Position numbers and translations under genes: made by a program
Virus record (IMG/VR): IMGVR_UViG_3300036826_000261
Location: 8,693 to 72,692 of that record
Strand: one strand, 5' to 3'
Length of the DNA stretch: 64,000 bases
From: a virus
The notes under the pieces: generated by a model
The model's input: the letters and a program-made list of their open reading frames with translations, nothing else
Databases searched by the model: none
What the model was told of the DNA's origin: nothing
In this document: piece after piece, positions 1 to 64,000 of the stretch
Numbering within the stretch: the stretch's first letter is position 1
How the letters are laid out: each line of letters opens with the position of its first letter

Positions 1-106
1 CGAGGTAGATTGTCCTTCGGAATCTGTGCTGGTAACTTGTTTGTTCACGGCCAGTCAATGGCCCTGATGGGGTAGGCACCGCCCTCGCACCAGAGAGGGT
101 ACAGCA

Positions 107-322
107 ATGGCAATTCAACGAGCCTTTGCGCGCGGTGAGCGCGTCAAACTGCAGGAAGCTTTTGCACGTGCGTTGATGGCGAAACGAGATTTGGATTGGC
201 TGAAGCGGCGCGGCACGGTCACCTATTGCAGTCCGCAGACTGTGTACGTGCGATGGGATGGCCGAAACACGCTTGACAATCTGCCGATCAAGGGCGTCGA
301 GCATGCCGAGCAGCGCGAGTAA
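107..322 (+). CDS. small hypothetical phage protein
   Basis: 71 aa ORF, GAGAGGG upstream; no recognised domain. Confidence 0.5.
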   Translation: MAIQRAFARGERVKLQEAFARALMAKRDLDWLKRRGTVTYCSPQTVYVRWDGRNTLDNLPIKGVEHAEQRE

Positions 323-533
323 TATCGAGCTGCGTGTTGCGGCGGACGTCTTCGACCAGTGCATCCATGCACTGTTTCCATGTCGCATCGAAATTGGAAT
401 ACCACCCCGGATCACCGCGGAAGGTTGCAACGTGCGTGCGCTGCCATATCGGCAGCTTCATCAGCGCGGCCAGCAGGATCAGCGCTGCAAACATAAATAC
501 AATTCGACGAGTCAAGGACATGACGCCTCGCAA
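288..533 (-). CDS. small putative membrane protein
   Basis: N-terminal hydrophobic stretch IVFMFAALILLAALM; start uncertain. Confidence 0.35.
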   Translation of the reverse strand: MRGVMSLTRRIVFMFAALILLAALMKLPIWQRTHVATFRGDPGWYSNFDATWKQCMDALVEDVRRNTQLDITRAARHARRP

Positions 534-2226
534 GCCGAGTACAGAATTTCGTGGTTATAAAAACAACCGTGAGCCGGACCCGTGGTGGAAAGGCGGCGTT
601 GCCAAATCGCCAAAGGCCGATGCGAAGTCTAGACTGAAGCAGACGCGAGCACGAGCAGCCAAAGCGCGCGAGCGCGCGATGCCCGGCAAGAAGAAGCCGT
701 CCGGCGATCAGATCATCGGCTGGATACAGCGAAACTGCTACGTGCCTGAAGGCAAGCTGCTGGGGCAGAACTTTCAGCTCGACGAGTGGCAGAAAGACGA
801 GATCAGGCGAATTTACGACAACCCGCACGGCACGCGGCGCGCCATCCTGTCGTTTGCGCGCAAGAACGGCAAGACTTCGCTGGCTGCGGTGCTGATGCTG
901 GTCAATCTGTGCGGCATCTCCGCGATCCCGAACTCTTCGCTGTACTCGGCGGCGCAAAGCCGTGAGCAGGCGGCGCTGATCTTCAATCTGGCTGCCAAGA
1001 TCGTCCGCATGTCGCCGGGTCTGCGCGACGGCGTCACGATCAAGGATTCAACCAAGGAGATGTACTGCCACGAGATCGGCACGCGCTATCGCGCGCTGTC
1101 GGCGGAAGCGTCTACGGCGTTCGGTCTATCCCCGGTTTTCATCGTGCATGACGAGCTGGGGCAGGTTCGCGGGCCGCGCTCGCAACTGTACGAGGCGCTG
1201 GAGACCGCGACCGGCGCGCAGGAGAACCCGCTGTCGATCATCATTTCGACGCAGGCGCCGGCCGACACCGATTTGTTGTCGGTGCTGATCGACGACGCGA
1301 TCGCCGGCCACGATCCGCGCGTGATCTGCAAATTGTACACCGCGCCACTGACGGACGATCCGTTTGCCGAGGAGACGATCAAGATCGCCAACCCGGCCTA
1401 TGGGTCGTTTCTCAATCCGACCGAAGTCATGGCGATGGCCGACGACGCCAAGCGCATGCCGTCGCGCGAGGCCGAATATCGTAATCTGATTCTGAATCAG
1501 CGTGTCGAAGCAGTCGCGCAGTTCATCGCACCGACGGTGTGGGCGAAGTGCGGCGCGCCGGTCGGCGACATCACCAAGTGTCGCGAAGTCTACGGCGGGC
1601 TCGATCTGTCGGAAGCCAACGATCTCACCGCACTGGTGCTGATCGGCAAGATCGATCAGGTCTGGCACGTCAAGCCATACTTCTGGATGCCGGAAGCCAA
1701 CATCTTCGAGCGCGCGAAGACCGATCACGTGCCGTACGATCTATGGCTCAAGCAGGGTTATCTCGAAACGGTGGCCGGCGAAGCGATCACCTACGACGTG
1801 ATCGCGACGCGGGTCTGCGAAATTCTGGCCGAACACCCGGGCTTGCAGAAGATCGCTTTCGATCGCTGGAACTACCCGCAGTTTCGGCCTTGGTTGACGC
1901 ATCACGGTTGGACTAATTCAAAGATTGATCAAAAATGGGTCGAGTTTGGCCAAGGTATCCAGAGTATGTCACCGGCTCTGCGCGAGTTGGAAAGCCGGAT
2001 TCTGCGGCAGGAGATCGCGCACGGAAATCATCCTGTGCTTAATATGAACGTAGCCAACGCGGTTGTTGAAGGAAACAAAGACGCTGCTTTCACCAAAGAT
2101 TCTTCGACGCGCAAGTTGTCTAAGAAGCGTTCGAATGGCCGCATCGACGGCTTGGTAGCTTTGACAATGGCCATTGGTATCGCGCCGATGGCTGCAAAAG
2201 TAGACATCTCCGCTTTGATAGGGTAA
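520..2226 (+). CDS. terL: terminase large subunit (Terminase_1, cos-type family)
   Basis: Walker A ARKNGKT, Walker B VHDE, ISTQ coupling motif, nuclease motifs GGLDLS..D and RIDGLVA; start placed at ATG 520 after AAGGA. Confidence 0.95.
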   Translation: MTPRKPSTEFRGYKNNREPDPWWKGGVAKSPKADAKSRLKQTRARAAKARERAMPGKKKPSGDQIIGWIQRNCYVPEGKLLGQNFQLDEWQKDEIRRIYDNPHGTRRAILSFARKNGKTSLAAVLMLVNLCGISAIPNSSLYSAAQSREQAALIFNLAAKIVRMSPGLRDGVTIKDSTKEMYCHEIGTRYRALSAEASTAFGLSPVFIVHDELGQVRGPRSQLYEALETATGAQENPLSIIISTQAPADTDLLSVLIDDAIAGHDPRVICKLYTAPLTDDPFAEETIKIANPAYGSFLNPTEVMAMADDAKRMPSREAEYRNLILNQRVEAVAQFIAPTVWAKCGAPVGDITKCREVYGGLDLSEANDLTALVLIGKIDQVWHVKPYFWMPEANIFERAKTDHVPYDLWLKQGYLETVAGEAITYDVIATRVCEILAEHPGLQKIAFDRWNYPQFRPWLTHHGWTNSKIDQKWVEFGQGIQSMSPALRELESRILRQEIAHGNHPVLNMNVANAVVEGNKDAAFTKDSSTRKLSKKRSNGRIDGLVALTMAIGIAPMAAKVDISALIG

Positions 2227-2232
2227 ACAAAT

Positions 2233-2301
2233 AACGCAACGGCTGGAGCACTTGCAATGCTCCAGCCGTCACTTGACCTAGCAACCTGTCTGGAGGCTGC
2301 C
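2233..2301 (+). promoter_or_regulatory. structured leader of homing endonuclease gene (copy 1)
   Basis: 12-bp stem ACGGCTGGAGCA/TGCTCCAGCCGT, then GCAACCT..AGGCTGC stem overlapping the GGAGG RBS; near-identical copy at 36315-36385. Confidence 0.7.
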
Positions 2302-2838
2302 ATGCCCAAAGCTTTGGATATCACAAATCGACGTTTCGGACGACTCATCGCCCGCAAGATAGCGGGTCATGTGCGCGGGAACGGAGGCCAAAGTTATATC
2401 GTTTGGTTATGCGATTGCGATTGCGGCAATCGAACCAAAGTAACTACAGCCAATCTTAGACAGCCGGGCGGCACAAAGTCCTGTGGTTGTTATTGGCTGG
2501 ACCTTCAAGGGTCTCGTAATCTTCGTCACGGTCAAACCCGCAATGGAAAAATTAGCGGTGTGTACAACAGTTGGGCCGGCATGATCTAACGTTGTACTAA
2601 TCCCAATTCTCAAGTTTGGAAATACTACGGTGGGCGCGGCATCAAGGTTCACAAGCCTTGGTTTCGTTTCGAAGCTTTCTACGCGTACGTTGGCGATAAG
2701 CCAAAAGGCAAGACGCTAGACCGCTACCCGAATCAAAACGGCGATTACAAACCGGGCAATGTTCGCTGGGCTACGCCAGCAGAGCAGGCCAATAATCGAC
2801 GTCTTCGAAAAAGAGGTTACAGGAGAAAATTCAAATGA
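2302..2838 (+). pseudogene. HNH-type homing endonuclease with in-frame premature stop
   Basis: WLCDCDCGN..TKSCGC N-terminus; TAA at 2587-2589; the same frame continues RCTNPN..YYGGRGI..TLDRYPNQNGDYKPGNVRWAT to TGA 2838. Confidence 0.85.
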
Positions 2839-3908
2839 ATCGCCACGTGATCGAGCACACGGCGCCACCGGAGCGTGGTTTTCGACGCAATCCGCTGCCT
2901 GTCTCACAAGGCAACTGTTTTGTGCGCATGCTGACCGCCAAGGTGATTGGCCAGTTGCGCAACATGGCACCGATCTCGGTCGCCACCGGAATGTGGCCGA
3001 GCGACAGAATCACAGCCGAGATTTTGGAACGCGCATCGAGCGCGCCGGCCATGACGGGCGTAGCCGGTTGGGCTGCCGAGCTGACACAGCGGTTGGTCAG
3101 TGACGCGATCTCGATCATGAGTGGCGTATCGGCCGGCGCCGAAGTGCTGCGGCGCTGCTTGATGCTGGCGTTGGATCGCAACGGCTTTTTGGTGCCGGGT
3201 CTGGTGGTTGACGCTACCGGCGCTTCGTTTGTCGCTGAAGGTGATCCGATCCCGGTGCACAATCTTGCGACGACGCCAGGATCGATTCCGTTTACCAAGC
3301 TCGCCAGCATCGCGGTTTTGACAAGAGAAATGGTTGAATCGAGCAACGCCGAAGCGCTGATCGGCAACGCGCTGGGACGTGCAGCCGGTTTGGCGCTCGA
3401 TGCCGTGCTGTTTTCCAGCGCCGCCGCGACATCAGCAGCGCCGGCTGGCTTGCGCAACGGCATTGGTGCTTTGACGGCAAGCGTCAACACCGATCCGTTC
3501 GCAGCGGTGTTCGAGGACATGGCAACGCTGTTCAACGCGGTCGGTCAAGTCGGCGGTGCCGGCCCGTTTGTTCTGGTTGCGGGTCCCGGCCGCGCGATAA
3601 CCTTTTCCATGCGGGTCGGCGGTGGCGCACAGTTATCGGTTTATCCGGTGGCGTCCAGCTTCGTCGGCAATGACCTGATCGCGATTGCACCACAGGCGAT
3701 CGCGGCTGCGCTCGGCACGGAGCCGGTCATCGAGGCAGCAAAGGCCGGTGTTTTGCATATGGACACGGCGCCATCGGCGTCGCCTTCGGCCGGCGCGCGA
3801 AAAGAGATGTATCAAACCGATTCGATTGCAGTGAAAATGCACTGGCCAGTATCTTGGCTTTTGCGCGATGCGCGCGGCGTGGCGTGGCTGACGCCGGCCT
3901 GGAAGTGA
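2835..3908 (+). CDS. HK97-fold major-capsid-like paralog
   Basis: Aligns by eye with the capsid part of 10168-12456 (APAMTGVAGWAAEL vs APAMTTVAGWAQEL; FVAEGDPIPV vs FVGEGMAIPV; YQTDSIAVKM vs FQTDSLALRM). Confidence 0.85.
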   Translation: MNRHVIEHTAPPERGFRRNPLPVSQGNCFVRMLTAKVIGQLRNMAPISVATGMWPSDRITAEILERASSAPAMTGVAGWAAELTQRLVSDAISIMSGVSAGAEVLRRCLMLALDRNGFLVPGLVVDATGASFVAEGDPIPVHNLATTPGSIPFTKLASIAVLTREMVESSNAEALIGNALGRAAGLALDAVLFSSAAATSAAPAGLRNGIGALTASVNTDPFAAVFEDMATLFNAVGQVGGAGPFVLVAGPGRAITFSMRVGGGAQLSVYPVASSFVGNDLIAIAPQAIAAALGTEPVIEAAKAGVLHMDTAPSASPSAGARKEMYQTDSIAVKMHWPVSWLLRDARGVAWLTPAWK

Positions 3909-3913
3909 TCACC

Positions 3914-5107
3914 ATGAAGCATTTCGCGCAGTTCGAGCCGCCATCGCTGCCGCCGGTGGTCGTGGTCGAGCACACGCCGAAAGGCTGGCGCGGTCTGACG
4001 GCGGACGGTCAGGTGCTCAACGTGGAATCCGCCAACGGGCATCCGGTCGAGATTCCATTCGGCGGCAATCTCGCGGTGACACGCGCGGGTCAGATCATCG
4101 GCTATCGCGATATTCCGGAGCAACCGACGCCTGGGCTGATCGACAGCTACACGCGCTGCTATGATTTGGCGCTGCGCGCCGTGAGAGCCGGCAGGCTCGA
4201 CATGGCACTGACCCACGTCGAGACCGCGATATCGTTCGTGCCGACGCTAACCGCGCGCTACAACCGCGGCATGATCCTGCTCGAACTCGGACGCTGGCGC
4301 GAAGGCTTCGACGACTACGCGTACGCGATGGAGTACGACACGTCGCCGTACATGCGTCCGGAGTATCGCACGTGCCTCGAATGGGGATTGAAGCGCTGGC
4401 GCGGCGAGGACCTTCGCGGCAAGCGCATTCTGCTGGTGCACGATCACGGGTTCGGCGATTCGATCATGATGCTGCGCTATGTGCGCGTGCTTCAGGCGAT
4501 GGGCTCCAACGTCACGTTGTGGTTGCCGCCGGAGCTGCAACGGCTGGCGGCGCCGCTGGCGAAGGTCACCGGCGAGATCGTGCACGCGGATTATTTCTGT
4601 TCGCTGCTGTTCCTGCTGCACACGCTGCAGCAGACACCGGCGACGATTCCACTGCAGCCGTATCTGTCGGTCGATACGAAATTGCGCGGCAAGTGGCAGG
4701 ATCGGGTTGGGCACAAAAAGCCGATCGGCGTGGCGTGGACGCCGGGCCGGACGCACGATGGCGACTACCCGCGCGCCGTTCCGCTCGAATTGTTGCGCAA
4801 GGCGTTGCCTGACGCCGCGCTGGTCAGCGTGCAGCAGCAGGGCGCTGAAGAAGCGCAGGCGTTCGGTGTCGAGCACTACACGTTCGAGGATTTCGCCGAC
4901 TGTGCGGGACTGATGGCATGTTGCGATCGGATCATCACCGTAGACACCGCCGCCGTCCACCTCGCGGGCGCTGTCGGTCATTCGCGGATTTCGCTGTTGC
5001 TTGGTCATTGGGCAAGCTGGCGCTGGTTGTCGCCGTTGTACGAGAACGTTTGCATTTATAGGCAGGCGCCGCCGGGTGATTGGAGCGGCGTGCTGAAATT
5101 GCTTTGA
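3914..5107 (+). CDS. TPR-containing glycosyltransferase (GT-B, GT9-like C-terminus)
   Basis: TPR-like YNRGMILLELGRWREGF, then W.GEDL.GKRILL..DHGFGD.IM..RY and IITVDTAAVHLAGA motifs. Confidence 0.8.
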   Translation: MKHFAQFEPPSLPPVVVVEHTPKGWRGLTADGQVLNVESANGHPVEIPFGGNLAVTRAGQIIGYRDIPEQPTPGLIDSYTRCYDLALRAVRAGRLDMALTHVETAISFVPTLTARYNRGMILLELGRWREGFDDYAYAMEYDTSPYMRPEYRTCLEWGLKRWRGEDLRGKRILLVHDHGFGDSIMMLRYVRVLQAMGSNVTLWLPPELQRLAAPLAKVTGEIVHADYFCSLLFLLHTLQQTPATIPLQPYLSVDTKLRGKWQDRVGHKKPIGVAWTPGRTHDGDYPRAVPLELLRKALPDAALVSVQQQGAEEAQAFGVEHYTFEDFADCAGLMACCDRIITVDTAAVHLAGAVGHSRISLLLGHWASWRWLSPLYENVCIYRQAPPGDWSGVLKLL

Positions 5108-5224
5108 GTGACGGGGTTGGGGAATCCCGGGGAGCCATCATGAACAGCAACCGTCTGATTCGACGACAGCGGCAACGCGAAGATTTTCTCGATCGTTTTC
5201 TCGACGAGATCGACGATAAAACAG

Positions 5225-5773
5225 TTGATGAGGACGTGCGGTTTGATCTGGTATCAAAACAGGTTCGAGGTGCTGCGCCACGCGGCGGCGATAACACCCA
5301 CTGAAGGTCTGGTGCTTGAGTTCGGCGTGGCTTCAGGAAGCACTGTTCGTTGCTTAGCCGAAACACCAGCATTGTGCGAGCGATCCATCTACGGGTTCGA
5401 TTCGTTCAAGGGTTTGCCAGAACCATGGGCGTCGTATCCGGTCGGACATTTCGCTTGCGACATTCCAGAGGTGCCAAAAAATGTCGGGCTCGTGGTGGGG
5501 ATGTTCGAACATACGATCAAGCCGTTTTTGCTGGTTCATCCGAACAACGTTGCGCTGCTTCATATTGATTGCGATCTCTACTCCAGCGCTCGGTGTGTAC
5601 TTGAGCAGCTCTCACCCCGAATCGTCTCCGGTACTGTTATCGTGCTAGACGAGTATTTCATTCTTGTTGAGCACGAGCAGCGGGCTTTCAACGAGTGGCT
5701 GTCGAAGACGGGCCGCAGGTTTCGCAAGGAAGCGCGATCTGTCGAACAGTTGTGCGGCGTGATCGAAAGCTAG
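5225..5773 (+). CDS. class I SAM-dependent methyltransferase (TylF/MycF-like)
   Basis: LEFGVASG, GFDSFKGLPE, LHIDCDLYSS and VLDEY motifs. Confidence 0.85.
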   Translation: MMRTCGLIWYQNRFEVLRHAAAITPTEGLVLEFGVASGSTVRCLAETPALCERSIYGFDSFKGLPEPWASYPVGHFACDIPEVPKNVGLVVGMFEHTIKPFLLVHPNNVALLHIDCDLYSSARCVLEQLSPRIVSGTVIVLDEYFILVEHEQRAFNEWLSKTGRRFRKEARSVEQLCGVIES

Positions 5774-5810
5774 AAAAGCCTTCTCCCGGAGTTGCAATAG
5801 CGGGCGGTCA

Positions 5811-8222
5811 ATGCTAGATAACAGGCATGGACGAGAACAAACAAACAACCGAGACGGCGGAAGAGCGCGAGAAGTTGTTGAATCAGCTCGACGCGACTGG
5901 CCGCAGTCTGGTCGAGCGGATTCTGGCGCAGCATCCGGAGCTGACGGCGGCGGAAGCGATCGCGCACGTCCAGGAGATGGGCGGGCTGTAGTCTCGCGCG
6001 GCGGCGGTGCTGGCCACGATGTGTCCGGCGAGCCGCGCGACGAGCAGGGCCGTTGGACCGATGGCGGCGGCGATGGTAGCGACAGCTATTCCAGCAGCCC
6101 GCCGAGTTCACGTGAAAAAGACAAGCATGTCGCAGCGGTCTACAAGCCGACTGGCGCTGCGGTTACCGCAGCCAAGAAAGCCGGTCGCACGCCGCTGGAA
6201 TTTCATCAACTGACGGCGGACGGTAATCAGCGTTTCCACGATGCGATCATTAAGGCGAAAGAAAACCTGAAGTTCGGCGCGTCGGTGCATGCCTACGATG
6301 CCGCTGACTATCGCGGCATGAAGACCTACGTGACGCCCGACGACAAGGCCGGCTTCGCGCTCAAGCCGGACGGTGATATCGTATCCGCATTCAGTCAGTC
6401 GAAGGCCAAGCGCGCCGGTGATTCGATTTTGGCGTTGGCGGTGCAGCACGGTGGCCGCAAGCTCGACGCGTTCGACACGGTGCTGCCGGCGATCTACAGC
6501 GACAACGGCTTTCGCGCAGTGGCGCGGATTCCCTGGAACGAAGAGTACAAGCCGGCCGATTGGGACAAGAACACGTTCAAGAAATTCAACGGCGGCAAGC
6601 CGGATGTCGTGTTCATGGTGCACGATCCGGCAAACGCCGCGCCCTACAAGCCGGGCGACGGCAAGCGCGTGTCGAGTTACGAGGAAGGTGTTGCCGAGCA
6701 GGACAAGGCGCTGAAGGAGATCGAGAAGGGGCGCGAGCATCCGGGCAAGGGCTATTCCCAGAACGCCTATGTCGATCATCAGGGCGTGATTCACACCTCG
6801 AACGTTTATGACGCGCAGCGCGCGCTGTTCGAGGATCGCAAGGTCGAGCTGACGCAGGTCAAGCAGATATCGACCTTGATCAAGCGGCTCGGTGAGACCG
6901 CCGCGGAGATGGCCGAGCACGGTGAAACTGCGCCGACCTTCAATCTCTGCAACGTCAGCGTCAAGGGCACCAACTTGTTTTGCGCCGACCAGATTGGCAT
7001 TCCGCGCGTCGAGATGCCGGTGATCCGCGCCGGCAAGACCAAGGACTTCATCAAGCATCTCAAGAAGCTTGGCTACAAGATCGAAGAGACCAAGGAGGAA
7101 GCGCGCAATCTTCGTGCCACACAGAACGAGATCAGTGGTACTAAGGTCGCTGCCGCGATGGCGCGGATCAAGCAGGAAGGTTTCTACAAACGTCTCGTGG
7201 TGTCGCGTGATGATTACATTCTCGATGGTCATCATACCTGGGCTGGTCAGCTCGGGCTCGACGCCAAGGATGGCGATCTCGAAGATGACGGCCGCGAAGT
7301 CAAGATCGCGCGGGTCGATATCTCGATCACCAAGTTGCTCGAAGAAGCCGAGAAGTGGACCGGCGGCGCCGGCAAGAAGCCGGCCAGCGAAGCGCCAAAG
7401 GGTTATCAGTTCGTCACGCTGCGCGAGGCGCAGCGGTTACTGGACGTGACGACCTACCAGAAGTTCGTCCTGATTGCGGGGCAGTTTCTTACAGCCAATG
7501 GCCATCTCGCGCGTGGCATCGAGAACATTCGGATCACGGTGCCGATTGCGCGCGAGTTTGACGACGCGCTGCATCCGCATCAGCCGGCCGGGCAGGGTGG
7601 TGGTCAGTTCGCGCCGACCGGCGGCAGTGACAAGCCGGCGGCGCCGAAGAAGCCGGCGGCGTCGCCGGCAGCGGCAGCAGAACCGGCTCAACTACAACCT
7701 GAACCTCCGGGATACGGATTGTCGCCAGCCGAGCACGACAAGCTCGATGATTGGACAATGGGCGAGCCGAAATCGGCGGCCTACAGCAAGATGCGCAAAG
7801 ACCCGAAGATGATCGCGATCATGGCCAAGCTGCCCAAGTACGAGGGCACGGTTTATCGCGGCACATCGTTCTACAAAGGCAAGATCGGTTCGATCAAGGT
7901 CGGGAGCATCGAAGACATCATCGGCAAGACGTTCGATATCTCCAAGCTGTCATCGTCATCGACTGATGGTGCAAAGGCTGCGGAATTTGCTGTAAATGAC
8001 GTGCTGAGCCCGACGACCGGTGAGCTGAAAAAAGGCTATACGGCCGTGGTTTTCAAGATGGATCAGATGAGTGGACATCAGGTGCCGTCGGATATCGATC
8101 GCGGCGTCGAGAAAGAAGTCGTGCTGATGCCGCACACTACTTTTCAGGCGATCAATGTCGCCGATATGACGGAAGCGACCAATGGTGTGAAGTACAAAGA
8201 AGTCACGATGAGGGAAGTATGA
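5811..8222 (+). CDS. polyvalent protein: EPRDEQGRWT motif + GNAT-like + ParB-like + C-terminal ADP-ribosyltransferase
   Basis: KLDAFDTVLPAIYSDNGF; LRATQNEI..VVSRDDYILDGHHTW (ParB/Srx-like); VYRG..SSSS..EKEVVL (R-S-E ART); true start may be later (GTG 6021). Confidence 0.75.
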   Translation: MLDNRHGREQTNNRDGGRAREVVESARRDWPQSGRADSGAASGADGGGSDRARPGDGRAVVSRGGGAGHDVSGEPRDEQGRWTDGGGDGSDSYSSSPPSSREKDKHVAAVYKPTGAAVTAAKKAGRTPLEFHQLTADGNQRFHDAIIKAKENLKFGASVHAYDAADYRGMKTYVTPDDKAGFALKPDGDIVSAFSQSKAKRAGDSILALAVQHGGRKLDAFDTVLPAIYSDNGFRAVARIPWNEEYKPADWDKNTFKKFNGGKPDVVFMVHDPANAAPYKPGDGKRVSSYEEGVAEQDKALKEIEKGREHPGKGYSQNAYVDHQGVIHTSNVYDAQRALFEDRKVELTQVKQISTLIKRLGETAAEMAEHGETAPTFNLCNVSVKGTNLFCADQIGIPRVEMPVIRAGKTKDFIKHLKKLGYKIEETKEEARNLRATQNEISGTKVAAAMARIKQEGFYKRLVVSRDDYILDGHHTWAGQLGLDAKDGDLEDDGREVKIARVDISITKLLEEAEKWTGGAGKKPASEAPKGYQFVTLREAQRLLDVTTYQKFVLIAGQFLTANGHLARGIENIRITVPIAREFDDALHPHQPAGQGGGQFAPTGGSDKPAAPKKPAASPAAAAEPAQLQPEPPGYGLSPAEHDKLDDWTMGEPKSAAYSKMRKDPKMIAIMAKLPKYEGTVYRGTSFYKGKIGSIKVGSIEDIIGKTFDISKLSSSSTDGAKAAEFAVNDVLSPTTGELKKGYTAVVFKMDQMSGHQVPSDIDRGVEKEVVLMPHTTFQAINVADMTEATNGVKYKEVTMREV
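5827..5991 (+). CDS. small helical hypothetical protein (54 aa, not in ORF track)
   Basis: MDENKQTTETAEEREKLLNQLDATGRSLVERILAQHPELTAAEAIAHVQEMGGL; overlaps the 5' extension of the next ORF in another frame. Confidence 0.5.
   Translation: MDENKQTTETAEEREKLLNQLDATGRSLVERILAQHPELTAAEAIAHVQEMGGL
6030..6071 (+). repeat. coding repeat EPRDEQGRWTDGGG, second copy at 8309-8350
   Basis: Identical peptide and near-identical DNA in two adjacent genes. Confidence 0.85.
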
Positions 8223-9808
8223 GCGAAGACAGGCTCGGCGCTCGCATCACGGAAGAGACCGACGACACGGAATGGCTCACGCCGGTCGGGCAGAAGTTTG
8301 ATCCGAACGAACCGCGTGATGAGCAGGGTCGCTGGACCGATGGCGGCGGCAGTGATGACGCCGGGTCGAGCAAGCCGGTCGGCGGTGGCGGCAAGGAAGG
8401 CGGTCAAGGCAAGAAAAAGGTCGAGAAGCTCGCCGATTTCCAGAAGGACGGCGTGCGTATCGATGCCAGTACGGCGGCCGACGACGCCAAGGCGCAAAAA
8501 TTTCTAGAGCGCTGGAATGATAAGATCGGCGAGGCGCCGGCCGAGTTCAAGCAGGAATTTCTCGGTGGCCTCAACGGCACGATGAAAGTTGGTTACGACG
8601 AACGCGAAGACCGAATCGATATCGACGGCCAGATCAAGGACGACAACGGCAGCACGATCGCGGATTATACGCGTTATGTTTTTCCTGGCCAGAACCGGGC
8701 CTATTCCGCTTACTTTGAAGTCAAACGCGCAGCGCAGCACGGAAAAGGTGGCCAGAACATCGGCAAGACGCTGCTTAAAGCCAACGTCGAGATGTATCAG
8801 AAGCTCGGTCTCGACAAGGTTACGGTGTCGGCCAATCTCGATGTCGGCGGCTACGCCTGGGCGAAATACGGCTACGTGCCGACGCGCAGTTCATGGGATT
8901 CATTGCGCGGCGCGATCGCCGACAAGCTGAACGACAACGGTGATCGCGCCAGCCATCGCGCGTCAGGTTCGGGTTATACGCCAGAAGAGTGGGATGCGAT
9001 CGGTAACGACGATCAAAGCCGGATCGAGCGGGCATGGATGGAGTCGGTGCGCGACGAGTTCGTTCAATCCGAAGAGCAGAACTACCGCGAGAGCGGGCAG
9101 GCGATGGAAGATGCCAAGCGCCAGCTCGCCGACAATTTCGATCCAACCGACAAATGGGCCGTGGCCGCGCTCAAGACGTGGCGCGAAGGGCTCGACGACG
9201 AAGGCAAGAGCATTCCCTACACCAACGAGGAATTGCTTAACGCGGTGACGATAGACGATTACTCGTCGCGCTATGGCGAGGGTCGTGACGATCCTGACAT
9301 CGAGATCGACGACAAGCAGCTTCCTGATTTGCAGCCTGGACAGGGGACGCTGCCCGGCATCGAGGTAGCGCCTGCGCTTAGCGATGACACACGCGACAAA
9401 ATCGTTAGTGTGCTTACTGAGGCGTTCAACGAACAGGCTGAAACCGACGCCGACAACGCTGATTATACGCCGGATGATCACTACATTCGCGAGTCCATGG
9501 GCGAGTACTGGGATTCGATGAGCGATCGCGACAAGTACGCCTGGGCCGAACGCAACAGCGAGTTGCCGGAATATCCGCTCGATGACGACGAGGATGTCGA
9601 GCCGGTCGAAGTAGCGGATGACACACAGCGCAGTGCGCTGTTGAAATTGACCGATAGCAATAATCCGAAGGCGCTGTGGGCGATCGCCGATTCACCGGCG
9701 GGCAAGGATTTGCTGCTCAATACCACTTGGTCCGGTGTGCTTGATCTCAAGGACAAGGACACCATGGATCGTTTCAACGCCTACGTCGGCAAAAAGAAGG
9801 CCGCTTGA
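8219..9808 (+). CDS. polyvalent protein with FDPNEPRDEQGRWT motif and GNAT-like acetyltransferase domain
   Basis: Q..G..IGKTLLKANVEMYQKLGLDKVTVSANLDVGGYAWAKYGY; long acidic insertion. Confidence 0.7.
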   Translation: MSEDRLGARITEETDDTEWLTPVGQKFDPNEPRDEQGRWTDGGGSDDAGSSKPVGGGGKEGGQGKKKVEKLADFQKDGVRIDASTAADDAKAQKFLERWNDKIGEAPAEFKQEFLGGLNGTMKVGYDEREDRIDIDGQIKDDNGSTIADYTRYVFPGQNRAYSAYFEVKRAAQHGKGGQNIGKTLLKANVEMYQKLGLDKVTVSANLDVGGYAWAKYGYVPTRSSWDSLRGAIADKLNDNGDRASHRASGSGYTPEEWDAIGNDDQSRIERAWMESVRDEFVQSEEQNYRESGQAMEDAKRQLADNFDPTDKWAVAALKTWREGLDDEGKSIPYTNEELLNAVTIDDYSSRYGEGRDDPDIEIDDKQLPDLQPGQGTLPGIEVAPALSDDTRDKIVSVLTEAFNEQAETDADNADYTPDDHYIRESMGEYWDSMSDRDKYAWAERNSELPEYPLDDDEDVEPVEVADDTQRSALLKLTDSNNPKALWAIADSPAGKDLLLNTTWSGVLDLKDKDTMDRFNAYVGKKKAA

Positions 9809-9811
9809 GCG

Positions 9812-10012
9812 ATGCCGAAGCCTGAAAAAGAATTGTACTACCGCGACAAGGGCAAGCGGCATGATGAGACATTGCACACGCCGATTCTCGCTGAGGGCGA
9901 CCACGCAGCCGCGCAGAAGATCAGCGACAAGGTCGCGCGTGAGATCGGTTTAACCGACGCCGAGATCGAGGCATTGCACGCGCCAGTCCCACCGAAGAAG
10001 ACAGGCAAGTAA
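9812..10012 (+). CDS. small hypothetical protein
   Basis: 66 aa, directly after 8219-9808. Confidence 0.6.
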   Translation: MPKPEKELYYRDKGKRHDETLHTPILAEGDHAAAQKISDKVAREIGLTDAEIEALHAPVPPKKTGK

Positions 10013-10056
10013 GACACCAGCATTGTGAGCCCGGGGGGTCGCGATGTGAGTGAACG

Positions 10057-10158
10057 ATGGTGTTCGGCCCGCTAGACAACGTTTCCAAACAAACCTGGAT
10101 TCTGATCGTTGTGATCGCCGTTGTGGTGGTCACGGCGATTTTGTTGGTTCAGCTATAG
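10057..10158 (+). CDS. 33 aa single-TM peptide
   Basis: MVFGPLDNVSKQTWILIVVIAVVVVTAILLVQL. Confidence 0.4.
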   Translation: MVFGPLDNVSKQTWILIVVIAVVVVTAILLVQL

Positions 10159-10167
10159 GAGAAGCTC

Positions 10168-12456
10168 ATGCCGATCAAGCCGCACAAGGGCGAGAGCCAA
10201 AGCGATTTCATGGGTCGCTGCATGCATGAGCTTGGCCAGAGCGACACCGAGCGTCCGCAGGATCAGAAGGTCGCGATCTGCATGAGCGCGTGGCGTGATG
10301 CGCATGGCGGTGAGCCGCCGAAGAAGTCGTGCGATCCGAACGACTATGACGACGATGAGCACGAAGAGTTTATGGCCGATTGTATCGATGAAGGCGGCGA
10401 CGAAGACGAATGCGCAATGCGCTGGAACGAGGAACGCGGCGCAAAGCCGCCGGTGCAGCGCGTCGAGCATAAGCCACTGTATCACAAGACCCACAGCGGC
10501 ACCGTGCAGGAAATGGAGTTCGTCATGTCTGACGAAACCGTTGATCGCATGGGTGATGTGATCTCGGCGAGCGGCTGGGAGCTGGAGAACTTCCACAAGA
10601 ATCCGGTTTGTCTGTTCAATCACAGGGCTGATTTCCCGATCGGCCGATGGAAAAATCTGCGCGCTGAGAAAGGCGCGCTGCGCGGCTATTTGCAACTGGC
10701 ACCGGAGGGCACTTCACCGCGGATCGACGAAATTCGACGGTTGGTCGAGGCCGGGATTCTGTGTTCGGTCTCGGTCGGTTTTCATCCGCTTGAAAGTGAG
10801 CCGCTCGACAAGAAAGCCGGTTCGTTCGGCGGCATGCGTTTTCTTAAGCAGGAATTGATCGAAACTTCGCTGGTCAGCGTGCCGGCGAACCCGAATGCCT
10901 TGGCGATTGCCAAATCGCTGGGGGTCAGCTCCGCAACAATCGACGTCGTCTTCGCCAAGCACGGCAACAGAGAGGACGTCAGGACGCGGGACTTCACTGC
11001 CAAGCACGGCAACACGTCTCATGATCGAAGGGGCAGGATTATGCCCGAAGTTCAACTGTCACAACGCATTATCGATCTGCAGCAGCAGATCGCGAACCTG
11101 CAAGAAGGATTGCAGGCGCATCTCGATAAGATGGACGACACCAATGTCAGCGATGCTGATATGCAGAAGACCAACGATTACAACGCAAGAATCACGCAGA
11201 TGCGTAACAACCTTGCGGGGTTGATCGAGTCCGAAAAGAATCTCGCCGCGTCGGTGGATTCTGTTGTCGATCAGCGGCGGCAACGCGCGCTGGCGACGAC
11301 ATCGATGAGCAGAGACCCGGAGATCGTCAGTCCGGCAATTCTCAGGCAGTCGAAAAAGGACTGGGAACCGATCGACTACCTCGTGCACGCAGGTGTTTGC
11401 CACGCGCTGGCGAAAATCTGCGGAACGTCGCCGCACTTCGAGATGACGCGCATCTACGGCAACGACGACGCGCACAAGACGGTGCTCGACTGGACCATGC
11501 GCGCAGCCGCAGCACCGGCCATGACGACGGTGGCCGGCTGGGCGCAGGAGCTGGTGCATCAAATCTACGCTGACATGATGGCGCTGCTGTTGCCGCAGTC
11601 GGTGTTTCCGCGGTTCTCTGCCAAGGGCATGACGCTGAGCTTCGGCAACGCCGGCAAGATTCTGCTGCCGACGCGCTCGGCAACGCCGTCGATCGCCGGC
11701 TCGTTCGTCGGTGAAGGCATGGCGATCCCGGTGCGGCAAGGTGCGTTCACCAGCCAGACCTTCACGCCGAAAAAGATGGGCGTGATCACGACTTGGACTC
11801 GCGAGATGGGCGACCACAGCATTCCCGCGATCGAGGGCGTGCTGCGTGAAGCCATCCAGCAGGACACTGCGATCTCGCTGGATTCGGTTCTACTCGACGC
11901 CAATGCGGCGACCACGATCCGTCCGGCTGGTCTCCTGAACGGTGTCGGTGCGACGACGGCGACGGCCGGCGGCGGTGTTGCGGCGGTGGTCGGCGATATC
12001 AAGGCTCTGCTTGGTTCGCTGGTCACGGCGACTAAGGGCAATGTTCGTTCCCCGGTATGGCTGATGAACCCGGTGGACATGCTGTCGGCCTCGTTGGTGT
12101 TTGCCGCCAACACTGGCACGTTCCCGTTCCGCGACGAGATCGGTCGCGGCACGCTGAACAATATCCCGATCATCGACTCGGCCACGGTGACGGCCAAGAC
12201 GGTGATCCTGACCGACGCGGCGGATTTTGTCGTCATGCAAGGCGACAACGTGCGCTTCGACATCTCGGATCAGGCGACGTTGCACATGGAAGACACCAAT
12301 CCGCTCGATCTGGTGTCCGGATCGCCCGGTGTCGTGGCGTCGCCGCAGCGCTCGCTGTTCCAGACCGACAGCCTCGCGCTGCGCATGGTCTTCCCGGTGA
12401 ACTGGGCGTTCCGCCGCAGCGGCATGGTCAGTTGGACCCAGAATGTGACATGGTAG
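10168..12456 (+). CDS. HK97-type prohead protease-major capsid protein fusion
   Basis: Protease motifs DRMGDVI, LFNH..PIG, SVSVGF, ETSLVSVPANPNA; coiled-coil delta domain; capsid motifs FVGEG.AIP and LFQTDSLALR; AGGAG RBS. Confidence 0.93.
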   Translation: MPIKPHKGESQSDFMGRCMHELGQSDTERPQDQKVAICMSAWRDAHGGEPPKKSCDPNDYDDDEHEEFMADCIDEGGDEDECAMRWNEERGAKPPVQRVEHKPLYHKTHSGTVQEMEFVMSDETVDRMGDVISASGWELENFHKNPVCLFNHRADFPIGRWKNLRAEKGALRGYLQLAPEGTSPRIDEIRRLVEAGILCSVSVGFHPLESEPLDKKAGSFGGMRFLKQELIETSLVSVPANPNALAIAKSLGVSSATIDVVFAKHGNREDVRTRDFTAKHGNTSHDRRGRIMPEVQLSQRIIDLQQQIANLQEGLQAHLDKMDDTNVSDADMQKTNDYNARITQMRNNLAGLIESEKNLAASVDSVVDQRRQRALATTSMSRDPEIVSPAILRQSKKDWEPIDYLVHAGVCHALAKICGTSPHFEMTRIYGNDDAHKTVLDWTMRAAAAPAMTTVAGWAQELVHQIYADMMALLLPQSVFPRFSAKGMTLSFGNAGKILLPTRSATPSIAGSFVGEGMAIPVRQGAFTSQTFTPKKMGVITTWTREMGDHSIPAIEGVLREAIQQDTAISLDSVLLDANAATTIRPAGLLNGVGATTATAGGGVAAVVGDIKALLGSLVTATKGNVRSPVWLMNPVDMLSASLVFAANTGTFPFRDEIGRGTLNNIPIIDSATVTAKTVILTDAADFVVMQGDNVRFDISDQATLHMEDTNPLDLVSGSPGVVASPQRSLFQTDSLALRMVFPVNWAFRRSGMVSWTQNVTW

Positions 12457-12484
12457 ACTTTACTTTACTGGTATCATACTGATA

Positions 12485-12520
12485 GGGTGCCCTCTGTCAA
12501 CTTAAAAACAGAGGGTATCC
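12485..12520 (+). promoter_or_regulatory. RBS-sequestering hairpin before HNH-AP2 gene
   Basis: GGGTGCCCTCTGT / ACAGAGGGTATCC stem covers GAGGG just upstream of ATG 12522. Confidence 0.6.
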
Positions 12521-12521
12521 A

Positions 12522-13202
12522 ATGCGCCAATTGACAATCGAGAAAGGCGACAAATTCGGAAAACTTACGGTGATCCGAGAGGTTGCTAAGATTGGTCATT
12601 ACCGGGCTTTCAAGCTCAAATGTGAATGCGGAAACACCACGACGGTTAAGCTCAACGCGTTGCGCAAGAAAAAACGTCCAACACTTTCGTGTGGATGTTT
12701 GCATATCGCATCCTTGGGTAATCGTCGCACACATGGGATGTCAAAGACACTGACTTATACGACATGGCTAGCGATGAAGAATCGTTGCGAAAATCTGAGC
12801 CACAAAGCCTATGTGAACTATGGTGGACGCGGCATTCGTGTTTGCAAGCGGTGGCAAAAGTTCGAGAATTTCCTCGAAGATATGGGGGAGCGACCGAACG
12901 ATCAGTCTGAGATCAGTCGCATAAACAACGATGGCAATTATCAACTTGATAATTGCGAATGGACCGATGACGGGACGGCGCAGATTCGCAACCGTCGAAA
13001 ACAAAAAGATACGAGCAGTCGATTTCGTGGTGTTGATTATTGGGTGTCCAATAACAGTGTCACCGAAGGCTGGCGTGCTCGTATCACGATTGACGGCAAG
13101 CTACATCACATCGGTCTGTTCGACCGGGAAAAGAAAGCAGCGCGTGCCTACGATGAAGTCGCGCGTTTGCATAAGGGATACATTCTCAACTTCCCGAAAT
13201 GA
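12522..13202 (+). CDS. HNH homing endonuclease with C-terminal AP2 domain
   Basis: KCECGN..SCGC, YGGRGIRVC, RINNDGNY...NCEW, SSRFRGV..WRARI..HIGLF..AARAYD; lower GC than flanks. Confidence 0.9.
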   Translation: MRQLTIEKGDKFGKLTVIREVAKIGHYRAFKLKCECGNTTTVKLNALRKKKRPTLSCGCLHIASLGNRRTHGMSKTLTYTTWLAMKNRCENLSHKAYVNYGGRGIRVCKRWQKFENFLEDMGERPNDQSEISRINNDGNYQLDNCEWTDDGTAQIRNRRKQKDTSSRFRGVDYWVSNNSVTEGWRARITIDGKLHHIGLFDREKKAARAYDEVARLHKGYILNFPK

Positions 13203-13294
13203 AAATTATGAACGTCGGCACTTATGCATAGGTGCCGGCGTTGAGATGTCGCGTTCCTCGTGGTGACGGAGTCCTTGACCGACACGGGGCGTCT

Positions 13295-13332
13295 GGGCGG
13301 AAGTGACAGCAAATGGGCTTCCGCCCCTTTTT
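13295..13332 (+). terminator. intrinsic terminator
   Basis: GGGCGGAAG/CTTCCGCCC stem followed by a T-tract. Confidence 0.6.
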
Positions 13333-13352
13333 CCCGAACAACGGAGATCATC

Positions 13353-13661
13353 ATGGCTGAACAGCATTTGAGTGAAAACGCACGGCGCGAGCTGGAGGCG
13401 AACCGCGAGGCGCGTGCCGAATCCTATCGGCAGTTCGCCGAACGCACCAAGGGCAAACCGACGCCGACGCAGGACGAGAACGATCGCGCCATGCTCGGCG
13501 AATCTTTTATCGGTGTCGAGCACGAGCATGACGGCTCCGATCCTGATCCGAACGAGGAACAGCGTCGGCAGTTCGAAGCGCAACGCGGCGGCAGCTATCA
13601 GACGCGGCAAACGCAGGCGCGTCCGGCGCATCAGCCGTCAAAGCCGGCATCATCGAGCTAA
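13353..13661 (+). CDS. hypothetical head-region protein
   Basis: GGAG RBS; KPTPTQDEND motif; lies between capsid and portal. Confidence 0.65.
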   Translation: MAEQHLSENARRELEANREARAESYRQFAERTKGKPTPTQDENDRAMLGESFIGVEHEHDGSDPDPNEEQRRQFEAQRGGSYQTRQTQARPAHQPSKPASSS

Positions 13662-13725
13662 CAACAACCAAACGGCCCCGGTCTTTGCCGGGACCGTTGT
13701 CTCCAGCGCAAAGGTCCGGCATGTC

Positions 13726-15189
13726 ATGGGCGCTCGCGAGTTGCTCGCGCGTGGATTGCGCACGCTTACCAAGGCGGTCGAAGGCGCGCCGCGACCAGGG
13801 CCGTACAGTCTACCCGTTACGGGCGGCTGGCTGCCGGACGGCAGTCCGACCAACTGGTGGCAGCTCGGGCAGGACCCGAATCCGTATGGCACGCGATCGG
13901 CGATGGTGGAAGCGTGCATATCGGCCTACTCGCAGACCATCGCGATGTGCCCCGGCGATCACTGGCGCAAGAAACCCAAGGGCGGACGCGAGCGTGTCGC
14001 CAATTCGGCGCTGTCGCGCATCCTGAAGAAGCCTAACGCTTACCAGACGCCGTCCGATTTCATGCTCAATGCGGTGCGGCAGGTCTATCTCGACGGCAAT
14101 GCGTACGCGCTGGCGCTGCGCAATGACCGTTTCGAAGTTTCAGAATTGCATTTGATGGACACACGGCTGTGCAAGCCGGTCGTCGCGACTACCGGTGATG
14201 TGTTCTACCGGTTAGCCGGTAACGCCGTGATCGAGAAAATGATGCTCGACGAATACCCGCTCTTGGTGCCGCAGCGGGACGTTCTGCACATCCGCTTGCA
14301 CGCCGACCGGCGATACCCGTTTCCGCTGTGGGGCCAGACGCCGTTGCTGTCGGCCGCAGCGGACATGGCGACAACGGATGCGGTGATGTCGCAACAGATT
14401 CAGTTTTATCTGAATCAGGCGCGGCCATCGGCGGTGCTGACCACTGATCTCGATCTCGACGCCGATCAGGTAGTGGCGTTGCAGGATCGCTGGGATGAGC
14501 GGTCGCGTGCGATGGCGCAGGGCAAGACGCCGGTGTTGACTCACGGCCTGAAGGTGATGCCATGGGCGTCGGTCGGTCGCGATGCGCAGCTCGCCGAACT
14601 GTTGAAATTCTCGAAAGAGAATATCGCGCTGGTGTTTCGCGTACCTTTGGCGGTGCTCGGGCTCGGCGGCGCGACCTTCGGATCGACCGAAGCGCTGATG
14701 CAGTTCTGGATTTCGACCGGTCTGGGATTTGCGCTCAACCATGTCGAGCAGGCGTTCGATCGGCTGTTTCAGCTCAAGGGCCAGCCGGATGAGTACACCG
14801 AGCTATCAACCAAGGCGTTGCTGCGCTCGGCGGCCAAGGATCGCATCGAGGCGTTGAAGGAAGGCGTCATGGGCGGCATCTACTCGCCCAACGAAGCGCG
14901 CAACGAAGAGGATTTGGATAGTGTGCCGTTCGGCGACGAGCCGCGCGTGCAGCAACAAGTGGTGCCGTTGAGCGCGGCTTCAGCCATTCAACCGGGCGCA
15001 GGCGGCGCGACGGGGCCGCATCCGCCGCCCGCGCCGCCGGCCGGCGGCCAGCCGCCTGCGGGAGGCGTGCCGATCGTTTCGTCTCAACCATCTTCGAAAG
15101 CCGACAGTTATGACGATGCAGCCTCAATCGAACGGGAAAGCCGACGAATTTTTGCTGCCGCCGCCAGAGTCTACCGACATCCTACTTGA
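13726..15189 (+). CDS. portal protein (HK97 family)
   Basis: VEACISAYSQTIA, PNAYQT..F, LDGNAYA, VLHIR, IALVFRVP, GIYSPNEAR..EDL. Confidence 0.92.
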   Translation: MGARELLARGLRTLTKAVEGAPRPGPYSLPVTGGWLPDGSPTNWWQLGQDPNPYGTRSAMVEACISAYSQTIAMCPGDHWRKKPKGGRERVANSALSRILKKPNAYQTPSDFMLNAVRQVYLDGNAYALALRNDRFEVSELHLMDTRLCKPVVATTGDVFYRLAGNAVIEKMMLDEYPLLVPQRDVLHIRLHADRRYPFPLWGQTPLLSAAADMATTDAVMSQQIQFYLNQARPSAVLTTDLDLDADQVVALQDRWDERSRAMAQGKTPVLTHGLKVMPWASVGRDAQLAELLKFSKENIALVFRVPLAVLGLGGATFGSTEALMQFWISTGLGFALNHVEQAFDRLFQLKGQPDEYTELSTKALLRSAAKDRIEALKEGVMGGIYSPNEARNEEDLDSVPFGDEPRVQQQVVPLSAASAIQPGAGGATGPHPPPAPPAGGQPPAGGVPIVSSQPSSKADSYDDAASIERESRRIFAAAARVYRHPT

Positions 15190-16936
15190 TGCGTGGCGCA
15201 AGATTCTCGGCGAAACGCTGGCGGAAGAGCGCGCCAATTGGCAGCGCAGTCGCGAATTGTCGGAAGCGCGATCCGCGCAGATCATCGCCGAGCTGAAGAC
15301 GCAATCGATGCAGCTCGTCACCGAGCTGGCGACGCGCACGTTCGAGTTGGAGCGCAAGCTTGAAGCATTGGTGCATCAGAAGTTGTCCGATGCCGAAGTC
15401 ATGATAAAAGATCGCTTGTCCAACTTGCGCGATGGTGCGCCCGGCGAGAAGGGTGAGCGCGGCGAGCGCGGCGAGAAAGGTGATCCGGGTGGCATCGGGT
15501 TAACAGGGCCGCAAGGCTATGCCGGTGAACGCGGCGAAAAGGGTGAACGCGGTGCTGTAGGTGCGCCCGGGCCGCAAGGATCGCAGGGCGAGCGCGGCGA
15601 GAAGGGCGAGCGCGGTGACGTTGGTACTGTCGGGGAGACGGGCGAAAAAGGTGATCGGGGCGAGCGGGGCGAACCAGGAGAAAGAGGCGAACATGGCGAA
15701 AAAGGCGAGCAAGGCGAAAAAGGCGAGCAAGGCGAAAAGGGCGAGCGCGGCGAACAAGGACCGCGCGGTGAAGCGGGTACGCCCGGGCGGCAAGGCGAAA
15801 AAGGCGAAAAAGGCGAAGCGGGCGAGGACGGCAGCGACGGACTGACCATCATCGGACCCGAAGGCCCGTGCGGGCCTTCCGGTCCGCGTGGTGAGCGCGG
15901 CGAGACCGGGCGGGAAGGTCTGCGCGGTCAGCCGGGCGCAATGGGTCCGGTCGGCGGGCAAGGCCCGCGCGGCGAACCGGGCGAGCCCGGTGCACCGGGT
16001 GCGGATGGCCCGGCAGGTCCGGCAGGCTCGGTCGGTCCAAGCGGACCACCGGGCGAGTCCGGCGCACCGGGCGATATCGGCCCGATGGGTCTGCGCGGAC
16101 CTATGGGCGAGCGCGGTGAGCGCGGTGAGCGCGGCGCCAAGGGCGATCCCGGCGATATCGTGATCGGTCCGCAAGGGCCTGCAGGCGAACGTGGTGAGCG
16201 CGGCGCACCGGGCGCGCATGGTCCGACAGGTCCGGTCGGTCCACGCGGTGAACAGGGCAAGCCGGGGCGTGACGGAGTTGACGGAGTACGCGGCGCACCG
16301 GGCGCGCATGGTCCGACAGGTCCGGCTGGTCCGCGCGGCGAGCCGGGTCTACCTGGGCGTGACGGAGCTGACGGAGCGCGCGGCGCCGATGGCGCACGTG
16401 GCGCCGACGGCGCGCCGGGGCGTTTGCCGCCGGTCAAGCAGTGGCAAGCCGACGTCGTGTATTATGCCGGCGACGTGGTGAGCCACGAGCGCGGATCGTA
16501 TCAGGCGCTGAAAGACACCAGCCGGCAGCCGGGCCGTAATCACGATTGGATTTGCATCGCCAGCGGCGGCGTCGATGCACGGTCGCCGCATGTGCGCGGC
16601 ACCTATGATCCAACGGCCAGCTATCAGGCGCTCGACATCGTTGTCAGCAACGGCGGCAGTTTCATCGCCAGGAAAGACGATCCGGGCGAGCTGCCGGGCG
16701 ACGGCTGGCAATTGATGGCGCGGCAAGGCCAGCGCGGCGTTGCCGGCGAGAAGGGCGAACGCGGCGAGCCCGGCGCACCGGGAGCGAAAGGCGAGCCCGG
16801 CGAGGTGGTGTTCAAGGGCTGGACCCATGACTGGAAAAACTTCGTTGCCGTGCCGCTGATGGCCGATGGCAAGCGTGGTCCGACCTTGGAGCTGCGCGGT
16901 TACTTCGAGCAATTCCAGAAAGACACCGATGGCTGA
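15110..16936 (+). CDS. collagen-like (Gly-X-Y) fibre protein with N-terminal coiled coil and C-terminal CBM-like repeats
   Basis: About 100 Gly-X-Y triplets (about 15434-16420); W...VVYYAGDVVSH and Y.ALDIVV.NGGSFIA. Confidence 0.85.
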   Translation: MTMQPQSNGKADEFLLPPPESTDILLDAWRKILGETLAEERANWQRSRELSEARSAQIIAELKTQSMQLVTELATRTFELERKLEALVHQKLSDAEVMIKDRLSNLRDGAPGEKGERGERGEKGDPGGIGLTGPQGYAGERGEKGERGAVGAPGPQGSQGERGEKGERGDVGTVGETGEKGDRGERGEPGERGEHGEKGEQGEKGEQGEKGERGEQGPRGEAGTPGRQGEKGEKGEAGEDGSDGLTIIGPEGPCGPSGPRGERGETGREGLRGQPGAMGPVGGQGPRGEPGEPGAPGADGPAGPAGSVGPSGPPGESGAPGDIGPMGLRGPMGERGERGERGAKGDPGDIVIGPQGPAGERGERGAPGAHGPTGPVGPRGEQGKPGRDGVDGVRGAPGAHGPTGPAGPRGEPGLPGRDGADGARGADGARGADGAPGRLPPVKQWQADVVYYAGDVVSHERGSYQALKDTSRQPGRNHDWICIASGGVDARSPHVRGTYDPTASYQALDIVVSNGGSFIARKDDPGELPGDGWQLMARQGQRGVAGEKGERGEPGAPGAKGEPGEVVFKGWTHDWKNFVAVPLMADGKRGPTLELRGYFEQFQKDTDG

Positions 16937-17588
16937 ATACACGGTCAAGGTTCTGGTGCCGGCCACCGGCACTGATCTGTTGACGCTTGACGAAGCCAAG
17001 ATGTGGCTGGGCATCACTGCGGGCGACACCTCGCAAGATGCGCTGATCGCAAGCTTGATCGACGTGTTTTCCGAAGAGATCGCCGAGCGACTCAACCGGC
17101 ATCCGACGGTGACGATCGGCTATGAGGAAGTGCAAGAGACATGGCGCGATACGCAGAACGGCCGGATTCATCTGTCGCATTATCCGGTCAAGCAAGCCGA
17201 TCTCATCAGCGTGTCGGACGCCGGTGTGATGCTGACGCCAGATCAGTACGAGCTTGCCGAGAACTCCGGCAAGCTGTCCAATATCAGTGTCGGCGGCGCC
17301 GAGCCGGTGAGTTGGACGCATCCGGTCGTGGTGCACTACAAGGGCGGCTACGCGTTGCCGGACGACTGCCCATTTCCACTGAAACGCGCGGTGGTGCTGT
17401 TGATCCGTGAGGAACGGATTCGCATGGTGCAGATGCAGACCGCCGGCATTCGTCAGATTTCGCACAAGGAAAGCCGGGTGGCGTTCTTCGATCCGAACGC
17501 GCTGTTGATTCACTCGGCCAGCGCCAAGTCGCCGACGCTGCAGGCGCTCGACAGCATTCTGTATCACTACATGCGGTTCCCGGTCTGA
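16929..17588 (+). CDS. head-tail connector (gp6-like)
   Basis: LLTLDEAKMWLGI..D.LI..LI, V.YKGGY..P..P.PLKRAV; position. Confidence 0.75.
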   Translation: MAEYTVKVLVPATGTDLLTLDEAKMWLGITAGDTSQDALIASLIDVFSEEIAERLNRHPTVTIGYEEVQETWRDTQNGRIHLSHYPVKQADLISVSDAGVMLTPDQYELAENSGKLSNISVGGAEPVSWTHPVVVHYKGGYALPDDCPFPLKRAVVLLIREERIRMVQMQTAGIRQISHKESRVAFFDPNALLIHSASAKSPTLQALDSILYHYMRFPV

Positions 17589-17956
17589 TGTTCAACATCG
17601 AAGCGCGCACCGAGAAGATCATCGAACGGTTCGATGCGATGACCGAGAAGCTCGACACGTTCGGGGCTACCGACATGCCGAACGAGCTGACCGCTTGGCA
17701 GGTCGAGGACATGCACCGGAGATATCCGGAAACCAAGGTAGAAGAGGATCAGGCGAGCACGGAGATTTTCCCGCGTTCGCGCACTTATGCGCAGACGCAT
17801 CCGCATCGGGTGGCGAAGCCACGGCGACAGATCGCCGCGATGCCGGTGCTGCGTCGTCAAACGAAATTGCAGCATCCGGTGCTGCGTCAGGCGCTGCTCG
17901 ACATGCTGCATACGCGCATGGCCACGCTGCTCAACGGAAAGATCACATGGCGATAA
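17588..17956 (+). CDS. hypothetical neck-region protein
   Basis: Translationally coupled ORF in head-tail cluster. Confidence 0.55.
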   Translation: MFNIEARTEKIIERFDAMTEKLDTFGATDMPNELTAWQVEDMHRRYPETKVEEDQASTEIFPRSRTYAQTHPHRVAKPRRQIAAMPVLRRQTKLQHPVLRQALLDMLHTRMATLLNGKITWR

Positions 17957-18333
17957 ATTTCTCGGTGACGAACTATCTGCCGGCGCAGAACATCTTCGGG
18001 CGCAGCATCACGGTCTACCCGATCAAGTCACAGCCGGGCGAGCCGGCTTATGTCGCTCGCGGCATTCTGGAAACGCGCGGCACCGCGATCCAGACCGATG
18101 CCGGCATGGTGGTGATGTCGGATCAGGAAACCATTCTGGATATCCGTGAAGCCGAGTTCGGCGTGATGCCGGTGCAAGGCGACTTGATCGAGATTCCGGC
18201 CGAGAACAGCATTCCGGCGGCGGGCACCTTCGAGATCACCGATGCGGCGTGGAATGGTGGCGGTGAAGTGACGTTGACGATCCGGCGCTACGAGCCGCCA
18301 TCGAACACCTTCGTGATTCCCACAGCGAGCTGA
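17947..18333 (+). CDS. head-tail joining protein (FII-like)
   Basis: FG..ITVYP..ARGI..LDIR..EF...PVQGDLIEI pattern; position. Confidence 0.65.
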   Translation: MAINFSVTNYLPAQNIFGRSITVYPIKSQPGEPAYVARGILETRGTAIQTDAGMVVMSDQETILDIREAEFGVMPVQGDLIEIPAENSIPAAGTFEITDAAWNGGGEVTLTIRRYEPPSNTFVIPTAS

Positions 18334-19046
18334 TGCGGCTTCCTCCGGAAAACATCGACACCGGCAACACCGGCACGATCCTGGACACCCAAAGCTATGC
18401 CTGGGTGCTGCTCGATTGGGTGTTCAATCGGCTGTCGAATGATCCGTTTTTTGTCAACTTCACGGTGGCGCGGATTTCGTCGGCGCTGCCGGTCGAGGTG
18501 TGGAATCAGGTGCCGTTTCTCGGGGTGTTTCTCACCGACGAACCACTGACGCCGGACAGCGCGATCAACCAGACAACGGTTCGGTTCGCGCACAGTGTGC
18601 AGATTGGTTTTCAGATCATCCTGCGCAACAACGACAGCGACAAGCTTCTGAAAGACCTTGATGCGGTGTCGTGGTTCATTCTGCGCACGCTGTTGCGCGA
18701 CAGCGACTTGACCAACATGTTCGACAACGCGTCCGGGGCGGCGTTCGAGGGCTTTACGAGTGGCCGGGTGTCGAAGCCGCGTTATGGTCTTTCCGGCAGC
18801 AAGAACGAAACGCCGGTCGCGGAACGCGTGGTCAGTCTGACCTTCCGGTTCGTGACGATCTGGGCGCCGTACGGTTTCGACGATCTCGATCAGATTGTAG
18901 TGACGACGGCGTTTCCGATCGGCGGCACTGCGCAGGAGCAGGCGGCGGTCGAGCAGGTCACGCTGGTTTACGATTTCACCGAACAGACAGTCACACGCAA
19001 GGCTTTTGGGCGCGCGACCAGCATCGGCCGGGCGCAAGGCGTCTAA
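18333..19046 (+). CDS. putative tail terminator/completion protein
   Basis: Position before sheath; coupled start. Confidence 0.55.
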   Translation: MRLPPENIDTGNTGTILDTQSYAWVLLDWVFNRLSNDPFFVNFTVARISSALPVEVWNQVPFLGVFLTDEPLTPDSAINQTTVRFAHSVQIGFQIILRNNDSDKLLKDLDAVSWFILRTLLRDSDLTNMFDNASGAAFEGFTSGRVSKPRYGLSGSKNETPVAERVVSLTFRFVTIWAPYGFDDLDQIVVTTAFPIGGTAQEQAAVEQVTLVYDFTEQTVTRKAFGRATSIGRAQGV

Positions 19047-19058
19047 CAACATCAGGAG

Positions 19059-19427
19059 GTGGTCATGGTGGACGAACAGATGAATGCTGGATTGGCAGAG
19101 CGCGAGCAGCGCAAGGCTGAGCGTGTGAAGCGGGTGCGTGAAACGGCCGGCTTGCCGCCGGTGCGCGTGCTGCCGGCCAATGATCTGATGCGCAAGCATC
19201 TGCGGCATCCGTCCAACAAAATCGGTTTTCGCGCCGAGGGCAGTGCCGAGTGGCCCAATGACAGCTTCACGCAGATGCGTTTGCGCGACGGCGATATCAC
19301 GTTGGAGGAAAAGCCGGCCGGACAGGAAGCTGGCACGCAGCCGCAACCGCAGCCTGAAGCATCGCAAGGGCACGCCGAGACGCACAGCAGTCAAGGATCA
19401 GCACAGGGCGGTGAGCCCACCACCTGA
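19059..19427 (+). CDS. small Mu gp38/DUF2635-like protein
   Basis: HP..IGF.AEG...WPNDSFT..RLRDGDIT immediately before a Mu-type sheath. Confidence 0.55.
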   Translation: MVMVDEQMNAGLAEREQRKAERVKRVRETAGLPPVRVLPANDLMRKHLRHPSNKIGFRAEGSAEWPNDSFTQMRLRDGDITLEEKPAGQEAGTQPQPQPEASQGHAETHSSQGSAQGGEPTT

Positions 19428-19454
19428 CAACTCTAACTTCTTTGGAGGGCTAAC

Positions 19455-21023
19455 ATGCCTGTCTCATTTGCCAACATTCCTGCCAACATAAAGGTCCCAT
19501 TGTATTGGGTCGAAGTGGACCCTTCGATGGCGGGTCTGCCAAGTATCAATCTACGCGCACTGTTGGTTGGTATCAAGACCACCGCAGGCGCGGCGCCGGC
19601 AGATATTCCGCTGCCGATCGGCAGTCAGGCGCAAGCCGACGCTGCGTTCGGTCAGGGCAGCGAACTGTCCCGGATGTTCACTGCGTTCTACGCCAACAAT
19701 TTCGCCAACGAGGTATGGGGCTTGCCGGTGGCCGAACCGATCGGCGGTGTCGCGGCGAGCGGCACGATCACGTTCACGACGCCACCGACCGCAGCCGGCA
19801 CTGTCGATTTCTATATCGGCGGCGTGCATGTGCCGGTTAACGTGGCGACGACGGACACCGTGACCACGATGGCGGCGGCAACCGCAGCGGCGATCAACGC
19901 GATGGATGAGTTGCCGGTGACTGCGTCGGCGGCGGTTGGCGTGGTGACGTTGACTTGTCTGTGGAAGGGCATTCTCGGCAACGACATCACGGTGCAAATG
20001 AACTACTACGGCACGCGCGGCGGTGAAATCACACCGCCCGGGCTCGCCGTGACGCTGCCGGCGACCGGTCAGTTGGCCGGCGGCACCGGCACGCCGATCT
20101 TTACCAATGCAATCCTCAACATGGGTGAAGAACCGTTCGAGTATGTCGCGATGCCGTACACCGATTCGACGTCGTTGGCGGCGTGGAACCAGGAATACGG
20201 TTTCACAGATACTGGACGCTGGGGTTGGCAGCGGCAATTGTTCGGCCATGTGTTCTCGGCCAAGCGCGACACCTATTCCAATCTGATCACGTTCGGCGGC
20301 ACGGTGAACTCCGGTGTCGAGTCGATCATGGCGGTCGAAGTCAAGGCGCCGTCGCCGGTGTTCGAATGGACGGCGGCTTATGTGGCCAAGGCGCAGCGCG
20401 CTTTGATCAATGATCCGGCGCGACCGTTGCAGGCGCTGACTTTGAACGAGATCAAGGCCGCGACGATCAACAACCGGTTCAAGTTCTCCGAATTGAACTC
20501 GCTGGCGTCAACCGGGTTCGCGATCCAGAAGATCGGCGGTGATGGTCAGCCGATGATTGCGCGAGAGAACACGACTTATCAGCTCAATCTCTACGGCCAG
20601 CCGGACGATGCTTATGAGCTGGTCACCACGCTGGCGACGCTGGCCAAGCTGCTGCGCAATCAGCGGCAGGCGATCACCAGCAAGTATCCGCGGCACAAGC
20701 TGGCCAATGACGGCACCAAGTTCGGACCGGGTCAGGCGATCGTGACGCCGGGTATCATCAAGGGCGAGCTGGTCGCGCAGTACAGTCAGGACATGTTCTC
20801 CGGGCTGGTCGAAGACCTGACCAATTTCAAGGCGCATCTGATTGTCGAGCGCGATCCCGACAATCCGAACCGCGTCAACGTGCTGTACCCGCCCGATTTG
20901 GTCAATCAACTGCGCATCTTCGCCGTGCTGGCGCAATTCCGTCTGCAGTACGATCGTGGCGTAGACACCGCTATCATCGGACCGGCATCGCCGCCGTTCA
21001 ACGCCGCGTCGGGCAACCCATAA
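19455..21023 (+). CDS. contractile tail sheath protein (Mu gpL-like)
   Basis: MPVSF.NIP...KVPL, FGQGSELSRM, DPARPLQ, KYPRHKLA.DGT, VERD..NPNRVNVL.PPDLVNQLRIFA. Confidence 0.95.
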   Translation: MPVSFANIPANIKVPLYWVEVDPSMAGLPSINLRALLVGIKTTAGAAPADIPLPIGSQAQADAAFGQGSELSRMFTAFYANNFANEVWGLPVAEPIGGVAASGTITFTTPPTAAGTVDFYIGGVHVPVNVATTDTVTTMAAATAAAINAMDELPVTASAAVGVVTLTCLWKGILGNDITVQMNYYGTRGGEITPPGLAVTLPATGQLAGGTGTPIFTNAILNMGEEPFEYVAMPYTDSTSLAAWNQEYGFTDTGRWGWQRQLFGHVFSAKRDTYSNLITFGGTVNSGVESIMAVEVKAPSPVFEWTAAYVAKAQRALINDPARPLQALTLNEIKAATINNRFKFSELNSLASTGFAIQKIGGDGQPMIARENTTYQLNLYGQPDDAYELVTTLATLAKLLRNQRQAITSKYPRHKLANDGTKFGPGQAIVTPGIIKGELVAQYSQDMFSGLVEDLTNFKAHLIVERDPDNPNRVNVLYPPDLVNQLRIFAVLAQFRLQYDRGVDTAIIGPASPPFNAASGNP

Positions 21024-21050
21024 GCATTTCTCAAATAGCAGGAGGATAAA

Positions 21051-21416
21051 GTGGCGACACGCTTCGCAGGGACCGCCTTTGTGTCGGTCGATGGTCAGCA
21101 ATACGCATTGCGCGGCAATTTGACCGTGTCTCCGTCACCGGTCGAGCGCACCATGATCGCCGGCCAGGACGGCGTTCACGGTTACCAGGAATTGCCGCGC
21201 GTGCCTTACGTGGAAGGTGATTTCTCCACGATCCCCGGCTTCAGTCTTGAGACGCTGTTGACGCAGACCGATTCCACGGTGATCGCGCAATGCGCCAACA
21301 CTTACGAGTACGTGCTGCACAACGCGGTGATCAAGGGCGGCTTCGAGGCCAACACCCGCGATGGGCAGGTGCGGATTCGCTGGGAAGGTCTAAATTGCGA
21401 AGAAATCCAACTGTAG
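21051..21416 (+). CDS. tail tube protein (Mu gpM-like)
   Basis: AGTA...VDG.QY.L.G, ER....GQDGVHGY.E.P..PYVEG; follows sheath. Confidence 0.9.
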   Translation: MATRFAGTAFVSVDGQQYALRGNLTVSPSPVERTMIAGQDGVHGYQELPRVPYVEGDFSTIPGFSLETLLTQTDSTVIAQCANTYEYVLHNAVIKGGFEANTRDGQVRIRWEGLNCEEIQL

Positions 21417-21418
21417 CG

Positions 21419-21506
21419 CGTCTAATCGCGACTTAGTCCGCACGTGAAGTCGGACAAGAGCTTAACAGCCGTCTTGCGACAGCCAGAGCGTCGTCGCGAT
21501 TAGGCG
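21419..21506. ncRNA. putative structured RNA
   Basis: 14-bp closing stem CGTCTAATCGCGAC/GTCGCGATTAGGCG enclosing an internal GTCCG..CGGAC hairpin. Confidence 0.35.
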
Positions 21507-21556
21507 ACAAGCAGACATTAGCACAAACCCCTGAAACAAGAAACGGAGCTGGGCCG

Positions 21557-21760
21557 ATGACTCAGCGCACTGACGATCGACGGCTGAAGCATTTCGCCTA
21601 CACGCATCTGCCGCCGGCCTATCAAGAAATCAGCAAGCCGTGCTGCGAGCTGGCCGAGCACATGGCGAAGCTGTTGCCGGACAATCCCGAACTGACGGCC
21701 GGCTTGCGCAAGCTGCTCGAAGCCAAGGACTGCTTCGTGCGCGCCCGCATCGAAGGCTGA
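21557..21760 (+). CDS. Acb2/Tad1-like helical hairpin protein (candidate nucleotide sponge)
   Basis: F.Y.HLP...Q..SKP..ELA......P..PELTAGLRKLLEAKDC.VRA. Confidence 0.55.
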   Translation: MTQRTDDRRLKHFAYTHLPPAYQEISKPCCELAEHMAKLLPDNPELTAGLRKLLEAKDCFVRARIEG

Positions 21761-21796
21761 ACAAACTCACCGGAAGCCAACACAGGAGTTGTTACC

Positions 21797-22225
21797 ATGT
21801 CGATAGCTGACGCTACCGAAAACGCTATTCTCTTGCTGATTTTCAACGCTACCACCTGGGCGAACTACGCCAACAATGCTTCGACGTCGCCGGAGACCAA
21901 CATCATTTGCGCGTTGCACACCGCAGACCCCGGTGACGCCGGCGCGCAGAATACGTCCGAGATCGGCTATTCGTCCTATGCGCGGGTCAACGTCGCGCGC
22001 ACCTCGGGCGGCTGGACGGTGACCGCCAACAGCGTCAGTCCGGTCGCCGCGATCAACTTCCCGGCCGGCACCGGCGGCTCCGGCACTGCATCGTTCTTCT
22101 CGACCGGCAAGTCCGGCGGCGGCGCTTCGCCGATTTTGTGGAGCGGTACAGTAACACCTAATATCGTGTGCGGCAGCGGTGTCACGCCGAGCCTCTCGAC
22201 GGCGACGACGATCACGCTTGACTAG
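21797..22225 (+). CDS. small tail/fibre-associated structural protein
   Basis: ENAILLLIFN..ALHTADPGDAG....E..Y.SYARV pattern common in phage tail regions. Confidence 0.7.
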   Translation: MSIADATENAILLLIFNATTWANYANNASTSPETNIICALHTADPGDAGAQNTSEIGYSSYARVNVARTSGGWTVTANSVSPVAAINFPAGTGGSGTASFFSTGKSGGGASPILWSGTVTPNIVCGSGVTPSLSTATTITLD

Positions 22226-22250
22226 GATGCAGCGTGAAAACCGGGAGATC

Positions 22251-22319
22251 ATGAAGGCGATCGTCTTCATGATTGTCGTCGGGCTGATCGTTTATGTTCT
22301 GGCGATGTGGCTGGGTTGA
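22251..22319 (+). CDS. 22 aa hydrophobic peptide
   Basis: MKAIVFMIVVGLIVYVLAMWLG, GGGAG RBS. Confidence 0.35.
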   Translation: MKAIVFMIVVGLIVYVLAMWLG

Positions 22320-22320
22320 C

Positions 22321-22425
22321 GTGATGCCGTCATTTGCGACGGCGATCACCTTGAGCCAAGCCTGCCAATACCCTGCTTGGCCTCGCCGGGGGCACGCCGT
22401 GACACGTCCCGCCAAACCATGCCTA
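22321..22425 (-). ncRNA. stand-alone GGY-NN guide-like RNA (mini-array 1) with terminal hairpin
   Basis: Minus strand TAGGCAT GGTTT GGCGG GACGT GTCAC GGCGT.. GGCA GGCTT; same start motif as the main array; hairpin 22321-22349. Confidence 0.75.
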
Positions 22426-22434
22426 AGAGCTTTG

Positions 22435-22463
22435 CAGCTAGGTGTGCTCAGCAGCCCTGTCAA
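22435..22463 (-). promoter_or_regulatory. sigma70-like promoter for mini-array 1
   Basis: TTGACA-N17-TAGCTG on the minus strand, about 9 nt before TAGGCATGG. Confidence 0.65.
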
Positions 22464-22483
22464 CCTGTGAAAGTAAATGAATC

Positions 22484-22942
22484 ATGGATAGTTGCAAGGC
22501 TATGCGAGAATGCCTCGAAGAGATGGATGTCGATGGCGCCCGTTCACTCTGGCATCTTATTGCGCCCAACATGCCGCAGCCGAGAAGTAATTACGAGGCC
22601 GCTTGCACATTGCACATGGCAAGGACAACCGCAACGTGGATGACACCACGTCAGCGTTATTACAGCCATCGTTGGTGCCTCGATCACGGCGTGATGTCAT
22701 TGCTGCCGGATCACGAGAAGCCGGCAGCCGAGCGGATGTATCCGCAAGTCGCAAGTTCGGTCGGCATCTCGGTGAAGGGGATATCCGATCTGACGGCGCC
22801 GGTGGTGCCGCATGTGCGCAGCGCGATGGAGCACGCGGTGCTCGAAGCCTACGCCGACGGCCGCAAGGACGACATTCCGCATATCAAGCTGCGGATGAAA
22901 GAGGCGCGCGCCACGACGATGCGCAAGCTGTTGGGGAAATGA
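22484..22942 (+). CDS. hypothetical protein
   Basis: 152 aa ORF with phage-like codon usage. Confidence 0.6.
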   Translation: MDSCKAMRECLEEMDVDGARSLWHLIAPNMPQPRSNYEAACTLHMARTTATWMTPRQRYYSHRWCLDHGVMSLLPDHEKPAAERMYPQVASSVGISVKGISDLTAPVVPHVRSAMEHAVLEAYADGRKDDIPHIKLRMKEARATTMRKLLGK

Positions 22943-22955
22943 ATGGAGTGTCCCA

Positions 22956-23228
22956 ATGGCTCAAACGCTGGTGCTGATCGATTACGATCTAGAGACCCAC
23001 GAAATCAGGAGGATTATTCATCCGGAGGACGATACGCAGATCGTCCAGCATCCGTGTGAGTCCGGCAATCATGAGCGATGGGGCCGCGTCGAAGCGGATC
23101 ACAAGCGCTTTCCGATCGTGATCGATGAAGCAGGAAACGCCCGGCCGCTGTACGGTTTGCAGGAATGCATCGACGAAGTTGAGCGCGTCACCGGACGTCG
23201 GCCGCGAATGATGCCACATAACGAGTAG
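22956..23228 (+). CDS. hypothetical protein
   Basis: GGAG RBS; precedes the large Gly-rich gene. Confidence 0.55.
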   Translation: MAQTLVLIDYDLETHEIRRIIHPEDDTQIVQHPCESGNHERWGRVEADHKRFPIVIDEAGNARPLYGLQECIDEVERVTGRRPRMMPHNE

Positions 23229-23233
23229 CCACG

Positions 23234-26200
23234 ATGGCTACTTATGTTTTTGTTGTCAGTGGCACGACGACCGGCGCACCGCCCGGTGATTATCAGGCCA
23301 CGGGCTCGACCTGGGACGTTATCGGCGGTGGTGGTTCGGGCGCAGTTGCCAGTGGTGGCGTGCAGCCGAATGCTGGTGGCGGTGGTGGTTGGTCGCAGAT
23401 CGTCAACGTCGCGTGGTCGTCGGCGCAGACCGTGCAAATCGGTCAAGGCGGCGCGGCGAAATCGACCACCAACACGGCCGGCGCGGCGGGCACCGCGACA
23501 TGGGCACGCATCGACGGTGGCGGCACCGCGCCTGCGACGACCGCGCAAGGCGTCTTAGCCAATCCCGGCAGTGGCGGCCTCGTCGGCAGCGGGACTGGCA
23601 CGGCCGGCGGTTCGGTCACCGGCGCAGTTGGCACCACGACGCGCGCGGGCGGCAATGCCGGCGCTGAAAATGATACATCGTACGCCGGTCCCGGCGCTGG
23701 CGGCGCAGCCGGTCCGGGCGGCGCGGGCGGCACGGGTGGCGCTGATTCGCAGAACGGTCCGTACGGCGGCTCAGCTGGCGGCGGCGCCAATGGCGGCGGC
23801 GGTGCAGGCGGCGCCACCACGGGCGGGCAAGTTGGCACCCAAGGCGGTGCGTCGATCTCGACCGGCAATCAGACCGGCGCATCGGGCGGCACCACCAATA
23901 CGGCGCCGACAGCCGCGAACGCGGGCAGCAATGGATCAGGCGGCGGCGGTGGCTCTGGTAGTACTTCGTCGGGCACGGCAGCCGGGCGCGGTGGCGACGG
24001 CGGCGCCGGCAAGGAATACGATTCGTCGCACGGCTCCGGCGGTGGCGGCGGATCGGGTGGCGGCAACACCGCAGGCGGCACCAACGGTCAAGGCGGCACC
24101 GGTGGTCTGTACGGCGGTGGTGGCGGCGCATCGGGCTCCGGCAGTTCGGGTCTCGGCACTTCCGGCGCAGGCGCGCAGGGTCTGCTCGCGATCACCTACA
24201 CGCCGAGCGGCGGGGCGCCGACGTGGGCCTTTGTCGGCGTCACAAGTGTCGTATCAGTTACAGCAGCAACGCACACGCTGAGCGAACCCGCAGGTGTGCA
24301 GCAGGGCGACTTGCTCGTTGCTGTGATTTCATCGCGTATTGCTTCCACGACATCGATCACCTTGCCATCTGGCTGGTCGCTGGTCGCTGAGGCAAAGAAC
24401 AATAACACGCTCACGACGTCGAGTGCCGCAGCATCCGGCATGATGGCGTACTGCGTGCGGGGCGCCTCGGCGCCAAGCTTTACTTTTACGCACCCGACTG
24501 CACCCAGTGTTGCGCTAGGCTATGTCGTTGCTTATCGCAACAACGATCCGAGCCCTTTGGACGTCCATACGGCTTGGACCACAGCGACGAACACGACAGC
24601 TGTTTCCGGCGCAGGCGTCACTACGGGTTTTGCTTCAGACCTGATCGTGGTTGGCACCTGTGGCGGTCAGGAGGCGACGTGGACAGCGTTGTCTGCGGCA
24701 ACCGATCCGTCCGGGGCTAGCGGCACTGGTGGCCAGACCGGAAACCCGGTGACGGGGTCTTGGCTGGAGCGCGCTGAAAACACTACTACGACCGGCGCCG
24801 ACACGTCGTTGGGAATCTTCGATGCGGTACGCGGCACGGCCGGCGCGACTGGCAATATATCGGTCACAGCCGGGACGGCTGCGGCGCATGTGCTCGTCAT
24901 TGGCGCCTTCAAGCTTGCGCCGCCCGCTGGCAATAACGGCGCGGCGGCGGGCACTGGTACTGCGAGCGCGGTCGGCACCGGGCTCAAGATCGCGCAGGGT
25001 GCCGCAGCGGGCACATCTACCGCGAGCGCGACCGGCAGTGGTGCGGGCAGCGGCCAAGGCGTCGCGAGCGGCACCGGTGCAGCGAGCGCGGTCGGCATCG
25101 GGCTCAAGATTGCGCAGGGTGCTGCAGCGGGCACATCTACCGCGAGCGCGACCGGCAGCGGCGGCGCTGTTGCTCCGGCTTTCGTGCAGCACGTTACGCC
25201 GAACGCGTTTCAAGGCGGCAGTTCTGCAAGTGCGACCGGCGCGGCGGTGGGCGTCGGCAATTGCGTCGTCGGCGCGGTGTCGTGGCAGCGCGCCGACACG
25301 CTCGATCTCACGTCGGTCACCGACGACAAGGGCAACACTTACACGATCGTGGATCGTGGAGGCGATCCAGGTAACGCACAGACTCACGTCACTTTCATTC
25401 TCTGGAATATCACCAACGGCCCTTCGACGATCACGGCGAACTTCAGCCAGTCTGAAGGCATCAACGACATCGTCTGGGATGAATATTCGGGAGTTCTGAC
25501 TACCGATCCGCGCGATGGTCACGCGATCAATCTGCAAAGTCCCGCCAGCAACACCACCGATGCGGCGACGTCGGGCAGCATTACGACCACCGTCGCCAAC
25601 GATCTGATCTGGTCGTCGATCGTTGATTGCCAAGGCTCCAGTCAGAACGGCTACGCGGCGGGCACCGGCTACACCAAGCGCGGCACGTTCTGGCTTTCTG
25701 GTTACGGCGCGACCGAAGACAAGACCCTGGCCACGCCGGGCAGTGTCGCCGGCACGTGGACGCTGACCACTTCGTCGGTTGTTGCGGTTGCGGTGATCGC
25801 GCTGAAGCCGGCTTTGCCGGCTGGTGCCGGCAGCGGTGCGGCTGCGGGCACCGGCGCCGCCAACGGCGTCGGACAATCGACGGCGGTGGCTGCCGGGTCG
25901 GCCGCCGGCACTTCGACCGCGAGCGCGACCGGCAGCGGAGCGAGCAACAGCACGGGGTCGAGCGCAGGCACCGGCGCAGCGAGCGGCGTCGGGCGCAGCA
26001 CATTCCTCGCCACGGCAGTCGCGACCGGCACGGGCGCGGCCTCGGCGACCGGGACTGCGGCAGCGGCCGGCACAGGCAATGCGTCGGGCGCGGGTGCAGC
26101 GTCCGCCACCGGGGCCGCCACGGTGGTGGCGACCGGCAGCACCGCCGGCACCAGCAGCGCGCAGGCGCAAGCCGCCGGGCAGGGCGCGACGTCCGGAACC

Positions 26201-27958
26201 GGCACGGCAACGGGCATTGGGCGGGCCACAGCCGCCGCTACAGCGGCGTCCGCCGCGACCGGCACCGCGACAGCCGCCGGCACCGGGATCGTCTCAGCGC
26301 CCGGCGCCGCTGCGGGAACAGGCGCTGCAGCGGCCACCGGGGCGGCGCTGTTCAGCGCCACCGGCAGCGCGGCGGGAACCGGTATTGCGCTGGGGGTGGC
26401 GCCGAGCCTTGGCAGCGCCACCGGCATCGGTGCGGCCAGCGCGGTCGGACAATCGACAGCGGCGGCGGTCGGCAGCGCGACGGCGACCGGCACCGCCACG
26501 GCGACCGGTACCGGCATCATCTTTTCGCCTGGGGCGGCGGCCGGCACCGGCGCGGCCAACGCCACCGGATCGGGCGTCGGCGTCACACAAGGCGCTGCCG
26601 CCGGCACCGGCGCGGCGTCCGGGGTCGGACAGTCTACAGCGGTTGCGACCGGATCGGCGGCGGGCGTCGGGGTCGCGTCAGGGGTCGGGCTCGCCAGTGC
26701 GCAGGGCGCTGCCGCCGGCCTCGGCGCGGCGTCCGGGATCGGGCGATCGACGGCGCTGGCGACCGGCAACGCGGCCGGCACAGGCACCGCGTCTGGAATT
26801 CAGCAAGGCACCTCGATCGCGGTTGCCGCCGGCACCGGGTCGGCACAGGCGCAAGCCGCTGGGCAAGGTGCCGCTGCCGGTCTCGGCGCGGCCAGCGCGA
26901 CCGGCCAAGCGACGGCGCGCAGCCCGGGCAATGCCGCCGGTACCGGCGCGGCACAGGCGCGAGCCGCCGGGCAAGGGGCGACGTCCGGCGTTGGAACGGC
27001 TTCTGGCATCGGCGCCAGCCTCGCCAGTGCGGTCGGCGCAGCGGCCGGCACTGGCACAGCGGCGGCGCAATCGTTGCAGGGTGGGCTCGGCAGCGCCGCC
27101 GGCACCGGTGTGGCGAGCGGCATCGGGCGATCGACGGCGGCAGCCGTCGGCAGTGCGGCTGGTCTCGGGTCGGCGGCGGCGGTCGCCAGCAGCCTGTCGA
27201 TTGGCGCGGCCACCGGCACCGGCGTGGCTTCGGCGGTTGGCGTCGGGGCGAGCAATTCGGTCGGCGCATCTGCCGGAGTCGGCAGCGCGGCGGCGCAATC
27301 GCTGCAGGGCACGGTCGGCGTTGCCGCCGGCACCGGGACGGCCACTGGCGCCGGGGCGGCGTTGGTTCGGCAGCCGGGCAGCGCGGCCGGGATCGGCGCA
27401 GCCAACGCGGTCGGCACCGGCATCTTTGTCGCGGTCGGGTTTAGCTCCGGTCTCGGCGGCGACACCGGCGAGGCGACGGCGCTGGCGTCGGCGCAAGGCC
27501 ATGCCGTCGGCACCAGCACGGCGACGGCGCCGGGCAGCGGGTTCGAGATCGGCGACGGCAGCGCCGCCGGTCACGGCGTCGCGACCGGTGTCGCCAAATC
27601 GGTCAATGCCGGCGTCGGCGCGGCGGCCGGGCTCGGCACGCTGCAGGCGGTGGCGCGGGTTATCGGTGCAGGCGTCGCGCAGGAAGCGTCCGATGTCGCC
27701 AATGGCGTCGCTTATTGGGTGCCGGAAGGCACCGCGCAGGAAGCGCCCGACACCGCGCACGGCACCAGCGGCAAGCGCTTCAGCGAGGATTTCATTGCCG
27801 AGATCGCGCCGCCGCCGGAGCTGGCGGGCGAGATCGAACCGACACCGGCGTTCACCGGGCGCAAGCGCTCGGCCGATCTGGTGGCGCAACTGTCCGCCGC
27901 GTCCGCGTTCACTGGGCGCACGCGCAACAGCCAAGATTTTATCGGACGCATGCCATGA
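23234..27958 (+). CDS. large Gly/Ala-rich virion fibre/decoration protein
   Basis: Polyglycine-rich N-terminus, two beta-rich modules, then more than 600 aa of GAAAGxGxA repeats. Confidence 0.8.
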   Translation: MATYVFVVSGTTTGAPPGDYQATGSTWDVIGGGGSGAVASGGVQPNAGGGGGWSQIVNVAWSSAQTVQIGQGGAAKSTTNTAGAAGTATWARIDGGGTAPATTAQGVLANPGSGGLVGSGTGTAGGSVTGAVGTTTRAGGNAGAENDTSYAGPGAGGAAGPGGAGGTGGADSQNGPYGGSAGGGANGGGGAGGATTGGQVGTQGGASISTGNQTGASGGTTNTAPTAANAGSNGSGGGGGSGSTSSGTAAGRGGDGGAGKEYDSSHGSGGGGGSGGGNTAGGTNGQGGTGGLYGGGGGASGSGSSGLGTSGAGAQGLLAITYTPSGGAPTWAFVGVTSVVSVTAATHTLSEPAGVQQGDLLVAVISSRIASTTSITLPSGWSLVAEAKNNNTLTTSSAAASGMMAYCVRGASAPSFTFTHPTAPSVALGYVVAYRNNDPSPLDVHTAWTTATNTTAVSGAGVTTGFASDLIVVGTCGGQEATWTALSAATDPSGASGTGGQTGNPVTGSWLERAENTTTTGADTSLGIFDAVRGTAGATGNISVTAGTAAAHVLVIGAFKLAPPAGNNGAAAGTGTASAVGTGLKIAQGAAAGTSTASATGSGAGSGQGVASGTGAASAVGIGLKIAQGAAAGTSTASATGSGGAVAPAFVQHVTPNAFQGGSSASATGAAVGVGNCVVGAVSWQRADTLDLTSVTDDKGNTYTIVDRGGDPGNAQTHVTFILWNITNGPSTITANFSQSEGINDIVWDEYSGVLTTDPRDGHAINLQSPASNTTDAATSGSITTTVANDLIWSSIVDCQGSSQNGYAAGTGYTKRGTFWLSGYGATEDKTLATPGSVAGTWTLTTSSVVAVAVIALKPALPAGAGSGAAAGTGAANGVGQSTAVAAGSAAGTSTASATGSGASNSTGSSAGTGAASGVGRSTFLATAVATGTGAASATGTAAAAGTGNASGAGAASATGAATVVATGSTAGTSSAQAQAAGQGATSGTGTATGIGRATAAATAASAATGTATAAGTGIVSAPGAAAGTGAAAATGAALFSATGSAAGTGIALGVAPSLGSATGIGAASAVGQSTAAAVGSATATGTATATGTGIIFSPGAAAGTGAANATGSGVGVTQGAAAGTGAASGVGQSTAVATGSAAGVGVASGVGLASAQGAAAGLGAASGIGRSTALATGNAAGTGTASGIQQGTSIAVAAGTGSAQAQAAGQGAAAGLGAASATGQATARSPGNAAGTGAAQARAAGQGATSGVGTASGIGASLASAVGAAAGTGTAAAQSLQGGLGSAAGTGVASGIGRSTAAAVGSAAGLGSAAAVASSLSIGAATGTGVASAVGVGASNSVGASAGVGSAAAQSLQGTVGVAAGTGTATGAGAALVRQPGSAAGIGAANAVGTGIFVAVGFSSGLGGDTGEATALASAQGHAVGTSTATAPGSGFEIGDGSAAGHGVATGVAKSVNAGVGAAAGLGTLQAVARVIGAGVAQEASDVANGVAYWVPEGTAQEAPDTAHGTSGKRFSEDFIAEIAPPPELAGEIEPTPAFTGRKRSADLVAQLSAASAFTGRTRNSQDFIGRMP

Positions 27959-28377
27959 ACCTTGTCGATCTGTTTGCAGGAGATGACTGGCAACTGAACT
28001 TCACGCTGCTCAACGCGGACGGCACGCCGTTCGATCTGACCGGCGGTCCGCAACTGCTGTGGACTTTGCTTAATCGGCTGAACCATCGGCTGATCGAATC
28101 CAACGAAGTCACTTACTCGATCACCAACGCGACTGCAGGTCAGTTCTCGGTATTGGTGCCGGCGATGATCACGACACGGCTGGCGGCGGCGATCTGCGAG
28201 CACGTGTTGCGGGTGATCTCCGGCGGTGTCGCCGCGACGCCATTCGCTGGACAGATCAACGTGCATGTCGATCCGTGGGCGGCGGCGCCGGCACCGTCGC
28301 AGAGCAACGTCGTCAACATGACGGCGAAGCTGCGTCGTGATCAGGATCGCGCGGCCGGCGAAGGGCGGGTCGGATGA
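27955..28377 (+). CDS. BppU-N-like Ig-fold adaptor
   Basis: GDDWQLNFTLLNADGTPFDLTG..TNATAGQFSV. Confidence 0.6.
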   Translation: MNLVDLFAGDDWQLNFTLLNADGTPFDLTGGPQLLWTLLNRLNHRLIESNEVTYSITNATAGQFSVLVPAMITTRLAAAICEHVLRVISGGVAATPFAGQINVHVDPWAAAPAPSQSNVVNMTAKLRRDQDRAAGEGRVG

Positions 28378-28748
28378 CCGTCAGCTATATCGCGGCGCTG
28401 AAGACCACGCGGATGCAGGCGGTGATCAACGCGATCGATGCCGGCACGGCGGGCACGCTGGAGATGGGCACCGCCGGTATGGGCACGGTGCTGGTGACGT
28501 TCAGCCTGAACAAGCCGTCGTTCTCGCTGTCGGGCGACACCATCACGATGATCGGCGCGCCGAAATTCGCTGCCGCCAGCGCCACCGGCACGGCCGCCAA
28601 TGCGCGGATCAGGAGCAGCACCGGCAGCGTCATCGTGTCGGGTTTGACGATCGACACCGCTGGCGCCGACATCAACTTGAACGACACCAACATCGTGGCC
28701 GGCCAGAACGTCACGCTGTCGAGTTTCTCGATTACGCATGCACCATAG
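28374..28748 (+). CDS. small structural protein
   Basis: A.ATGTAANARI...G......GADINL..TNIVAGQNVT pattern. Confidence 0.6.
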   Translation: MTVSYIAALKTTRMQAVINAIDAGTAGTLEMGTAGMGTVLVTFSLNKPSFSLSGDTITMIGAPKFAAASATGTAANARIRSSTGSVIVSGLTIDTAGADINLNDTNIVAGQNVTLSSFSITHAP

Positions 28749-28757
28749 GGAGAGCAC

Positions 28758-29183
28758 ATGAATAAGCCCGAACGCGAAGGCTTTGTGAAAGACGAACCGG
28801 TCGAGATGAAGGACGTCACGCCGCAACATGACACTGAACTGGATTTGCCGCAGGACGCGCCGGAATGGCCGCTGACGATCAAGCTGCTGCACAAGCCGAT
28901 CCAGAAATCGCGCACCGAGATGCTGCACGAGATCACGTTTCGCGAGCCGAATACGCTCGACATCGTCCGCTGCGGCGGCAACCCGTGTCGGATCGAAATC
29001 GCCGATGTCGGCGGCAGTCGCGCGGTGTTCAACGCCGTGATCGACGACCGCAAGATGATGACGCTGATGGCCAATCTGTCCGGGCTGCTGGAGCCGCAGA
29101 TTCAGAAGATGGACCCGCGAGACTATAACAGTTGCGCTTATCGGTTGCGCAGCTTTTTTCTCCCGGAGCAAGGTCTCTTCTAG
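28758..29183 (+). CDS. tail assembly chaperone
   Basis: IKL..PI......EITFREP...DI; L..M...D; ends RSFFL; upstream of the tape measure gene. Confidence 0.8.
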   Translation: MNKPEREGFVKDEPVEMKDVTPQHDTELDLPQDAPEWPLTIKLLHKPIQKSRTEMLHEITFREPNTLDIVRCGGNPCRIEIADVGGSRAVFNAVIDDRKMMTLMANLSGLLEPQIQKMDPRDYNSCAYRLRSFFLPEQGLF

Positions 29184-29371
29184 AAGGCGGCCTTGCTCCG
29201 AATCCGGAGGAAATGATTATCAACGCTTATCGGTTGGCGGATCGTTACAAACAAGACCCGATGACGTTTTTGCAGCAACCGTTGTCGCAAATAAACATGC
29301 ACGTTTACTACACGCTCAAACTGATCGAGTTGCAGAACGCGGCACGGGCGCGTGAGAATGAAGACGAGTGA
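29153..29371 (+). CDS. -1 frameshift extension of tail chaperone (gpGT/gpE'-like)
   Basis: C TTT TTT at 29153-29159; -1 frame open to 29371; alternative own ATG at 29213 with GGAGG. Confidence 0.6.
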   Translation, partial: LFSPGARSLLEGGLAPNPEEMIINAYRLADRYKQDPMTFLQQPLSQINMHVYYTLKLIELQNAARARENEDE

Positions 29372-29562
29372 AAAGCATGAAGGGTGACCCGTTCCCAGAT
29401 CACCCTTCACTTGTGCCGACCATGACGAGACCGGCCCGGCCAGACGGCGCCAAGGCCAAACCCCGACAAACCACGCCTGCCAAGTCTGGCTTTGCTTGGC
29501 CAAATCTTACCGCGCCAGACCTTGTCGCGCCGAACCGCGCCTGTCCTCGCCTGCCATGCCTA
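29372..29562 (-). ncRNA. stand-alone GGY-NN guide-like RNA (mini-array 2) with terminator
   Basis: Minus strand TAGGCAT GGCA, 14 pentamers, GGCA, then a second unit; stem TGAAGGGTGA/TCACCCTTCA followed by TGCTTTT. Confidence 0.8.
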
Positions 29563-29572
29563 AGAATTGGTG

Positions 29573-29601
29573 TAGGTAGTTTATTTGTTTGCGACTGTCA
29601 A
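29573..29601 (-). promoter_or_regulatory. sigma70-like promoter for mini-array 2
   Basis: TTGACA-N17-TACCTA on the minus strand, about 10 nt before TAGGCATGG. Confidence 0.65.
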
Positions 29602-29618
29602 GTTCGGGAATCGTTGTA

Positions 29619-32114
29619 ATGGCGACTGAACAAGAGCAACTGGAACTTGTCGTCACGCTTGATGATCAAGAAGCGCTGGCGAAGCTTGCCAATCTGAAAA
29701 ATCAACTGGCCAACATGGGGTCAGGGTCTTCGGGGTTTGGCAAGGTCGGTGAGAGTGTCGAGCGTGCAACCAAAGGCGTCAAGGATTTAAGCTTCGAGAT
29801 CGCCAAGGGCACGTTCTGGGGCAACATGTTTGCCGAGGCAGGCAAGGAAGTTCTCAAGTTCGGCGAAAAAGTTGTCGAGAGCGCGACGGACATCCAAGGG
29901 TTATCGAAATCGATCGTCGATCTTTCGACGACCGCTTCGCGCATGGGAACAAGTTTAGGTCAACTGCGCTCCAATCTGCGCGTGTTCGATGAAATGGGAG
30001 TCGATGCCGGCAAGGCCACTGCGACATTGCAGGGTTTGGCCGATTCGATGGGCGATCTGCAAACGATTAACGGTCGGCTGCGCGGTCAATTGCGCAGTGG
30101 CGGATTTCTCGAACTACAGGAGATGCTGAAGGTTCTGCAAGACGCTGACGAGGCGAAGACGGTCGAAGAGTTCGGCGAGACCATGCGCAAGGCCGCCGAG
30201 AAGGTGCGGGAGCGTTGGACCGATCTCGCCGGTCCTGAAAAAGGCGCAGAGATGCAGCGGCGGTTTCTGGCGTTGCTCAAGGCGCCGGAGCTGGATCAGC
30301 TCGAAGGCAAACTCGGCAAAATAAACAAACAACAAGATGAGTTTTCCAAAAGACAGGAAACCATTCTGAAGCAATTCTACGCGGCTAGTCGCGGTATGGC
30401 GGAAGGTCTTGAGCGCATCGGGCAAGCGATCGGCACGGTGGTTGCAGCGATGAATTTGCCGTGGATGCAGACATTGGCCGACACGTTCAAAGCTGGTGCG
30501 GAATACGCCGAACGCATTGCGCTGGCGCTGACCAAGTTGAATGTCACACCAACAGAGGCAAAAAGCGCGATCCAAGACACGTTCGGCAAGTTTGGTCTAG
30601 GTGTGCCGGCGCCGAGTTTCAACGAGCGTTTCGGGACATGGCCCGGTGCGACCGCGGCGCCGATGAAATTCATCGGCGGCAGTGTGCAGGGCGGTGAGTG
30701 GGACAGCCGCAATTTCACGGCCAGCGGCAACGATTTTTGGCGCAATCTGCAGGGTCGCGGCGACGTCGATATCGAAGACCGGCGCAATCTCGAAGATAAC
30801 ACCGATCAGACCAAACAGCTCACTGAGCAGATGCGCCAGCTCAATGATGCATTGACCAATCCGATGGCGACGGGACGTGGCGGCGGCTTGGCTGCGATGG
30901 GCGCAGCGCTCGGTCTCGGCGATCTCGGCGGTGGCGGTGGCGGCGGCGGTGGCGGCGGCGGCGGCGGTCGTGCGCGACCGTGGGCGCTACGCAGTCCGAG
31001 TGATGCGCCTTACGGCAATGATGCTGGACCCGGCACCGGCAAGGGTGCCGGTGAATCCCCTGCGGCCATGGGTGCCCCACCGGGTCCCGGCGGTCCTGGT
31101 GGCATTACGGCGCCGGCCGGGACGCCGATCATGCGCGGCGGCACTACAACGGTGACGACGGCGAGCGGGCACAAGTTTCAGGTTGCTGCCGCCTACGCGA
31201 AAAATTTCCAGGGCTTCATCAACGATTACGAAGCGGCTGGCGGTGTCATCGGTCCCAATTCCGGCACGCTTGGCAGTCGGCCGAGCAATGCATCTGGACA
31301 TCCGATCGGTACGGCGTTCGATCTCAATCAAGTCGCGCGCAACGTTCGCAAGGGTGGCGTATCGCTGCCGCAGGAGCAAGAGGAAGCGCTGGCGAAAAAA
31401 TGGGGTCTTGTCTCGGGCAGCCAGTGGCGCAATCCCGATGCCGGACATTTCGGCATTCGCAGCGCCAAGGCAGCGCGCGACGCGTTGATCGCCAATGGCG
31501 TGCCGGAGGGTGAAGCCAACAAGATCGTCGGCGGTGCCGCCAGCGGCGGGGCGGTCGGCGGCAGTGCCGGTGATGCCGCCAAGGTTAGGGGCTCATGGTT
31601 CGGCAACGCACCGGGTTGGCATGACCCATCCGAGCCGGTGGATAGTCCGAAGAGCAATCGGCCCGGCATTGCGTTGCCGTCCAAAGCGACGCTTGGTCAG
31701 ATGTTCGAGGTGACGACGCCGGACGGTCGCAAATTTATGTTGCCGCAAACCGATGTCGGACCGGCAGCGCGCACCGGGCGCGGCGTTGATATCACGGCGG
31801 CAGCGGCGGCGAGGATGGGTTATACCGCGAAGAATTTTCCGACCGATGAACGCTTCATGGTGCAGCCGGCGTCCAAAAGCATGGACGCAGCGATTGCCCG
31901 TGGCGCGGAGCTGGATAAGGAGCGCGAAACGACGGTGACCGGCAAAGGCCATTTGAAAGTCGATATCAATGGCCCACCCGGCACGCGAGCGAGCGCGACG
32001 GGCGAAGGGCTGCTGAAAGACACCTCGATTTCGCGTGCGACGCAGATGGCGCCGGCCAGCTCCGGGCCGACCAATCCGGCCGGCGACACGCCGTACGTGT
32101 TCGGCGGGACTTAA
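29619..32114 (+). CDS. tape measure protein with M15-like peptidase and DPBB/RlpA-like domains
   Basis: Helical N-terminal half; SGHPIGTAFD..KWGL..G..W..PDAGHF; GSWFG..IALP..DVGP..GRGVDIT. Confidence 0.8.
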   Translation: MATEQEQLELVVTLDDQEALAKLANLKNQLANMGSGSSGFGKVGESVERATKGVKDLSFEIAKGTFWGNMFAEAGKEVLKFGEKVVESATDIQGLSKSIVDLSTTASRMGTSLGQLRSNLRVFDEMGVDAGKATATLQGLADSMGDLQTINGRLRGQLRSGGFLELQEMLKVLQDADEAKTVEEFGETMRKAAEKVRERWTDLAGPEKGAEMQRRFLALLKAPELDQLEGKLGKINKQQDEFSKRQETILKQFYAASRGMAEGLERIGQAIGTVVAAMNLPWMQTLADTFKAGAEYAERIALALTKLNVTPTEAKSAIQDTFGKFGLGVPAPSFNERFGTWPGATAAPMKFIGGSVQGGEWDSRNFTASGNDFWRNLQGRGDVDIEDRRNLEDNTDQTKQLTEQMRQLNDALTNPMATGRGGGLAAMGAALGLGDLGGGGGGGGGGGGGGRARPWALRSPSDAPYGNDAGPGTGKGAGESPAAMGAPPGPGGPGGITAPAGTPIMRGGTTTVTTASGHKFQVAAAYAKNFQGFINDYEAAGGVIGPNSGTLGSRPSNASGHPIGTAFDLNQVARNVRKGGVSLPQEQEEALAKKWGLVSGSQWRNPDAGHFGIRSAKAARDALIANGVPEGEANKIVGGAASGGAVGGSAGDAAKVRGSWFGNAPGWHDPSEPVDSPKSNRPGIALPSKATLGQMFEVTTPDGRKFMLPQTDVGPAARTGRGVDITAAAAARMGYTAKNFPTDERFMVQPASKSMDAAIARGAELDKERETTVTGKGHLKVDINGPPGTRASATGEGLLKDTSISRATQMAPASSGPTNPAGDTPYVFGGT

Positions 32115-32117
32115 ACC

Positions 32118-32720
32118 ATGCCGACGATCCGCGAATTGCCAAGCGCGTGGCGCGAACGGTTGTTGCCGGCGCATTTCGACGGCCGGATGTTTCATGTCGA
32201 GAGCGGTTCACGTGAATCCGGTCGTCGGGTCGTCGTGCATGAATTTCCGAAAAAAGAGGACCCTTATTCCGAGGACATGGGCAAGCGCGCGATTGCGTTC
32301 ACGGTGCGTGGTTATTGCATTGTCTATCCGCACGATGACCCGTCCGCGACATCGCTCTATCGCCAGGATTATCAGATCGCGCGCGATGCGTTGATTGAGC
32401 GGTTGGAAACCGGCGGCACGGGCGTGCTGCAACTGCCGACGCTGGCGCCGCTCAAGGTAAAGTGTCAGCGCTACCGGATCACGGAGGAAGAAAAAACCGG
32501 TGGCTATTGCGTGTTCGACATGCAGTTCATCGAGGCCGGCGTGCAGCCGTTCATGCCGAACGTCGATACGGCAACGAACCTTCGCATGCAGGCGGATCAG
32601 CTCAAGCAGCAGGTCGCCAGTGTCTGGGCCGCGCAACGCGCCAAGACCGGTCTTGAGGATACCAGACTCAAATTCTTGACCGGACCGCCGCCGCCGAGCA
32701 CAGGCACGCAACGACGATGA
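32118..32720 (+). CDS. Mu gpN-like DNA circularisation protein, N-terminal part
   Basis: WRERLLPA.F.G..F.V......GRRVVVHEFP..EDPYSEDMG. Confidence 0.88.
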   Translation: MPTIRELPSAWRERLLPAHFDGRMFHVESGSRESGRRVVVHEFPKKEDPYSEDMGKRAIAFTVRGYCIVYPHDDPSATSLYRQDYQIARDALIERLETGGTGVLQLPTLAPLKVKCQRYRITEEEKTGGYCVFDMQFIEAGVQPFMPNVDTATNLRMQADQLKQQVASVWAAQRAKTGLEDTRLKFLTGPPPPSTGTQRR

Positions 32721-33385
32721 TCAAAACCGACGCCGTTGAAGCGCAGAAAATTCTAGACCCTGTTCTGGTGTCGCTGTTGAGCTGGGCGGCGACCACGGGG
32801 CGCGCCGGGTCGGCGTTGCGCACCATGGTCGGCGACGTGCGGGCCTACGCAATGCCGCTGTTGCAGAATGACATGATCGAGTTGCCGCTGATGACCTGCT
32901 TCAATCTGGCGGTCGCCACCGGCATCAACATCTATCAGGTCGAGACGGTGCGACGTACCGCAGCCGCACAGCCGGCGGTGTCGGTCGGCGCGATCATGAC
33001 CAAGGATACGCTGATCCAGATCGCGCTGGCGACGGCGGGCGTGGTGATCGCCAATATGACGTTCACCAGCCGGCAGGATGTCGATCAGATCAGAAACGCC
33101 GTCAACGTCGCGTTTGCGGAGATCGAGGAAATCCTCGCCGATCAGATGGACGCGATGTCGTGGCGCGCGGTGATCAAGCTGCACGCGGCGATCATCCATC
33201 ATCTGGTCGAGACCGCGCGGCCGTTGCCGCGCATGCTGAACTACCGCTTCGCGGATTCATTGCCGAGCGTGGTGCTGGCGCATCGATTGTACGCCGACGC
33301 GTCGCGCGCCGACGAGCTGGTCAAGGAAAACAAGATCGTGCATCCGGGTTTCTGTCTGCGCCAAGGGCAGGCGTTGTCGTCGTGA
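32717..33385 (+). CDS. Mu gpN-like C-terminal part as a separate gene
   Basis: LPSVVLAHRLY.DASRADELV.EN.IVHPGF. Confidence 0.8.
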   Translation: MIKTDAVEAQKILDPVLVSLLSWAATTGRAGSALRTMVGDVRAYAMPLLQNDMIELPLMTCFNLAVATGINIYQVETVRRTAAAQPAVSVGAIMTKDTLIQIALATAGVVIANMTFTSRQDVDQIRNAVNVAFAEIEEILADQMDAMSWRAVIKLHAAIIHHLVETARPLPRMLNYRFADSLPSVVLAHRLYADASRADELVKENKIVHPGFCLRQGQALSS

Positions 33386-33570
33386 TGTTCTGGGTGGAAA
33401 TCGCCATCGCGACGATCATCGGCTTTCTGGTCGGCGTGGTGACGATGGGCACGTTTCTCAAGAGCGTCAGAAACATCGAGATGGAGGATCGGATCGTCAG
33501 CATGATTCGCGATGCGCAAGAGCGAGCGCTGCGGGATCGCGAGGTGCCGCCGGGTCCGCCCAAGAGTTGA
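33385..33570 (+). CDS. small membrane protein
   Basis: MFWVEIAIATIIGFLVGVVTMG..; coupled start. Confidence 0.5.
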   Translation: MFWVEIAIATIIGFLVGVVTMGTFLKSVRNIEMEDRIVSMIRDAQERALRDREVPPGPPKS

Positions 33571-33577
33571 GTTGACC

Positions 33578-35047
33578 ATGGACCGGCTTTACATCAGTCC
33601 GCTGCCGCAACCGAAAAGCGGTTACGAGGCGCCGGATACTCCGCAGTTTGGTCCGCAGGCCAATCAGAACGGCGTGCTCGACGCCGCGATCGCGCTGGAC
33701 CACATCGTGACGCGGCCGGACTTGGTGCGGGTCGATGCGGACGGCAGCATCAGCGAGATCGCGACGCTGATCGTCGGCGGTCTGAAGTTCGAAGACTGGG
33801 AATCGGTGTGGATTCAGTGGAGCTGGGCCGACGCGTTCTCGCAATTCAGGTTCTCCTGCGCCGAGCGCGAGCCGTATCCGCTGCCGGGACAGGTGCTGCA
33901 ATTCGCGCCGGGCACCACGGTCGAAATCTATCTCGGCGGCGTGCAGGTGATCACCGGCGTGATCATCACCCGGCAGGTGGCCTACGACGCGGAAAGCCAT
34001 GTCGTGCAGTTGCAAGGCGTCAGTTCGTCATGGTTCGCGGCGCGTTCCGGCATCGATCACAAGACATCGGATTTCGATGGCAAGAGCTTCACGCAGATCG
34101 CGTCCGAGATACTGGGGCCGACCGGCGTCGGGTTCACGACGGTCGGTGAGATCGACGAAACGCCGTTCAAGTCGGGCGCGACGCCGTCGGCCGGCGAGAC
34201 CATCATCGCGTTTCTGGAGCGGCTGGCGCGCGATCGCAAGATCATCGTCAGCAACACGCCGGATGGAAAATTCTTGTTCATCGGTGACCACGAGTGGCCG
34301 CCGACTGGCGATCTGATCGAGGGTATCAATATCAAAAAGATGCAATGCGTGATCTCCAGCGACACGGCGTATTCGGATTTTGTCGTCAAGGCGCAGAAGG
34401 CGGCAAGCGATTCCGAGTGGGGCGCCAAGGCCAGCGAGCAGGAAGCGCGGGTCAAGGGCTCGCTCGGTCCGTACAGCATCCTGCTCACCGCGATCGAGCA
34501 TCCGGTGTGGACGGCGGCGGAAGTCGCCAAGCGGGCGCAGACCGAAAAGATGTGGAATGACGATCTCGGCCGGATCGACGCCAATGTGCTGGTCTATGGC
34601 TGGTTTCGCCCGTTGCCGCAGGTGATGCAGACCAACACGCCGCCGGACATGACGCTCGGCGGACCGACCACCGGGCATACGCTGTGGATGCCGGGCGACG
34701 ACGTGATCGTGCATTCGCCGATGGCGATGCTGTATCAGCAGCCGCTGAAGATTCGCACGGTGACATGGACGCAGGACAACAACGGCGGCACGCAGACATT
34801 GCTGCAATGTACCTTGCCGGAAGGTCTCAATGGGCATCCGGTGCCCAAGGCGCGGTCTGATCCCAACAAGCCGGCGGAAACACCGGCCGATCAACCGGAA
34901 AATCCGCCGGTCGATCCGCCGACACAAGCGCCGGCCACCGTGTCGCCGCCCGGCGATTGGATGCCGGACTGGCTGAGGCGCCTGCAGATCGGTCCGACGT
35001 TCGATGAGCGGTTCGGCAACTGGCCGAACAATGCACCGGGGGGTTGA
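33578..35047 (+). CDS. baseplate hub protein (Mu gpP/gp44-like)
   Basis: FEDWESV.I......F.F, VITG.I, GETI.AFLERLAR. Confidence 0.85.
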   Translation: MDRLYISPLPQPKSGYEAPDTPQFGPQANQNGVLDAAIALDHIVTRPDLVRVDADGSISEIATLIVGGLKFEDWESVWIQWSWADAFSQFRFSCAEREPYPLPGQVLQFAPGTTVEIYLGGVQVITGVIITRQVAYDAESHVVQLQGVSSSWFAARSGIDHKTSDFDGKSFTQIASEILGPTGVGFTTVGEIDETPFKSGATPSAGETIIAFLERLARDRKIIVSNTPDGKFLFIGDHEWPPTGDLIEGINIKKMQCVISSDTAYSDFVVKAQKAASDSEWGAKASEQEARVKGSLGPYSILLTAIEHPVWTAAEVAKRAQTEKMWNDDLGRIDANVLVYGWFRPLPQVMQTNTPPDMTLGGPTTGHTLWMPGDDVIVHSPMAMLYQQPLKIRTVTWTQDNNGGTQTLLQCTLPEGLNGHPVPKARSDPNKPAETPADQPENPPVDPPTQAPATVSPPGDWMPDWLRRLQIGPTFDERFGNWPNNAPGG

Positions 35048-35071
35048 TCACGCAAGAGGAACGATCAACCG

Positions 35072-35320
35072 ATGAAGACGGCTTTGATTCTGTTAGCACT
35101 GGCGCACGCATCGCCGGTGCACGAGTTCTACAGCGACGCCTGCTGCGCCGGTCAGCACTGCCATCCGGTGCCGTGCGAGGAAGTGATTTCGACCGACAAC
35201 GGTTGGATATGGCACGGTCGTAATTTCGAGAAGCACATGCTGCGCATCGCGCCGGACGGCGCCTGTCATGTCTGCGTCGCCGCCGCGCCGGTTTGTATCT
35301 ATCTGCCACCAAAGGTCTGA
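35072..35320 (+). CDS. small Cys-rich exported protein
   Basis: Signal-like N-terminus; Y...CC...CHPVPC..PDG.CHVC..CIYLP. Confidence 0.6.
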   Translation: MKTALILLALAHASPVHEFYSDACCAGQHCHPVPCEEVISTDNGWIWHGRNFEKHMLRIAPDGACHVCVAAAPVCIYLPPKV

Positions 35321-35322
35321 TC

Positions 35323-36303
35323 ATGCATCGCTCGACACCCGCGGACACCTTGCGTCGCGCCTATGACAGCGGCGGCTGTCGTACCTGCATCGACAAGGTC
35401 GATGACAGCCGCATGATGCAGGAGATGGCGGGAAATTTCATGAAAGGGGAGTCCCGCAAGGCGCTGGAGGCGGCGCAGAACTACGGCTTTTCGTCGGTGG
35501 TGATGCCAGCGACCAAGGGCAGCGATGGTCAGATTCAGGAATGCGCCGAGGGGTTTATTTCCTTTCTGGGCGGCAACCGGTCGTTTCCGGTCTGCACGGT
35601 GATGGATGATCGACGGCATCGGCCGATGCAGTTGCCGCCGGGCGCCAGCGCGCAGTACGGACCGAACACCGACTACGGCCGCGCGCTGACCTTGATCAAG
35701 CCGACGCCGCAGGACCAAGGCAGTTCGGGCGGCTCGTCCGGCGGCGGCGGCAGCACACGCGATTCCAGCGGTGGCGGCAGCAGTAGCAGCGGCGAGTACG
35801 GCGCGTTCATGGTGGTGCCGCATCCGCAGGAATATGCCTCAATGCGGCACATTAACAACAAGAAGCAGCCGCGACCGCAAGGCGCGATGGGCACGCAGCA
35901 AGGCGGCGGCGGCGGCGGCCAGTCGCAACAGGGCGATCAGCAGCAACAGTACAATCACGAGAAGGGCGACAGCATCAACACCGAGATGCGTTGCACCAAC
36001 AGCCGCATCGAGTTTCGCAGCGGCGACACCGTGGTCGGCTACTACGACAAGAGCGCGTCGAAATGGGCGTTCATCGGCGAGGTGCATCTCGGCGTCGAGA
36101 GTGCTTCACATCGGGTGTACGGCGTCAACGGCGATGTCGGCATGACCACGGCATCATCCGGTAGCGGCGCGGTGCTGGTCAATGCGACGCAGCCGGGACC
36201 GCCAACCTCATTGGACAATCAACCCTACGTGCTGGCGATGGAGCAGCGGTTCGAGGCGCGCATCGCCGAGCTGGAAGCAAGACTTGCCGCACTGGGAGGC
36301 TGA
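35323..36303 (+). CDS. baseplate spike/assembly protein (Mu gp45-like)
   Basis: VDDS..MQE, E.R...E..QNYGFSSV, FLGGNRS.PV...DDRRHRP. Confidence 0.85.
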   Translation: MHRSTPADTLRRAYDSGGCRTCIDKVDDSRMMQEMAGNFMKGESRKALEAAQNYGFSSVVMPATKGSDGQIQECAEGFISFLGGNRSFPVCTVMDDRRHRPMQLPPGASAQYGPNTDYGRALTLIKPTPQDQGSSGGSSGGGGSTRDSSGGGSSSSGEYGAFMVVPHPQEYASMRHINNKKQPRPQGAMGTQQGGGGGGQSQQGDQQQQYNHEKGDSINTEMRCTNSRIEFRSGDTVVGYYDKSASKWAFIGEVHLGVESASHRVYGVNGDVGMTTASSGSGAVLVNATQPGPPTSLDNQPYVLAMEQRFEARIAELEARLAALGG

Positions 36304-36314
36304 TATACAATAGA

Positions 36315-36385
36315 AACGCAACGGCTGAAGCATTGGAAGTGCTCCAGCCGTCACTTGACCTAGCAACCTTGTAGGGAAGGCTGCC
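36315..36385 (+). promoter_or_regulatory. structured leader of homing endonuclease gene (copy 2)
   Basis: Near-identical to 2233-2301. Confidence 0.7.
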
Positions 36386-37006
36386 ATGCCCAAAGTTCTG
36401 TCTAGCACAAACCAACGCAAGAAGCAGTGTGCGGCTGCATCTCGTCGATATAGAGCCAAGCATAAGCAGAAACACGCTGCGCTGAACCTTGTCAGTTACT
36501 ACCGATTAAAATCTGATCCTGAGTGGTTAGCGAAACGTCGCGCTAAGGCGACGATAAACGCACGAAAATGGCGTGCCGCAAACCCTGAAAAATGTCGAGC
36601 AGCACAGCGTCGATATCGCAATAAAGATAACAACCGAGAAAAAATAAACCAACGAACTAAACGATGGTTAGCAGCCAATCCAGACCAACTTTTGAAACGT
36701 CGTGCGCAGTCCTTAGCTTGGGCGAAAGCCAATCTAGGTTTGCATCGTAAATACAAACTAGGCATCACGCCAGAACAGTTTGGTGCAATGCTAGAATCTC
36801 AACAGCATAGATGTTTGGTTTGTCGGATCGATTTGCGAACACTGCGCGGGAAAAACGTTCATCTTGATCATTGCCATAGCACAAACCGTGTTCGAGGAAT
36901 TTTGTGCCACGGATGCAATACAGCTCTTGGTTTCATGAAAGAGAATGCCGCTAATTTGAGGGCGCTAGCGGACTACATAGAAGGGTTCTCGACATGTCGT
37001 GTCTGA
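36386..37006 (+). CDS. endonuclease VII-domain homing endonuclease
   Basis: Q..RCLVC...HLDHCH.TNRVRGILCHGCN.ALG; basic N-terminus; AT-rich. Confidence 0.9.
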   Translation: MPKVLSSTNQRKKQCAAASRRYRAKHKQKHAALNLVSYYRLKSDPEWLAKRRAKATINARKWRAANPEKCRAAQRRYRNKDNNREKINQRTKRWLAANPDQLLKRRAQSLAWAKANLGLHRKYKLGITPEQFGAMLESQQHRCLVCRIDLRTLRGKNVHLDHCHSTNRVRGILCHGCNTALGFMKENAANLRALADYIEGFSTCRV

Positions 37007-37242
37007 ATCTGGCTTTCCTCGAAAATTTGATCGTCTGGGTGATCATCGTCGCGGCGATCGTCGCGGTCATCAAGCTGCTGTTGCCGCCGCTCAACTCTTT
37101 CACGCCGTTCGGCATTCCACTCGGGCAGATCGTGATGATCATTCTCTACGCGATCATCGCGATCTTGATCGTGTATCTGATCTTCAGCCTGCTGGCGTGT
37201 CTGCTCGGGAGCGGCCCGCCCTTTCATACCCTTCGACCATAG
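36994..37242 (+). CDS. two-TM membrane protein (holin candidate)
   Basis: Two long hydrophobic helices. Confidence 0.55.
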   Translation: MSCLNLAFLENLIVWVIIVAAIVAVIKLLLPPLNSFTPFGIPLGQIVMIILYAIIAILIVYLIFSLLACLLGSGPPFHTLRP

Positions 37243-37354
37243 CGGCCAAGTCGAAGTCACGCCACCGAACCCGGCGACGCCTGACCATCCCAGTCAGGTG
37301 GCGCCGCTGCCGCCTGAACCGCCGCCGCCACCGAGCATTTGCAAAGGCTGCTGA

Positions 37355-39718
37355 ATGCCCGACATCCGTCTGGTGCAGAACAGGCTGTTTCCCGGTCAGG
37401 GCGTGGTGCAGACCGATTGGCTGTTGCGCAGCAACGGCACGCTTGACGACACGCAGGCGTTGGCCACCGCGATCATTGTCGCGCTCGGCACTGATCGGTT
37501 GGCCGACTCAAGCGACACGCTGCCGGACCCCGATGACACCAACCGGCGCGGCTGGTGGGGCGATTATCAGGCGCAGGACATCTGGGACGGCTGGCCGATC
37601 GGCTCGCGGCTGTGGCTGCTGCAGCGGTCCAAGATCACCGGACCGGAAGCCCGCGAGGGCGCCACCACGGTGCTGGTCACGCAGTACATCCGCGAATGTA
37701 TCCAGCCGTTCATCGACCGGCGCATCGGGTCGAGCTTCACGGTCGAGGCCACCCGGGTCGGCAAGGAGCAGATCGACGCGCTGATCCGCATCTATCGCGG
37801 GCCGATTGTCGAAATCGAACTGCGCTACGCCATTCTGTGGGATGAAACCACGCCGCAGGCGACGCCGCCCGCGCCCTGGGCGCCGCTGGCGCCGATGACG
37901 AATCGCGGTCGTGGATCGGCGCGCGGCACCGGCAGCGCGGTCGCCGATGGCGACATGATCATCGATGCAGGTGTTGCCAAGGGTGCTGCGGCGTCGGCGG
38001 GCAGCACGGCGAGCGGTGTCGGCACCAAGAAGCTGACGTCGATCGGGATGGCGCCGGCCGGAATTATTGGCGTGGCGGCGGTCGGCAACTGGAAGATCGC
38101 CGTGCCCGGCGCGGCGGCTGGACATGGCAGCGCGGCGGCGGTGCCGACCGTGTTCGGTGGGGTGGGTGCGGCGAGCGGCATCGGCGTTCTTAACGGCTAC
38201 AGCGCGGTCGCGACCAGCTACACCGATATCTACAACGTGCAGAATGTCGCCGGTTGGCAGGACTTTGCAGGCTATCGTGGGTCGTATCGGCAGGTCGTGC
38301 AACTGATCGGCGACAGTCAGGGCAAGATTCGGATTCTGGTCGAGCAGTTCTGCGATGCGGCAGCGGGTCATTTCTCCGATACGACGCATGTGTCGTTCGG
38401 CAAATGGGCGGGCACTAATGCGGACACCACGACGACACCGGTCGAATTGAAATTTGGCGGTGTGTCCGGCTTCACCGGGCCGCGCTCCGGTGCGCAGTTT
38501 CAAACACTGTTGTCCGACACGGTGGCGCATCCCGGTTTCACCTTGGCGACGGGCGATTCGATCGTCGTCATCTTCGATACGCCGACCAGCGATGCGACGG
38601 CGCATCTCGGCGGCGAAGCCTGGGGCGAAGGCGCGTCATCGTTCTGGTGGTGGAATAACTCGCCGCTGGAGACTTGGAATATCGCCGCACCGGGTGTCAC
38701 GGCTGGCGGCACCAGTTCGCAGGTGGTCGCGCTGTCCAAGGTGCAGACCGCGCCGGCTGGTCCGACCGCGTCGATCGCGGTCGGCGCGGCAAGCGGCAGC
38801 GGCACGGCGCACGGTGTTGGTCCGCCCGCGACCATCACGGGCACTGGCGCGGCTTCGGCCACCGGCGCGGCGAGTGGGGTTTACGCTACGGCGACGTTGA
38901 TCTGGGCTGACGAGTTCACGGCACCGCTTAATCTAGCGTCGGATTCCAATCCGAACGGCACGTGGCGGCCGAACGCGATCTGGCAAGATATCAACCAGGG
39001 CTACCAGGACTTCGCCGGCACCAACTGGGATATCTCGCCGAACGATCCGGCGTGGGCGGCTTATCCGCCTTATAGTCAATCCGGCAGCGTGCTGACGCTG
39101 TATTCGTTCCGGATGCCGTCCGACATGGTCGCGCATACCCGCGCGCAGATGGACGCGCAGGGCAATTCCAATCCGGTGCCGGCGTGGTGCGGTTGTCAGT
39201 TGTCTACCAACTCGGTGGTGCGCAAGTTCAAGCAGCCCTACTATGTCGAATGGAAAGCGCGCTGGCCGATCGATGGCCAAGGCATGTTCCCGGCGCTGTG
39301 GATGTTCTCCAGCGATTTCAGTCTCGATCCGCAGAACAAGGGTTCGGCCGAGATCGACATGCTGGAGATCAACGGGCATGGCGGCTGGTTCAATACCAAT
39401 CTGCATCAGCGTAACACCGATCACAGCGGCTATGACTCGGCAGGCTACGGGCCGTTCACCGGCGACACGCAGGGTTGGCACACTTACGGTGTCGATCGGA
39501 CGTCCACCTACATTCGGTTCTATCGCGACAACGTGCTGCTCTATGAAGCAACCGGCACCGATGCGTCATGGTTCAACGACGTCAACATGGACATCCTGAT
39601 CAACTTCGCGATGGATGCGTACTGGTTTTACAGTTACGGCCTCAATTCCGATACCACCACGCCGTCGCCGATGACGATGGAGGTTGACTATGTCCGCGTC
39701 TACTCCAGCAAGCCCTAA
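37355..39718 (+). CDS. Mu gp46-like baseplate wedge protein fused to a C-terminal GH16 glycoside hydrolase
   Basis: L.TAI.VAL.TDRLA..D.....RRGWWGD..IGSRLWLL.RSK; then LIWADEF, G.GMFPALWM, AEIDMLE, WHTYG, MEVDYVRVY. Confidence 0.85.
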   Translation: MPDIRLVQNRLFPGQGVVQTDWLLRSNGTLDDTQALATAIIVALGTDRLADSSDTLPDPDDTNRRGWWGDYQAQDIWDGWPIGSRLWLLQRSKITGPEAREGATTVLVTQYIRECIQPFIDRRIGSSFTVEATRVGKEQIDALIRIYRGPIVEIELRYAILWDETTPQATPPAPWAPLAPMTNRGRGSARGTGSAVADGDMIIDAGVAKGAAASAGSTASGVGTKKLTSIGMAPAGIIGVAAVGNWKIAVPGAAAGHGSAAAVPTVFGGVGAASGIGVLNGYSAVATSYTDIYNVQNVAGWQDFAGYRGSYRQVVQLIGDSQGKIRILVEQFCDAAAGHFSDTTHVSFGKWAGTNADTTTTPVELKFGGVSGFTGPRSGAQFQTLLSDTVAHPGFTLATGDSIVVIFDTPTSDATAHLGGEAWGEGASSFWWWNNSPLETWNIAAPGVTAGGTSSQVVALSKVQTAPAGPTASIAVGAASGSGTAHGVGPPATITGTGAASATGAASGVYATATLIWADEFTAPLNLASDSNPNGTWRPNAIWQDINQGYQDFAGTNWDISPNDPAWAAYPPYSQSGSVLTLYSFRMPSDMVAHTRAQMDAQGNSNPVPAWCGCQLSTNSVVRKFKQPYYVEWKARWPIDGQGMFPALWMFSSDFSLDPQNKGSAEIDMLEINGHGGWFNTNLHQRNTDHSGYDSAGYGPFTGDTQGWHTYGVDRTSTYIRFYRDNVLLYEATGTDASWFNDVNMDILINFAMDAYWFYSYGLNSDTTTPSPMTMEVDYVRVYSSKP

Positions 39719-39825
39719 ACCCAAAGAAGACCCGGCGCCGATTCCGAGCGTTCCGAACGCGCCGCGCGGACGCACCGAGTGGCCGCCGCACTACGACAAC
39801 CCGCCAGAAAAGAAAATCGCGTAGC

Positions 39826-40929
39826 ATGCCCTGGTCAACTCCGACGCTTTACGACGTGCGCGTGCTGGTGCGCGATTCGATTCAGGCCATGCTGCCGGGT
39901 GCCGACGCGATGGTCCCGAACAGCGTGCTGCGCGTGCTGTCGGACAGCCAGGGCGCGCAATGTCACGCCGTCTTGCAATATGTAGATTGGCTGGCCAGAC
40001 AGCTTTTGCCGGACACCGCCGAAACGGAGTGGTTGGATCGACACGGCAAAATCTGGTTGAAGAACGCCGACGGATCGACCGGGCGCAAAGCCGCCACGCT
40101 GGCGTCCGGTACCGCGACGTTCACCGGTGTGTTCAGCACCATCATTCCGATCGGTCAGCAGCTCGTGGCCGGCGAGATCGGTTACGAGACTACGGCGCAG
40201 ATCGAAATCGATGTCGATCCGACGCCGTGCCCGGTGCGGGCGCTCGATCCGGGCACGATCGGCAATCTCGATCCGGGCACCGTGCTCAATCTGACCGATG
40301 CGCCGATTGGCGCCGATGCCGGCGCTACCGTGGTGACGATGTCCGGCGGCACCGATGAAGAGACCGACGAAGAATTGCGGGTGCGTGTTCTGATGCGCAT
40401 TCAGCAGCCGCCGATGGGCGGCGACGCCAACGATTATGTCGCCTGGGCGCTGGCGGTGCCGGGAGTGACGCGGGCCTGGGCGATCTCCGAGATGGGCGCC
40501 GGCACGGTGACTGTGCGCTTCATGATGGATGATCTGCGCGCCAGCAACGGCGGCTTTCCGACTGACGATGATATCACGATGGTGACCGGCTACATCGACA
40601 CCGTGCGTCCGGTGACGGTGAAGGATCGCTGGGTGCTGGCGCCGATCCCCGAATACATCAACTTCACGATCAAGGGTCTGTTGCCGGACACCGATCCGTA
40701 CCGTGTCTCGATCGAGGATGCGGTGCGCACCATGCTGCGCAACAAGGCCGCACCGGCGCAGACCATCAACGGCGTTCCGATCCCGGCGCAGACGATCTAC
40801 GCGGCATGGGTGTCGGAAGCCATCATGAGCGTGAGCGGCGTGATCGGCTTCACGCTTTTGATGGACGATCATCCGATGCCTTACAACGGTTCACTCGCGG
40901 TGCTCGGAACAATTCTCTATGAGCGATAA
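39826..40929 (+). CDS. baseplate J-like protein (Mu gp47)
   Basis: QLLPDTAE.EWLDRHG, GGTDEETDEELR.R, GG.ANDY..WAL.VPGVTRAW. Confidence 0.92.
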   Translation: MPWSTPTLYDVRVLVRDSIQAMLPGADAMVPNSVLRVLSDSQGAQCHAVLQYVDWLARQLLPDTAETEWLDRHGKIWLKNADGSTGRKAATLASGTATFTGVFSTIIPIGQQLVAGEIGYETTAQIEIDVDPTPCPVRALDPGTIGNLDPGTVLNLTDAPIGADAGATVVTMSGGTDEETDEELRVRVLMRIQQPPMGGDANDYVAWALAVPGVTRAWAISEMGAGTVTVRFMMDDLRASNGGFPTDDDITMVTGYIDTVRPVTVKDRWVLAPIPEYINFTIKGLLPDTDPYRVSIEDAVRTMLRNKAAPAQTINGVPIPAQTIYAAWVSEAIMSVSGVIGFTLLMDDHPMPYNGSLAVLGTILYER

Positions 40930-41809
40930 GCATATCCGCCGCGACGGCGACGACTACGGCACTGAGCTGATGCTGTTGCTGCCGAGCGGGCAGGCATGGC
41001 CGAAAGACCCTGGCTCGACGCTCGATCTCGTGATCCGCGGTTTGGCATTCTACTACGGCGTAGTCGATGGCCGTGCCGCCGATCTGTTGGAGATCGAAAG
41101 CGATCCGACGCAAACCACCGGTGCGTCGTTGCTGCCGGATTGGGAGCGCAACTGGGCGCTGCCCGACGCCTGCGAGGTGCATCCGCCGACCGACGATCAG
41201 GGACGCCGCGACGAACTGATGTTCAAGATGACGCTGCTGGGACGACCGGACCGGCAGTTCTTCATCGACTGGGCGGCACGGCGCGGCGAGACCATCACGA
41301 TTAGGGAGTACGCGCCGTACATGTGCGGCATTTCTCGGGTCGGCGAAACGCGAGTTATTACTACGGCGCAGAACAGGACGCCGATATCGCAACATAAGTC
41401 AGCGGCGTTGTCGGCGCCGCCAGTGTCACCACCGCCGCCGGTGCTGTCGTTGTCGGCATCGCCGCCGATGGTCGAGGGGTTCGTGATTTCGCCCGGCGCC
41501 GCGAGCGGTCACGGCGTTGCGATGGGGATTCCGTCGGGCGTGCGGATTTCGGCTGGCGCGGCGGTTGGCACGAGCTACGCGACATCGAAGCCGTCCAATG
41601 TCGCGGGCGACGTGATGTACGATCAATATTATCGCTGGCAACTCGGTCCGACCGGGCTGCGCTACTACTGGCTGGTCGATCTCGAACACACGCTGACCGG
41701 CATCGAGTGCCTGTTCCGCCGCTACAAGCCGGGCCACACCCACGTCGTGTTCACCTATCGCTCGCAGCTCGATCGCGCCATCAGCCTCTATCCGTGGCTC
41801 GGAGTGTAG
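40919..41809 (+). CDS. Mu gp48/YmfQ-like baseplate protein with Ala/Gly insertion
   Basis: LLP.G.AWP, E.DP..T..LLPDWER...LPD.C, IECL..RYKP.HT.V.F.Y. Confidence 0.85.
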   Translation: MSDKHIRRDGDDYGTELMLLLPSGQAWPKDPGSTLDLVIRGLAFYYGVVDGRAADLLEIESDPTQTTGASLLPDWERNWALPDACEVHPPTDDQGRRDELMFKMTLLGRPDRQFFIDWAARRGETITIREYAPYMCGISRVGETRVITTAQNRTPISQHKSAALSAPPVSPPPPVLSLSASPPMVEGFVISPGAASGHGVAMGIPSGVRISAGAAVGTSYATSKPSNVAGDVMYDQYYRWQLGPTGLRYYWLVDLEHTLTGIECLFRRYKPGHTHVVFTYRSQLDRAISLYPWLGV

Positions 41810-41812
41810 AGA

Positions 41813-42619
41813 ATGAAGTACAACTCGCCATGGAACGATCCGGACACCAACGATCCTTATGTCAACGGCCAGCCGGCGCAGGGCGTCGAAGGCAGCGTGA
41901 TTCCGGCCGAATCGATCGAGTACCCGCAGCGCGAGATCGTCAACACCATCGCGCAGAACGGTTTCTTTCCGACCAACAGCGACACCAATCAGCTCGGTCG
42001 CGCGGTGCAGCTCGATCTGTGCAACTTCGGGGTCGATTACGGCATCGCCAACGAAATGGCCGTGACGCTCGATCCGACGCCGCTCAACTATCATGTCGGT
42101 CTGAAGATTTTCATTCTGGTCGCGCAGGCGAACTCCGGCGCGACCGTGCTCAATGTTAACGGGCTCGGCGCGGTGCCGGTGCGGCATCCTGATTTGACCG
42201 AGCTGTCGCCGGGTGACGTGATCCCCGGCGGCATCGCGCTGGTCTATCACGACGGCACGCAATTCCAGCTCTTGTTCGGCGCCAAGTCGGCGGCGGGGCC
42301 GGCAGGACCGCAAGGCGCCACCGGACCGGCAGGAGCGACCGGCGCGACCGGCGCCACCGGCGCGACCGGCGCCAAGGGCGACAAGGGCGCGACCGGGCCG
42401 CAAGGCCCGTCAGGCGCACCGGCTTCGCTGATCGTCGGGCTCGGCGGCATCGGCTCGTATTTGTTCAACATCACCTATCTGGGCGTCTACGACGATTCGA
42501 GCCTGACCTACGCGATCAATCAACTGGGCTACGGCGGCACCTGGGCGCAGCACGGCATCGTGCAGCAAGGCTGGTTCTCCGGCGCGCTGGCCGAGTTCTT
42601 AGGCCAGAGGATCGCGTGA
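41813..42619 (+). CDS. tail fibre protein 1 (short collagen segment)
   Basis: YVNG.P..G..GS.IPA..IE.PQREIVN.I; N.GAT.LNVNGLG; GPQGATG repeats. Confidence 0.8.
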
Positions 42620-43449
42620 TGCAGTACAATCCGCCGTGGGACGCCTTCGAGGCGGGACTGTTCGACGCGCCTTATGTCAACGGCGACGAGCACAAGGGCA
42701 TCGCCGGCAGCATCATTCCGCCGCAGGCGATCGAGCTGCCACAGCGCGAGATCGTCAACTTCATCACGCAGAACGACATCAGCCCGTCCAATGCCGATCT
42801 CACGCAGCTCGGTCGCGCGCTGCAGCTCGATCTGTGCAACTACGCGGTTGACACCGGCGTGCCGAACGCGCTTGCCGTGACGATCGATCCGACGCCGAAA
42901 ACTTATCAGGCCGGTCTGAAGCTGTTCATTCTGGTCAACTACGCCAACACCGGCGCCACGACATTGGTGATCAACGGCATCTCGCCGGTGCATCCGGTGC
43001 CGGTGCGGCATCCCGGCGGCGTGGTCGAGCTGGCGCCGAACGATCTGTTACCGAACGCCATTGCGCTGGTCTATTACGACGGCACGGTGTTTCAACTGCT
43101 GTTCTCGGCGCGGCCGACCGCAGGACCAGCCGGCGCGATCGGTGCGCAAGGTCCGCAAGGCGCCACTGGCGCCACCGGCGCCACCGGGGCGAAAGGCGTC
43201 AGAGGCGACACCGGTGCCGCCGGGCCGCCCGGTCCGGCGGGCAGTTCAGCCGGACTGATCGTCGGCTATGGCGGCGTCGGCAGTCTGGGCTTCTTCAACA
43301 CTTACTATTCGATCTATGACGCCACGTCCTTGAACTACGCGCTCAACGCGCTGCTGGGCGTCGGCGGCACGTGGTCGGATCGCGGCACCGTGACGCAAGG
43401 CTGGTACTCCGGCGCGTTGACCGAGTTCATGGCGCAGAGGATCGCATGA
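42619..43449 (+). CDS. tail fibre protein 2, tandem paralog of 41813-42619
   Basis: Colinear similarity along the whole length (PQREIVN, QLGRA.QLDLCN, QGW.SGAL.EF..QRIA). Confidence 0.8.
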   Translation: MQYNPPWDAFEAGLFDAPYVNGDEHKGIAGSIIPPQAIELPQREIVNFITQNDISPSNADLTQLGRALQLDLCNYAVDTGVPNALAVTIDPTPKTYQAGLKLFILVNYANTGATTLVINGISPVHPVPVRHPGGVVELAPNDLLPNAIALVYYDGTVFQLLFSARPTAGPAGAIGAQGPQGATGATGATGAKGVRGDTGAAGPPGPAGSSAGLIVGYGGVGSLGFFNTYYSIYDATSLNYALNALLGVGGTWSDRGTVTQGWYSGALTEFMAQRIA

Positions 43450-43787
43450 TCAACACCACGCGCACCATCGTCTCGGCTGTCAATCCGGTCCGCTATCAGG
43501 ATGATTTCGCGGTGTGGCTGAAGGTCTGGTTCGAAGAGTTGAGCGAACCAGTGCTGTTCTGCGCGATCCCGTTCGATGTCGAAGTGCACGGCCGCGAGCT
43601 GTGGATCAGGGCGATGGCCGGCGAATACGGCCCGGTCGATGTGCGGCCGAAGCCTGACATGCCGGTCGGCCGGTTCAAGATCACGCGGCTGCCGGGACCG
43701 CGACTGATCCAGATGATCGAGAGCAAGCAGTTCTGTTGCGAGCCGCTGGCCGATGACGATACCAACGGGCCGATCAAATGGCGATGA
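43446..43787 (+). CDS. tail fibre assembly-like protein
   Basis: V.F.A.P.D.E.HGRELW.RA.AGEYGPV. Confidence 0.65.
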   Translation: MINTTRTIVSAVNPVRYQDDFAVWLKVWFEELSEPVLFCAIPFDVEVHGRELWIRAMAGEYGPVDVRPKPDMPVGRFKITRLPGPRLIQMIESKQFCCEPLADDDTNGPIKWR

Positions 43788-44149
43788 CGCTTGATCTAAC
43801 CACCTATACCGATTCCGATCTGGTCGAGAGCTTCATCTATCAGCTCGTGGACGGCACGCCGATCGATCTGACCGGCTACTCGTTGCGCATGCACGTGCGC
43901 AAGCACGCGGAAGACGCTACCGCGCTGTTCGAGTGCTCGACCTTCAACGGACTGATCTGGTGGAATGATATCGTGGGCGGCGCGTTCACCCTGCAGATAC
44001 CCGTCGCGATCCTGGTATCGCTGTCGCCCGGCACCTACACGCAATCGCTGATCGCCACGCAGCCGGTGTCGCTGCTGCGGCGTGATTTGTGGCGCGGCTC
44101 GTTGATCCACGCCGCCGGTCCGACACGTTGGGATTTGGGCACGCTATGA
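43778..44149 (+). CDS. BppU-N-like adaptor
   Basis: [16 protein letters not shown]. Confidence 0.6.
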
Positions 44150-45432
44150 CCAGAAAAATTATCGGCGAACAACACCCCAACGTGCGGGCGGGCACCAGTC
44201 CGCCGCATCCTGCGCAAACCGATTCGACCGTGCCGGTCACCGACGTGGTGCAGATCGGTCCGCCGGGGCCGCCCGGCCCGAACGGTCCGCCGGGACCGCC
44301 CGGCCCGACTGGCGCGGTCGGGCAGACCGGTCCGCAGGGGCCGCAAGGCCCGCAGGGACCGCAAGGCCCGCAGGGCTCGCAAGGCCCGCAGGGACCATCC
44401 GGGCCGCCCGGCGGCCTCGGCGAAGCGCCGAGCGACAGCACGTCCTACGGCCGCAGAAACGCGGCGTGGTCGTCGGTCACCGAAGAGGCGCCGAACGACG
44501 GCCAGACCTACGGTCGCAAGAACAAGGCATGGGTGGTCGGCGGCGGCGGTGGCGCCACGGTCACCGCGTCGGATACGCCGCCGGGCTCGCCGAGCGCCGG
44601 CAGCCTGTGGTTCAACACAACCAACGGCCAGCTCTACATCTATTTCAACGACGGCACATCGTCGCAATGGGTGTTCGCGTCGGGTGGCGTGCAGAATCAA
44701 CCGCAGGTGCCGCGCGGCGCGCTCGGCGGGTTGACGCTGTCCACGGCGGGCAGTTCGGCGACGTTCACGGTGCAGCCCGGACGCGCTGCGGATTCCACCG
44801 CTGCATTGCTGATGAACCTCGCATCGGCGATGAACAAGACCACCAGCGCATGGGCGGCGGGCAGCGGCAACGGCGCGCTCGACACCGGCGCGATCAGCGC
44901 GGCGGCTTGGTACCATGTCTTTTTGATCATGAACCCGACGTCGGGCGCGGTCGATATCCTGATCTCGCTGTCGGCGACGGCACCGACCATGCCGTCCGGC
45001 TACACGCTGTTCCGGCGCATCGGCTCGATGCTGACCGCGTCGTCGCTGTGGGTGAAATTTTCGCAGCGCGGCGACGAATTTTTGTGGGATGCGCCGGTCG
45101 TCAACGCCAGCGCAGTCGCGTTCACCGTGACTGCGACATTGCTGGCGCTGGGTGTGCCGCCGGGGATTCAGGTCAACGCGTTCGGGCAGGTGCGCGCCGA
45201 CTACGCCACCAACGCGGCGACTTTCACGCTGTCATCGCCGGACATCACGGCGCCGGTGGTCGGCAGCGCCACGTCATCGTTGGTGGTCTCGGGTACTTCC
45301 ACCAACTCGGTCAGTTACTTCAACATCCGCACCAACACCGCGCAGCAAATCCGTTATCAGGCCAACGGCACCGGTCCGACCTTCAGCCTGGGCACGTTCG
45401 GCTGGATCGATCGTCGCGGCAAGGACGATTAG
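44146..45432 (+). CDS. collagen-containing fibre protein
   Basis: GPQ repeats, EAP.DG..YGRKN.AW, P...GSLWFNT..GQLYIY. Confidence 0.75.
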
Positions 45433-45433
45433 C

Positions 45434-46948
45434 ATGCTGGATTTTCCCAATTCGCCATCGCTCAATCAGTTGTTTCCGACCACCAACCCGCAATGGCAGT
45501 GGAACGGCACGGCGTGGACGCCCTATGTGCTGTCGCAGGTGTCCGGGCTGCAGGTCAAGGTTCGGGTGTTCACTTCGACGCAGACCTACGCGCCGACGCC
45601 CGGCTTGCAATTCGCAATGGTTGAATGTCTCGGCGGCGGTGGCGGTGGCGGCGGCTGCGGCGGCGCTGCATCGCAATCGGTCGGGTCGGGCGGCGGCGCG
45701 TCCGGCTCGTACTCGCGGTCGCTGTTGAGCGCCGCGCAGATCGGCGCGTCACAGGCCATTACCATCGGCGCGGCGGGCTCTGGCGGCGCGTCCGGGCAGA
45801 ACAACGGCGGCACCGGCGGCCAGACATCGTTCGGTGCACTGGTGACGGCGCCGGGCGGCGGCGGTGGTGTCGCCGGCAGCGGCGCGGCCAGCCCGTCGAA
45901 CGGCATTGCCGGCGCGGCGGGTGTCGGTGATTTCGCGATCCGAGGCAATGATGGCGGTTCCGGCATGTACGTGCCTTCGGCCACCGCGACCGCCTATGGC
46001 GGCTTCGGCGCGCCGAGCCAGTTCGGCGGCATGGCGTGCGCGCTGCAAGCGGCGTCATCGGCCTCGAACGGCAGTACGGGCAAAGGTTACGGTGCGGGTG
46101 GCTCGGGCGGCGCCTCGATGGGCGTTGCGACCACGGCGTCCGGCGGCGCCGGTGTCGCGGGCGTCTGTATCGTCACCGAGTTCGGCAATTTCGGCTATGT
46201 GCCGCCGATCTTCGTCATGCGTTCGTATCTCGCCGGCTATACGTTGTCATCGCCAGGGTCTTCGAGCTTGTTCACGGCGCAGCCGGGACAAGCCGCCGAT
46301 TCGACCAATGCCGACTACATCAGCCTGACGGCGGCGATCAACAAATCCACTAGTGCGTGGGCGGCCGGCACCGGCAATGGCGGGCTCGACACCGGCGCGA
46401 TCGCGATCAACACGTGGTACCACGTTTTCGCGATCAAGAACCCAACGACAAATGTCGTCGATATTCTGATTTCGCTATCGGCGACGGCGCCGACCATGCC
46501 AAGCGGCTACACGCTGTTCCGGCGCATCGGTTCGATCAAGACCAATTCGTCATCGCAATGGAAGGGGTTCAGCCAGCGTGGTGATGAATTTATCCTGACT
46601 GAAACGCTGACCCAAGATGTTAACACAACAACTCTCGGCACAACGGCGACGCCGTACACCTTGGCGTCGGTTCCGAGCGGCATTCAGGTCATCGCGATGT
46701 TTCGCGGCTCGATGCAAAACGCAGCAGGAAACGCCATCACGATTTCGTCACCGGATGAATTGTCGGTGGCGGTCAACACCCCCGCCGGCAACTTGACGAT
46801 CTCGAATGGCGCTGGGTTGACAGTTGATTTCCAACTGCAGCTTCGAACTAACACAAGTCAGCAGATTCGCGCGGTGTCGCTGAATGCGAACACAACTTTC
46901 TATGTCGTGCCGTACGGTTGGCTCGATCGGCGCGGCCAAGACAACTAA
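45434..46948 (+). CDS. Gly-rich fibre protein sharing a C-terminal domain with 44146-45432
   Basis: MLDFPNSP..WQWNGTAW; shared [32 protein letters not shown]. Confidence 0.75.
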   Translation: MLDFPNSPSLNQLFPTTNPQWQWNGTAWTPYVLSQVSGLQVKVRVFTSTQTYAPTPGLQFAMVECLGGGGGGGGCGGAASQSVGSGGGASGSYSRSLLSAAQIGASQAITIGAAGSGGASGQNNGGTGGQTSFGALVTAPGGGGGVAGSGAASPSNGIAGAAGVGDFAIRGNDGGSGMYVPSATATAYGGFGAPSQFGGMACALQAASSASNGSTGKGYGAGGSGGASMGVATTASGGAGVAGVCIVTEFGNFGYVPPIFVMRSYLAGYTLSSPGSSSLFTAQPGQAADSTNADYISLTAAINKSTSAWAAGTGNGGLDTGAIAINTWYHVFAIKNPTTNVVDILISLSATAPTMPSGYTLFRRIGSIKTNSSSQWKGFSQRGDEFILTETLTQDVNTTTLGTTATPYTLASVPSGIQVIAMFRGSMQNAAGNAITISSPDELSVAVNTPAGNLTISNGAGLTVDFQLQLRTNTSQQIRAVSLNANTTFYVVPYGWLDRRGQDN

Positions 46949-46963
46949 CAGAGGTTTCACGAC

Positions 46964-47728
46964 ATGGACCTGTTCGTCATCACACTGGCCGATGGCATTC
47001 CGATTGCCGGCGACGGCGATGTCAAGACCATCAACGCGCTGATGGAAGACGGCGCGCTTGCCACCATCGGGCGGCTGTCGGACGCGGCAGTGACGTCAAC
47101 CGACGCCACGCCGGTCTCGGTGGTCTCGCTGCTGAAGCAGCTCTCGTCCACTATGCAGGACATCCGCGGCGATCTGCCGTCGTCGCTCGGCACCGGCGGC
47201 GGGCTCAAGATCGAGGGCTCGGGCACGCCGCTGCCGGTCACCGGCACATTGACGACCGTCGAGAACCAGGGCGCGGTCGCGGTGACGACGTTCACCTGCG
47301 GCACCTCGCCTTACGGTGCCGGCGAGGTGGTCGGCGTCGGCGGCGGCAACGCCGCGCTGTTCTTCGCCGCGATCGCTACCGGCGCGGCGGCGATCGAAAT
47401 CCGCTCGGCGGAACTGATGATCGCCCGGAGCGCGGTGATCTCCGGCGAAACCACCTACCGGCTGCACCTCTACAATGTCACACCGCCGTCGGCACTGGCT
47501 GATAGCGTGGCGTTCGATCTGGCGGCCGGTGACCGTTCGGCCTATCTCGGCTATATCGATTTCGGCACCTTGCAGGTGCTGGGCTCGACGCTGTTTTCCG
47601 AAGTGCTCAATGTCGGCAAGATGATGAAGACCGCCAGTGCCGGCATCTACGGCTATCTGCAGACCATCGGCGCGTTCACGCCGACCGCTGCGCAGTACCG
47701 CATCACGCTGGGGGCGCGACAACAGTGA
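46964..47728 (+). CDS. hypothetical structural protein
   Basis: GAGG RBS; beta-rich C-terminus. Confidence 0.6.
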   Translation: MDLFVITLADGIPIAGDGDVKTINALMEDGALATIGRLSDAAVTSTDATPVSVVSLLKQLSSTMQDIRGDLPSSLGTGGGLKIEGSGTPLPVTGTLTTVENQGAVAVTTFTCGTSPYGAGEVVGVGGGNAALFFAAIATGAAAIEIRSAELMIARSAVISGETTYRLHLYNVTPPSALADSVAFDLAAGDRSAYLGYIDFGTLQVLGSTLFSEVLNVGKMMKTASAGIYGYLQTIGAFTPTAAQYRITLGARQQ

Positions 47729-47735
47729 GGACCGC

Positions 47736-47996
47736 ATGGCACTTGTGCAAGTCGATATGAGCAACTGTGTGGTCGTATCGCCCCGCGACAGCATGACACT
47801 GGGGGAGTTGATCGCGATCGCCCGGGAATGCAAGAACTTCAGCCTACGCGATCTCGAACGCGCCACCGGAATTTCGTCCGCGCTGCTCAGCCAGATCGAG
47901 ACCGGCAAGATCAAGAATCCGAGCTTCGCCAAGGTGGTGCGGATCACCCGCGCGCTGGGCATCAGCCTGGATCGCGCCGCGAGCACCGTGCGATGA
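47736..47996 (+). CDS. XRE-family HTH regulator
   Basis: SLRDLERATGISSALLSQIETGKIKNPSF. Confidence 0.85.
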   Translation: MALVQVDMSNCVVVSPRDSMTLGELIAIARECKNFSLRDLERATGISSALLSQIETGKIKNPSFAKVVRITRALGISLDRAASTVR

Positions 47997-48080
47997 GCTG
48001 CGCCCGCTGCCGCGCGATTCGCCAGATGGTGCGGGCGGCATTGAACTGGCCGTCGCGGTCGCCCGCGACGGCCAAGCCGG

Positions 48081-48401
48081 TCACTTTGAGAAGTGCGCCT
48101 CCAGCGCGTCGCAGCACAGCCGCAACTGGGCGCCGCGTCCGGTCACCGCCATATACCTGACGTCGAGCAGTTTGCAGATCGCGCCGGCCAGCAACGCGGC
48201 GTCCATGCCGCGTGCCGAGCGGGCGCCGTTTTTCAGTGTGAGCCCTTTCATGTCTTCCGGGTTGGCTCGCACTTTATGCGGCTTGATCGAACCGGTTAAC
48301 CCGAACACCTGGGCGAAGCTCTCGACGCCGGCTTCGCTGATGAAGGCGTGATCGTAGGCGCGCAGGTTCTTGATGGCATTCAACTTGACTGGATCAGGCA
48401 T
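48081..48401 (-). CDS. hypothetical protein
   Basis: MPDPVKLNAIK.. with GGAG RBS; isolated antisense moron-like gene. Confidence 0.55.
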   Translation of the reverse strand: MPDPVKLNAIKNLRAYDHAFISEAGVESFAQVFGLTGSIKPHKVRANPEDMKGLTLKNGARSARGMDAALLAGAICKLLDVRYMAVTGRGAQLRLCCDALEAHFSK

Positions 48402-48639
48402 TTTCAAAACTCCGTTGTGTGGTTCATCAACACGCCAAGCATAGCAAATCGATTTTCGCCAGATCGTGTAATTTGTTTGTTTGCAAGTGTGATGTACTAC
48501 ACTGTCGGCAGAAATCAACCGCGAAACAAACTTGTTGACTCGGAAAACGCTGGAGCAAGCGGGCCTGAATCGACCAGTGTGACGCGCGCAAGCATCGGGA
48601 GTTGAGCTGCAACAATTCGTGAAGCGAGGGGGAAATGCC

Positions 48640-48900
48640 ATGAACACACTTGTGGTTTGGTACGTGCTTCTCACCACCGTTCCGGGATCGCTGCTGACCT
48701 ACGCGCGGCCGATCGGCCCGTTCACCTACGAGCAGTGCCATCGCATGGGCGAGGTGGTGCGCGACATGAAGTGGTCGGAGATCGCCTCGATCGAGTGCCG
48801 CAAGGCCGTCCGGTTCGAGGTGTGCGAGCTGCCGGACATGCCGCACACCAACTGCTGCTGCCCGATCTTCGAGCGCGGCAAGGGAGACCGATTGCTATGA
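48640..48900 (+). CDS. small Cys-rich protein
   Basis: GAGGGG RBS; hydrophobic N-terminus. Confidence 0.5.
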   Translation: MNTLVVWYVLLTTVPGSLLTYARPIGPFTYEQCHRMGEVVRDMKWSEIASIECRKAVRFEVCELPDMPHTNCCCPIFERGKGDRLL

Positions 48901-49859
48901 AAATTGTCATATCGTCTGGCCATGGCCTCTATGTCCGTGGCGCCAGCGGGATACTCGACGAAGTCGATGAGGCGCGTCAGGTGGTCGAGGCGGTCGCCAC
49001 GCATCTCGACGCGCTCAACGTGGCCGTGACGGTGTTTCACGACGACGTGTCCCGGTCGCAGGATGAAAATCTGGAGCGCATCACCGATTTCCACAACGCG
49101 CAGGGCGCGCACGATCTCGATATCTCGGTGCACTTCAACTGCTACGAACAGACCAGCGAGCCGCGCGGCGTCGAGGTGCTGTTCGTGTCGGATTCCGATC
49201 TCGCCGACGACTTGTCGAGCGCGATCGCGGCGTGCAGCGGCCTGATCGATCGCGGGCCGAAGCACCGCGACGATCTGTACTTTCTCAACAACACCGAGTC
49301 GCCGGCGATCCTGATCGAGGTGTGCTTCGTCGATAGCAAGGCCGACGCCGAGATTTATCAGGCCAAGTTCGACGCGATCTGTCGCACCATCGCCGACATC
49401 GTGTCCGGCAACCCGGCGAAGCAGCCGCTGCCGCCGCCGCAGGTGCTGCTGCACGACACCGGGCCGTGCTCGTGGTTCGGCGGCCCCGACGACACCGGGG
49501 TCGATGCCGACGAAGGTCTGGCGTTTCTCTACGACTACGACGACGCGCCGCATCTGTTTCTCGACGAACAGCCGGCCGGCACCAGCGGGCTGGCGCGGCG
49601 GCTCGATCCGAACCGGCCGTACATCGCCTGTCGTTGGGACTACGATGTGACGCCGAAATCCATGCTGGCCGATCCGCGTCAGATCGCGATGGTGCGCGCG
49701 GTCAAGAACGGCAAGTGCGCGTTCGCGTGGCCGGCGGACTGGGGTCCGCACCAGGACACGGGACGCGTTGCCGATCTATCACCGCGGCTGCTCGATCTGC
49801 TCGACATCGAGACCGACGACGATGTCGAAGTGATCTATCCAGCGAAGCGCAAAGCGTGA
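48897..49859 (+). CDS. endolysin: N-acetylmuramoyl-L-alanine amidase (Amidase_3) + DPBB-like C-terminus
   Basis: ISSGHG, E, DISVHFN, LYFL.NT..PAILIEVCFVDS; SWFGG..ADWGPH..TGRVADLSP. Confidence 0.9.
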   Translation: MKIVISSGHGLYVRGASGILDEVDEARQVVEAVATHLDALNVAVTVFHDDVSRSQDENLERITDFHNAQGAHDLDISVHFNCYEQTSEPRGVEVLFVSDSDLADDLSSAIAACSGLIDRGPKHRDDLYFLNNTESPAILIEVCFVDSKADAEIYQAKFDAICRTIADIVSGNPAKQPLPPPQVLLHDTGPCSWFGGPDDTGVDADEGLAFLYDYDDAPHLFLDEQPAGTSGLARRLDPNRPYIACRWDYDVTPKSMLADPRQIAMVRAVKNGKCAFAWPADWGPHQDTGRVADLSPRLLDLLDIETDDDVEVIYPAKRKA

Positions 49860-49863
49860 TGCC

Positions 49864-50106
49864 ATGTTGAGTCTCGCTGTCGTGCTGATCAGTCTGCACG
49901 CGCCGAACGGTGACAAGATCGATGTCAATCCGGACAGCATCACCAGCATGCGCGACCGCGCGGCGCAGCACGATGCCGACGAGAGCTTGGTGGCCAAGGG
50001 CATCGAATGCATGATCAATCTGAGCGACGGTAAATATGTTTCGGTGACCGAGCACTGCGACAAGGTGCGTGAACTGATCAAGGCTGCAACGGGAGCGGAC
50101 AAATGA
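49864..50106 (+). CDS. small FlbD-like protein
   Basis: L..PNG..I.VNPD.I..M...C.I.LSDGK...V.E....V..LI. Confidence 0.5.
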   Translation: MLSLAVVLISLHAPNGDKIDVNPDSITSMRDRAAQHDADESLVAKGIECMINLSDGKYVSVTEHCDKVRELIKAATGADK

Positions 50107-50903
50107 GCGAACCGATCAATCCGCTGGTCGTCGATCTGTCGCACTGGGATTTGGCGGACGACTATGACGCGGTGAAAGCTGCCGGCATTGTCGGCGTGAT
50201 TTTCAAGGCGACCGAAGGCCAGAGTTACACCGACGCTACCTATGTGCAGCAGCAGCAGGCGGCGAAGAAAGCCGGCCTGAAATGGGGCGCCTATCACTTC
50301 GCCGACGGCAGCGACGTCGATGGTCAGGTGGACAACTTCATGAACTTCGCCTGCCCCGATCCCGATGAGCTGTTCTGTCTCGACTGGGAGGACAATCCCG
50401 GCGGCAGCAAGATGTCGCTCGATCAGGTCAAGGATTGGATCACCCAAGTCGAAAACCGGCTGGAACGGCCGGGCGAGTGCGTGCTGTACGGCGGCAACAC
50501 CATCAAGGAAGCGCTCGACGAAGCCGATGAGTTTTTATCGCAGCGCCGGCTGTGGCTGTGCCAGTACGGCAGCGATCCGTCGTGGCCGGACACCTGGGAC
50601 ATCTACTGGCTGTGGCAGTACACCGATGGCGAGTACGGCCCGGCGCCGCACGCGATCGACGGCATCGGTCCGTGCGACATCAATTCCTACAGCGGTCCAA
50701 CCGAGCAGTTGATCGCGGAATGGGCGGCAGGCCACGCGCAGCCGGCACCGCCGCCGCGACCGCCGCAGCCGTCGATCGATCAGGTCAACGTCCTGATCGC
50801 GGCGCCGGCCGGCGTGGTGGTCAAGGTGCGGCAATTGCAGCTCGGTCACGGCCTGTCACGCAAGACCTTCAAGGAGCTGCGCCAGCAGGAAGCCAATCCT
50901 TAA
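50103..50903 (+). CDS. GH25 lysozyme (second endolysin)
   Basis: VDLSHW, FKATEG..Y.D, GAYHF, LDWED, LWQYT. Confidence 0.9.
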   Translation: MSEPINPLVVDLSHWDLADDYDAVKAAGIVGVIFKATEGQSYTDATYVQQQQAAKKAGLKWGAYHFADGSDVDGQVDNFMNFACPDPDELFCLDWEDNPGGSKMSLDQVKDWITQVENRLERPGECVLYGGNTIKEALDEADEFLSQRRLWLCQYGSDPSWPDTWDIYWLWQYTDGEYGPAPHAIDGIGPCDINSYSGPTEQLIAEWAAGHAQPAPPPRPPQPSIDQVNVLIAAPAGVVVKVRQLQLGHGLSRKTFKELRQQEANP

Positions 50904-50943
50904 AACTACATGAGCGCCTCGGGGGTACCGGGAGCTGACTGCC

Positions 50944-51258
50944 ATGTACACGCCAGAGCTGGCGCGACGCACCATCGTGGTGCTCGCGATGCTCGTCGTA
51001 TTGGCCTCCGGCAGCGTGCGCGGTGATTCGCCTCTGCATCTGATTCACGTGCACGGCCCGGACGGCGAGCAGGAAATCGACGTCAATGTGCAGGAGATTT
51101 CCTCGATCCGACAGCCGCGCGAGAACACCGAACAGCATTTCGCCAAGGGTATGAACTGCATGATCTACATGACCAACGGCAAGTTCATTCCGACATCGGA
51201 AACTTGCAAAGAGATCGTGAAGTTGATCGCCGCACTCGATGCGACGACCGACAAGTAA
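50944..51258 (+). CDS. exported FlbD-like paralog of 49864-50106
   Basis: Signal-like N-terminus then LIHVHGPDG..IDVN..I.SIR..C.IYMTNGK....E.C.EI.KLI. Confidence 0.5.
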   Translation: MYTPELARRTIVVLAMLVVLASGSVRGDSPLHLIHVHGPDGEQEIDVNVQEISSIRQPRENTEQHFAKGMNCMIYMTNGKFIPTSETCKEIVKLIAALDATTDK

Positions 51259-51261
51259 TTC

Positions 51262-51726
51262 ATGGGGGTGCCAGTGGAGCAACTGGAGATCACGTTCGGT
51301 GGTCCGCTGCGCATTGTCGTGGAGCAACCGCAGCCGACCGACATCACAGCCCGGCTGACAATCATCATCAACGGTTTCAAGATCACAGGAGAACGCCTGA
51401 TGTACACGCTGCCCGTCGATCATTTCGCGCAAATGGAAGTCTCTTACGTCGATGCCAAGGGCAACCCGGCCGAGATCGACGGCCCGGTGACGTGGCAGTC
51501 GTCGGACGACACGGTCGTAACGCTCGATGTCGATCAGTCGGATTCCTCGATCGTCAAGGTGACGCCGGTCGGCAAGATCGGACAGGTGCAGATCACCGCG
51601 ACCGCAGACGCCGATCTCGGCGCCGGTGTCAAAACCCTGGTCACGCCATGCGATATCGAAGTTGTCGCCGGAGAGGCAGTTGCCGGCACCATCCAGCCGC
51701 TCGGTGAGCCTCAGCCGATCGGATAA
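51262..51726 (+). CDS. Ig-like domain protein
   Basis: DAKGN......VTWQSSD..VVT..G..QITATADAD; alternative start 51400 with AGGAG. Confidence 0.6.
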   Translation: MGVPVEQLEITFGGPLRIVVEQPQPTDITARLTIIINGFKITGERLMYTLPVDHFAQMEVSYVDAKGNPAEIDGPVTWQSSDDTVVTLDVDQSDSSIVKVTPVGKIGQVQITATADADLGAGVKTLVTPCDIEVVAGEAVAGTIQPLGEPQPIG

Positions 51727-51751
51727 CTCTGAACCAGCAAAGGAGACTTGA

Positions 51752-52486
51752 ATGGCGACCATGTCGAAAAAGGCAATCATCACCTGGGAGACCGACGACG
51801 GCAGCGGGCCGCCGGTCGGCATCTGGCCGGAGCCGGGCTATCCGGCGCACCCGATTGCGCCGGGCGGACCGCCGCCGGGCGTGTGGCCGGGACCGGGCTA
51901 TCCGGCGCACCCGATCGTGATTCCGCCGGACAAGCCCGGTGAGCCGCCGACCGTGATCTGGCCGGGGCCGGGCTATCCGGCGCATCCGATCGCGCCGGGC
52001 GGACCACCGCCGGGTTATTGGGGTGGCGTGGCGCCGCCGTTGCCGACACATCCGATCGCACCGGGTGGACCGCCGCCGGGCATCTGGCCGGGGCCGGGCG
52101 TGCCGACGCCGCCGATCCATTATCCGCCGATCATCTGGCCGCAGCCGCCGGAGGGCGGACCGCCGATCGCGATCGATCCGGGACATCCCGAACATCCGAT
52201 CGTAATTCCGACACCGCCCGGCACGGTGTGGCCGCCGGATGCATCTATCGAGCATCCGATCGTGCTGCCGCTGCCGCCGGAAATCTGGCCGAAGCCGGGG
52301 GTGCCGACGCATCCGATCGTGATTCCGCCGGAGCAGCCACCGGAGAAGCCGCAACTGATCACGTGGTATGCCGGCTGGTCGGACAAGACCGGTTGGGTCG
52401 TGGTCGGCGTGCCGAACGTGCCGCATCCGACGCCGTCGAAGGCCGGCGGACCGGGCGGACCGGGCGGGCCGAAGAAAGGGCCATGA
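51752..52486 (+). CDS. proline-rich repeat protein
   Basis: Repeats of WPGPGYPAHPI(A/V); AAGGAG RBS. Confidence 0.75.
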   Translation: MATMSKKAIITWETDDGSGPPVGIWPEPGYPAHPIAPGGPPPGVWPGPGYPAHPIVIPPDKPGEPPTVIWPGPGYPAHPIAPGGPPPGYWGGVAPPLPTHPIAPGGPPPGIWPGPGVPTPPIHYPPIIWPQPPEGGPPIAIDPGHPEHPIVIPTPPGTVWPPDASIEHPIVLPLPPEIWPKPGVPTHPIVIPPEQPPEKPQLITWYAGWSDKTGWVVVGVPNVPHPTPSKAGGPGGPGGPKKGP

Positions 52487-52528
52487 CGTCGCCGTAAACA
52501 ACCGTTTCAACCTTCCTCCCTAGACTTG

Positions 52529-52565
52529 AGCCGGGTGGCCCTCCAAGCGCCCGGCTTTCTTTTTT
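52529..52565 (+). terminator. intrinsic terminator ending the late operon
   Basis: AGCCGGG/CCCGGCT stem + TTCTTTTTT. Confidence 0.75.
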
Positions 52566-52670
52566 GCCTGCACGATGTTTTTGCCGGCGAAAAATTTTCT
52601 TGACTTTTCGCCAAACCCGTCGCTCGCTTCCCGGATTCGTAAAATCAAAATGCTAAAGGGAGAGAAGCAA

Positions 52671-53549
52671 ATGGCGAAAAAGGCACCCGTCAGTGAAATC
52701 ATCGAAATCCAAGCTATCGAAATGGCGTCGCTGGATTTCCATGTGGTCGGCACCAGCCCGTTCATCATGCATCGCTTCAGTCAGAAGGCGTGGCAGGAAT
52801 TGCTGCTGCCGTCGATCCGCGAAAACCGCGCTAGTCTCGAACAGAAGCTCAAGCATGATCCGTATGCAGAATTTCGTGGCGCGTTCTATCGCAACAGCAA
52901 TCCGCGCGCCAAGACGGCGTACCATATTCCAAACGGCGCGTTTCACGGCGCGATCGCCAGCGCCGCGCTCGACATGCCGGGTGCCAAGAAGGCGCAGATC
53001 GAGCGGTTGACCAAGATCACCAGCGTCAACATCGAACTGTATGGCATCCCGAAAATCTTTTGCAGCATGGTGCGTAACAGCGACATCTCGCGCACGCCAG
53101 ATGTGCGCACCCGGCCGATCTTCCCGCGCTGGGCGTGCACGGTTTCGGTGCGCTACGCGAAGAACGCGTTGACGGCCAAAGCCGTCGCCAATCTGTTCGG
53201 CGCGGCGGGCGAGATCATCGGCATCGGTGATTGGCGCGGTCAGAAGGGCGGACCGTTCGGCGCGTTCCGCACCAACGTGTCGGTGAACGATAAAGAGTTC
53301 AAGAGCATCTTGAAGGAAGGCCGCGTCGCGCAATTGAAAGCTTACGACAAACCGTTGTTCTACGATGAAGACACGGAAGAAATTTTAACGTGGTTCGCCA
53401 CCGAGGTGCGCCGCCGTGAGTTGGAAGGCAAGATGCGCAGCGATAACGTCAAGGAGTTTCGCGTTATCACCGAGCGCGGCAAGGAGCGCGGCAACGGCGA
53501 GTTGGTGAGCCTTGACGACAAGCGGCGGACCCGTCGAAAGGCCGCGTGA
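52671..53549 (+). CDS. stand-alone Cas7/RAMP-like RNA-binding protein (Vipr-like effector)
   Basis: VVGTSPFIMH first strand, IP..AF..AI..A, R.RP.FP.W, and C-terminal Gly-rich loop GIGDWR..KGGPFGAF typical of RAMP-fold proteins; no other cas genes in the window. Confidence 0.75.
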   Translation: MAKKAPVSEIIEIQAIEMASLDFHVVGTSPFIMHRFSQKAWQELLLPSIRENRASLEQKLKHDPYAEFRGAFYRNSNPRAKTAYHIPNGAFHGAIASAALDMPGAKKAQIERLTKITSVNIELYGIPKIFCSMVRNSDISRTPDVRTRPIFPRWACTVSVRYAKNALTAKAVANLFGAAGEIIGIGDWRGQKGGPFGAFRTNVSVNDKEFKSILKEGRVAQLKAYDKPLFYDEDTEEILTWFATEVRRRELEGKMRSDNVKEFRVITERGKERGNGELVSLDDKRRTRRKAA

Positions 53550-54043
53550 TGGCGAAAGCCACCAAACACGACCGCATCAAAGCGGCGTTGGAAGCGATCA
53601 GGCGCTCGCATCGCGGGCGCTTGACGGCGCGGGCCGTGGTCGAGGCGGCCAAAAATCCTAGGCACCCGTTGCACAGTGAATTTGAATGGAACAACCAGAA
53701 AGCAGCGGATCAGCAACGCTTGGAGCGTGCGCGCGAACTAATCAGATACGTCACGGTCGTGGTCGTTGATGCAACGCGTAAAGTCGAAACACGATTTTAT
53801 GCGCACGATCCGCGAACGCCGCATCGTGAAGGCTATGTCAGCATCTTGGAGATGAACCGCCGCGATGCTGAACAAGATGTGGTCAACGCTATCGCGATCT
53901 GTCAATCGACGATCGATCGCGCGCTCAGCAAAGCGGAATTTCTCAGCGCGAAGCATCGTGGTGTTTCACGATTGTTGAAAAATGCAGTTGCTACCCTTGC
54001 CGCCGCGCATGATCTGCTCGAAGGCTCGGCGGCAGCGGCGTGA
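53549..54043 (+). CDS. accessory protein coupled to the RAMP-like gene
   Basis: LT..AVVEAA..P.HPLH..FEW....AA...RL..AR.LIR motif; start overlaps the RAMP stop. Confidence 0.7.
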   Translation: MAKATKHDRIKAALEAIRRSHRGRLTARAVVEAAKNPRHPLHSEFEWNNQKAADQQRLERARELIRYVTVVVVDATRKVETRFYAHDPRTPHREGYVSILEMNRRDAEQDVVNAIAICQSTIDRALSKAEFLSAKHRGVSRLLKNAVATLAAAHDLLEGSAAAA

Positions 54044-54048
54044 AGTCA

Positions 54049-54269
54049 TAGGCATGGCAGGCTAGGCAAGGTGCGGCCCGGCCGGAGTAGGTTCGGTGCG
54101 GCAAGGCAGGCATGGCCCGGGAGACGCGGTGAAGCGTGTCCGTGATCTGGTAGCGTCGGGTAAGGCGGCGTTGGATGGGGTGAGGCGAGGCAGGCTTGGT
54201 CAGGTCTGACGAGACTGGGCGCGGTAGGTTTTGGCGCGGTACGGCAAGGCGTGATGCGGTAAGGCAGGC
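54049..54269 (+). ncRNA. GGY-NN pentamer array, block 1 (3 units)
   Basis: Starts TAGGCATGGCA; GGCA separators at 54056, 54105, 54189, 54263 (spacings 49/84/74 = 5n+4). Confidence 0.85.
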
Positions 54270-54527
54270 ATGGCCAGAAACACAGCGGATAAGGTTCTCG
54301 AAAACAAGTTGCGGCTGATCGCCAAACGGCGGGGTTTGTTTCTTTCGAAATCCCGTCGTCGCGATCCGTTTGCGCTCGACTTTGGTTATGAGTTGAGAGA
54401 CGCGCAACAGCACGTCATCGAAACAGCGTGCAGTCTTACTCGAATCGAAAACTTGTTAGCTCTCGGTCGGACGGGGCGGAAACGTTTAACAGTCGAAGGA
54501 TGGCGTCACATCATCCTTGGTAAGTAG
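54270..54527 (+). CDS. small basic protein embedded in the array
   Basis: ENKLRLIAKRRGL.L.KSRRRDP.ALDFGY; non-repetitive, lower-GC insert. Confidence 0.65.
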   Translation: MARNTADKVLENKLRLIAKRRGLFLSKSRRRDPFALDFGYELRDAQQHVIETACSLTRIENLLALGRTGRKRLTVEGWRHIILGK

Positions 54528-56488
54528 GCATGGCAGGCGTGGCCGGGCCGGGTTGTCCCCGGTGTGGCAGAGCATGGCAGCGCAGGGTTGACATGGCAGG
54601 GCAGGCAGGGTCCGTCGTGGTCGCGCGGGATTGGGCGGGGCAAGGCACGGCACGATGCTGGTCTGGCGAGGCGTGGCAGGCATGGCTGGATCAGGCGTGA
54701 CGAAGCTTGGTGTAGCTAGGCCGGGTGCAGTGTAGGCATGGCGAGGCAGGCGCGGCGGGACAAGGTCCGATATGGCGTGGCGCGGTCTGGTTCGGTCTGG
54801 CCGGGTTTGGCAGGCAAGGTGCGTCGAGGCCAAACATGGTGTGACAAGGTACGGCGCGGCCTGATCTGGGCTCGACTGGGCAGGCGCGGTGGGTTCTGGC
54901 TCGACATGGTTAGGCGAGGCCCGGTGATGCCCGGCATGTTGAAGTGCGTCCTGGCAGGCGTGGCGGGGGTGCGTGCGAGGCGGGACCGGGCAAGGTCGGG
55001 CACGTTATATGGTCTGGCTGGGCACGGCTTGGCGGGTCACGGCAAGGCACGGCCGGCAAGGTTTGTCCGGAACCGGTTTGGCTTGGCGAGATGCGATTAG
55101 GCGAGGCGAAGCGAGGCCGGCTAAGCGTGACTTGGTCGGGTAGACGTGGCCGGGCACGGTAGCGGCGTGGATCGGCCGGCGACGCTAGGCTTGTCGTCGA
55201 TCGGCATGACATGGCGCGGCACGGCGAGGCGTGGTTCGGCCGGCGCGATTAGGTGTGGTCGGAATCGGCATGGCTCGGTGTCGCGTGGTCTGGCGTGGCT
55301 CGGCTGGGCCGGCTGGCGGGATTTGGCTTGATGCGGTCAGGCAAGGTCCGGCCCGGATCGGCGCGGCATGGCCGGCGTGGTCTGGCTTGAAGTGGTTGGG
55401 ATTAGGCGTGGCGCGGTATGACGCGGTGAGGCAGGCGGGGAGTGGCTAGACGTGGCTGCGCGCAACAAGGTCGGTCAAGTCCTGGTTTAGGCGTGGTGTG
55501 ACGCTGTGAGGCAGGCAAGGCCCGGACGGGCAAGACCGGATTAGGCATGGCGATGCTGGGCCGGCGGGGCACGGTGGAGGCCCGGACGGGCACGGCCGGG
55601 CAAGGCGTGGCAATGCAAGGCAGGCAAGACTTGGCAGGGCGCGGCCCGGCGAGAAATGGTTTGGCGCGGCGCGGCAGGCATGGCAGGGCGATACATGGTC
55701 AGGCGAAGCACGGCACAGCAGGGCAGGCGGGACTGGGTGTTCTGGGCACGGCTGGGCACGGCCGAAGCATGGCCGGCGAGGCTTGTCCTGGCACGGCGGG
55801 GCTGAGGCGTGGCAGCGTTTAGGCGCGGCCGGCGAGGCTTGTCCTGATTCGGCGGGGCTCGGCTTAGGCGCGGCCGGGTCGGTCACGGCAAGGCAGGCAC
55901 GGCTAGGCGTGGCAGGGAGCGGCAACGCCGGGTCGGGCGTGGCTGGGCTAGGCGACGGCGAGGCGAGGCGTGGTGCGGCAGGCGCGGCATGACAAGGCGC
56001 TGTGAGACCCGGCTTGGCAGGGTGCGGTACGGCATGGCTCGGCAGCGCTAGGCTTGGCAGGCACAGGTGATGCGGCGCGCGACAAGGCGGGACAGGGCGA
56101 GGCCGGCGCGGCATGAAAAGGCGCGGCGCGTTCGGGTGCAGCGCGGCGGGGTTGCGGCAAGGCACGGCTCGGCAGGACCGGCGGGGCTGGGCGTGTCTGG
56201 GCACGGCTCGGCGCGGCACGGCACGGTCCGGCAACGCCGGCAGCGCTGGGCGAGACATGGCATGGCTTGGCGGGGCTGGACACGGTGAGGCGAGGCAGGC
56301 GCGATCTGGCGTGGTTTGGCGTGGCGGGGCGAGGTACGAGCTGGGCGAGGCGAGGCAGGCGTGGTCGGGCGCAACGCGATGTGGTGTGACTGGTCGCGGC
56401 TCGCTGCGGTACGGCCCGGCAGGCGGGACTGGGCGTTGCTGGATCAGGTTCGGCCCGGCATGGCTAGGCGTGGCAGGCGGCGCAGGCG
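54525..56488 (+). ncRNA. GGY-NN pentamer array, block 2 (about 30 units)
   Basis: Continuous 5-nt periodicity of GG(C/T)NN with GGCA/GGCC tetramer separators about every 45-85 nt; only low-complexity spurious ORFs. Confidence 0.9.
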
Positions 56489-56522
56489 CTGATTATCCGT
56501 TAGAAAAAAGGAATCCCAACTG

Positions 56523-56846
56523 ATGGACGACAAGGATTTCGTACGTTTTGTCGAGCTGGCCGAGCAGGAGCTTGTTGCGCGCGGCCAGATCATCGAAGCT
56601 GGTTTTTCCGGCTTCAAGCTCATCTTCGAGCAGAACTGGTCGCCCGAAACCGAACGGCTGAGCCGCATCGCGTTCTATGCCGGCGCACAGCATCTGTACG
56701 TGACCCTGATGCGGATCATGGATCAGGGCATCGAACCGACCGAGGCTGACATGGCGCGGATGGCGCGGGTGCACGATGAGCTTGCGCGCTTCGAAGAAAC
56801 CATTTTGCAACCGGCAGCGAAGAAGTACAGAGAACGCAGAAACTGA
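56523..56846 (+). CDS. hypothetical protein
   Basis: AAGGA RBS; R.AFYAGA.HL motif. Confidence 0.65.
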   Translation: MDDKDFVRFVELAEQELVARGQIIEAGFSGFKLIFEQNWSPETERLSRIAFYAGAQHLYVTLMRIMDQGIEPTEADMARMARVHDELARFEETILQPAAKKYRERRN

Positions 56847-56883
56847 TCACACTCATGCCATCCAGACTTCGACGATCTTGGGG

Positions 56884-57081
56884 TCATGAAACGCGGTCGT
56901 CAACATCGGCGCCTCTCACGGATGTCGCGCAAGCGATCAGCGCGCAGCCGAGATGTTCGGCCTGCTGCGGTGTCAGCCACACGGTGTCGCTCGGCAGATC
57001 GATATACACATAGCCCTCGCCGTTGTCACAGCACGTGACAGAAGCTTCGGGATCGCAGTAGCTGGCGCGTTCGCGCGTCAT
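56884..57081 (-). CDS. hypothetical protein
   Basis: V.LTP.QA..LG.ALI pattern. Confidence 0.5.
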   Translation of the reverse strand: MTRERASYCDPEASVTCCDNGEGYVYIDLPSDTVWLTPQQAEHLGCALIACATSVRGADVDDRVS

Positions 57082-57313
57082 GTTTCGAGACCTTCATCAT
57101 TGCAAGGAGATCGCTGCACAGATCGATCAGCTTCGACAGCAGCCATATCTCGATCATCAGCAGGATCAACAGTACGCCGAGCAGCGGCGCGATGTAGACC
57201 ACCGCAATGCACAGCACCTCGCAGGCATCGCGAAAAAAGGACGAGAGGCATTTGCGCCCTCTCGTCCGAGTATTCCGGTGAACGCGGATCGAGCCCCCGG
57301 AAATCGGCGTCAC
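57026..57313 (-). CDS. putative membrane protein
   Basis: Hydrophobic central segment; coupled to upstream ORF. Confidence 0.4.
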   Translation of the reverse strand: MTPISGGSIRVHRNTRTRGRKCLSSFFRDACEVLCIAVVYIAPLLGVLLILLMIEIWLLSKLIDLCSDLLAMMKVSKHDARTRQLLRSRSFCHVL

Positions 57314-57579
57314 GTCGCTTCGTCTTGCTGCCTCGATCTCAGCGCGTCGTCCTGTCGGCGAACGTTTTCACAGTAATCACTCAGCGTGGTGTTGCGGTCG
57401 TACATCGCGGTGCCCTTCTCACAGATGCGGCCGTTGCTGGCGGCAGCGGCAATGTTCTCGATGGCCTTTTGCAACAGACTGATGCGATTCATCAAGCGGG
57501 AATTGTGCGCGATCGAACGTGACAATTGCGCGGCGATCGCCTGATCGGCGCGCGCGATCCGTGACTGTTCGGTCGTCAT
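57310..57579 (-). CDS. hypothetical coiled-coil protein
   Basis: GAGG RBS before MTTEQSR. Confidence 0.5.
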   Translation of the reverse strand: MTTEQSRIARADQAIAAQLSRSIAHNSRLMNRISLLQKAIENIAAAASNGRICEKGTAMYDRNTTLSDYCENVRRQDDALRSRQQDEAT

Positions 57580-57595
57580 GATCGGCGCCTCTCGG

Positions 57596-58048
57596 TCAGA
57601 GCTGTCCGCGCGCCACAGCGCGAAAATAGCCTGCTTCAGCTTCGGCAGCGTTCGCATAGGTGCCGTCTTCTCGTATTCCGACAAGGATCGGTGGCGGCAA
57701 AGGTATGACGTGATTCGGGTGGCGCCAGAGGTGCAGCACGCGAGGGTTATTGTCAATCCATTGCGATCTCGGCACGTGCAGTTGAAGCACGGTTTCCTCC
57801 GGCTCGAAAAACATGTCCTTGGCCATGCTCATTTCGGTCCAGTTCGGAATCCGATGGCGCACCGACACCGAGACGTGCTCCCAGCCTTCGGCGCGCGGAT
57901 CAAGACCATCGGACGCGATGATGCGCAAATCGGCGCCGGTCGGGCCTCGGATCAGGAAAGCGCCGTTCGGGCCGTGGCCGATCTCGAACCCTGGCACCTT
58001 GATCCGCTTGGCTTCAACCTCCGGGGGTAAGATTTTGCGCATGGACAT
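57596..58048 (-). CDS. conserved phage protein
   Basis: GWEHVSVS...R.P.W.EM...KD.FF..EE....HVP......N....LHLWR. Confidence 0.7.
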   Translation of the reverse strand: MSMRKILPPEVEAKRIKVPGFEIGHGPNGAFLIRGPTGADLRIIASDGLDPRAEGWEHVSVSVRHRIPNWTEMSMAKDMFFEPEETVLQLHVPRSQWIDNNPRVLHLWRHPNHVIPLPPPILVGIREDGTYANAAEAEAGYFRAVARGQL

Positions 58049-58258
58049 TTCTCCAAAGGCAAGCAGCATGATGGGCGAGGGGGGTAGGGTCGCCATCATG
58101 CTGCCGTGCATCGACGCTAGGTTGCCCTAGCGCTGGGACCGCGGACCCACCAGCAATCCGCGGCCCCATCCACCGGAACGATCCGACGCTTGCGACGTCG
58201 AACCGTCCGGCGACGCACCTGCCACGGGATGAGCAAAGACCCGTGACAGAGTCTCGAC

Positions 58259-58627
58259 TTAAGGCAGTACGTTCGTAAAGCCGCCGCCGACATTGGCGCC
58301 GGCATTCGCACCGGCGGCGATGGCCGCAGCCGAACCGCCGAGTGCACCGGCCGTGAAAGTGCTGGAAGCACCGAGGTTCGAGTTCTGACCGATACCGGCC
58401 GTCAACGAGCCCGCAGGCGTGTTGACCGCGACACCGGCCGCCGTGCCGCCATTGACCTGCGTACCGGCTGCGACGCCGATAGCGAGACCTTGGGACGCGA
58501 CTTGCGACGCCTGCTGCGTGGTGGCAAAGCTGCCAGCGCCGCCGATGGCGAGCTGTGACGCTGCGTGCGCCGGGACGGCGAACGCGAACAGCGCCAGAAC
58601 GGATGCACTTGCAATCAATTTACGCAT
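58259..58627 (-). CDS. exported Gly/Ala-rich protein
   Basis: Signal peptide MRKLIASASVLALFAFAVPAHA. Confidence 0.65.
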   Translation of the reverse strand: MRKLIASASVLALFAFAVPAHAASQLAIGGAGSFATTQQASQVASQGLAIGVAAGTQVNGGTAAGVAVNTPAGSLTAGIGQNSNLGASSTFTAGALGGSAAAIAAGANAGANVGGGFTNVLP

Positions 58628-58728
58628 AGTCTCTTCCTTCATTGCTGCCGACAAAAGATCAGCGGTCCCGATCACGGCAGTGACGATCGGGGCGCAACGT
58701 GCCGGCTGGTGCGGCGCCGTTCAGGGAA

Positions 58729-59472
58729 TCAGTTCTTTGCCCACATACGGCAGAGATGTCTCTTCACGTTATACTCGTAGCAAACCCTCTCCTTGCCGGT
58801 CTTGCCGTCGATCAGATTGATCGGCGTGCCCGGCACGTACAATTTGTCGATTTCGGCTTGTTCGGTCTCGGATGCCTGCATGACGACAGGCGGTGGCCCG
58901 GCCGGATTGTAGGCTGGTCCGCCGAAGATCGGACCGGGTCCTGCAGCGGCCGATTGAACTTGCGGTAGATATTGTTGGCATACCGCCGGATTGGCGTAGC
59001 GAACCGATTCCTGCTCGCACATTACGCCTACGGCCATTTGACGGAGATTCATGTTCCAGAGCAGTTGCGCGTTTTGCCGTGCCGTGCAGCCGCGATCCTC
59101 GATGGTGCCGCCGAACGTGAGGCCGAATCCGGTGACGGCGCCGCCGCCCGACACCGATCCGAGACAACTGCCGAACGAGCTTGTCAGGCCGGGCGCCGAA
59201 ATCTGCGGCGTGGTGTCGATCCTTTGATGGCCGTTGAGGGTCGTGGTGGTGGTGCTCGCAGTCTGCGCCGGAGCGCCTGCGATATTGACGTTGCCGCCGG
59301 TGGCGACCGCTTGGCCGCCGGTGGCGTTGCCACCGCCGATCGCGGTGGAGCTTGAGCGCGACAGCGCCGCGGAATTCGATCGCGAATTGGCGATGCCGAT
59401 CGCGGTTTGCGCGTGCACGGAGGTGACGCCGACAGCCGCCCACACGGCGGCAGTCCAGATAATGCGTTTCAT
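58729..59472 (-). CDS. exported protein with low-complexity N-terminus and Cys-containing domain
   Basis: Signal peptide MKRIIWTAAVWAAVGVTSVHA; APGL....CLGSVSGG....G.TFGGT..D..C. Confidence 0.65.
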   Translation of the reverse strand: MKRIIWTAAVWAAVGVTSVHAQTAIGIANSRSNSAALSRSSSTAIGGGNATGGQAVATGGNVNIAGAPAQTASTTTTTLNGHQRIDTTPQISAPGLTSSFGSCLGSVSGGGAVTGFGLTFGGTIEDRGCTARQNAQLLWNMNLRQMAVGVMCEQESVRYANPAVCQQYLPQVQSAAAGPGPIFGGPAYNPAGPPPVVMQASETEQAEIDKLYVPGTPINLIDGKTGKERVCYEYNVKRHLCRMWAKN

Positions 59473-59623
59473 GGCTGAGAACCTCGCCCCGTTATTGCCC
59501 TGACAATACCCTAATCGTGGCAGGCTCGACAATCGAGGACAAGACTCCGAGCGGGCATATCGGACCGGAACAGCCCGCAGTGTGATTTTGCGGTCACATG
59601 TTCATCAGCCGTTCATTCGCGCG

Positions 59624-60199
59624 TCACACGTCCGGTTCGCCATCGTCCGACGTGTTTGTTTCGGACGCTGCGGGCTCGCCCTCGTCGATTGACGGTGTGC
59701 GCGCCCTGATCCGGGCGATCGCCTGCTGCGCGGCGCGGCGGGCGTCGTCGGCGAGCTTGGAGGATTTCTGAATCTCGGCGGACACCGCCTGTGCTTCCTG
59801 GCGATAGGCCATCGCCGCTCGGTGGCATTCCTTGACCACGGCGCTGATCTTGATCTGTACCTGTTCGTTGTCCTTGATCACCACCATGGTGTCTTGATCA
59901 CAGCGATGCGCCAAGCTTATCAGCTCTTGGGCCATCGCTTCCATGGCTTTCGCGGTCTGCTCGTACTGGATGGCCATCGCTTGCGCCGACATCTGGCCAG
60001 CGTCGCTGACGCCCGCGAGCGGCTGGACGAGCGCGGGAATGTCGCGCAGCCGCCGCACCGGCGATTGGGTCTGCTGCACCAAGGAGCTGATCGCGCTTTC
60101 CACGTCGTCGTCATCGTCGAATGGCGGCTCTTGTTGCGGCTGCGGTTGTTGACGTGCGAAGATCATCGACTTGCCCTCCGGTTTCTGGTCGTCGGTCAT
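59624..60199 (-). CDS. coiled-coil hypothetical protein
   Basis: Long Ala-rich heptads. Confidence 0.6.
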   Translation of the reverse strand: MTDDQKPEGKSMIFARQQPQPQQEPPFDDDDDVESAISSLVQQTQSPVRRLRDIPALVQPLAGVSDAGQMSAQAMAIQYEQTAKAMEAMAQELISLAHRCDQDTMVVIKDNEQVQIKISAVVKECHRAAMAYRQEAQAVSAEIQKSSKLADDARRAAQQAIARIRARTPSIDEGEPAASETNTSDDGEPDV

Positions 60200-60204
60200 G
60201 GTGA

Positions 60205-60474
60205 TTAGTTCGCTTTACACAGCAGCGTGACGCTGTAGGGATCGTCGCGCCGGCCGGCGACGGTGATCAACCCGCGCAATCCGCATCGCGTGCAGACCAC
60301 CAGCCAGTCGCCGCAGCGTGGCGCCGGGTACGGCAGCGAAACATGACAGTGGCGCGCGATCACCGGCGCGCCGCGCGTCAGGTCCAGCGCCACGCCGTTC
60401 GGAAAAGCGGGATCAGCGGGCTTGGTGGCTTCGCGTCCCTTGTCGATGAACGTCACTTTGAACTGTTCGGTCAT
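60205..60474 (-). CDS. small Zn-finger-like protein
   Basis: LPYPAPRCG.W.V.C.RCG. Confidence 0.6.
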   Translation of the reverse strand: MTEQFKVTFIDKGREATKPADPAFPNGVALDLTRGAPVIARHCHVSLPYPAPRCGDWLVVCTRCGLRGLITVAGRRDDPYSVTLLCKAN

Positions 60475-60788
60475 GGACTGTTCAGCCGATCGACCACCAC
60501 GCCGATGATCGACATCGCATCGTTGTTGCTGTCGCGGGTCAGCGCGTGCCTGATGGTGTCCAGCTCCACGCCGTGCTGCAGGCACAGCGACAGCAGGATG
60601 GCGCTGTCGCGGGCGATCGCTTCGATCTGCTCACCGCTCTTGCCGCCGGTGATGAACACCTCGCCGGGCTGGTCGTCGGCATAGTAGCCGATCGAGACGG
60701 TGTGCGGCGCGCGCAAGCCGCCGAACGGCACATCAAAGGTCTCGATGCGCCGTCGCTTCGGCAGCAATCGGCGCTGGGTCTCGGTCAT
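60471..60788 (-). CDS. stand-alone TSCPD-like domain (class II RNR C-terminal)
   Basis: R..LP.RR..ETF..G.Y.D..PGEVFI..GK.G......D.AI..SL.LQHGV. Confidence 0.75.
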   Translation of the reverse strand: MTETQRRLLPKRRRIETFDVPFGGLRAPHTVSIGYYADDQPGEVFITGGKSGEQIEAIARDSAILLSLCLQHGVELDTIRHALTRDSNNDAMSIIGVVVDRLNSP

Positions 60789-60943
60789 CCGTTGCAGCTC
60801 TTCTGTTTTTGCGCGTGCAGTTCGGAATCTTCATCATTGGTGAAAGCATGGCACCGGACGCAATAGGCGTGGATGATGTCATTCGCGTTATAGCTCACAA
60901 AGCCGCAACGCGGGCAGGTGAACGATGGCGGTGCGTTTTTCAT
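60785..60943 (-). CDS. small Zn-ribbon protein
   Basis: FTCPRCG.VSYN.ND....YC.RCH. Confidence 0.6.
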   Translation of the reverse strand: MKNAPPSFTCPRCGFVSYNANDIIHAYCVRCHAFTNDEDSELHAQKQKSCNG

Positions 60944-61149
60944 TCGCTGCGGGCTTTCAGAAAGGCGATCGTGGCGCGGGCTTCCTCGATCCACGCCTCG
61001 ATGCCGGCGATGGTCTCGCGAGCCTTGAGCCGGTCGCGCACGGTCTTGTCGCGAATGCCCTGCAAGGTCGGCAGCTCGACCAGCGGCGGCGGCGACACGA
61101 TGGCGGTCGCCACGCGCACGGCCGGCGGTTTCGGTTTACGCTTCGGCAT
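60940..61149 (-). CDS. hypothetical protein
   Basis: Coupled small ORF. Confidence 0.5.
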   Translation of the reverse strand: MPKRKPKPPAVRVATAIVSPPPLVELPTLQGIRDKTVRDRLKARETIAGIEAWIEEARATIAFLKARSE

Positions 61150-61468
61150 AGACTCGGGCCTTGCTCTTCGGGTTGTTCTTTGCGCGCTTGGCCGGCACCA
61201 GACGGTTATTCCAACCGCGCAGCTTGTTGGGCCGGGTGGTGCGCTCGATCCGCCATGCTTCTTTGTTGCGCTCCAGCTTCATGCCGAGCGTGATGATGGC
61301 GCGGCTGAGCACGATGCCGGCATGAATTGGCGCTTCGATATTGCCTGTGTAAACCTTCGGCATCAGATCGGTGGACGTCATGTTGCCTTGCTTCTTCAGC
61401 AGAGCCTTGAAGATGGCCAACTCCATCGGTGAGTAGTTGTTTCCTTTCAGACTCTCGTGGGTGCTCAT
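61136..61468 (-). CDS. putative winged-helix DNA-binding protein
   Basis: YSP.ELAIF..L.......S.DL...VY pattern. Confidence 0.5.
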   Translation of the reverse strand: MSTHESLKGNNYSPMELAIFKALLKKQGNMTSTDLMPKVYTGNIEAPIHAGIVLSRAIITLGMKLERNKEAWRIERTTRPNKLRGWNNRLVPAKRAKNNPKSKARVYAEA

Positions 61469-61634
61469 GATGTTTGTTTCAACCTTGGTTGGTGGGTTTT
61501 GTTTGTCGGCAAAGTAGCAGAACTAAGGAAATAAACAAGTTGCTGTGGAACTCGAACGATCTCGACATCATTCTGATTGCAGCAGTGCTGGCGACGATCA
61601 TCGCGCTGGTGATCATCGATCGCGAACTCTAGGG

Positions 61635-61853
61635 CTATTTATTTGCTTTCTTTTTACCGTCAAGAGCGGTGGTTAGGGCGGCGGCTATTTGCTGGACAGC
61701 CTCAAATTCCATTCTGCGCATTTCTATGGGATCGAGTGGCGTTCTTTGGTTGCCAGCTTGCTCGATCCTGGCACACGCTGAACTGAAAACTCGACGAGCT
61801 TTGTTTAAAGCGCTGTCACCTCTAAGCAATTCCATCACTTCTGCATCAGTCAT
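61635..61853 (-). CDS. hypothetical protein
   Basis: Coupled small ORF. Confidence 0.5.
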   Translation of the reverse strand: MTDAEVMELLRGDSALNKARRVFSSACARIEQAGNQRTPLDPIEMRRMEFEAVQQIAAALTTALDGKKKANK

Positions 61854-62065
61854 CGGCGCTTCTCCGGGGTTGACGTGCCGAGCGTGTTGCCGCGCGCGTC
61901 ACGATAGGTCTTGTTGCCGACGCTATCGATGGTCACGGTGCCGAGCGTGTTGCCGCGATTGTCGCGGAAGGTCTGCTGGCGCGGCTCGGCGTGCGTGTGC
62001 GACCACGCCATCAGCAGATAGATCAGTACGACCACAGCCGCTAAAATTCTCACGTCCAACATCAT
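61850..62065 (-). CDS. small exported protein with RD.RGNTLGT repeats
   Basis: Signal-like N-terminus; two RD.RGNTLGT repeats. Confidence 0.55.
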   Translation of the reverse strand: MMLDVRILAAVVVLIYLLMAWSHTHAEPRQQTFRDNRGNTLGTVTIDSVGNKTYRDARGNTLGTSTPEKRR

Positions 62066-62068
62066 AGT

Positions 62069-62281
62069 TCAGCTTATCCTTAGCTTGTTTTTCCATTTGG
62101 CGACGCAATTTGGGCAAGCATGTTTCCACAGTCCGTTGTCGTTGAAGACACGCCAACCGAAAAAATTGACCGCCACGCGTTGCGCTCGCATGCGATTGGA
62201 ATTGCTGACTGGCGTGGATTGTGCCGGGCAGCTATCGCATTTAATAAACGCGCGCTTGCTGTCGGTTTCGCTGGCGGTCAT
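62069..62281 (-). CDS. small Zn-finger protein
   Basis: CDSC ... GW ... H.CPNC. Confidence 0.55.
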   Translation of the reverse strand: MTASETDSKRAFIKCDSCPAQSTPVSNSNRMRAQRVAVNFFGWRVFNDNGLWKHACPNCVAKWKNKLRIS

Positions 62282-62841
62282 AAGAAATCTCTTCGCATCT
62301 CACGGATCAATTCGGCGTAGCGCTCCATGAACGCATCCTTGGCGTCGCGCGGCGACCAGCACGGCAGCGCCGGCAGCTCGAACGGCGTGCAGCCGGGGAA
62401 GATGTCCCACGAGGTGTGCCCGGGCGGCATCAAGAGCTTGATCTCGGTGAGCAGCATGCGCCGGTCCGCGATATCGATCTCGTCCGGCAGCGGATAGCTG
62501 ACGCCGAGCCGTTCGAACACCACGCTCTCGATGCGTTTCTCGATCACCTTGTAGTCCGGCAGCAACGCCTTCAACGGCCGCGCGACGTCATGAACGAAGG
62601 CTTCCGCGGCGTCGTGCAGCAGCGCGTTGTACGCCTGCTCCGGCGCGACCATCTGACTGACAAGCACCGAATGCTCGGCGACCGAATAGAACGCGCGGCA
62701 ATGGCCGGTGAAGCGGCAGAGATTGCTGAGCGCATGCGCGATGTCCTCGATGGTGAAATTGCATTCTTCCGGGTTGGTGAAATCGAAGTTGTTGCCGCTG
62801 TACAGCGTGATGGTCGGATTAATGGATTGTCGAATGGTCAC
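62278..62841 (-). CDS. HD-domain phosphohydrolase (phage YfdR/YfbR-like)
   Basis: IEDIAHALS..CRF.GH...FYSVAEHS..ALLHDAAEA..D...PLK..AD..ML.TE; GTG start with GAGAGG RBS. Confidence 0.88.
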   Translation of the reverse strand: MTIRQSINPTITLYSGNNFDFTNPEECNFTIEDIAHALSNLCRFTGHCRAFYSVAEHSVLVSQMVAPEQAYNALLHDAAEAFVHDVARPLKALLPDYKVIEKRIESVVFERLGVSYPLPDEIDIADRRMLLTEIKLLMPPGHTSWDIFPGCTPFELPALPCWSPRDAKDAFMERYAELIREMRRDFL

Positions 62842-62861
62842 GTGAACCTCTCTTGCTTGGT

Positions 62862-63140
62862 TTATGATTTCAATTGCAATGATTCGACGATGCGTCGAAC
62901 GCGCTTTCGTCCGGTCGCCGTAAGCTTGTAGGTTCGCCGCAACGGCCGCCTTAGCGCGTGCGGGTTGCCGTTTTCCAGCAGGCTGGTGAGCCATCCTTCG
63001 CACTCCAGCCGATGCAGCAACGGATAGAGCGTTCCGGACTTGAGATCGGAATTGCGCAGGATATCAATGCCAGCCAACCCTTTCGGATGGCGAATCAACA
63101 GGCTCAACACCGTGAGACCTTGTGCGGAAAGCTGGGTCAT
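62862..63140 (-). CDS. PadR-family winged-helix regulator
   Basis: SGTLYPLL.RLE.EGWL.S....RR.Y.LT.TG. Confidence 0.85.
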   Translation of the reverse strand: MTQLSAQGLTVLSLLIRHPKGLAGIDILRNSDLKSGTLYPLLHRLECEGWLTSLLENGNPHALRRPLRRTYKLTATGRKRVRRIVESLQLKS

Positions 63141-63144
63141 GCCG

Positions 63145-63351
63145 TTAGCTGAAATGCGACGCGCGGCTGGCGGCCGGCAGCTCCGCGCACCAGTCGAGAT
63201 CGCTGCGCAGCGTGGCCTTGGCAGTGCGGTCGCCGCCATAACGCACGAACACATAGTCCGCATTGAACGACGTAATGACGCCGTCCTCTACCGTGTGATT
63301 GCGGCGGTAGACCACCGCGCGGCCGATATCCTTGTCAGTCGGTTCGATCAT
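63145..63351 (-). CDS. hypothetical protein
   Basis: DIGR.VVY......E.GVITSFN..YVFVRY. Confidence 0.6.
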   Translation of the reverse strand: MIEPTDKDIGRAVVYRRNHTVEDGVITSFNADYVFVRYGGDRTAKATLRSDLDWCAELPAASRASHFS

Positions 63352-63617
63352 TTCGAATCTCCGTTGTTACGCCAATCCTCAAAATCATCGTCCTGTTGCA
63401 CCAAATCGGACAGCGCCTGGACGCGCGGTTCAAGCTCGCGCCGGATCGCGGTCTCGATCAGCGCCACGAACTTGTGGTGCACCTTGGCGGCATGCGGACA
63501 GTCGCGCCGGGCGTCGCCGAGCTGGTCGAGACAGACCAGGGCGCAAGTGCCTTCACCGGTCTCGAACCGGCCGCTTTTGCAGATCGCTTTCGCGATGACG
63601 TCTCGCAGCAAGGTCAT
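63348..63617 (-). CDS. hypothetical protein
   Basis: Coupled ORF, Cys cluster. Confidence 0.5.
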   Translation of the reverse strand: MTLLRDVIAKAICKSGRFETGEGTCALVCLDQLGDARRDCPHAAKVHHKFVALIETAIRRELEPRVQALSDLVQQDDDFEDWRNNGDSK

Positions 63618-63961
63618 GATTCACTCCGTTTCGGCGGCTCGGTCACCGTCAACCGGCGTTCCTCGAACTGATAGCCGAGATTGTCAACGCGCCGCTTGGC
63701 GCGCTTCATGTTGTCGCTCCAATCGTGATCGGTGTAGAACACCACCTTGCGCGCCAGCGGATAGAACGCGAAACCGGCGTCGGCGAACCGTTCGCGATAG
63801 ACCTTTTCCAGCTCGTTGAAGATCGGCTGAAAATGCAGATGGCTGGAGAACGGCACCTCGCCGCGCCGCATGCAGTCGGCGCAGGCTTCGATCGCGTAGA
63901 CTCTGTTCCACTCGGCATTGTTGGCGAACGGTGTTTCGACGACGACGACGATATCGGTCAT
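63614..63961 (-). CDS. conserved phage protein (nucleoside-deoxyribosyltransferase-like fold, tentative)
   Basis: V.VETPFA..N..YA.....DC..RGE.PF.SHL..VVFYTD..WS..M; GGAGG RBS. Confidence 0.6.
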   Translation of the reverse strand: MTDIVVVVETPFANNAEWNRVYAIEACADCMRRGEVPFSSHLHFQPIFNELEKVYRERFADAGFAFYPLARKVVFYTDHDWSDNMKRAKRRVDNLGYQFEERRLTVTEPPKRSES

Positions 63962-64000
63962 GTCACCTCCAGAGGGGTTTTTATCCCCGTTGCAGCAGCG

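What the first reader, a model, noticed from the sequence alone, without database searches (positions are those of the whole stretch)
54536..55306. Guides decoding to tyrosine-integrase catalytic motifs
Unit 54536-54599 gives L-I-x-L-L-I-L-T-G-Q-R-R-T (box I Arg region). Units 55178-55237 (D-T-S-V-A-M-I-E-T-N-Y-S) and 55242-55306 (H-D-T-S-T-T-E-I-E-R-T-Y-A) give the box II His..Tyr region, and the irregular unit 55119-55173 may be a third variant. Adjacent units hitting the same motif suggest duplication and diversification. Inference: targets are resident prophages, satellites or integrative elements.
Basis: inference. Interest (0 to 1): 0.8.

Follow-up and report, generated by a model that had tools for sequence, protein, structure and literature searches.

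The report
Phage VIPR guide against integrase genes
One unit of this soil phage's five-base repeat array is a guide RNA of the recently described VIPR system that spells the catalytic-arginine motif of integrase genes of other mobile elements, while the two neighbouring units said to spell the catalytic-tyrosine motif found no target.

Summary
The stretch lies in a 2.4-kb array of GGC-NN pentamers (54050-56490) downstream of a Cas7/RAMP-like gene and a conserved partner gene. Together these are a VIPR system, first described in 2026 preprints, of the "staggered array" kind.

**Unit 54536-54599: confirmed.**
- Its ten clean pentamers, read by the published skip-every-third-base rule, match 13 loci exactly (2 viral contigs, 11 alphaproteobacterial genomes).
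- All 13 are in frame on LL[I/M]LTGQRRT of Pfam Phage_integrase genes. About one chance hit was expected.
- With up to 2 mismatches there were 9 hits in 121 genomes, against 0 for the reversed pattern.
- A natural allele of the unit in another soil metagenome extends the match to 25 of 26 bases (IVKLLILTGQRRT).

**Units 55178-55237 and 55242-55306: not confirmed.**
- No exact sub-pattern target turned up in viral or metagenome collections.
- No match with up to 3 mismatches fell in an integrase in 251 to 652 genomes.
- Scores on about 110 integrase genes were at the shuffled background.
- The two units are related to each other (13 of 24 guide bases), most likely by tandem duplication.

The system is known, and recombinase targeting is in print for a serine recombinase. 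This scan has already noted integrase-spelling VIPR guides in other genomes. It is a new member of a known kind.

The parts
52671..53549 (+). vipr: Cas7/RAMP-like protein, 292 aa by the public gene call (the open frame begins at 52575)
   Evidence: AlphaFold2 model pLDDT 80.2, pTM 0.74. Foldseek top hits are Csm3/Cas7 backbone subunits, 77 matches at E<=0.001. The only PDB sequence hit is 'SUSP1 Vipr protein' 36pp_D, E 0.0046. 671 homologues at E<=1e-5. No Pfam family.
53546..54043 (+). vap-like partner gene, 165 aa, overlapping the vipr stop codon
   Evidence: A homologue lies directly downstream of the vipr homologue in 17 of 17 related viral loci (tblastn E from 1e-34 to 3e-8). No Pfam family and no PDB sequence match. 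Its function was not tested.
54050..56490 (+). vrRNA array: GGY-NN pentamers on the gene strand, cut by 33 GGC[A/C]|GGC register shifts into units of about 9-16 pentamers (staggered architecture)
   Evidence: (GC skew about 0.3). The fig. S18 legend of bioRxiv 10.64898/2026.04.26.720920 describes vrRNAs overlapping by 1 nt. 16 of 17 related loci carry such arrays next to vipr.
54270..54527 (+). 85-aa open frame that interrupts the array; unknown, perhaps not a gene
   Evidence: Listed. No Pfam family. No homologue in the 17 related loci.
54536..54585 (+). guide core of unit A: 10 pentamers whose NN bases spell LL[I/M]LTG[Q/H]RRT in antisense
   Evidence: Exact gapped matches in 13 loci, all in frame in PF00589 genes. 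Unchanged in contigs of runs X3, X4 and X5.
54586..54599 (+). 3' part of unit A: out of register in this genome (4-mer GGTT, then 2 pentamers)
   Evidence: In run X4 one inserted base and five substitutions here restore 13 clean pentamers, which read IVKLLILTGQRRT.
55119..55173 (+). irregular unit B (one 4-mer and one 6-mer inside); target unknown
   Evidence: Shares its last two pentamers (GT, TC) and an early TA with units C and D by eye, but only 5 of 22 guide bases in the 5' register.
55178..55237 (+). unit C: 12 pentamers; target not found
55242..55306 (+). unit D: 13 pentamers, a diverged duplicate of C; target not found
   Evidence: In runs X5 and X6 one guide base and two scaffold bases differ.

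Best explanation
The stretch is part of the guide array of a phage-encoded VIPR system: Vipr (a RAMP protein), a vap-like partner, and a staggered vrRNA array.

By the published mechanism, one Vipr protomer binds each GGY of the transcript and presents the two following bases. These pair with double-stranded DNA while every third base is skipped, and the bound complex blocks transcription.

- **Unit 54536-54585** is a guide whose 20 read bases are codon positions 1 and 2 of LL[I/M]LTGQRRT, the box I motif with the first catalytic arginine of P4-type tyrosine integrases. Because the wobble base is never read, this one guide fits integrase genes that are only 29-48% identical to each other. Silent mutations cannot escape it.
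- **Likely use** (inferred by analogy with phage SUSP1): silencing the integrase of resident satellites, islands or prophages, or of co-infecting temperate phages, of an alphaproteobacterial host, so that they cannot excise or integrate while the phage grows.
- **Units 55119-55306** are three neighbouring, related units. C and D are clearly duplicates. Their targets are unidentified, so the catalytic-tyrosine reading is unproven.

Shown here: the anatomy, the RAMP fold, the gene synteny and the target match. Inferred: transcription and processing of the array, binding, silencing, and the biological purpose.
For: **Array anatomy**
- Pentamer period, G skew, register-shift borders and unit sizes of 9-16 pentamers.

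**Proteins**
- The Vipr model hits Csm3/Cas7 subunits. The only PDB sequence hit is SUSP1 Vipr.
- The vap-like gene is syntenic in 17 of 17 related loci, and 16 of 17 have arrays.

**Published rule and precedent**
- Results and methods sections of 10.64898/2026.04.26.720920.
- Passages of 10.64898/2026.04.26.720927.
- Sections 6 and 17 and passages of 10.64898/2026.10.15.759431.

**Target of unit A**
- The exact 10-unit pattern hits 2 viral contigs and 11 genome contigs, all Alphaproteobacteria or labelled Pseudomonadota. About 1 chance hit is expected in 596 Gb (my arithmetic: 1.2e12 positions / 4^20).
- 13 of 13 hits are in frame on LL[I/M]LTGQRRTE, and 13 of 13 ORFs score over the PF00589 cut-off.
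- The motif aligns with TGQR of lambda integrase structures.
- All 10 skipped positions vary among the 13 sites, and the proteins are a median 35% identical.
- With up to 2 mismatches: 9 hits in 8 of 121 genomes of one order, against 0 for the reversed pattern. 8 of the 9 hits are in integrases.
- On 90 integrase loci only unit A beats 300 shuffles, among the five array units plus one allele that were scored. In one search all 27 units of 16 pentamers or fewer were scored on the first 30 of those loci, and again only unit A beat the shuffles.
- The run X4 allele gives 25 of 26 bases at four of the loci.

**Other**
- No self-target in the phage and no integrase in the phage itself.
Against: - No RNA data exist for this phage (no RNA holder listed), so transcription, processing at the register shifts and loading onto Vipr are all assumed.
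- The sequence link to a proven Vipr is weak (E 0.0046 over 50 residues). The published vap families were not compared.
- The host is unknown, and none of the 13 target-bearing genomes is shown to be a host.
- In this genome the unit is out of register after 10 pentamers, and its last units do not fit the target.
Exact 9- and 10-unit sub-patterns gave 0 hits, or single hits outside integrases. Whole units with up to 3 mismatches gave 0 of 251 genomes each, plus 2 non-integrase hits in 401 genomes.
- No other guide of the array hits the elements that carry the targeted integrases. This differs from SUSP1, where many guides converge on one satellite.
Confidence: 0.85

Rival explanations
1. Units C and D (and perhaps B) are working guides against the catalytic-tyrosine region of a tyrosine-recombinase subfamily that is rare or absent in the collections I could search.
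For: - The top-scoring site for unit C on 90 integrase loci is an in-frame GTSVKMIEDHYG near the end of the Phage_integrase match in a G003 integrase (L119), at 16 of 24 bases.
- One of the tied 16-of-26 sites for unit D is GHKGRTATEETYA in another integrase (L129).
- Unit A shows that this array does aim at integrase catalytic motifs.
- Other reports of this scan describe box II guides in other phages (not tested here).
- Unit C is unchanged in the contigs of four soil runs (no difference listed at 55194-55237; one of two short contigs per run differs somewhere in 55066-55193, position not shown).
Against: - Scores of 16 of 24 and 16-17 of 26 are what shuffled guides reach (p 0.84 and 0.95; p 0.35 and 0.51 when restricted to in-frame windows behind box II).
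- No site with up to 3 mismatches in 251 genomes for either unit.
- No exact 10-unit match in the metagenome collection.
- 16 chosen bases of unit C have no site in 121 genomes.
- The C/D likeness is explained by duplication.
Confidence: 0.3
2. Units B, C and D are guides against something other than integrases, or are decaying duplicates with no present target. The integrase-like reading of C and D comes from the freedom in decoding (one or two residues per dinucleotide).
For: - All searches for integrase targets were negative.
- Unit B has internal 4-mer and 6-mer breaks.
- Adjacent units in this array are often similar, which suggests duplication as the source of new units.
- The only near matches were a GAPDH gene end, short ORFs, and a 31-residue gene end on an AT-richer phage contig with no integrase domain.
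Against: - No alternative target was found either.
- The array's confirmed guides aim at conserved catalytic motifs, so an unsampled conserved target remains plausible.
Confidence: 0.6
3. The match of unit A to integrase box I is a coincidence of a G-rich simple repeat with a GC-rich coding motif, and the region is not a guide array at all.
For: The array is low in complexity and no expression data exist.
Against: - 13 of 13 exact hits fall on one protein motif in frame, where about 1 chance hit is expected.
- The reversed pattern gives 0 hits against 9, and none of 200 to 300 shuffles reaches the score.
- A natural allele adds three further matching codons.
- A RAMP-fold gene and a conserved partner sit beside such arrays in 16 of 17 relatives.
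Confidence: 0.02

Closest known systems
VIPR systems (Vipr + vap + vrRNA), type II of Escherichia phage SUSP1 and a Pseudomonas fulva prophage (bioRxiv 10.64898/2026.04.26.720920; structures in 10.64898/2026.04.26.720927)
   Same: - Phage-borne.
- A lone RAMP-fold protein with one partner gene.
- RNA made of GGY-NN pentamers, 9-16 per guide.
- Natural targets fit the 1-nt-skip rule, with the skipped base on the codon wobble position.
- No self-targets.
   Different: - The Vipr here is 292 aa against 202 aa, and only marginally alike in sequence.
- There is no conserved 3' tail or pseudoknot between guides. About 30 units abut, separated only by a 1-nt register shift.
- The array is far longer than the four vrRNAs of SUSP1.
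Staggered vrRNA arrays (fig. S18 legend of 10.64898/2026.04.26.720920)
   Same: Adjacent vrRNAs overlap by one nucleotide. Here GGCAG or GGCCG shares its last G with the next GGC, which shows up as the GGC[A/C]GGC 4-mer shift every 45-98 nt.
   Different: I read only the legend. Processing sites are not known for this phage.
SUSP1 vrRNA4 against the excision recombinase of F5 satellites (bioRxiv 10.64898/2026.10.15.759431)
   Same: A phage guide wobble-aligned on active-site codons of the recombinase of a rival integrated element. Escape would therefore need a change in the catalytic core.
   Different: - That recombinase is a serine recombinase, and the footprint is six units (18 bp) within one satellite family of E. 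coli.
- Here the target is box I of tyrosine (P4-type) integrases, 10-13 units, and it fits integrases of several alphaproteobacterial families that are only about 35% identical.
- The word 'tyrosine' occurs 0 times in that paper's main text, and 'integrase' 0 times in the discovery paper's main text.
Class 1 CRISPR-Cas backbone (Cas7/Csm3 filaments on crRNA)
   Same: RAMP fold. One protomer per fixed-length RNA segment, with bases flipped out at regular steps (paper passages).
   Different: No CRISPR repeats, no other cas genes, and no contiguous spacer. The period is 5 nt, with 2 read bases.

Membership tests
VIPR system | Vipr protein: a minimal RAMP (RRM core, G-loop, thumb) related to Cas7 | tested here: met
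   AF2 model pLDDT 80.2. 77 Foldseek matches at E<=0.001, led by Csm3/Cas7 subunits, Cas7-11 and type VII Cas7. The only PDB sequence hit is SUSP1 Vipr, E 0.0046. The individual G-loop and thumb residues were not mapped.
VIPR system | A vap gene next to vipr | tested here: inconclusive
   A conserved 165-aa partner lies directly downstream in this phage and in 17 of 17 relatives. It has no Pfam or PDB match and was not compared with published vap1-6.
VIPR system | vrRNA of tandem GGY-NN pentamers (at least 4, typically 9-16) beside vipr, on the gene strand | tested here: met
   The same holds in 16 of 17 relatives.
VIPR system | Natural targets obey the 1-nt-skip rule at >=80% NN match, mostly wobble-aligned in coding sequence | tested here: met
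   Unit A: 20 of 20 bases in 13 loci, in frame. Its run X4 allele: 25 of 26. Not met for units C and D.
VIPR system | No self-targeting of the source contig | tested here: met
   Units A, C and D score at the shuffled background on the window outside the array. The first array unit scores 17 of 22 on the phage's own vipr, below 80%.
VIPR system | vrRNAs are expressed, processed and bound by Vipr; the complex binds DNA and represses transcription | not testable with these tools
   No RNA run is listed for this DNA.
Tyrosine recombinase / phage integrase (the target of unit A) | Phage_integrase catalytic domain over Pfam's cut-off, with the guide footprint on box I (the TGxR arginine) | tested here: met
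   13 of 13 ORFs are PF00589 over the cut-off, and 10 of 13 also have Arm-DNA-bind_3. The footprint aligns with TGQR of lambda integrase chains 1z19/1p7d. That this arginine is the catalytic Arg212 of lambda Int is recalled, not tested.
Tyrosine recombinase catalytic-tyrosine (box II) motif as the target of units C and D | The gapped guide sequence occurs in integrase genes, in frame at the His..Tyr region, above background | tested here: not met
   Best scores are 16 of 24 and 16-17 of 26 on 90 integrase loci, with p 0.84 and 0.95 against 300 shuffles. In-frame windows behind box II give p 0.35 and 0.51. No hit with up to 3 mismatches in 251 genomes for either unit. The sample is limited: integrases of about 12 genomes and one bacterial order.

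The most novel reading that the evidence does not exclude
A single VIPR guide acts as a family-wide silencer. By reading only codon positions 1-2 of the catalytic-arginine box, it fits P4-type tyrosine integrases that are only about 35% identical and spread over several alphaproteobacterial families. One soil phage could then immobilise many unrelated satellites, islands and prophages with one RNA.

The array renews itself by tandem duplication and point divergence of units, with alleles in natural populations that lengthen or shorten a guide's fit to its target. The run X4 allele of unit A and the C/D pair would be examples.
Probability: 0.45. Interest if true: 0.55.

Novelty: new member of a known kind. 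Interest (0 to 1): 0.4.

Why it matters
The finding adds a natural, database-verified example of VIPR targeting outside the enterobacterial and Pseudomonas models.

- **Different recombinase superfamily.** The target is a tyrosine integrase, not the published serine recombinase. The guide sits on catalytic-core codons and fits very divergent genes because the wobble base is skipped.
- **Support for a wider idea.** It backs the view that phages use these systems to pin rival integrated elements in the chromosome. It also suggests that some guides are broad-spectrum rather than element-specific.
- **Array evolution.** The allele in a second soil sample that extends the match by three codons, and the related neighbouring units, give a first look at how such arrays change in nature.

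It does not reveal a new kind of system.

Tried and rejected
**Readings I started with and dropped.** I first read the region as a non-coding G-rich repeat (an R-loop origin, or a protein-binding RNA like the TRAP or CsrA sponges). I dropped that once the RAMP fold, the synteny and the target match were in hand.

**Searches that led nowhere**
- blastn of the flanking genes against sequenced phages: no match.
- Whole-unit exact patterns for C and D in viral contigs: 0 hits each.
- Nine-unit sub-patterns:
  - C units 1-9: 1 hit, in a 56-aa frame of an AT-rich contig.
  - C units 4-12: 1 hit, at the very end of a 37-kb viral contig. Only 31 C-terminal residues of that gene are present; 21 of 24 bases fit if the three upstream codons are counted by hand.
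  - For that record I found no PF00589 domain. The neighbouring genes are a phosphoesterase gene and a frame with repeated KWWTNG motifs, which I take from memory to be homing-endonuclease-like.
  - Pfam, tblastn against phages and the protein atlas gave nothing for the 31 residues. I left this hit as chance or undetermined.
  - D units 5-13 and D units 1-9: 0 hits.
- Ten-unit patterns of C and D in metagenome contigs: 0 hits each.
- C with up to 3 mismatches: 2 hits in 401 genomes of the class, a GAPDH gene end and a 49-aa frame; 0 in 251 genomes of the order. D units 2-13: 0 in 251 genomes.
- A 16-base sub-pattern of unit C: 0 in 121 genomes. I had over-specified it by fixing the last C, so it also excluded the GTSVKMIEDHYG integrase it was meant to collect.
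- None of this array's units recurs in the arrays of the 17 related loci.
- No unit other than A fits the loci that carry the targeted integrases.
- D scores 19 of 26 on a related phage locus, p 0.07, not wobble-aligned in the long frame: dropped.
- Rfam: no ribozyme or other family inside the array.
- No RNA holder is listed among the sequencing runs. The contigs laid are DNA only.
- The supplementary data of the three preprints (target tables, type assignments, figures) were closed or not held. They may already list tyrosine-integrase targets or this clade.

**Not done**
The background for the collection scans is therefore my arithmetic, plus the reversed-pattern control of the genome search.
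- No fold prediction for the vap-like protein.
- No complex prediction.
Full report
**What is there**

The finding lies inside a 2.4-kb stretch (about 54050-56490) with no convincing long open frame and a GC skew near +0.3. Its base sequence repeats with a period of five: lag-5 identity is 0.455. Successive GGC triplets are exactly 5 nt apart in 108 of 255 cases, against 3.9% in the rest of the window. No other 500-nt window of the 64 kb shows this period.

A dynamic-programming segmentation into GGY-NN pentamers shows runs of 6-28 clean pentamers, interrupted by 4-mers and now and then by 6-mers. The commonest interruption is GGC[A/C] followed by GGC. It occurs 33 times, and apart from three longer gaps the copies lie 45-98 nt apart.

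An 85-codon open frame (54270-54527) interrupts the array. It has no family and no counterpart in relatives.

**What system it is**

A look-up of earlier notes of this scan pointed me to VIPR systems. I then read the primary preprints.
- The discovery paper (bioRxiv 10.64898/2026.04.26.720920; Results, methods sections 20 and 27, and passages) describes phage-borne loci with a minimal RAMP protein (Vipr), one accessory gene (vap), and RNAs of 9-16 pentamers in which GGY is constant and NN variable.
- The NN bases pair with DNA while one base is skipped per unit. Natural targets are therefore mostly coding sequences with the skipped base on the wobble position, and binding represses transcription.
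- A figure legend in that paper describes 'staggered' arrays in which neighbouring vrRNAs overlap by one nucleotide. That is what a GGCAG or GGCCG pentamer sharing its last G with the next GGC looks like.

I tested the defining features here.
- The gene upstream (52671-53549 by the public gene call; the frame opens at 52575) has no Pfam family. An AlphaFold2 model built from 38 homologues (pLDDT 80.2) matches Csm3/Cas7 backbone subunits of type III, VII and I CRISPR complexes (77 Foldseek matches at E<=0.001).
- Its only sequence match in the PDB is the 'SUSP1 Vipr protein', at a marginal E of 0.0046.
- The next gene (53546-54043) has a homologue directly behind the vipr homologue in 17 of 17 related viral loci. 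16 of those 17 loci have G-skewed period-5 arrays beside the genes.
- The genome is a 72.7-kb virus record rated 98% complete, with no integrase of its own.
- Expression could not be examined, because only DNA runs hold this sequence.

Reverse-complementing each unit and taking the two variable bases of each pentamer as codon positions 1-2 reproduces all three peptide strings. One caveat: each dinucleotide allows one or two residues (ATx is I or M, CAx is H or Q, GAx is D or E, AAx is N or K, AGx is S or R).

**Unit 54536-54599: box I, confirmed**

Its first ten pentamers are in clean register. As a gapped pattern (20 read bases) they match exactly on 2 IMG/VR contigs and 11 contigs of the one-genome-per-species collection. 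For 596 Gb and both strands I expect about one chance match.

The 11 records are titled Aquibium, Beijerinckiaceae, Xanthobacteraceae (two contigs of one MAG), Aestuariivita, Thioclava, Rhodospirillales, Acetobacteraceae, two uncultured Alphaproteobacteria and one 'Pseudomonadota' MAG.

- All 13 matches are in frame on LL[I/M]LTGQRRTE.
- All 13 open frames score over Pfam's cut-off for Phage_integrase, and 10 of 13 also carry the P4-type Arm-DNA-bind_3 domain.
- The motif aligns with ..VVTGQRVGD.. of lambda integrase structures. From memory, that is the box with the first catalytic arginine.
- The proteins are only 29-48% identical to one another, apart from one identical and one 75% pair. Each of the ten skipped positions shows 2-4 different bases among the 13 sites. 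The guide therefore reads just what is invariant.

Controls:
- With up to 2 mismatches the pattern has 9 sites in 8 of 121 genomes of the order of one target genome. The same pattern read backwards has none.
- All nine sites decode to LL[ILM]L[TA][GA]QRR.
- Six of the seven sites other than the two exact G003 matches lie in PF00589 + Arm-DNA-bind_3 genes, and one lies in a frame without a family.
- On 30 loci with Phage_integrase matches, all 27 array units of 16 pentamers or fewer were scored, and unit A alone exceeded its shuffles (0 of 200). On 90 such loci I scored five units plus one allele, and again unit A alone exceeded its shuffles (0 of 300).

An unplanned confirmation came from laying contigs of four other soil metagenomes on the array.
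- The ten core pentamers are unchanged in runs X3, X4 and X5. X6 has three unlisted differences somewhere in 54330-54829.
- In run X4 the out-of-register 3' part of the unit carries one inserted base and five substitutions. Together these restore a clean 13-pentamer unit.
- The three added units read I/M-V-K/N, so the allele spells IVKLLILTGQRRT. It fits four of the target loci at 25 of 26 bases. Two of these integrases sit directly beside a tRNA-Arg gene.

**Units 55178-55237 (C) and 55242-55306 (D): box II, not confirmed**

- Whole-unit patterns: 0 hits in viral contigs.
- Nine-unit halves: 0 hits for D and two single hits for C. Neither is in a recognisable integrase.
- Ten-unit patterns: 0 hits in the metagenome collection for both.
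- Whole units with up to 3 mismatches: 0 of 251 genomes for each. For C there were also two unrelated hits in 401 genomes of the class.
- On 90 integrase loci the best scores are 16 of 24 and 17 of 26, as shuffled guides reach (p 0.84 and 0.95).
- Restricting to in-frame windows behind the HxxR box does not help (p 0.35 and 0.51).

- The best site for C is an in-frame GTSVKMIEDHYG near the end of the Phage_integrase match in one integrase.
- One of D's tied best sites is GHKGRTATEETYA in another integrase. So a resemblance to real tyrosine-motif variants exists.
- It is no stronger than chance in my sample, and the power is limited: unit A's exact targets occur in only 11 of about 186,000 species genomes.

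C and D share 13 of 24 guide bases in the same register, which is rank 3 of 435 unit pairs. The four most similar pairs in the array are all neighbours. It also means the two units are not independent evidence for one motif.

The irregular unit B shares only end units with them: 5 of 22 bases in the 5' register.

**How it most likely works**

By the published mechanism, Vipr protomers coat each transcript unit and the NN bases pair with the target strand. The filament on the integrase coding sequence then blocks transcription.

In SUSP1 such a guide on the active-site codons of a satellite's serine recombinase keeps the satellite from excising. By analogy, this phage would keep P4-type elements of an alphaproteobacterial host locked in the chromosome, or stop rival temperate phages from integrating.

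That purpose, the host, and the expression of the array are all inferred. Unlike SUSP1, no second guide of this array fits the elements that carry the targeted integrases.

**Novelty**

The system and the principle are in print: recombinase active-site codons, wobble-aligned. The published case is a serine recombinase. 'Tyrosine' occurs 0 times in the competition paper's main text and 'integrase' 0 times in the discovery paper's main text. Their supplementary tables were not available to me.

This scan has already reported integrase-spelling VIPR guides in other genomes: 20 notes in at least 16 genomes hold the search words, which I did not test. So this is a well-supported new member of a known kind. 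Two modest extras are the breadth of one guide across divergent integrases and the natural allele that extends it.

Noticed in passing
window 52500-52571 (+): Sub-threshold Rfam match to the alphaproteobacterial sRNA family suhB/mmgR (RF00519): 32.8 bits against a gathering score of 41, E 0.00056. It lies immediately upstream of the vipr frame. It may hint at a Rhizobiales-type host or a regulatory RNA, or it may be chance.
   Followed up: no
window 54050-54104 and 52863: The first array unit fits the vipr gene of related phages (19 of 22 bases at L020:6187; 0 of 100 shuffles reach it), and the phage's own vipr less well (17 of 22 at 52863). This agrees with an earlier report that it is aimed at rival VIPR systems.
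   Followed up: partly
window 54745-54873, and joint 54110 to 56031: The array differs between soil samples. In run X6 the units around 54749-54873 carry dozens of substitutions and small indels. In runs X5 and X6 one contig each joins 54110 to 56031 with 626 other letters in between, i.e. an array version with different content.
   Followed up: no
L022 about 5676 (array upstream of the vipr homologue of a related viral contig): One unit decodes in antisense to ..VRLLV[F/L]TG[C/W]RA.., which also looks like integrase box I. A TGxR string is expected about twice by chance among the 292 runs parsed, so this is untested.
   Followed up: no
window 54193-54262: This 14-pentamer unit has its best in-frame site on EPTIAAMLGHSRGT behind box II of an integrase (L054): 18 of 28 bases, p 0.03 before correcting for 27 units tested.
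   Followed up: no
L001 3898-5168 and 8191-11706: The viral contig with an exact unit A target carries two integrase genes close together. It also has short frames matching only parts of portal and head-protease/major-head families, so it looks like a decayed or composite integrated element.
   Followed up: partly
window 54270-54527 (+): An 85-codon open frame sits inside the array, preceded by an array-like AAGGCAGGC before its ATG. It has no family and no homologue in 17 related loci, so whether it is a gene is unclear.
   Followed up: partly
window 15640-16386, 42299-42396, 44256-44396: Period-9, -18 and -27 tandem repeats of the collagen-like (Gly-X-Y) kind inside long frames, as often seen in phage tail fibres.
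   Followed up: no

Follow-up and report, generated by a model that had tools for sequence, protein, structure and literature searches.

A VIPR guide array in a phage related to Bradyrhizobium prophages, with some guides probably aimed at integrative-element genes of the host

The phage DNA analyzed here, a window of 64,000 nucleotides, carries a VIPR system (Viral Interference Programmable Repeat, bioRxiv 2026), and we put at about 0.7 the probability that some guides of its array are directed against conserved codon strings in genes of host integrative elements. The array is carried by a contractile-tailed phage of ~72.7 kb whose nearest relatives are Bradyrhizobium prophages; Bradyrhizobium is likely its host. 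We assign the locus to VIPR because the gene beside a tract of NNGGY units encodes a protein clearly homologous to SUSP1 Vipr, whose structure is solved. The locus consists of the following features.

52575..53549, plus strand: vipr gene, 324 aa, a minimal RAMP/Cas7-like protein with a profile match to SUSP1 Vipr
53546..54043, plus strand: vap-like accessory gene, 165 aa, matching phrog_15946 (E=2.4e-14)
54044..56490, plus strand: vrRNA array, ~35 apparently staggered guides, each 9-19 NNGGY units long and starting C[A/C]GGC, recognized by its period of 5 and its junctions
54270..54527, plus strand: orphan ORF of 85 aa that interrupts the array, its ATG lying inside the guide-start motif CAGGCATGGCC

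The Vipr assignment comes from a profile of 50 sequences with the window protein first (A1), which matched PDB chain 36pp_D, "SUSP1 Vipr protein," with E=2e-43; the alignment covers 194 profile positions (20-213) and residues 1-189 of the chain. A match to phrog_4652 was also found (E=7.6e-19). Its AF2 model has a pLDDT of 79.6, and a G-rich C-terminal motif, G.GD.RP...G.FG.F, is kept in the Vipr profile family. The vipr product should polymerise on the guide RNAs. Among 74 loci of at least 2.5 kb, the same type of tract adjoins Vipr on the same strand in 61, and the phrog_15946 family stands beside Vipr and tract in 19. In the window, the phrog_15946 gene overlaps the stop of vipr; the AF2 model of its product is confident (pLDDT 90.5), and a fold search with it gave weak winged-helix matches alone (PadR, MarR-like regulator; E 0.07-0.2). 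[quoted passage not shown] A promoter scan at the locus gave nothing informative. The single Rfam match was a sub-threshold suhB/mmgR-like one upstream of vipr, with no hammerhead or other family within the array.

The array is a non-coding, G-rich tract of 2.45 kb directly 3′ of the vipr and vap-like gene pair, its first base 1 nt past the stop of the vap-like gene. Autocorrelation at lags of 5, 10, and 15 reaches 0.35-0.48 at 54001-57000 versus 0.21-0.32 in all other 1-kb blocks of the window, the G skew is +0.3, and GG recurs every 5 nt. Repeat searches, including TRF, returned only families with periods of 5, 10, or 15 nt. We counted 33 GGC[A/C]GGC junctions, which gives ~35 guides, and guides without an internal irregular step measure 49, 54, 64, 69, 74, or 79 nt, always 5n-1. 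This is the longest tract that we measured; those in the fetched IMG/VR loci reach at most ~1.65 kb. Guide-guide similarity was not above that of shuffles, which makes them distinct guides rather than recent duplicates. NNGGY fits 265 of 377 units (70%), and irregular steps of 4 or 6 nt occur within 18 of 31 guides; with 30% of its units deviating and so many irregular steps, part of the array may be decayed. The 85-aa orphan ORF had no Pfam or PHROG match, and a homologue search with it returned itself alone.

With the type II VIPR systems of SUSP1 and Pseudomonas fulva (10.64898/2026.04.26.720920), the locus shares a Vipr homologue in a two-gene operon of vipr plus a putative accessory gene; same-strand guides of GGY/NN pentamers, 9-16 or more units long; and coding-DNA targets (predicted ones in the present case) with wobble skip bases, located on satellites or integrative elements. 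It differs from both in host clade (Bradyrhizobium) and accessory gene (phrog_15946). Unlike those of SUSP1, the window guides have no conserved structured 3′ tail and abut via a 4-nt step, GG-C[A/C]-GGC; ~35 of them fill the 2.45 kb, compared with four vrRNAs in SUSP1 (10.64898/2026.04.26.720920). As far as the legend of fig. S18 in that paper describes them, consecutive vrRNAs of staggered arrays share 1 nt, one ending where the other starts; the C common to both sides at the window's 33 junctions fits this overlap, and the junctions and 5n-1 lengths together fit the legend. In class 1 CRISPR-Cas, too, a RAMP-fold protein polymerises along a guide RNA at fixed intervals and the array is programmable, but the step is 6 nt with 5 read, whereas here a 5-nt step with 2 read gives a gapped target code. 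We found no direct repeats of 23-55 nt at the tract and no adaptation genes, and the Vipr homologue was the sole cas-like gene among the scanned neighbours. VIPR-like loci also occur in Cheoctovirus mycobacteriophages (Saal, Donkeykong, and 17 further records), which share an NNGGC tract with GGCAGGC junctions and the phrog_4652 and phrog_15946 genes. However, their loci run array, vipr, vap-like, lie past the antirepressor in the early right arm, and belong to phages of actinobacterial hosts, and their arrays, at 250-350 nt, are much shorter and cleaner than that of the window.

To decode the guides, we let the variable NN of every NNGGY unit stand for codon positions 1-2, as an earlier sequence-only reading of this DNA had done; skipping 1 nt is the published VIPR reading rule (2026 papers). 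That reading had flagged five units as guides. All five are where it placed them, inside the 5-nt periodic array, and three of the five contain one irregular 6-nt step.

54602..54676, plus strand: guide 6, flagged as a Walker A unit; 23/26 near-match in Bradyrhizobium
54881..54954, plus strand: guide 10, the AGLSIYEPDPIEAL unit; 25/28 near-matches in Bradyrhizobium
55512..55560, plus strand: guide 19, flagged as UvrD motif III; reverse-complement reading, QSIYRFRG string
55894..55978, plus strand: guide 26, flagged as an AlpA unit; 27/30 near-matches in Bradyrhizobium
56296..56355, plus strand: guide 30, flagged tentatively as vWA; decoding reproduced up to a register slip

Guide 6 decodes forward as AG CC GT CG GG TG GG AA AC AC / CT CT GA GT (54604-54674), and guides 26 (55896-55976), 10 (54883-54952), and 30 (56298-56353) are also read forward. 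Guide 19 (55514-55558) decodes only as the reverse complement, CA TC AT TA CG TT CG GG TT. The five peptide strings proposed earlier were reproduced, except that the T-L-E-E end of guide 30 needs a register slip at the 6-nt step; in strict register it is T-L-R-R. One NN specifies just 1-2 residues (AG is S/R, AA is K/N, GA is D/E, and TG is C/W), which means that the earlier reader had picked the residue fitting the string.

Guide 26 matched at 3 places in 2 of 301 genomes, each with 27 of 30 specified bases, and the reversed-pattern control gave 0. All three matches are in frame in small AlpA/excisionase-like ORFs, with the skip bases on wobble positions, and these ORFs match phrog_66/phrog_2790, "excisionase and transcriptional regulator," with E values of 1e-7 to 1e-11. 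This bears out the AlpA/excisionase reading of the unit. The target ORFs adjoin primase-helicase genes, either Prim-Pol/PriCT/VapE or D5_N/DUF5906. In G214, AlpA and a D5_N primase-helicase form a 5.45-kb module that occurs in 2 copies, 99.6% identical, and in which an integrase was not recognised. Another guide reaches the same site, one codon upstream of the guide 26 match.

55432..55511, plus strand: guide 18, second guide at the AlpA site; 16/20 bases at L160:5301

Guide 6 had a single match in 301 genomes, at 23 of 26 specified bases, and again 0 in the reversed-pattern control. The match reads SPVPDCGKTTLLD in frame in a DUF3631 protein (L164:9469-10947), with skip bases on wobble positions, and the site is the GKTT P-loop of that protein. 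The Walker A proposed for this unit is thus present as a P-loop match; the DUF3631 protein may or may not be the primase/helicase proposed with it. In the G291 island, which holds this gene, guaA is followed by integrase, AlpA, DUF3631, AAA_24, Cas4-like, VapE, DUF5681, and resolvase genes and then by host genes, and its VapE is of the primase/helicase type. Capsid, tail, and large-terminase families were absent among the 35 ORFs scanned with Pfam (8 also scanned against PHROGs), many of which had no match of any kind.

Guide 10 matched in 2 of 401 genomes at 25 of 28 specified bases (reversed-pattern control, 0), both times in frame, at the C-terminal end of a small ORF, with skip bases at wobble positions. 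The ORF belongs to an unannotated family that is present in 18 of 251 genomes and is real; Pfam gave nothing for the family or for most of its neighbours. In G172, the target adjoins an AbiU/AIPR gene. For guides 6, 10, and 26 alike, every natural match has 3 mismatches (88-90% of specified bases) and matches are rare, with 1-2 genomes per search. In guides 6 and 26, the register of the match runs on across the 6-nt step. A perfect target was absent in four exact scans: guides 10 and 19 had 0 matches in IMG/VR, and the first 11 units of guide 26 had 0 in the species genomes and 0 in JGI metagenomes.

Integrase, AlpA, and a primase/replicase form the core gene set of phage satellites (P4-like or PICI-like), which also lack virion structural genes and depend on a helper phage. 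The integrase/AlpA/primase surroundings of the targets agree in part with the anti-satellite use proposed in the sequence-only reading. The expectation that several guided genes would co-locate in one element failed: when all guide segments of at least 9 units were scanned over L155, L156, L160-L162, and L164, ~120 kb around the targets, there was one site per element at ≥75-78%, and only guides 18 and 26 shared a site. A tRNA scan found none in six target regions. The anti-satellite reading of the array is partly supported.

These data suggest how the system would work. The plus strand would be transcribed and cut at the GG/C[A/C]GGC junctions into ~35 vrRNAs. Each Vipr protomer would bind one GGY, giving a filament that presents the NN dinucleotides, and these would pair with double-stranded DNA, skipping every third base; a guide would therefore read codon positions 1-2 and be blind to wobble changes. 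Binding would silence transcription of the target. Of this scheme, the filament, the skipping of 1 nt, and the silencing come from the 2026 VIPR papers. The predicted targets are the AlpA/excisionase wing, the DUF3631 P-loop, and the small protein, on small integrative elements of the host, where matches of 88-90% would be functional. The phage would in this way keep in check satellite-like elements or other competitors resident in the host, and the target islands may be satellites that exploit it.

The same VIPR array might instead hold a mixed library directed at competing prophages, other VIPRs, and defence genes of the host or its elements (these last silenced as counter-defence), and not mainly at satellites. 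Published VIPR systems do also aim at prophage regulators and other VIPRs, and the AbiU/AIPR gene beside the guide 10 target in G172 points the same way. So does guide 19, which at codon positions 1-2 agrees exactly with the QSIYRFRG of an accessory protein. QSIYRFRGA was read in 22 of its 45 matches; the 10 sites that we fetched are in frame in ORFs of 1120-1289 aa, and all four of these ORFs that were scanned contain Peptidase_M78, UvrD, and PDDEXK_1. This M78-UvrD-nuclease gene carries the guide 19 string in 21 of 301 genomes, its flanks are common to 20 and 24 of 45 locus pairs, which suits an island and a core gene alike, and the best PADLOC models for the protein are helicases of the GajB or DRT type. 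Against this, the 45 matches fall below the ~69 of the reversed control (hand count), and an exact 8-unit match is expected somewhere in the pangenome by chance. Of the UvrD motif III claim, the exact QSIYRFRG over 8 of 9 units stands, and the count is not separable from chance.

A further argument for such a library comes from a near-match to the phage's own vipr.

54058..54106, plus strand: guide 1; 16/18 bases at window 52863-52888, minus strand, inside vipr

This near-match spans codons 97-105 of vipr (YAEFRGAFY), the skip bases falling on wobble positions, and its score of 16 exceeds the maximum of 14 in shuffled genomes; all other guides were at shuffle level in the phage's own genome. 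With at most 1 mismatch, however, guide 1 had no match in 301 genomes, compared with 9 control matches. Across 139 IMG/VR VIPR loci (348 kb), the sole match of at least 85% was that of guide 29a, 16/18 in L023/L024. Integrase/AlpA/primase islands hold the matches of the two guides with the best support, and we consider a mixed library unlikely.

Could the array instead be a largely decayed or fast-drifting relic, its near-matches reflecting past guide origin or chance motif matches? The 30% of non-conforming units, the many irregular steps, the orphan ORF inside the array, the four scans without a perfect target, and the 3 mismatches in all matches would suit such a history. But 2.45 kb of non-coding DNA has been retained beside intact vipr and vap-like genes, the junction motif has been kept 33 times, and internal degeneracy is frequent in vrRNAs according to the VIPR paper (2026). 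Three guides also exceed a zero-match control with frame and wobble aligned, two of them (6 and 26) staying in register past a 6-nt step, and we regard a relic as improbable. A repeat with a structural or protein-binding role (a leader forming an R-loop or G-quadruplex, an RNA sponge, or a Chi-like array) would suit the strong G skew of the tract and a GG every 5 nt but is very improbable given the adjoining Vipr homologue, the coupling of tract and gene in those 61 of 74 loci, and in-frame NN matches to coding DNA that no structural alternative predicts. An R-loop origin, a G-quadruplex leader, an RNA sponge, a TRAP-like binding array, a Chi-like array, and a pentapeptide-repeat ORF were all rejected as candidates, since the neighbouring gene matched Vipr.

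VIPR was described only in 2026 and has been studied in enterobacterial and Pseudomonas phages; the window locus extends it to a soil Bradyrhizobium myophage. With guides that probably act on integrative-element genes, it adds concrete guide-target pairs, namely the AlpA wing, the DUF3631 P-loop, and the small protein, and the register that runs on past an irregular 6-nt unit in two guides bears on the tolerance of the Vipr filament. A bolder idea, which we offer tentatively, is that the ~35 guides are set against wobble-blind codon strings of conserved motifs, silencing whole families of rival elements and the defence-type M78-UvrD-nuclease gene of the host and tuning or policing vipr genes. 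The motifs in question are the AlpA wing, the P-loop, helicase motif III, and the YAEFRGAFY stretch of Vipr. Should the helicase-nuclease and vipr matches be genuine, VIPR would act in counter-defence and self-control as well as against satellites.

The five units that a sequence-only reading had decoded into peptide motifs (between 54604 and 56353) all lie inside a longer tract, 54044-56490, which is G-rich on the plus strand (skew of about +0.3). Self-identity at lags of 5, 10 and 15 is 0.35-0.48 in the tract and 0.32 or less in every other 1-kb block of the window. It is made up of degenerate NNGGY pentamers, to which 265 of 377 units conform when a 269-nt interruption is left out. In TRF and a repeat search, all families in it had a period of 5, 10 or 15, with no long direct repeats, and the ORFs over it are short and on both strands. 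Period-9 repeats (collagen-like Gly-X-Y) occur in phage tail-fibre genes at 15455-16804 and 42299-44396. The locus contains the following features.

52575-53549, phrog_4652 gene (vipr), directly upstream of the tract
53546-54043, phrog_15946 gene (vap-like accessory), directly upstream of the tract
54044-56490 (+), guide-RNA array
54270-54527 (+), orphan ORF of 85 aa; interrupts guide 4, with its ATG within the guide-start motif

A distant blastn search against phage records matched the tract solely in 19 Cheoctovirus mycobacteriophage records, in a tract of the same kind. We then scanned IMG/VR for eight perfect GGCNN units, which returned at least 139 stretches; clustering the ORFs around these tracts gave two families, phrog_4652 and phrog_15946, and HMMs were built from both. 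Among the matches listed, phrog_4652 occurs in 61 of 74 loci of at least 2.5 kb and phrog_15946 in 19 of 74, never without phrog_4652; several of the loci counted are pairs from a single contig. With one exception among the 61 loci, the phrog_4652 gene is on the G-rich strand, mostly 10-150 nt from the tract. A profile of 50 phrog_4652 proteins matched the "SUSP1 Vipr protein" (PDB 36pp_D) with E = 2e-43. The match to the solved SUSP1 Vipr identifies the locus as a VIPR system (Viral Interference Programmable Repeat). It is not a CRISPR array.

The phage is a myovirus, with terminase, portal, major head, sheath and baseplate genes, and two endolysin genes lie just upstream. Proteins in 11 genome loci share 68-79% identity with the phage's sheath protein; 6 of these loci are titled Bradyrhizobium and the others are alphaproteobacterial or proteobacterial metagenome genomes. 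The gap directly upstream of vipr holds an Rfam suhB/mmgR (RF00519) match below threshold, at 52500-52571 (+), with 32.8 bits against a gathering score of 41 (E = 6e-4).

Three VIPR preprints (10.64898/2026.04.26.720920, 10.64898/2026.04.26.720927, 10.64898/2026.10.15.759431) describe Vipr as a minimal RAMP protein. It polymerises on vrRNAs of GGY/NN repeats, and the NN bases of these vrRNAs pair with double-stranded DNA, skipping one base in three. According to these preprints, natural targets are mostly coding DNA with the skipped base at the wobble position, binding represses transcription, and the targets known so far are satellites, prophage regulators and other VIPRs. The sequence-only reading had taken NN as codon positions 1 and 2, which is the published rule, and all five of its peptide strings were reproduced. 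One or two residues are permitted per NN, and each decoded string is one choice among several. The guide 19 string is obtained solely from the reverse complement; that of guide 30 (56298-56353, tentatively vWA-like) came out as claimed, but its end hangs on a register slip.

The array is divided by 4-nt steps at 23 GGCAGGC and 10 GGCCGGC sites, which split it into 33 pieces. Pieces without an internal irregular step are 49, 54, 64, 69, 74 or 79 nt long, always 5n-1. Because one of the 33 pieces contains two degenerate junctions, the total comes to about 35 guides of 9-19 units each. A guide starts with C[A/C]GGC, and its C is common to the last unit of the preceding guide. This shared C agrees with a figure legend in 10.64898/2026.04.26.720920 on "staggered arrays" with a 1-nt overlap, the comparison being with the legend alone. 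An irregular 4- or 6-nt step lies inside 18 of 31 guides, and similarity between guides is no higher than among shuffled ones. The 85-aa orphan ORF belongs to no family, its sole homologue in the protein collection being itself; a terminator-like hairpin lies within it at 54319-54332.

Targets were sought in genomes of Bradyrhizobium species with up to three mismatches, using the reversed pattern as a control. By our own estimate, assuming uniform base composition, chance would give 0.01-0.1 matches per search.

Near-targets of three guides in Bradyrhizobium genomes
Guide 10: matches in 2 of 401 genomes, 25/28 bases, control 0
Guide 26: three places in 2 of 301 genomes, 27/30 bases, control 0
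Guide 6: a match in 1 of 301 genomes, 23/26 bases, control 0

All matches of these guides keep the reading frame and have the skipped base at wobble positions, and those of guides 6 and 26 stay in register past the guide's 6-nt step. Guide 26 sites read TY[VI]S[AP]NRR[LI]W[YF]ADEVA, each within an ORF some 90-100 aa long. These ORFs match phrog_66/phrog_2790, "excisionase and transcriptional regulator" (E from 1e-7 to 1e-11), and, under the gathering score, Pfam Phage_AlpA (E = 6.7e-4). The ORFs lie in an integrative-element context, and the AlpA/excisionase reading of this guide stood. Guide 18 (55432-55511) matches the same AlpA site at 16/20. The guide 6 site reads SPVPDCGKTTLLD, in a protein of 492 aa with a DUF3631 domain. 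The Walker A reading of guide 6 found its match, in an integrase/AlpA/VapE island, in a protein that is at most a candidate primase or helicase. Guide 10 sites, which read AGLS[RI][YF]EPDPI[AG]A[LI], lie at the C-terminus in small ORFs that have no Pfam or PHROG family; relatives of these ORFs occur in 18 of 251 genomes, with a best guide identity of 18-25/28.

In one guide 26 target genome (G192), the AlpA-like gene comes after Prim-Pol/PriCT_1 and VapE-like genes, and a DNA-invertase-like gene is at the contig start. In another (G214), it adjoins a D5_N/DUF5906 primase-helicase in a 5.45 kb module present in two copies of 99.6% identity, in which no integrase was recognised. The DUF3631 gene (genome G291) lies in an island of about 16 kb, flanked by guaA on one side and host metabolic genes on the other. 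Also in the island are an integrase, AlpA (Pfam E = 3e-12), a weak VWA_CoxE match, AAA_24, a Cas4-like exonuclease, a VapE primase/helicase, DUF5681 and a resolvase. Scans of 35 ORFs with Pfam, 8 of them also with PHROGs, gave no capsid, tail or large-terminase family, and many of these ORFs had no match of any kind. There were no tRNA genes in the six target regions scanned. In genome G172, the small ORF matched by guide 10 has an AIPR/AbiU abortive-infection gene (L155 7948-9951; PADLOC AbiU E = 3e-120) as its tail-to-tail neighbour.

The proposal that the array acts against satellites is supported in part: the AlpA and P-loop guides match in integrase/AlpA/primase islands, which may be satellites. 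The co-location of several guided genes in one element did not appear in these target regions, where no second gene was matched by a second guide at 75-78% or more. What the sequence-only reading observed stands, and the kind of interpretation it gave is correct.

Guide 19, read earlier as UvrD motif III, gave 45 matches with up to two mismatches in 42 of 301 genomes. Because the control gave about 69 (counted by hand), this number is not above chance. Exact QSIYRFRGA occurs in 22 of the 45 matches (21 of 301 genomes), with 8 of 9 units perfect and the two mismatches both falling in the ninth. An unpublished genome (G021), on which no conclusion leans, supplies one of the 22. We fetched 10 of the 22 loci, and in each the match is in frame in an ORF 1120-1289 aa long; each of the four scanned for domains has Peptidase_M78, UvrD-helicase, UvrD_C and PDDEXK_1, with GajB or DRT-associated helicases as best PADLOC models. 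This accessory protein (L165-L174) is a fusion of an IrrE/ImmA-type M78 peptidase, a UvrD helicase and a PD-(D/E)XK nuclease, and the flanks of its gene are common to about half of the locus pairs.

As a self control we searched the phage's own 72.7 kb genome, where guide segments matched at shuffle level, guide 1 (54063-54104) excepted. It matches vipr at 52863-52888 (-) with 16/18 bases, against at most 14 in shuffles; the site, on the antisense strand, is codons 97-105 (YAEFRGAFY), and its skip bases fall at wobble positions. Guide 1 had no match with up to one mismatch in 301 Bradyrhizobium genomes. This match could reflect self-regulation or a guide against the vipr of relatives. On a VIPR-bearing IMG/VR contig (L023/L024, position 1821, +), the opening segment of guide 29 has a 16/18 match, the sole cross-match of at least 85% among the 139 loci.

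Compared with studied type II VIPR loci, the array has no tails between guides, is far larger and comes from a phage of a different host clade. The staggered form is already mentioned in the legend of 10.64898/2026.04.26.720920 and is not new here; the phage's clade, the Cheoctovirus loci or the accessory family may already be in the preprints' locus tables. The same module occurs in Cheoctovirus mycobacteriophages, where it lies in the early right arm as an NNGGC array with GGCAGGC junctions followed by phrog_4652 (Vipr-like) and phrog_15946: Donkeykong (NC_051648) at 2992-4546 and Saal (NC_023580) at 3003-4458. The Donkeykong array is annotated, probably wrongly, as CDS gp48 "hypothetical protein", and that of Saal has no annotation. 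The word "Mycobacter" is absent from the main text of 10.64898/2026.04.26.720920. Guide punctuation differs in other IMG/VR arrays (L011 1986-2351; L082 700-2355, - strand; L045). L011 has GTTCA between guides, and a sigma-70-like promoter immediately precedes its first unit; L082 (a 1.65 kb array on a 158 kb contig) has a conserved element of about 35 nt between guides, ACGGGAGCAGCAGCATCCGGCG.AAAGGGATGGAC.

The main weaknesses are the degeneracy of the array and the zero perfect targets in four exact scans. The phage has a Vipr homologue, a conserved accessory gene and a staggered pentamer array. In-frame near-targets in genes of integrative elements exist for three to four guides. Transcription of the array may be part of that of the late/lysis operon or start at a promoter of its own, and the transcript would be cut at the junctions. 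By analogy with the VIPR papers, Vipr would assemble into a filament, pair with gaps and silence its targets. The 88-90% matches would be proxies for perfect targets in unsampled strains, and the target islands may compete with the phage or parasitise it.
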